A DNA stretch of 63,806 nucleotides, the filler included, from Octopus bimaculoides (Eukaryota): NCBI RefSeq assembly GCF_001194135.2. It is 9 parts of 9 records of this genome, joined end to end, with 100 filler letters (N's around TTAATTAATTAA, not from the genome) between each part and the next. Parts side by side here need not be neighbours in the genome. Positions count along the whole stretch, not along the records: positions 19,317 to 26,168 come from NC_069007.1; 8 more parts are not named here. One strand, 5' to 3'. Below, piece after piece: positions 1 to 63,806 of this stretch. The notes under the pieces are model-generated. The model had not been told where the DNA came from. It worked only from the letters and a program-made list of their open reading frames with translations, and did not search any database. The position numbers were made by a program, and so were the translations under genes. Each line of letters opens with the position of its first letter. Positions within the stretch are counted from its first letter, which is position 1.

Positions 1-33
<33 letters not shown>

Positions 34-164
34 TCTTATATCTGTCTGTGTGTATATTCAGCTCTGTCGGCCTCTGTGCGTGTTTGTGTGGCAACATACT
101 CCTAGTTGTCCTACCGCGTTGCTTCAGTATTATATAAATATACGTGTGTTAGTGTGAGTGCCAC

Positions 165-380
165 TGTGTGTGTCCTTGTGCATGTGCTTTACCACCACCA
201 TCGTTTGACTACCAGTGTACAGATTTTTACGTCCCCGTAACTTAGTGGTTCGGCAAAATAGCCCGAAGGAATACGTATCTACCTGTGAACAATAAGTACT
301 GAGGTGGATTGATTCGACTAAAGATTGTTCGTTGAGGTGCTTGAGCATCACTGCAGCCGTAAGACTTATACTAATGAAAC
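165..380 (+). mobile_element. SINE family B, 3' half (degenerate)
   Basis: Similar to 9910-10101, 12378-12625 and the reverse complement of 60420-60620 (gtccccgtaacttag.ggttcggcaaaa ... tcgactaaag ... gagcat). Confidence 0.65.
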
Positions 381-653
381 AATATCCATACAAATATACA
401 TATACATACATGCATACATATGTGTGTGTGCGTGTGTATAAGATAAGAAATGGAGCAACACAAACACACCCATACTTGTGCGTGTTTTCAAAAATATAAG
501 GACACCGATATTGTGTCGTATAGCCAGCTAAAAACAATGTTTCTTGGGGTTAAAATAATAGTAACAATCGCCCCTTTCAGCACAGCCACGTTTTGTTGGC
601 AAATAGGCTTTACTTTAAAGAACTTTAACTGAATGTTTCTCCGAGAAGTTAGA

Positions 654-693
<40 letters not shown>

Positions 694-1547
694 TTAATAN
701 NNNNNNNNNNNNNNNNNNNNNNNNNNNNNNNNNNNNNNNNNNNNNNNNNNNNNNNNNNNNNNNNNNNNNNNNNNNNNNNNNNNNNNNNNNNNNNNNNNNN
801 NNNNNNNNNNNNNNNNNNNNNNNNNNNNNNNNNNNNNNNNNNNNNNNNNNNNNNNNNNNNNNNNNNNNNNNNNNNNNNNNNNNNNNNNNNNNNNNNNNNN
901 NNNNNNNNNNNNNNNNNNNNNNNNNNNNNNNNNNNNNNNNNNNNNNNNNNNNNNNNNNNNNNNNNNNNNNNNNNNNNNNNNNNNNNNNNNNNNNNNNNNN
1001 NNNNNNNNNNNNNNNNNNNNNNNNNNNNNNNNNNNNNNNNNNNNNNNNNNNNNNNNNNNNNNNNNNNNNNNNNNNNNNNNNNNNNNNNNNNNNNNNNNNN
1101 NNNNNNNNNNNNNNNNNNNNNNNNNNNNNNNNNNNNNNNNNNNNNNNNNNNNNNNNNNNNNNNNNNNNNNNNNNNNNNNNNNNNNNNNNNNNNNNNNNNN
1201 NNNNNNNNNNNNNNNNNNNNNNNNNNNNNNNNNNNNNNNNNNNNNNNNNNNNNNNNNNNNNNNNNNNNNNNNNNNNNNNNNNNNNNNNNNNNNNNNNNNN
1301 NNNNNNNNNNNNNNNNNNNNNNNNNNNNNNNNNNNNNNNNNNNNNNNNNNNNNNNNNNNNNNNNNNNNNNNNNNNNNNNNNNNNNNNNNNNNNNNNNNNN
1401 NNNNNNNNNNNNNNNNNNNNNNNNNNNNNNNNNNNNNNNNNNNNNNNNNNNNNNNNNNNNNNNNNNNNNNNNNNNNNNNNNNNNNNNNNNNNNNNNNNNN
1501 NNNNNNNNNNNNNNNNNNNNNNNNNNNNNNNNNNNNNNNNNNNNNNN

Positions 1548-1584
<37 letters not shown>

Positions 1585-2039
1585 TATACATACATATCTA
1601 AATCTTGTACAACTCTATATCTGTCTATCAGCCCTTTCACTCTTAATCGTTCATTCCACTCTTCGTTCTTTCGTTCCCCCTCTCTCACGTTTCCTTGCCT
1701 TCTCTTGTTGCTCACTTTCCCTCCACTTCTCACTTTACTGTGTCCTGTCATTTTTTCTCAGCCCCCTTAATTCTTTTGTCCGTGTGCCTCTACCTCTATT
1801 TCTTCTCTTCCCAGGTGACCGGCGTGGTAATTTTTGTTTCTTGGCCGGCCGTTGTCCGTGCAACATCTATATTCCTCCCTTTGCCTGTAAAATCTTGTAT
1901 CCCTACCGTAAGGCCTTATTTCCACACACGCCAGCTTAATTTAGTTCGTCCTTAGTCGAAATATTATGAAGAGGATATGTTTTAAAAAACGCCTAGAGAG
2001 CAGAGTTTCTCCAGTGCGTGGGAACGCAATAAAATATAT

Positions 2040-2950
2040 ATCACCAGGAAATTATTCTCTCCAAAAGCCAAGGTTGATCACAAACGCGCCTTTCTTTTCA
2101 ACATAGTAGGAATTACTATCGTAAAAATAAGTACAATAGTGGCAAAAACTCGTCTAGCACCATATACAAAATCTATAGTAACTGATCGATTTAACTGCGA
2201 AATCTAGTAAAGCTCTTATGGAAAATCTACACCAAGAAACTGAAGGCTCTTGCAAATCGAAAAAAGAGAACTCAGAAGGACTCAATCAGTCTCGAATACT
2301 CTGCCTGTTAAATTTCAAATGCAAGGGTTTTCCATACATCATTTCCATGTGATTAACATTGTCTCTACTCCGCAATGAGTATGTTGACACAAATCCCCAA
2401 ACAGCAGGATTTCCAGGATACTCAAAATTTTTTAGCATAATTGAGATATCAGCATTTTCACTAAGTACGCAAAACGGAATAAGAGGAAACGTACAGAAAA
2501 GGGCAACACAAGAACTTTAGTCTGCAGGGACTTCATGAATATGATAACGTTCACGACACATTCAGTGAAATATACACGTTAGAAACTGTGGTTACTGAGG
2601 TATAATGTCACGTACAGAATTTCACCCAAGGAAATTCTTGCAAGCTAACTAATCCAGGCAAACATCTTTGGCATTCAGAGGACTTCTCTATGTGTCAGTG
2701 TGGTTAACCCATCAGATGACTTCCCAACTTTGTCTAGCATTTCTGTCATGGAATTTTTCTCGGCCTCCGAGTTGAGAGTAATCAGCACGTTGCTAGCGTC
2801 TGAGTATGAAAAAATCAGACACACCAACAAGATTTCAAATAGAGCCACAAGAAGACTCAGAGCTCAGTGATAGTAGCAGATGCAGAATGAAAGCACCAAA
2901 ACATTAATGAGATATGCTGGCATGTTGGGTAACAATATTTACAGCAATAC
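2040..2950 (+). pseudogene. Highly decayed REL-type non-LTR retrotransposon RT fragment (HERO/NeSL-like)
   Basis: Frameshifted translation gives LRNLVKLLWKIY, ENSEGLNQSRILCLLNFKCKGF..LT..LLRNEYVDTNPQTAGFPG and YAKRNKR, resembling the HERO-type RT pattern PKEENS..I.QFR.ISLLNVEGKIF..L..YLL.N.YIDTSVQK.G.PG; many stops. Confidence 0.55.
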
Positions 2951-3499
2951 CAATGCCCGTGGCCATTGTGTAGAGGGTCCCAGATACAACAGAAATATCA
3001 ATATGTAAAAACGGTATTGCTTGTTCTGTTGGTGAGATACGCTTGGAAACAAGATATACAAGCAAATGATATACGCAAAGTTCAGCTTATACTTAGAAAC
3101 GTGCATATATGCACATACACAAACATGCGCATATATATACATATAATTTCATAGAGATACATGCGCACACACACACTCACTTACTCACTGGCTGACTGAC
3201 TCACTGACTCACTCACTCCCTCAATGACACACGCAGACACATAATGTATAAGTGTGTACAGGATGAAATTCAACGCAGTATCTGACTTTCAAAACAAGAT
3301 TTTAATAATACCGTCTATGTGGCATGATAGAGTTCAGAACGCAGTAGTTACACAAGAATTTTCATTACCCAAAACCATGCGAAACGTATTTCGTTTTGAA
3401 AATAGGAATATAAGTATTAACATTTGTTTTCAATATTCAGACCATGTGATTTTTTTTTTTTTTAATGCGTCAGTATATTTAAGGACACAATTATATCGT

Positions 3500-3688
3500 T
3501 TTCTACTCTAAACACAAGGCCCGAAATGTTTAGGGAAGATCGACCCCAGTATGCAACTGGTTCTTAGTTTATCGATTTCGAAAGAATGAAAGCAAAGTCT
3601 ACCTCGGCGGAAATTGAACTCGGAACGTAAAGACAGACGAAATATCGCTACAATTTCGCTCGGCGCGCTAACGTTTCTGCTAGCTGAT
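3500..3688 (-). mobile_element. tRNA-derived SINE family A
   Basis: Shares body aaagtc.acctcggcgga.ttgaactc.gaacgtaa..cagacgaaata with 18022-18237, 49262-49405, 51770-52294, 55720-56100 and 56153-56368. Confidence 0.8.
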
Positions 3689-3829
3689 CACGTTCACACA
3701 ATTATATCCTGACAATATGAATATTTATATAACATTAACGTATTACTTTAACAACGAGACTAAAGCATGTTGTTTCCTCAAATTATTGTAGCTTTTGAAT
3801 GATGCTTCCTTGCTATGTAGGTCAGCAGT

Positions 3830-3985
3830 CCTATATTGCCTCGAAACAGAATGCCACTCTGTCGCCGGACTACTCATTTACTGCTGAGTAAACCACCAGA
3901 TATGAAGCGTTTCTTTCTCAAAAACACAACACACCGCCTGACTTGGAGTATTGCGATCGGGAGTGCAACATTCTAACCATTAGAT
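3830..3985 (-). mobile_element. tRNA-derived SINE family C (degenerate)
   Basis: Minus strand has A-box-like tggttagaatgttgcactc, then gtgttgtgttttgagaagaaac and ctcagc...aaatgagta as in 17481-17685. Confidence 0.55.
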
Positions 3986-4225
3986 ACATAAAGCTGAAGC
4001 ACCTGCCGTGTCTCACGGAAAGTCAAATACATCTACATACGCGCGCAGAAATGCACACTCTTACTCAAATAAGGATATATAGGCAATCATGCACATACAG
4101 ACATGTGACATTTTGCTTATAACAAAGCAATGAACATTTTTGAGGATTAAATCATAAATATCTGGAATAAATTGTTAGTCATGATACAAACGTAACAAAT
4201 AGGAAATATATATACACCTCTATAG

Positions 4226-4284
4226 CGTTACGTATTGGTGTTCCTTCTGTGGAATCCTTCCAATGGAATACGTCTTTCACTTTT
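4226..4284 (+). CDS. Weak candidate internal exon (59 nt)
   Basis: cctctatAG acceptor and GTAAGT donor; all three frames open (e.g. LRIGVPSVESFQWNTSFTF); no recognisable homology. Confidence 0.15.
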
Positions 4285-4691
4285 GTAAGTCTTATATAAG
4301 TCTCAATTCAGGAATTAAAAAAATCGTAGTGTTATACGAAAAATATATGTATGTAAAAGTTGTGTCCGACTGAAAAACAGTATCATACAAAAATACAGTA
4401 CTGGATAATTCGCCACCGAAAACTATTTGCACATCATATTATTCGACCTTCAACATTATATGTCTTTGCACTATGTATCGTAATATTTCATTTTCAATGG
4501 TCGTTCGTTTATCCTCAACTTAACACATCAGTGTCTAATACATAACTTATCTGTCAATCTGCCCGTCTCTCTGTCTATCAAAGACTGTATATAGCACTCT
4601 GTCTCTACTCTATCTGTCTATATCTTTATCTATCTACTTATTTCTCTCTCTCTCTCTTCTCTCTCGTGTTATAGACACACACACACACACA

Positions 4692-4737
<46 letters not shown>

Positions 4738-5159
4738 CAAATGTACTTACGTATATACAGATATAAAAATATAACGCACCACATATCATTATAGAAAGGG
4801 GGAAACATACTGTATTTTAAATAAAACAGACAATTCAAAATTTCAACAGAATATATATAAAAATATAAATTATAAAAAAAATTAATAAAAATGTACATTA
4901 TTAGTTTAAAATCTATTTATTTATTTTTTCCGTCATAAATTTTCTGATAGAATCTCTTTATTAGACTTTCGATATTCAATGACTGCACTGGTTAGTGCTG
5001 GATGACTTAAAACGTCATATTTTATTAATATTATAGAACTGATAAAAACCACCTTCGTATACTTCCATCCCGCCGTGGAATTAAGAAATAATAGACCAGA
5101 TCGAAGAAAGATAAATTAAATTAAATAAAAAAAAACAAAGCATTTTTTAAAAATAATTT

Positions 5160-5470
5160 AATATCGCTCCATTGCTACTAAATCTACTACTAGTACTACA
5201 AAAACTGGTGCCACTCCTACTCCTTCTACTTACCCTCCTCCTCCTCCTCCTCCTCCTACTACTACTACTACTACTNNNNNNNNNNCTTCTACTTACCCTC
5301 CTCCTCCTCCTCCTCCTCCTACTACTACTACTACTACTACTACTACGACTACTACTACTACTACTACTACTACTGCAACTGCTACTGCTTCTGCATTTGC
5401 TTCTATAGCTGCTGTTACCGCAGTAACTATTGCAACTACTACTGCTGTCACCACCACCACCACCACCACC

Positions 5471-5510
<40 letters not shown>

Positions 5511-5530
5511 TTACTACTACTACTACTAAC
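5160..5530. repeat. Compound trinucleotide microsatellite (CTA/CCT/CCA)
   Basis: Direct reading; explains the poly-L/V/S ORFs. Confidence 0.95.
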
Positions 5531-6346
5531 AGTCGTGATCAAGATTCAAAAACAAATCTTGAGTAATAATAAAGATANNNNNNNNNNNNNNNNNNNNNNN
5601 NNNNNNNNNNNNNNNNNNNNNNNNNNNNNNNNNNNNNNNNNNNNNNNNNNNNNNNNNNNNNNNNNNNNNNNNNNNNNNNNNNNNNNNNNNNNNNNNNNNN
5701 NNNNNNNNNNNNNNNNNNNNNNNNNNNNNNNNNNNNNNNNNNNNNNNNNNNNNNNNNNNNNNNNNNNNNNNNNNNNNNNNNNNNNNNNNNNNNNNNNNNN
5801 NNNNNNNNNNNNNNNNNNNNNNNNNNNNNNNNNNNNNNNNNNNNNNNNNNNNNNNNNNNNNNNNNNNNNNNNNNNNNNNNNNNNNNNNNNNNNNNNNNNN
5901 NNNNNNNNNNNNNNNNNNNNNNNNNNNNNNNNNNNNNNNNNNNNNNNNNNNNNNNNNNNNNNNNNNNNNNNNNNNNNNNNNNNNNNNNNNNNNNNNNNNN
6001 NNNNNNNNNNNNNNNNNNNNNNNNNNNNNNNNNNNNNNNNNNNNNNNNNNNNNNNNNNNNNNNNNNNNNNNNNNNNNNNNNNNNNNNNNNNNNNNNNNNN
6101 NNNNNNNNNNNNNNNNNNNNNNNNNNNNNNNNNNNNNNNNTGCAAAAATATAAAACAATAAATATTTCTATTATCAATAATGCCATCAATGAAAATGGAG
6201 TTAATTTAGATGATGACGATGGTGATAATGATGATGGTGTTGATAACGACGACGACGACGACGACGACGACATTGATGATGATGGTGGCGATGTTTGTGG
6301 TGAAAATATTATAATAAATGTTCCCGTTGTTGCTGTTGTTCTTGTT

Positions 6347-6450
<104 letters not shown>

Positions 6451-7177
6451 TCTAGTATTATCATTAATATTATTTAGACAATAATATTATTAACAATAAA
6501 CAAAAAGAAGCCAGAAGTTTTACAAAATTAAAAATGAAAAAGGAATAAAATAACTTCTGTTTCTATTAATATATGATGAAAACCAGTTCTGTTAAACGTA
6601 TCATTTATTAATATTGGCAATATTCACATCAGCCGCCATCTTTCTAATCACTCCCAATTTATATATCGTAAACATTTTTATAAGCAGAATTATGTCTCTA
6701 AATTTTTTTTGGTTTTTGTTTTTATATTACTATCTCTACTGTATTATATTTATTTTGTCATTTAGCTCGTATCTCTATGTTTTAATTTATTTTATTCAGT
6801 GAGCGTATTTTTGATGCCTCACTCGTTTTCTTCTGTTTTTTTTTTTCTGTGTGTGTTTCATTGTTAATTAGATGATAAACACTTAGATATAATATTATCG
6901 AAAATTAGTAAAACGTTCACTGATCTAAATGAGATTATCGTTATGTTTAATAAGTTGCTAAGTGCAATAGAGATTTTCACTTCTCTTGTCTGTCTCAATA
7001 TTAGTAACAAATACCGAGGTAGATATATGCAGACATGAACAGCGGAGAAATCTATCATGATTTTGTAATTGTTAATGTTGCTTTTATTACTATTACTTGC
7101 TAGAAATAAATACTGCTGCTAATATGATTATTATTGTTGTTGCGTTCGTGCTATTGTTATAGTTGCTCAGTTATTGC

Positions 7178-7234
<57 letters not shown>

Positions 7235-9543
7235 ATGGGCTATGTGTAGGACGTGCACAGACGTAGTCTGAAAGTTTTAAAGCAATGAGAAAAATTACGC
7301 AGATAGGAAATAAAAAAAGAAATTCCCTGAATCGTATATAGTAAGCAAGTGCTACTGAATTGTAAGTTTATATAATATTTCCATCATATTAAATTATTGT
7401 TAGTTTCCAGTGTTAGTTTTTCTCAAAATGTCTTATGTTCAATTTCGTTGCAAATTCGTCTTTTGTGTATGGTCCATTCTTTTCTGTCCAACTCCGTATA
7501 AGTCATATGGGCTACTGTTTTGGTAGTCATTCATAATACGAGGTGAACAGATGATGAGGAAAAGGGCATGAACGATTAAACTACTGAATGTCAGCTACTT
7601 CCTCACTTTTCCTGGAACATAACGGACACGAAAGCCACCAGGAACATTTGAAGAGAAATGTTGCCACTTTTATAGCAACAAATTTGGCAGTTCCAACATT
7701 TGCAACAACGACGAAAAAACGACAAACTCTTATGAAGTAACATCGGGTGTGAATATTAAGTAAGATTTTACATCGCTTAAGGCAACAACTGCTGAGGAAT
7801 AGTTGCAGCTTTATCAAATCTACCTTCAACAAGTATGACAACCACCAGCAACACTGATTTGATTGATACAACAGTCAATGAATCGACATCAAAATTTAAG
7901 AAGATCAGCAAAATCCGAGAAGGGCAACTTTGAAGGCAAGGAATAGGAATATAGATGTGCAATATCTGGCCCTTTCATAGACATAACCAGTAAGTCAGAG
8001 TAAGCGGAAGTAAACATATTAAAAGCGGGAGGAAAAAAAAAATGTATGACTAATTCTGAAAATTGGATAGGACCGTCACCCTAGTCGAATCAGAGAGCTG
8101 AAATGCATATGGATATATGCAGATAATATGTAGACGTGAATAAAAAGGCAATACCAGCTTACAGATTGTCCGTACCTGCATAAGTGCAGTGAGAAATCAC
8201 ATTTTTGACACTTACGAAGTAGGTGATTTGAGTCAGAAGAGATCCCATTTCTCACACTAAAGGAAATGAAAAGCAGGTCAATTGCATAGATGGAAGTGAC
8301 GACTTTCACTCAGTACTTCACATGTATGCTGGCCAGTGGTGAAAGTGAACGCGATATTTGCTGCCACAGTAAAGCATCTCGTAGCTAGTAGATATCACTT
8401 TCGACTACCAGACGGATGAGGCAGCAGCTGTTTCGGAAGGGTATAAGCTATAACATATTCCAAGCTGTTTGAGCTTTTACGAATAGTAGTGAAATAGTAT
8501 TCACTCTCCTTGATAATGTAGTCTTAAGTGTATATCTATCTCTCTCTCTCTATATATATATATATAGATATATATATATATAGATATATAATATTATATT
8601 ATATTATATAAATAGGTTTAAAAGAAAAAAAGACTATACGCAGTATAAATAGGGGGAAAGTAAAAAGAAAACAGAAAAATGCACATTAGATATTAAAAAA
8701 TAAAGGCTTTTTTAAAAAGAACCAAAAGTAAATCCATACAATTGGATTATTATGAATCCTTATAAAGATTGAAAGTCTTACCGGTATGGTCAGACATCAT
8801 CACAGACTTTGAATGAACACTGATTTCCAAACGTACCTGATAGTACCTGAGTGAAAATATTACATGCAAGGGAGGTAAGCAATCCTGGAAGTGATGCAAT
8901 TAAGGTAGATATAAATGCTGAAATATGAATGGTGCAAGGGGATGTATGGAGATTAGCGGGATTATTGGTAAGGTTAGTAGAGTCAAGTATTACATTGCGT
9001 GTTCATGTTGACTTGTGGATATTTATTAATGAAAGTTGCCCCATTTATTTAATCTTTGTTGAACTGAGGCGTTCTGTGAACATTGATAAAAAAGGAAAGT
9101 AAAGAAGTTCGATTTAAGGTTTCTATATATATATATATATATATACAAAATTAACAGGAATGTGTCCATTTTAGTGGTCATTCTTCTCTTAATTTTGTAT
9201 GTAACACAATTTTTAATCTTCGGATTTTTTAAATATGCTAAGCCACTAGTTTTAATTGATCAATATCAATTTGTACCCTTATTATTTAATACATATATNN
9301 NNNNNNNNNNNNNNNNNNNNNNNNNNNNNNNNNNNNNNNNNNNNNNNNNNNNNNNNNNNNNNNNNNNNNNNNNNNNNNNNNNNNNNNNNNNNNNNNNNNN
9401 NNNNNNNNNNNNNNNNNNNNNNNNNNNNNNNNNNNNNNNNNNNNNNNNNNNNNNNNNNNNNNNNNNNNNNNNNNNNNNNNNNNNNNNNNNNNNNNNNNNN
9501 TATACATATCTGTAAAAATATGTGACACTTATTCGGTAGGCAT

Positions 9544-9604
9544 GATAAAACTCCGAATTTCCGATGCCGGGGTGGGAACCTACGCTTATATCTCTTCAGT
9601 TATC
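9544..9604 (-). ncRNA. Type I hammerhead ribozyme motif (Penelope-type, extended helix II)
   Basis: Minus strand: GAUAA-CUGAAGA-GAU-[24 nt]-AUC-G-GAAA-U-UCGGA-GUU-UUAUC. Helix I GAUAA/UUAUC is a perfect 5 bp, the CUGANGA and GAAA boxes are intact, the cleavage triplet is GUU; one extra G before GAAA. Confidence 0.65.
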
Positions 9605-9909
9605 CGGCCATTGAACATTCCTGTGAAAAATGACCCCTTATAAAAGAAAGCTTTCCATCCCATGCGCTTAATGAGGTATGTACTATCACCGTCATCCCTG
9701 ATTGCCTCGGATACCACCACCACCACCATCACCACTACCACCACCATCATCATCACTCTCGCTTCCGCTTCTATAACACCTACAGCTCATAGTATTACTC
9801 TCACCCCATCATGAGGAATAGTAGAAGTATCAATGAATAGTGACAGAAGGGGTGAAAGTGTGACACACTGACACACATAAATTTGTGTTGGCATTTATTA
9901 TTATAGATG

Positions 9910-10101
9910 TATATGCTTGTCCGTTTGTTCCCCCCTCCATCGCTTGACAACTGATGCTAGTGTGTTTAATTTCCGTAAATTAGCGGTTCGGTAAAAGGGG
10001 CGGATAGAATAAGTTCTAGGCTTACAAAGAATAAGTCTTGGGGTCGATTTCCTCGACTAAAGGTGGTGTTCCAGCATAGATGCAGTCAAAGGACTGAAAC
10101 A
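9910..10101 (+). mobile_element. SINE family B, 3' half
   Basis: catcgcttgacaac.gatgct.gtgtgttta...ggcttacaaagaataagtc.tggggtcgattt..tcgactaaagg.ggtg.tccagcat. Confidence 0.8.
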
Positions 10102-10878
10102 NNNNNNNNNNTATATGCATGTATGTATATTTCTATAAAAATATATTGTCTGTGTGTAGGAATGTATTTTTCCTTCAATGTAGCTAGTATTCTTAAGATT
10201 ACCAATAATTTTTATTGCTACAAGGAAGAAACATCAAAATCAGCAGAACACATTATATTGGATATAGCAATTCAACACTATCAATCTGCTTTGAGCGAGG
10301 TAGAGCAGACAGCTCTATTTCCAAGTCATGTTTACCATGTCGTCAGCTTTGACGAAGAAGTAATTTAAACAAAGGCAATCAAATTGGGGTCATCTCTGCA
10401 TTTTCCGTATCAGGTAGGGTAAATTGCGATTTTAGTGAGATTTGCCTGCTTTTTGTAACTGACTGAGTGACGACATAGATATTCACATGTATAAAACATA
10501 CGTGCACGCTGAATGATTGCTAAAAGACTTGCAGTATGTTCTGTAATGCAGACTTTCAGAATTCCAACCACAAAAATACATATGATCTGTCTTTGAATCT
10601 GTTGCCATAGATACACGTATCAATAGAAAATAGGATAAGATTTAATATGATTTGATGACTGAAAAGACGTGGTAGTAGTGATGACAAGATTTAAAATAAT
10701 GTTGCCTTCAGGATAAATCGCACGAGATAATGAATGATGGAGCTGGTGGTGGTGGTGATGACGACTATATCTACAATGATGATGATGATGATGATGATGC
10801 GTCATCATGATTTCGACAACCATGATGATGTTAACGACGATGATGATAAGGGTGATTATGAGTTTGGTAATGTAGTAG

Positions 10879-10959
<81 letters not shown>

Positions 10960-11479
10960 AAGTAGTAGTATTAGTAGCTTTCTCATGCATGTAGTTAAGC
11001 CACACGTCTCCACAAACTCATTCTCTCTCACACACACACACAAATACACACAAACACACTCATATACAGTGTGGACTGGCTAAATTTTAGAGGTTACATA
11101 AAAGTACAATAACACGCAGTGTGCTATTCAAAATTTAATATATATTTAAAGTAAAAGGAATCGAAATCGACTAGGTTATATATGTGAGATAACAGTGTAT
11201 TGAAAATAGACGCTCTTAGCTTCCACCATGGGATCAATGGACTCCGAAACTTGTCGCATGCTTTCCTAACCGTGTTCTTGACAAGATCTTTTATCACCTA
11301 TTTTATTTTGGTCACCTTAAGACGACGACTTCATAGAGTAAATTGCAGCTGCTAATGTCACGTCTATACCTCATTAATATATTTCTTAGAGTATGAAGCA
11401 GCACCCATACTGACAACATTTTGATATCCGGCACGAATTCTCATGATACAAGTAACACTATGCAAACAATTTGATGGCC

Positions 11480-11880
11480 TGCTGTCCGTCATGCCTGTTA
11501 ACGTAAATCGTGGTCAAATTCAGTAAGACGATGTTTATCAAACACGACTGACCATGTGGGCAAACTGCTCGATCTCGACAATTACAGCTGGATGTGGTCT
11601 ATTGGTTATTTTTGCGATTTATAATGTTCTCCATATTGGTCCACAGCTGTATGATACTTTTATTGGGCGCCTCTCAAAAAAAATTCCTGTATTTGTGATT
11701 TCTTGGGAAATATTTATCTAAAAGAGATATGAATTTCTTGCCTACGATAGTCATTGAGGGAGAATAGTGGGACAAACCAAATCTTTTCTGAGGTCTATTT
11801 TGTGTTCTACTTTTACGATTCATATTTTTACTTAAAGAGTTGTAATAAGCTGCAAGCTTGTGTATATTTATTGTAGGTGG
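11480..11880 (-). pseudogene. Penelope-like element fragment (RT C-terminal linker to Cys-rich region before GIY-YIG)
   Basis: Translation VGKKFISLLDKYFPRNHKYRNFF..IKVSYSC and CNCRDRAVCP fits the PLE pattern NIGK.FL.LIDKHFP..H...KIFNRNTIKVSYSC...CNCR..CP; frameshifts. Confidence 0.75.
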
Positions 11881-11885
11881 CTGCA

Positions 11886-12240
11886 TCTATATATATAAAA
11901 ATGAGAATGTGTGTCTGACTGTCTGTCTGTCTGTGTGAATCCCTAAAACTCGAGAACTACGCAACCAATTTCATTCAAATTTTACACATGCCTTACTTAG
12001 GGTTCCAGTTGTGTTTTAGTAAAAAAAAAAATATTAACTTCTTGCAGAGTTCGAGCACACGGCAACATAATATCTCCTCCACTATTTAAGTATTACGTGT
12101 CAAAAGTGAAACAAAAACACTCATGTCAAATACTTTCACTTTAAAAATGAAACTATTCCACTAACTGAAACAATCACATTTCGATACTGTAGTGACAGAT
12201 ACTTTCACAGAGAGAGAAAGAGAGAAAGAGAGAGACAGAA
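11886..12240 (+). mobile_element. Non-autonomous Helitron-like element, 5' end
   Basis: Starts A|TCTATATATATAAAAATGAGAATG followed by (GTCT)n, as in non-autonomous Helitrons; interrupts the PLE fragment; 3' end runs into a join. Confidence 0.55.
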
Positions 12241-12244
12241 AGAG

Positions 12245-12344
12245 NNNNNNNNNNNNNNNNNNNNNNNNNNNNNNNNNNNNNNNNNNNNTTAATTAATTAA
12301 NNNNNNNNNNNNNNNNNNNNNNNNNNNNNNNNNNNNNNNNNNNN
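12245..12344. other. Assembly join (44N-TTAATTAATTAA-44N)
   Basis: Fixed 100-bp cassette with a six-frame stop palindrome. Confidence 0.97.
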
Positions 12345-12346
12345 AT

Positions 12347-12377
<31 letters not shown>

Positions 12378-12625
12378 CGTGTGTGTATATGTTTGTGTGT
12401 CTGTGTTTGTCCACCATAATATCGCTTGACAACCGATAGAATAAGTTCTAGGCTTACAAAGATTAAGTCCTGGGATTGATTTGATCGACTAAAGGCAGTG
12501 CTCCAGCATGGCTGCAGTCAAATGACTGAAACAAGTAAAAGAATAAAAGAATATATATACATATGGTGGTGCCCCAGCATGGCCACAGCTCATGAGCTGA
12601 AACTAGATAAAATAAAATGAAAATG
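12378..12625 (+). mobile_element. SINE family B, 3' half with duplicated terminal segment
   Basis: gcagtgctccagcatggctgcagtcaaatgactgaaac followed by a second ggtggtgccccagcatggccacagctcatgagctgaaac. Confidence 0.8.
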
Positions 12626-12956
12626 AAATATGAAAACTTATATATGTATATATATGTCCGTCATTCTGTATACTTTAGACATGAAATAGAAACTTGCTAA
12701 ATTACAATAGATCGACGATTAATTAGGGGTTGTTGTGACGAGTATGCCGTTCTGAATTGAGGCATAACCAGGAAATTTAAAATGAAAGTAAGATTTGACT
12801 CGGTGACGCCATTATCTTATGAAAACTCTCATTTACCTTTATATGTATTATTACATGTGAATTCTCTCTCCCACCTCTCTCTTAATCCCTGCATATAAAT
12901 TTATATATACAAATATATACAATGTGTGTGTATGCACGCATACATACATACATACA

Positions 12957-12988
<32 letters not shown>

Positions 12989-24590: not shown

Positions 24591-25588
24591 TACATTAAAC
24601 GGATATGTATNNNNNNNNNNNNNNNNNNNNNNNNNNNNNNNNNNNNNNNNNNNNNNNNNNNNNNNNNNNNNNNNNNNNNNNNNNNNNNNNNNNNNNNNNN
24701 NNNNNNNNNNNNNNNNNNNNNNNNNNNNNNNNNNNNNNNNNNNNNNNNNNNNNNNNNNNNNNNNNNNNNNNNNNNNNNNNNNNNNNNNNNNNNNNNNNNN
24801 NNNNNNNNNNNNNNNNNNNNNNNNNNNNNNNNNNNNNNNNNNNNNNNNNNNNNNNNNNNNNNNNNNNNNNNNNNNNNNNNNNNNNNNNNNNNNNNNNNNN
24901 NNNNNNNNNNNNNNNNNNNNNNNNNNNNNNNNNNNNNNNNNNNNNNNNNNNNNNNNNNNNNNNNNNNNNNNNNNNNNNNNNNNNNNNNNNNNNNNNNNNN
25001 NNNNNNNNNNNNNNNNNNNNNNNNNNNNNNNNNNNNNNNNNNNNNNNNNNNNNNNNNNNNNNNNNNNNNNNNNNNNNNNNNNNNNNNNNNNNNNNNNNNN
25101 NNNNNNNNNNNNNNNNNNNNNNNNNNNNNNNNNNNNNNNNNNNNNNNNNNNNNNNNNNNNNNNNNNNNNNNNNNNNNNNNNNNNNNNNNNNNNNNNNNNN
25201 NNNNNNNNNNNNNNNNNNNNNNNNNNNNNNNNNNNNNNNNNNNNNNNNNNNNNNNNNNNNNNNNNNNNNNNNNNNNNNNNNNNNNNNNNNNNNNNNNNNN
25301 NNNNNNNNNNNNNNNNNNNNNNNNNNNNNNNNNNNNNNNNNNNNNNNNNNNNNNNNNNNNNNNNNNNNNNNNNNNNNNNNNNNNNNNNNNNNNNNNNNNN
25401 NNNNNNNNNNNNNNNNNNNNNNNNNNNNNNNNNNNNNNNNNNNNNNNNNNNNNNNNNNNNNNNNNNNNNNNNNNNNNNNNNNNNNNNNNNNNNNNNNNNN
25501 NNNNNNNNNNNNNNNNNNNNNNNNNNNNNNNNNNNNNNNNNNNNNNNNNNNNNNNNNNNNNNNNNNNNNNNNNNNNNNNNNNNNNNNN

Positions 25589-25653
25589 CTGCATTGAAAG
25601 TGTTTTGCGTAGGATGTGTGCAGTGCCCAGTAGTGCAATTTTCTGTATGTTAT
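25589..25653 (-). pseudogene. R4/Dong ORF C-terminal fragment
   Basis: Minus strand reads NIQKIALLGTAHILRKTLSMQ, matching the R4/Dong terminal motif QK.ALLGTA.ILRK.L; runs into a gap. Confidence 0.8.
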
Positions 25654-25664
25654 ATATATATATA

Positions 25665-25756
<92 letters not shown>

Positions 25757-25758
<2 letters not shown>

Positions 25759-25828
25759 TTTGCACAGCTTCTAACGCTGGAGATGTGCTGCAGTGTCAAC
25801 TGTTCACTACCAGTGAACTAAGGTAACA

Positions 25829-25829
<1 letters not shown>
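25757..25829 (-). mobile_element. Isolated R4/Dong 3'-UTR flanked by (TAA)n on both sides
   Basis: 57/67 identical to 36497-36563, the 3'-UTR of the Dong copy at 36497-38570; perfect stem-loop gttcact-acc-agtgaac at 25802-25818. Confidence 0.8.
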
Positions 25830-25880
<51 letters not shown>

Positions 25881-25887
25881 TATTCAA

Positions 25888-25960
25888 GGCGCTGCCTGGA
25901 ATCGAACTCGGAATCTTGGGGGTTAGTAGCCGGCGCTCTTAACCATTACGCTATATGCCC
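25888..25960 (-). mobile_element. tRNA-derived SINE head (tRNA-Arg-like)
   Basis: Minus strand gggcatatagcgtaatggttaagagcgccggctactaacccccaagattccgagttcgattccaggcagcgcc; A and B boxes present, stems imperfect, so not called a functional tRNA. Confidence 0.7.
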
Positions 25961-26122
25961 GTAGGCAACAAACAAGATGAGGACAGATAGCCCCGTCTAA
26001 TGTAAATAATGTACGGGATTTTAATGTTCCAGAACAAGTTATACGATGTAGTCACAGCAGATGTGACACTAAGAAAGCGCTGGCTTAATAACAACCATAA
26101 TGCTGTTCGTTCATAATAGAAA

Positions 26123-26168
<46 letters not shown>

Positions 26169-26268
26169 NNNNNNNNNNNNNNNNNNNNNNNNNNNNNNNN
26201 NNNNNNNNNNNNTTAATTAATTAANNNNNNNNNNNNNNNNNNNNNNNNNNNNNNNNNNNNNNNNNNNN
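26169..26268. other. Assembly join (44N-TTAATTAATTAA-44N)
   Basis: Fixed 100-bp cassette. Confidence 0.97.
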
Positions 26269-28841
26269 ACCGACTCTTTCATGCTTGCATGCTGGATACC
26301 AGAGCCTTCATTTATTCGTAGGTATTTATAGGTTTGTTCCTGCTCAAGTTCTTTTATTACTGTTTCGACATCTAATTCTATCGAACTTGACTTTACTAGT
26401 TTCCCTTTCTTAAAAGTGGCTTTGGCATACTTTTCAAGGCCAAACTCCATTCCGATATCATCACTGAATCCTTTCACAGTATGTAATAGTCCCTGGAGCT
26501 CTTCATCATCTTTGCCATATAGCTTTTAATCATCCATATACAATAGATGGCTTATTTTCTTGTTGTCAATTTTGTAGCCATACCCTGTTCTATTCAATTC
26601 ACTTGAGAGTGGTATCAGTGCTCTGCAGAAAATTAGTGGTGAGAGTGAGTCACCCTGGAAAATTCCACAGTTTATGCTAATATTGTTTGAGGGCAATACT
26701 CCATTAGAATGATATAATTGCAGCTTCGTGTTCCATAGTGACATATTATACTTTAAAAAATCTGAAATCACAGGAGAAATTTTGAAAATGTCCAGCGATT
26801 TCAGAATCCCCGAATGTGGTATGCTGTCAAAGCCTTTTTTATAATCAATCCATGAAGAGCTGAGATTTCTGCGCTTGTTATGGCAGTTCCCAAGGATCAT
26901 GCGATTAATTAAGAGCTGATCTTTGCAACCGTATGAGCCTCGTCTGCATCCTTTTCTTCAGTGGGNNNNNNNNNNNNNNNNNNNNNNNNNNNNNNNNNNN
27001 NNNNNNNNNNNNNNNNNNNNNNNNNNNNNNNNNNNNNNNNNNNNNNNNNNNNNNNNNNNNNNNNNNNNNNNNNNNNNNNNNNNNNNNNNNNNNNNNNNNN
27101 NNNNNNNNNNNNNNNNNNNNNNNNNNNNNNNNNNNNNNNNNNNNNNNNNNNNNNNNNNNNNNNNNNNNNNNNNNNNNNNNNNNNNNNNNNNNNNNNNNNN
27201 NNNNNNNNNNNNNNNNNNNNNNNNNNNNNNNNNNNNNNNNNNNNNNNNNNNNNNNNNNNNNNNNNNNNNNNNNNNNNNNNNNNNNNNNNNNNNNNNNNNN
27301 NNNNNNNNNNNNNNNNNNNNNNNNNNNNNNNNNNNNNNNNNNNNNNNNNNNNNNNNNNNNNNNNNNNNNNNNNNNNNNNNNNNNNNNNNNNNNNNNNNNN
27401 NNNNNNNNNNNNNNNNNNNNNNNNNNNNNNNNNNNNNNNNNNNNNNNNNNNNNNNNNNNNNNNNNNNNNNNNNNNNNNNNNNNNNNNNNNNNNNNNNNNN
27501 NNNNNNNNNNNNNNNNNNNNNNNNNNNNNNNNNNNNNNNNNNNNNNNNNNNNNNNNNNNNNNNNNNNNNNNNNNNNNNNNNNNNNNNNNNNNNNNNNNNN
27601 NNNNNNNNNNNNNNNNNNNNNNNNNNNNNNNNNNNNNNNNNNNNNNNNNNNNNNNNNNNNNNNNNNNNNNNNNNNNNNNNNNNNNNNNNNNNNNNNNNNN
27701 NNNNNNNNNNNNNNNNNNNNNNNNNNNNNNNNNNNNNNNNNNNNNNNNNNNNNNNNNNNNNNNNNNNNNNNNNNNNNNNNNNNNNNNNNNNNNNNNNNNN
27801 NNNNNNNNNNNNNNNNNNNNNNNNNNNNNNNNNNNNNNNNNNNNNNNNNCAATGGTTATTTTTTCTTTCCCTATTTCCCTGTAAAATGATTTGGCATTGG
27901 ATTTGAACATCTTATTTTGCTTGTAGAATCTGATTCTTTTCTCAAATTTGCGTATTCTCTGAGCTTTTGCTTGAACTTTTTGTTCATTCGCTGACATTAG
28001 TTCTTCTCTTGTTGAGAGTCCATATTTTCTCACGATCTTCCTGCTTTTTCTTGATCTTATATCATTTCCAGAGATTAGTTCAGTTAATATTGATATCTCC
28101 CTTCGCAACGATTCAATCTCAGTTTCAATTCTACTCCTCCAGTTTGATTTTCTTTTCGAATGTGGTATTGTTGGCTTTTTGGGTGTTAAACATCGTCTTT
28201 CGATTACCTTAGCAACAGAGTAAATAATTTCATTTAATTTATTAAGATCGGGTTTTAGTTGTTGTATGATATCTTGTGTAACACAGTTGCCAATTTTTAT
28301 TTGCGTTTTATGTTGGTTTTATGGAGTGGTTCCCTGTCATTCATATTTGTATGCCCTACAACTGCAAGCTCATTCAGAACTTCCTGCTTCATTTCAATGA
28401 TAGATTTTCTGTGTTGTTCAGCAAATATGTGGTCTTCAAATTCTGTTTCGACATCATTTTCCTGGCTGTTTTCCCTAGGGTCATTATCTTCTCCTTTTTC
28501 GTCAGGCTCTTGAGTGGTTTCGGCAAATGGTTGCCTTTCAGTCAATGCTTGTGGTCCAACGTTCCTCTCCTCTGCTTCATTATTTCTTTCCTGACTTATA
28601 TTTAGGTCATTCTCTACCGCTCTTTTAATAGAGGTCAATTCTGCATCTGTGAGTCTGGTATTTCTGAGGATATCTCTTCTAACATTTGCTAATCTGTTTT
28701 CATCCAGGTTTGGTCTGCTAGCTAGATTCCGGCTCCTCCAAATTCTGTAGGAGTTTGCGGTATGTTTCTCTTGGGTTGGCCTATTTAATGCAAAGTAATA
28801 AGCGTAAATTACTTCTTTATATTCTTCCCGGTTCCATTTAA
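26269..28841 (-). mobile_element. R4/Dong-clade non-LTR retrotransposon, N-terminal domain to RT, disrupted
   Basis: N-terminus KWNREEYKEVIYAYYFALNRP..YRIWRSRN..NRLANVRRDI; RT motifs GCRRGSYGCKDQLLIN, WIDYKKGFDSIPH, GIFQGDSLSPLIF, HLLYMDD, FSDDIGMEFGLEK; frameshifts and a gap. Confidence 0.9.
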
Positions 28842-28904
28842 NNNNNNNNNNAATTTTTTTTTTATATATATATTTTTTAACCACTAATCTTCATACAGGG
28901 GCCG

Positions 28905-29270
28905 CGTTTATCATCATTAGCAGCAGCAGCACCACCACTACCACCAGTAGTTGTAGTAGCAGCAGCAACATCACTATCAGCAGCAGCAGCGGCAGTGGTA
29001 ATAATAATAGTAGTGGTAACAGAAAATCAGCAGTACCAGTAGCAGTAGTAACAGCAGCAGCAGCTGTAGTAGTGGTAGCAGTAGTGGCAGCAGCAGCGGT
29101 GGTAGCAGCAGTAGTAACAGCAACAGCAGCAGTGGTAGTAATATCAGTAGTAGTGACAGCAGCAGCGGTGGTAGCAGCAGCAGTAGCAGTGGTAGCAGCA
29201 GTAGCAGCAGCAGCAGTAGTAGTAGCAGCAGTAATAGCAGTGCAGCAGTAGCAGTAGTAGTAAGTGCGGC
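28905..29270. repeat. Degenerate (CAG/TAG/TGG)n microsatellite
   Basis: Direct reading. Confidence 0.9.
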
Positions 29271-29402
29271 TCATGTATTTTTTTTTTTTTGTGAGATGGG
29301 ACGGGGTCGGTCAAAAATATTTCAAATGTTTAGTACTAGTAGCAGCGAGCAACAGCAACAGTGACCTTGACCTTAAGAAACATTAAGGAAGGGCCGACTT
29401 AC

Positions 29403-29498
29403 TCTGTTCTGTATTTGTGAATAGAGAAGTTGTGTTCGACCAGAGAGAATCTATTATTATTATTAATCCACGTGCATTTCTGTTATTGCATATTTCAG
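29403..29498 (-). CDS. Candidate symmetric (phase 1-1) exon, 96 nt
   Basis: Acceptor tttattttctccctgactAG and donor GTAAGT; one open frame EICNNRNARGLIIIIDSLWSNTTSLFTNTEQ; no recognisable homology. Confidence 0.25.
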
Positions 29499-29950
29499 CT
29501 AGTCAGGGAGAAAATAAAGGTAATATTGTAGAAATTAAAGTTGACTTTTCTAGAGATGTTCCTTTGTTAGAGAAAACAGTTNNNNNNNNNNNNNNNNNNN
29601 NNNNNNNNNNNNNNNNNNNNNNNNNNNNNNNNNNNNNNNNNNNNNNNNNNNNNNNNNNNNNNNNNNNNNNNNNNNNNNNNNNNNNNNNNNNNNNNNNNNN
29701 NNNNNNNNNNNNNNNNNNNTAATATGACCCAGCTGGACAAGGGCGAACAAAAAAAAAAAAATTAAAAAATAGAATAACTCTGAAAGACTGGAATATATAC
29801 AATATCCTGTGAGTATTTAAAATTCCCTTCAAAATAAGTTAAGAAATTGACATATCTACAGTTTTCAAACACACAAACTTTGATATCCACAACTGTTGTG
29901 AATACTCATCCTTTCGTCTCTCCTTGAGTATCCGAAAAAGTAAACATACA

Positions 29951-30019
<69 letters not shown>

Positions 30020-30030
30020 TATTATTATTA

Positions 30031-30350
30031 TTACCTCCACCTTAGCGAAGGCGGAAGTATTGTTTCAATCGTGTTTGTTTGTTTGTCCGTGGACAAGATA
30101 TCCCAAGAACAGCTCGATGGATTCGGAAGAAACTTTCAGGGATGTTTGTTCTCGTAACTGGCAGGAACGGATTAGATTTATGGATCGATCCGGTACCGGA
30201 CGAGGTTTCTGGATAGTTTGTTATAATTACTTATCGTTGCATAAATTATTACGATCTTACGTTGACTTTCAAGTCTTTCTCTGATTATCTCCAATGAAAG
30301 GACGCTCATGGTTTCCATGTATGTTTTGGCGGCGTTGCTGTTTTATTTTC
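30031..30350 (+). mobile_element. Helentron-associated (HINE/DINE-1-like) non-autonomous element
   Basis: Starts ttacctccaccttagcgaaggcgg (hairpin), then (GTTT)n and aagatatcccaagaacagctcgatggattcggaagaaactttcaggga, the typical HINE layout; 3' end uncertain. Confidence 0.5.
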
Positions 30351-30599
30351 GTTTCTCTACTATTAATTACACTCGCGTCTGTATCTATGTAGAAACTGAT
30401 GGATAAAGAGATCAAACTACATAAACAAACAGCAGTAAAACAGTTCAGAATTTAAATAACACTAACGTATTCAGTAACAGTTATAAATTTAATTTATCTT
30501 CGACAATTTTAAGTTTAACCAATTTTCAATATGTCGATCTTGTTTAAAACATCTTACATACTTGACAACTACATTTCTAGCTCTGCTTTGAAGTAAGGT

Positions 30600-33100
30600 T
30601 TACTTCTTGGAGTTACGTTTTTCTGCACACCGATGTTCGTAAACCTCGGTTAACTGACCCGTATGCAGGTCTGTCTCTTGTAGCCATTGTTGTGTTAGCT
30701 TTTTGATCAATATCTGATTTCTAGAGGCGGAAAGGGTAGTTTCTATACAGGAGGTTACATTTCCTAATGTCTTCGATATTATTCATACAAGCCTTCTTCG
30801 CTTTTCGTGTGATTTTGTTCTGTATCAATGATAGGTTTGTCACTATTTGTGCATATTTCCTGATTTTTAATTTCTAAATGAGGAGAAGTAGTGGTAGATA
30901 TGTCAGTATTTGGGTACCTTTGGTCATTCTTATTCTTAGCTTGTAGGCCAAGAGACTTTTTAAATTTCTGAATAAACTTCCTAACTAAAGCTTACTTGGA
31001 ATCTTCATGCTTCAGTAAGAGCACATCACTTGTTGTATTAGAGTACATTTCAAGGCCTACTATTGTTGATTTGAAGGATTGTTCGAACTGTATCAAACCT
31101 CTTCCTCGCATTTTACTTGGGAGATAAATCCTCTCTTCATCTGATTTTGGACGGTTCATTTGGTACCTTGTGAAGATTTTAAGGATCTTTCCATCCATAT
31201 TATGCATGTCAGTGAAACTTCACTAAATGATACCGAATCTATCTGTGATTACTCGTATAGCCAAATAATTTATCACATTAATTCTATTTGCAGCATTTAA
31301 TTCTGAGTTTTGAACCATTCTTACCCTTTGGTAGCATTCCTTGTGGATTTTTCTCTTTCATTTCAGAGTGCTGGATACCATCACCTCCATTGCTTCACAA
31401 CTATTTGTATATTTCGGATTAGTCTAGGATTCGAATAGCTGTGGTAGTATCAAGTTCTATAGTTTCTATTTTTATGAACTTCCTGCCTTGAAAGTTGCAT
31501 TTGCACATTTATCAAATCCGAATTCCATACCAATATCAGAGCTGAATTCTTTAATTTTATTCAGGAGCTCTTCTATTTTATTTACTCGTTTTTGGCAAAC
31601 AGTTTCTAATGGTGATAATAGATGTTAATAGTTTATAAATGGTGGTAAGGTGTGTTATGAGCCGTTATTTTGTGAGGTTAATAGTTTCTTCTTTCCTTGG
31701 TACGAGATACCTAATGCCTTCTGTAAGACACTTTGGGGCTTTCGCATGGTCGGATATGACCACATTGAATGCTACAGCTTCGTTATGGTGGCTGCTCATT
31801 AAAGAGTTTAACCAAAAGTTTGGAATCTTATCTATTCCTGAGGATTGCCATTTCTTTTGCATGGCGAGCACCGCGTTCACTTCTTCGGTTGTTATATTCT
31901 GCCATTCTTGATATTTGTGGTCTGCATTAGCCTCTTCTATGTCTTTGACCCAATATGCATTCTGATTAAACTCCTTTCGATTACTCCGAATGTTTTTCAT
32001 AAAATCTTAAATTTCCTGCAGGGAGATATTTTCAAAATAATTGTATTTTTCACCAATTCCCCTGTAGAATTTATTGGTGTACTTGAATAGTAGTTTTTGT
32101 CTGTGGAATGCTGAGCGTTCTTTGTAACTTGCCAGTCGTTTGGTCTTTAATTGTATCTTTGAGGATTTCAAACTGCGTATCGCTTGATTTCTTCGTTTTA
32201 TACATTGTTGTTAAGTAGGTTATGGGTCTGTAATTATTGGTTCATCTGTTTCTTCATTTGTTGGAAGTAGGAATGTTAAACCGTTAACTAGCCAAGCGGG
32301 GATCATACTAGGATGTTGCAAAACATCGGTGTAAACTTTTGTTAGCAGTTCACGGCTCTCTGAGAAGACATTCAATAGAAGTTAGGGCCTTTTCCTTGTG
32401 TGTTTTTGCTTCTGCTCAAATTTTATTCCAAAAATCCTGCTCTACTTCGTTTGGTGGGACAGACTTTACTGTAACTGGTATATTCCCTATCTTATTGTGG
32501 TTATTTTTGAACATGTTGTTGTCCTTGCTATGCGGGCTGCTTTAGCACATAGCTTTTAGTTGATGGTTTCTATGGTGGTATCAATTTGAAATATGGCTTT
32601 CATTGTATGTTTTCTTTAATTTTCAGTTTTTTGTAGGTTTGATAGTCTTATCAGACTCAAGATTGTTCAAACATTCTATGTCAGACCTAAGTAGCTTAAC
32701 TTGGTGTTGAATACGCTCTTGCCAAGAAGTCTTTTGTATGAATGTTGTCGTTTTCTAATCTTTTCACCACACGGAATCGTTGGGATATTTGCGGGTGCAT
32801 AGTACAGGTGGTTGAGATCTGTAATATCAACATCATTAGCTAACATTATATCCTTAAATGCAAGGCGAATTTTACCAATTATTTTCAGGTTTTCGTTAGA
32901 ATTGCGAATTTTTCAGAGAGCATTGCGTTCATTCATACTGCTTACTTTAATTTTCAGCTATTCAATCCTGATTTGATGTTTGTGATCCTGTAGTTCTGTT
33001 GGGTCAATTTCTGTGTGCCTTTCTTCATCTATTTGATTTTCATCTGCTTTAGTGTTTATGGTTGGTTCAGAGAGTATTTCACATAGCTTTGCACTTTGCT
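30600..33100 (-). mobile_element. Decayed R4/Dong element with RT core deleted; 5' end abuts (TAA)n
   Basis: DITDLNHLYYA, SWQERIQ, WQSSGIDKIPNFWLNSL, IYKLLTSII joined directly to KLFAKNE, FSSDIGMEFGFDKCA, RIYLPSKMRGRGLIQ, KLTQQWLQETDL. Confidence 0.85.
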
Positions 33101-33101
33101 G

Positions 33102-33248
<147 letters not shown>

Positions 33249-33249
33249 G

Positions 33250-33838
33250 TTTTTCTTATCAGAACGTTCTGTCTTGTTTGCTTTGGTAGCTTCTTGGAGA
33301 GCGGGCAATAGCCTGCTGTTAGAAGTCTCACAAGGACGCTTTCCACATATTATAAGTTTTGAAAGTAGGTTGTTAATTATCATCGAGGACATTTAATATA
33401 CAAGTACTATAGCTCATAATCCTAGCTGTACTCAGCAGAGCAGTGTTTTGGGCTTCCTCTGCCCTCGTGTCAATTCCGATTTGTGTGATCTATTTCTCCA
33501 ACATGATTGTTAGTAATCTGCCTGCCCCTACAACTACTGAAATGACACACATTCTGCTCATAGTACACATACTTGTAATTTCGCCTTTTAGTTGTTTGTA
33601 CTTTTCAATCTTGTCTAGTTGTTTGTCACTTATGCGTGCATCCCAGATATTGAAATGTCTATAATCCTGGTTTCCTTTTCTCTTATTTACCACATGAATA
33701 TTTAGTTTTTGAGCATCGATTAGGGAGTTGCATTGGATTGTAGAATACCATAGTATCTTATATTCCTTGTTCTTGATGACACCTACTGGTTCATATTCTT
33801 ACCATTTCCAGACCTTCTCCAGGCTGTACTTTTCACAT
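33250..33838 (-). mobile_element. R4/Dong REL-endonuclease fragment plus 3'-UTR ending in (TAA)n
   Basis: LCEKYSLEKVWKW..EPVGVIKNKEYKILW, WDARISDKQLDKIEKYKQLKGEI, VISVVVGA, QNTALLSTARI. Confidence 0.85.
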
Positions 33839-34129
33839 AGCCATTATCATCATCATCATCATCGTCGTCGTCGTCGTCGTCGTCATCATCATCGTTATCA
33901 TCGTCGTTGTTGTTATTGTTGTAGTTATTTTTGTTGTTGCTGATGTTGTTGTTGATTCTTTTAACATTGTAGCTTCATTGGAGGATATAAGAATCTACCA
34001 GCAATTCACAAGCAGTGTACTATAGTAGTACTATTCTATTAGGTTTCCAGAACATTGCATTAGATTGATGCCGTTTCAAGTAACTCTCTTTTCTGTAGAT
34101 GCTCTGTCTTAACATTCACTCCTGTCTTT

Positions 34130-34800
34130 TCATTTCATTTTCTGAGCGTGGTCCGTACTGTCTCCAAAATTCCAAGAAGTTTAGGTAGAACACATATTTT
34201 CAATAGAAGCAGTTTTTTTTATCTCTAGTTAAAATCGTTATATCTGTCCCTTTCTTCTCTTCCTGATACTCTGTAATCACTGCCGCATGCAATATTAAAG
34301 ATTAAAGAGGATATTCCCTCTGTGTTCACAAACATTTTATCCTGCTTTCAGCACAAAAAAAAAAAGAAAAAAATCATGTTCATAGTGCATCATTAAATTC
34401 CATAGTGTCTTTATTTTGTCTCAATCCAATCGACACGTGTTACTTAGCTCCGAATGAATTATCCTTGCGAGATTATCGTGTCTCTATTCATAGTATTCTT
34501 TTTTACCAGCTTCAAATATTCATTCGAAATATACCATACTTTGTTACATTTATCAACACGCAACCTGTATTTGTCACTTTCTGCTGTAGTCTCAATACCG
34601 TATTTGGTTTAATTTGTCCTAAATATTTGATATCACACTGCACCGATAAGTTCTTCTATCTCTGGCTTTCTTCATTAAGAATAGCTACGTTACATTGGCG
34701 TCTGTATTCTTGTTCACATCTCCTTTAGACTACCAGTTTATTTTCTTTGCATTCCACTTTCCTATCGTCTTATTTTTTCTTTGTAGCAACTTGTCTCCAC
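34130..34800 (-). mobile_element. Decayed R4/Dong zinc-knuckle/REL fragment
   Basis: NQ..YGIETTAESDKYRL, KKEYY.RHDNLARIIHSELS and a C-terminal ETVRTTLRK. Confidence 0.65.
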
Positions 34801-36399
34801 GCAAATAACTGTCCTGACCATGTCACCTAGCGCGACATGAACCAAGAGTTTTGTTATCATTTTACAATAAAGAATATATGCACTCACAAACAGACACACA
34901 TACGCACTTATAAAAACACGCACACATACGTATATGTATCCATAGATGAATTTGAAACTTCTGACAAATATGAATCACCCAGTAGTGTTTTTTTTTTACA
35001 TACGCTGGATTAATAAAAATATTCACGTTAATACTCACCAGGAAAACACTAACACTCACGAACAAAAGGAAAAAATATAAAGATATCACGTAATCCACAA
35101 AACTCTATGAATTCTCAGTTAGTAAATCTATTCACATAAAACTTTAGAATACATAACAATTGTATACTGAGCAATATATAATATTCCTTAATGTGCACCT
35201 ACATTGAAGTGGAAATGCGCTAAATAACATTAGATATTACATCGATTCTACATAAACAAAAATTAACTGCCAAGATATTGTGCAGCGACTTACTTGTGAT
35301 AACAGAAAATTATGTAACGTATTTTTACTGGATGAGTATATTTGGTGTCTCAAATATAAAAGTATTTATTTTAGTTTTCAATGGATTATCATTGACACAA
35401 TTCACTCATACGCGGAAAATTAAAGAAAAAAAAAGTTGTAAAATTTGCTTCGCGAAAAGACTTAAATATTTCTAGCAGTTAACATAAATTAACTGTAGCA
35501 GCACCTACGTCACTTCTTGTAAACAGAAACCCTGTTAATCTTTCTGGTTCTATTTTATCGTAATAAGTGCAAATGAATCAATAGTCAAATTTCATTTGTG
35601 TAGAGTGAAATATTTTGTGTGTGTGTGCGTATATANNNNNNNNNNNNNNNNNNNNNNNNNNNNNNNNNNNNNNNNNNNNNNNNNNNNNNNNNNNNNNNNN
35701 NNNNNNNNNNNNNNNNNNNNNNNNNNNNNNNNNNNNNNNNNNNNNNNNNNNNNNNNNNNNNNNNNNNNNNNNNNNNNNNNNNNNNNNNNNNNNNNNNNNN
35801 NNNNNNNNNNNNNNNNNNNNNNNNNNNNNNNNNNNNNNNNNNNNNNNNNNNNNNNNNNNNNNNNNNNNNNNNNNNNNNNNNNNNNNNNNNNNNNNNNNNN
35901 NNNNNNNNNNNNNNNNNNNNNNNNNNNNNNNNNNNNNNNNNNNNNNNNNNNNNNNNNNNNNNNNNNNNNNNNNNNNNNNNNNNNNNNNNNNNNNNNNNNN
36001 NNNNNNNNNNNNNNNNNNNNNNNNNNNNNNNNNNNNNNNNNNNNNNNNNNNNNNNNNNNNNNNNNNNNNNNNNNNNNNNNNNNNNNNNNNNNNNNNNNNN
36101 NNNNNNNNNNNNNNNNNNNNNNNNNNNNNNNNNNNNNNNNNNNNNNNNNNNNNNNNNNNNNNNNNNNNNNNNNNNNNNNNNNNNNNNNNNNNNNNNNNNN
36201 NNNNNNNNNNNNNNNNNNNNNNNNNNNNNNNNNNNNNNNNNNNNNNNNNNNNNNNNNNNNNNNNNNNNNNNNNNNNNNNNNNNNNNNNNNAACCCATATA
36301 AACACACACGCGCGCAAACAAGCTTACATGTATAATTATACTTATATGTATATATTTATATATTAATAGTAATAGTATGACAACAAAAGAATAAATGAG

Positions 36400-36495
36400 A
36401 CGTCGATATTAGGTAAATAGAGGAATTTATTTGCAATATAATATGTGACAACTATTCGGTTGCCTTAAAACTCCGAGTTTCGGATGTCGGGGCAG
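36400..36495 (-). repeat. Partial copy of the hammerhead-bearing repeat at 9520-9610 (3' half of the ribozyme)
   Basis: atatgtgaca..tattcggt.gc..aaaactccgagtttcggatg.cgggg is shared; minus strand CAUCC-GAAAC-UCGGA-GUU; the CUGANGA half is absent. Confidence 0.65.
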
Positions 36496-36496
36496 T

Positions 36497-63806: not shown

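What the first reader, a model, noticed from the sequence alone, without database searches (positions are those of the whole stretch)
25666..25960. tRNA head + (TAA)n + Dong 3'-UTR + (TAA)n: candidate R4/Dong-mobilised SINE
Seen, on the minus strand in order: a 73-nt tRNA-like head with A/B boxes, ~55 nt of (TAA)n, a 73-nt segment 57/67 identical to the 3'-UTR of the Dong element at 36.5 kb including a 7-bp stem-loop, then a (TAA)n tail. Established: SINEs are Pol III head plus LINE 3' tail; Dong elements target TAA repeats; to my knowledge SINE partners of REL-clade elements are rarely described. Inference: either a chimeric microsatellite-targeting SINE, or an extremely 5'-truncated Dong that used a SINE-internal TAA tract as landing pad, which could be how such SINEs are born.
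Basis: partly seen in the sequence, partly recalled or inferred. Interest (0 to 1): 0.72.

Follow-up and report, generated by a model that had tools for sequence, protein, structure and literature searches.

The report
LINE tail fragment in SINE's TAA tract
A short tRNA-derived promoter head sits next to a 73-base retrotransposon tail fragment that landed inside a TAA microsatellite in octopus-like DNA; this is most likely an ordinary nested insertion, and no evidence could be obtained that the two parts move together as a new mobile element.

Summary
- TTGAATAAA + (TAA)16;
- a 73-nt unique segment with a perfect 7-bp hairpin (25829-25757);
- (TAA)20-TTA-(TAA)9-(TA)8.

The box pair is far beyond chance. 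The head resembles tRNAs in sequence, but it no longer folds or scores as a tRNA.

The claimed 57/67 match to a Dong 3'UTR lies outside my piece and could not be checked. No second copy of the head or the 73-nt segment could be reached: none in the piece, in about 100 kb of octopod DNA I fetched, or in any searchable collection.

The locus itself favours two separate events. Only the 73-nt segment is bracketed by TAA repeats on both sides. The head's 5' flank has no TAA and no target-site duplication. Co-orientation is forced for any (TAA)n-tailed element that lands in a (TAA)n tail.

Best reading (about 0.6): an extremely 5'-truncated (TAA)n-tailed LINE copy, Dong-like, inside the TAA tract that follows a tRNA-derived SINE head. 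A real Dong-partnered SINE family remains possible (about 0.15) and needs a whole-genome copy census.

The parts
25961..26125 (-). 5' flank of the head: unique sequence with no TAA repeats. It is preceded by a (TC)21 microsatellite at 26126-26168.
   Evidence: The last 60 nt read ...CATCTTGTTTGTTGCCTAC. No k-mer of 6 nt or more is shared with the 3' flank, so no target-site duplication is detectable.
25888..25960 (-). 73-nt tRNA-derived head carrying a Pol III type-2 promoter: A box at 25953-25943, B box at 25898-25908.
   Evidence: both boxes match with one mismatch or fewer, against 0.003 pairs expected by chance. Not detected by ARAGORN at default settings or by the Rfam tRNA model. Does not fold as a cloverleaf.
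25830..25887 (-). Linker TTGAATAAA followed by a perfectly pure internal (TAA)16 tract. It is either the original tail of the head element or an expanded AATAAATAA proto-microsatellite. It is the upstream remnant of the landing site.
   Evidence: TRF: 17 copies, 100% matches.
25757..25829 (-). 73-nt unique segment that ends directly in (TAA)n. Contains a 7-bp/3-nt hairpin at 25802-25818, which the minimum-free-energy fold extends to a helix over nt 1-37.
   Evidence: No Rfam match. No other copy in the piece. Homology to Dong not testable here.
25667..25756 (-). Terminal (TAA)20 TTA (TAA)9 tract: the element's tail fused with the downstream remnant of the target microsatellite.
   Evidence: TRF: 30.7 copies, 97% matches.
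25591..25666 (-). (TA)8, then a 60-nt unique 3' flank up to an assembly gap. There is no run of four or more T between the head start and the gap.

Best explanation
Two independent retrotransposition events are stacked at one microsatellite.

1. First, a tRNA-derived SINE head came to lie directly upstream of a (TAA)n tract. It is either a 'simple' head-plus-tail SINE or the 5' part of a longer one. The tract was either its own tail or an expansion of the AATAAATAA that follows the head.
2. Later, a LINE whose RNA ends in (UAA)n used that tract as its target. The enzyme nicked the repeat. The (UAA)n tail of the RNA paired with the nicked strand and primed reverse transcription.
3. Copying stopped after only 73 nt of the 3'UTR (extreme 5' truncation).

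This left (TAA)16 - 73 nt - (TAA)n, next to the head and necessarily in the same orientation as it.

Shown: the anatomy, the promoter boxes, the TAA brackets around the 73-nt unit only, and the absence of TAA or a target-site duplication upstream of the head.

Inferred: the order of events, the identity of the LINE, and target-primed reverse transcription as the mechanism.
For: - The 73-nt unit is the only part bracketed by TAA repeats on both sides. This is the canonical look of a Dong copy in its target (PMC3812793).
- The head's 5' flank is unique sequence with no TAA, and no target-site duplication of 6 nt or more surrounds the whole unit. The composite was therefore not delivered here as one TAA-targeted unit.
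- The octopod origin of the DNA is supported. Window repeats at 21636-21735 and 22677-22947 hit O. sinensis and O. vulgaris loci at 65-78% identity, but not Argonauta loci.
- In O. vulgaris, Dong-R4 has 5 families and 1129 young near-full-length insertions, and SINEs make up 11.6% of the genome (PMC13282606). Such collisions should therefore be common.
- Co-orientation is forced, because a (TAA)n-tailed RNA can pair with a (TAA)n tract in only one direction (inference).
- No second head+tail copy was found in the piece or in about 100 kb of octopod DNA.
Against: - The homology of the 73-nt segment to a Dong 3'UTR could not be verified by me.
- A truncation to 73 nt that happens to keep the whole hairpin, with no Pol III terminator anywhere in the unit, is also exactly what a functional SINE tail would look like.
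- The head has no body and no detectable target-site duplication of its own, so how it arrived is unexplained.
- The absence of other copies rests on a tiny sample and has almost no power.
Confidence: 0.6

Rival explanations
1. A true composite SINE family. The head, a short A-rich/TAA linker, a Dong-derived 3' module with its hairpin and a (TAA)n tail are transcribed together by Pol III from the internal A/B boxes. The Dong protein then copies the unit into TAA microsatellites. This locus is either a member or the source copy.
For: All modules are present, in the right order and on one strand. The promoter boxes are far beyond chance. There is no run of four or more T from the head start through the tail to the gap, so Pol III could read through. 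A stem-loop upstream of a repeat tail is typical of 'stringent' LINE/SINE tails (PMC3747384). Dong-R4 is abundant and recently active in Octopus.
Against: The upstream flank has no TAA repeats and there is no target-site duplication, so this copy does not look like a daughter of a TAA-targeting element. Co-orientation is uninformative. No other copy was found in any reachable data. No SINE with a named Dong/R4 tail and a tRNA head appears in the literature I searched.
Confidence: 0.15
2. A one-off chimera made in a single event by template switching. The reverse transcriptase copied the last 73 nt of the LINE RNA, then jumped onto the (UAA)n 3' end of a SINE or tRNA-like Pol III transcript and copied it to its 5' end.
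For: The head appears complete at its 5' end: it starts seven bases before the A box, as a tRNA does. It has no body, and the junction lies within TAA repeats, where a jump would be guided by pairing. Template jumping is established for R2-type and L1 reverse transcriptases (my own knowledge, not tested here).
Against: A TAA-targeted event should still leave target TAA repeats upstream of the head, and none are present. With one copy, this reading cannot be told apart from two sequential events.
Confidence: 0.1
3. The 73-nt segment is not Dong-derived. It could be the 3' end of another (TAA)n-tailed LINE (for example I clade), the body of the head's own SINE, or plain unique DNA between two TAA arrays. 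Alternatively, the juxtaposition is a mis-join of a draft assembly within TAA repeats.
For: I could not verify the Dong match. I-clade LINEs also end in TAA repeats (PMC3747384). The piece is a gapped draft assembly full of microsatellites. Octopus carries other short (TAA)n-tailed units with unrelated sequence (L001 6605-6780 and 7069-7244).
Against: The internal tract is only 51 nt, short enough for single reads to span, so a mis-join there is unlikely (inference).
Confidence: 0.15

Closest known systems
5'-truncated copies of Dong (R4 clade) in (TAA)n microsatellites (Dong of Bombyx mori, DongAg, DongBg of the snail Biomphalaria)
   Same: A unit that ends in (TAA)n and is flanked by TAA repeats on both sides. 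A mollusc host with abundant Dong-R4.
   Different: Only 73 nt remain and there is no coding sequence.
Stringent-type SINE/LINE pairs such as UnaSINE1/UnaL2 of eel
   Same: A tRNA-type head, plus a LINE 3' module with a stem-loop, followed by a short-repeat tail that the reverse transcriptase slips on.
   Different: Those are proven multi-copy families, with fixed junctions and a body between head and tail. Here there is a single locus, and a long pure microsatellite sits between head and tail module.
Entamoeba dispar SINE-like elements EdSINE1 and R4-N1_ED, paired with the LINE R4-1_ED
   Same: Short non-autonomous elements that share the 3' end of a LINE carrying an R4 name (Table 1 of PMC3747384).
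   Different: They are protist elements of unknown promoter, with no tRNA head and no microsatellite targeting.
Mosquito Gecko SINE with I-clade LINE tails
   Same: A tRNA-headed SINE whose listed partners are I-clade LINEs. The I element of that clade ends in TAA repeats.
   Different: The partner belongs to another LINE clade. It is an established multi-copy family.
R2 SIDEs (short internally deleted elements)
   Same: Non-autonomous derivatives of LINEs. SIDEs are cited as such in PMC11481361, and R2 is listed among clades that generate bipartite non-autonomous LINEs in PMC5786205.
   Different: They arise by internal deletion of the LINE itself. They do not arise by fusion to a Pol III head.

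Membership tests
SINE (SINEBase definition, PMC3531059) | Internal Pol III promoter (A and B boxes) in a head derived from a small RNA | tested here: met
   A box at 25953-25943 and B box at 25908-25898, one mismatch each; 0.003 such pairs expected per shuffled piece.
SINE (SINEBase definition, PMC3531059) | Head recognisable as a tRNA by structure-aware detectors | tested here: not met
   ARAGORN at default settings finds nothing; only at an 80% threshold does it report a tRNA-Ser(ACT)-like hit. The Rfam tRNA model gives no hit at E<=10 even on 116 nt. Fold z-score is +0.59. This is common for old SINE heads and is not disqualifying.
SINE (SINEBase definition, PMC3531059) | Many genomic copies with the same modules and junctions | not testable with these tools
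   No copy in the piece, in 43 kb of Octopus loci or 60 kb of Argonauta loci, in three DNA collections, in the protein collections, or in held papers and supplements. No octopus genome was searchable.
SINE (SINEBase definition, PMC3531059) | 3' tail of simple repeats | tested here: met
   (TAA)20 TTA (TAA)9 at 25756-25667.
Dong/R4-mobilised element (daughter copy) | The whole unit is inserted in, and flanked on both sides by, the (TAA)n target | tested here: not met
   The 5' flank of the head is unique sequence (...TTGTTTGTTGCCTAC) with no TAA. Only the 73-nt segment has TAA on both sides.
Dong/R4-mobilised element (daughter copy) | 3' module homologous to the 3'UTR of a resident Dong element | not testable with these tools
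No Dong sequence from this organism could be fetched.
5'-truncated Dong insertion | Ends directly in (TAA)n and is bracketed by TAA repeats, in the orientation of the repeat | tested here: met
   ...GCAAAGG|(TAA)20 downstream and (TAA)16 T|GTGTTACC upstream.
5'-truncated Dong insertion | 5' ends of copies scattered along the full-length element | not testable with these tools
   This needs the genome-wide set of copies.

The most novel reading that the evidence does not exclude
This locus is a member, or the founding source copy, of a tRNA-headed SINE family that carries a Dong (R4-clade) 3' module and is copied specifically into TAA microsatellites. That would be the first SINE partner, in an animal, of a microsatellite-targeting LINE with a restriction-like endonuclease. 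It would also be a caught-in-the-act example of a SINE born when a truncated LINE tail lands in the repeat tail of a Pol III-transcribed element.
Probability: 0.15. Interest if true: 0.65.

Novelty: already known. Interest (0 to 1): 0.3.

Why it matters
If this is the nested insertion it appears to be, it is routine genome wear. It shows only that TAA tracts beside SINE heads are landing pads for (TAA)n-tailed LINEs in octopus-like genomes.

It would matter if a census showed that the composite is amplified.
- SINE/LINE partnerships are documented almost entirely for the CR1/L2, RTE, I, Tad and L1 clades.
- A tRNA-SINE that rides on a microsatellite-specific R4/Dong element would extend the 'shared tail' rule to target-specific LINEs.
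- It would also give a concrete route for SINE birth: a tail fragment captured by insertion into a Pol III element's own repeat tail.

Octopus genomes are rich in both SINEs (11.6%) and young Dong-R4 copies, so they are a good place to look.

Tried and rejected
DNA scans for exact matches all gave 0 hits:
- The 73-nt hairpin 20-mer, in metagenome contigs and viral contigs.
- A head 24-mer, in viral contigs.
- A 27-mer of the other SINE head in the piece, in viral, metagenome and bacterial/archaeal genome contigs. These collections hold no octopod DNA.

Protein-space detours (all three searches used):
- Translations of the three open frames of the 73-nt segment: no candidate.
- Six frames of the head plus frames of the other SINE head: 1018 word-sharing candidates, none at E<=10.
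It returned only one Octopus protein. This gave two orthologous 21.6-kb loci, three short contigs of another octopod and two Argonauta loci. None holds the head or the 73-nt segment.

Exact look-ups of four ORFs of the window found nothing on record.

Literature:
- Head and tail strings occur in no held paper.
- They also do not occur in the 400 kb of O. vulgaris transcripts held as a supplement.
- SINEBase supplements are not held, and the original Dong paper is not held.

Rejected ideas:
- Co-orientation of head and tail as evidence for a SINE. It is forced under the nested reading.
- The equal 73/73 lengths as meaningful.
- The many miRNA 'hits' in the piece. They are microsatellite artefacts below the gathering scores.

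Full report
**What is there**

Read on the minus strand, the locus runs as follows:
- a unique flank ending ...TTGTTTGTTGCCTAC;
- a 73-nt head, GGGCATATAGCGTAATGGTTAAGAGCGCCGGCTACTAACCCCCAAGATTCCGAGTTCGATTCCAGGCAGCGCC (25960-25888);
- TTGAATAAA, then a perfectly pure (TAA)16 and one T (25887-25830);
- a 73-nt unique segment, GTGTTACCTTAGTTCACTGGTAGTGAACAGTTGACACTGCAGCACATCTCCAGCGTTAGAAGCTGTGCAAAGG (25829-25757);
- (TAA)20 TTA (TAA)9 (25756-25667);
- (TA)8, then 60 nt of unique sequence, then an assembly gap.

**The head**

- An A box (TAGCGTAATGG) and a B box (AGTTCGATTCC) are each one mismatch from consensus, at tRNA spacing.
- In the whole piece such a pair occurs only here and at a second SINE head at about 24523-24575. 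About 0.003 pairs are expected per shuffled piece.
The score is 21, against -8.9 +/- 4.3 for shuffles. Because the references come from memory, this is a lead and not a database result.
- ARAGORN finds no tRNA at default settings. At an 80% threshold it reports a tRNA-Ser(ACT)-like hit.
- The Rfam tRNA model gives nothing at E<=10, even when only 116 nt are searched.
- The head folds no better than shuffles (z +0.59).

So the head is a decayed, tRNA-derived Pol III promoter module, as is usual for SINEs. It is not a tRNA gene.

**The 73-nt segment**

- It holds a perfect 7-bp stem with a 3-nt loop (25818-25802). The minimum-free-energy fold extends this to a helix over nt 1-37.
- A perfect hairpin of that size arises in 1.9% of shuffles.
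- The overall fold energy is unremarkable (z -0.81).
- It has no Rfam match and no second copy in the piece.
I could not test it.

**Where the DNA comes from**

- The piece is a gapped draft full of microsatellites and SINE fragments.
- Two of its repeats (21636-21735 and 22677-22947) match loci that I fetched from Octopus sinensis (CM016863.1) and O. vulgaris (OX597818.1) at 65-78% identity, several times per 21.6 kb. They do not match Argonauta hians loci.
- A 14-mer of one repeat also occurs in an O. vulgaris transcript.
- The source is therefore an octopod close to Octopus. The species is not determined.

Published work on Octopus is relevant:
- In O. vulgaris, SINEs are 11.6% and LINEs 12.9% of the genome. 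Dong-R4 has 5 families with 1129 young, near-full-length insertions (PMC13282606).
- A full-length Dong is in the O. bimaculoides repeat library (PMC9115989).
- Dong-R4 is shared among coleoids (PMC8967140).
- Dong elements target TAA microsatellites, including in a snail (PMC3812793).

**Search for other copies**

- Exact-match scans with a tail 20-mer, a head 24-mer and a 27-mer of the other SINE head gave zero hits in viral, metagenome and prokaryote genome contigs.
- Translated frames of the tail and head found nothing in the protein collection.
- Four window ORFs are not on record.
- My last protein search, built from O. vulgaris transcripts printed in a supplement, yielded only about 43 kb of Octopus DNA, 60 kb of Argonauta DNA and 11 kb of another octopod. 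The head and the tail are absent from all of it.
- The strings occur in no held paper or supplement.

This absence has almost no statistical power.

**What the locus itself says**

Four points bear on the two readings.
1. Only the 73-nt segment is bracketed by TAA repeats on both sides. This is what a Dong copy in its target looks like.
2. The head's 5' flank has no TAA. No direct repeat of 6 nt or more links the 5' flank to the 3' flank. The head-to-tail unit therefore does not look like a daughter copy delivered to a TAA target, nor like a unit with a target-site duplication.
3. An RNA ending in (UAA)n can prime on a (TAA)n tract in only one orientation. Any such insertion into the TAA tract that follows a SINE head must therefore be co-linear with the head (inference). 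The shared orientation is no evidence for a composite element.
4. There is no run of four or more T from the head start through the tail to the gap, 370 nt in all. A Pol III transcript could span everything. This is permissive for the SINE reading but does not prove it.

**What is known**

- Ohshima's table of SINE/LINE pairs lists CR1/L2, RTE, I, Rex1, Tad, L1, Vingi and RandI partners.
- In that table, the only pairs whose LINE carries an R4 name are 'SINE-like' Entamoeba dispar elements (EdSINE1 and R4-N1_ED with R4-1_ED), of unknown promoter (PMC3747384).
- The same review notes that I-clade LINEs also end in TAA repeats. It also notes that a stem-loop before the repeat tail is typical of 'stringent' LINE and SINE tails.
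- R1, R2 and R4 are described as target-specific LINEs, and RTE, Ingi and R2 as clades that generate non-autonomous derivatives (PMC5786205).
- Surveys of mollusc SINE partnerships mention no Dong partner.

A tRNA-headed, Dong-tailed SINE in an animal would therefore be new. However, the Dong identity of the tail is unverified, and other (TAA)n-tailed LINEs are possible donors.

**Verdict**

- **Nested insertion (about 0.6).** An extremely 5'-truncated copy of a (TAA)n-tailed LINE, Dong-like, sits inside the TAA tract that follows a tRNA-derived SINE head. This is ordinary.
- **Amplified composite SINE (about 0.15).**
- **Single-event template-switch chimera (about 0.1).**
- **Tail not Dong-derived, or an assembly artefact (about 0.15).**

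The exciting interpretation is not excluded, but it has no positive support, and one in-locus feature (no upstream TAA) counts against it. A whole-genome copy census would settle the question in minutes.

Noticed in passing
window 24498-24592 (minus strand): A second, different tRNA-type SINE head with A/B boxes (A at 24575 or 24567, B at 24523). It carries an 11-nt tandem duplication, CCACTGCGCCT x2.5, at 24565-24591. Its 5' end lies about 20 nt from an assembly gap that starts at 24612.
   Followed up: partly
window 21636-21771 (+ strand): A SINE-like piece with a B-box-like GAGTTCAAATCCCAC. It is 77-78% identical to L001:612-710 and L002:992-1090. An exact 19-nt tandem duplication follows at 21735-21771.
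   Followed up: partly
window 22677-22947 (+ strand): A repeat that matches several places in each 21.6-kb Octopus sinensis and O. vulgaris locus (five in L001, four in L002) at 65-69% identity, or 89% over the one 45-nt partial match. It is an abundant octopod interspersed repeat, and it is the main evidence for the origin of the window.
   Followed up: partly
window 23770-24165: Dense trinucleotide arrays, (GAY/GGT)n followed by (CGT/CAT/CAG)n, that are roughly reverse complements of each other. They could form a long hairpin. They give only spurious sub-threshold miRNA matches.
   Followed up: no
window 23093-23490 and 19317-19700: Compound (TG)n/(TA)n/(TATG)n microsatellites. They produce dozens of sub-threshold Rfam miRNA 'hits' (mir-297, mir-466, mir-3149 and others), which are artefacts of low complexity.
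   Followed up: yes
L001 6605-6780 and 7069-7244 (same in L002): Two copies of an AT-rich unit of about 145 nt, each ending in (TAA)n. They lie tail to tail, are 93% complementary over 176 nt, and are 288 nt apart. This is another short (TAA)n-tailed element or foldback in Octopus, unrelated in sequence to the 73-nt segment.
   Followed up: partly
L006 23052-25691 (+), L006 27888-29966 (-), L006 4622-7353 (-): The Argonauta hians loci carry long open reading frames with non-LTR reverse-transcriptase motifs (880 aa and 693 aa) and a retroviral-type integrase/gag-like pair. There are no TAA tracts in these loci.
   Followed up: no
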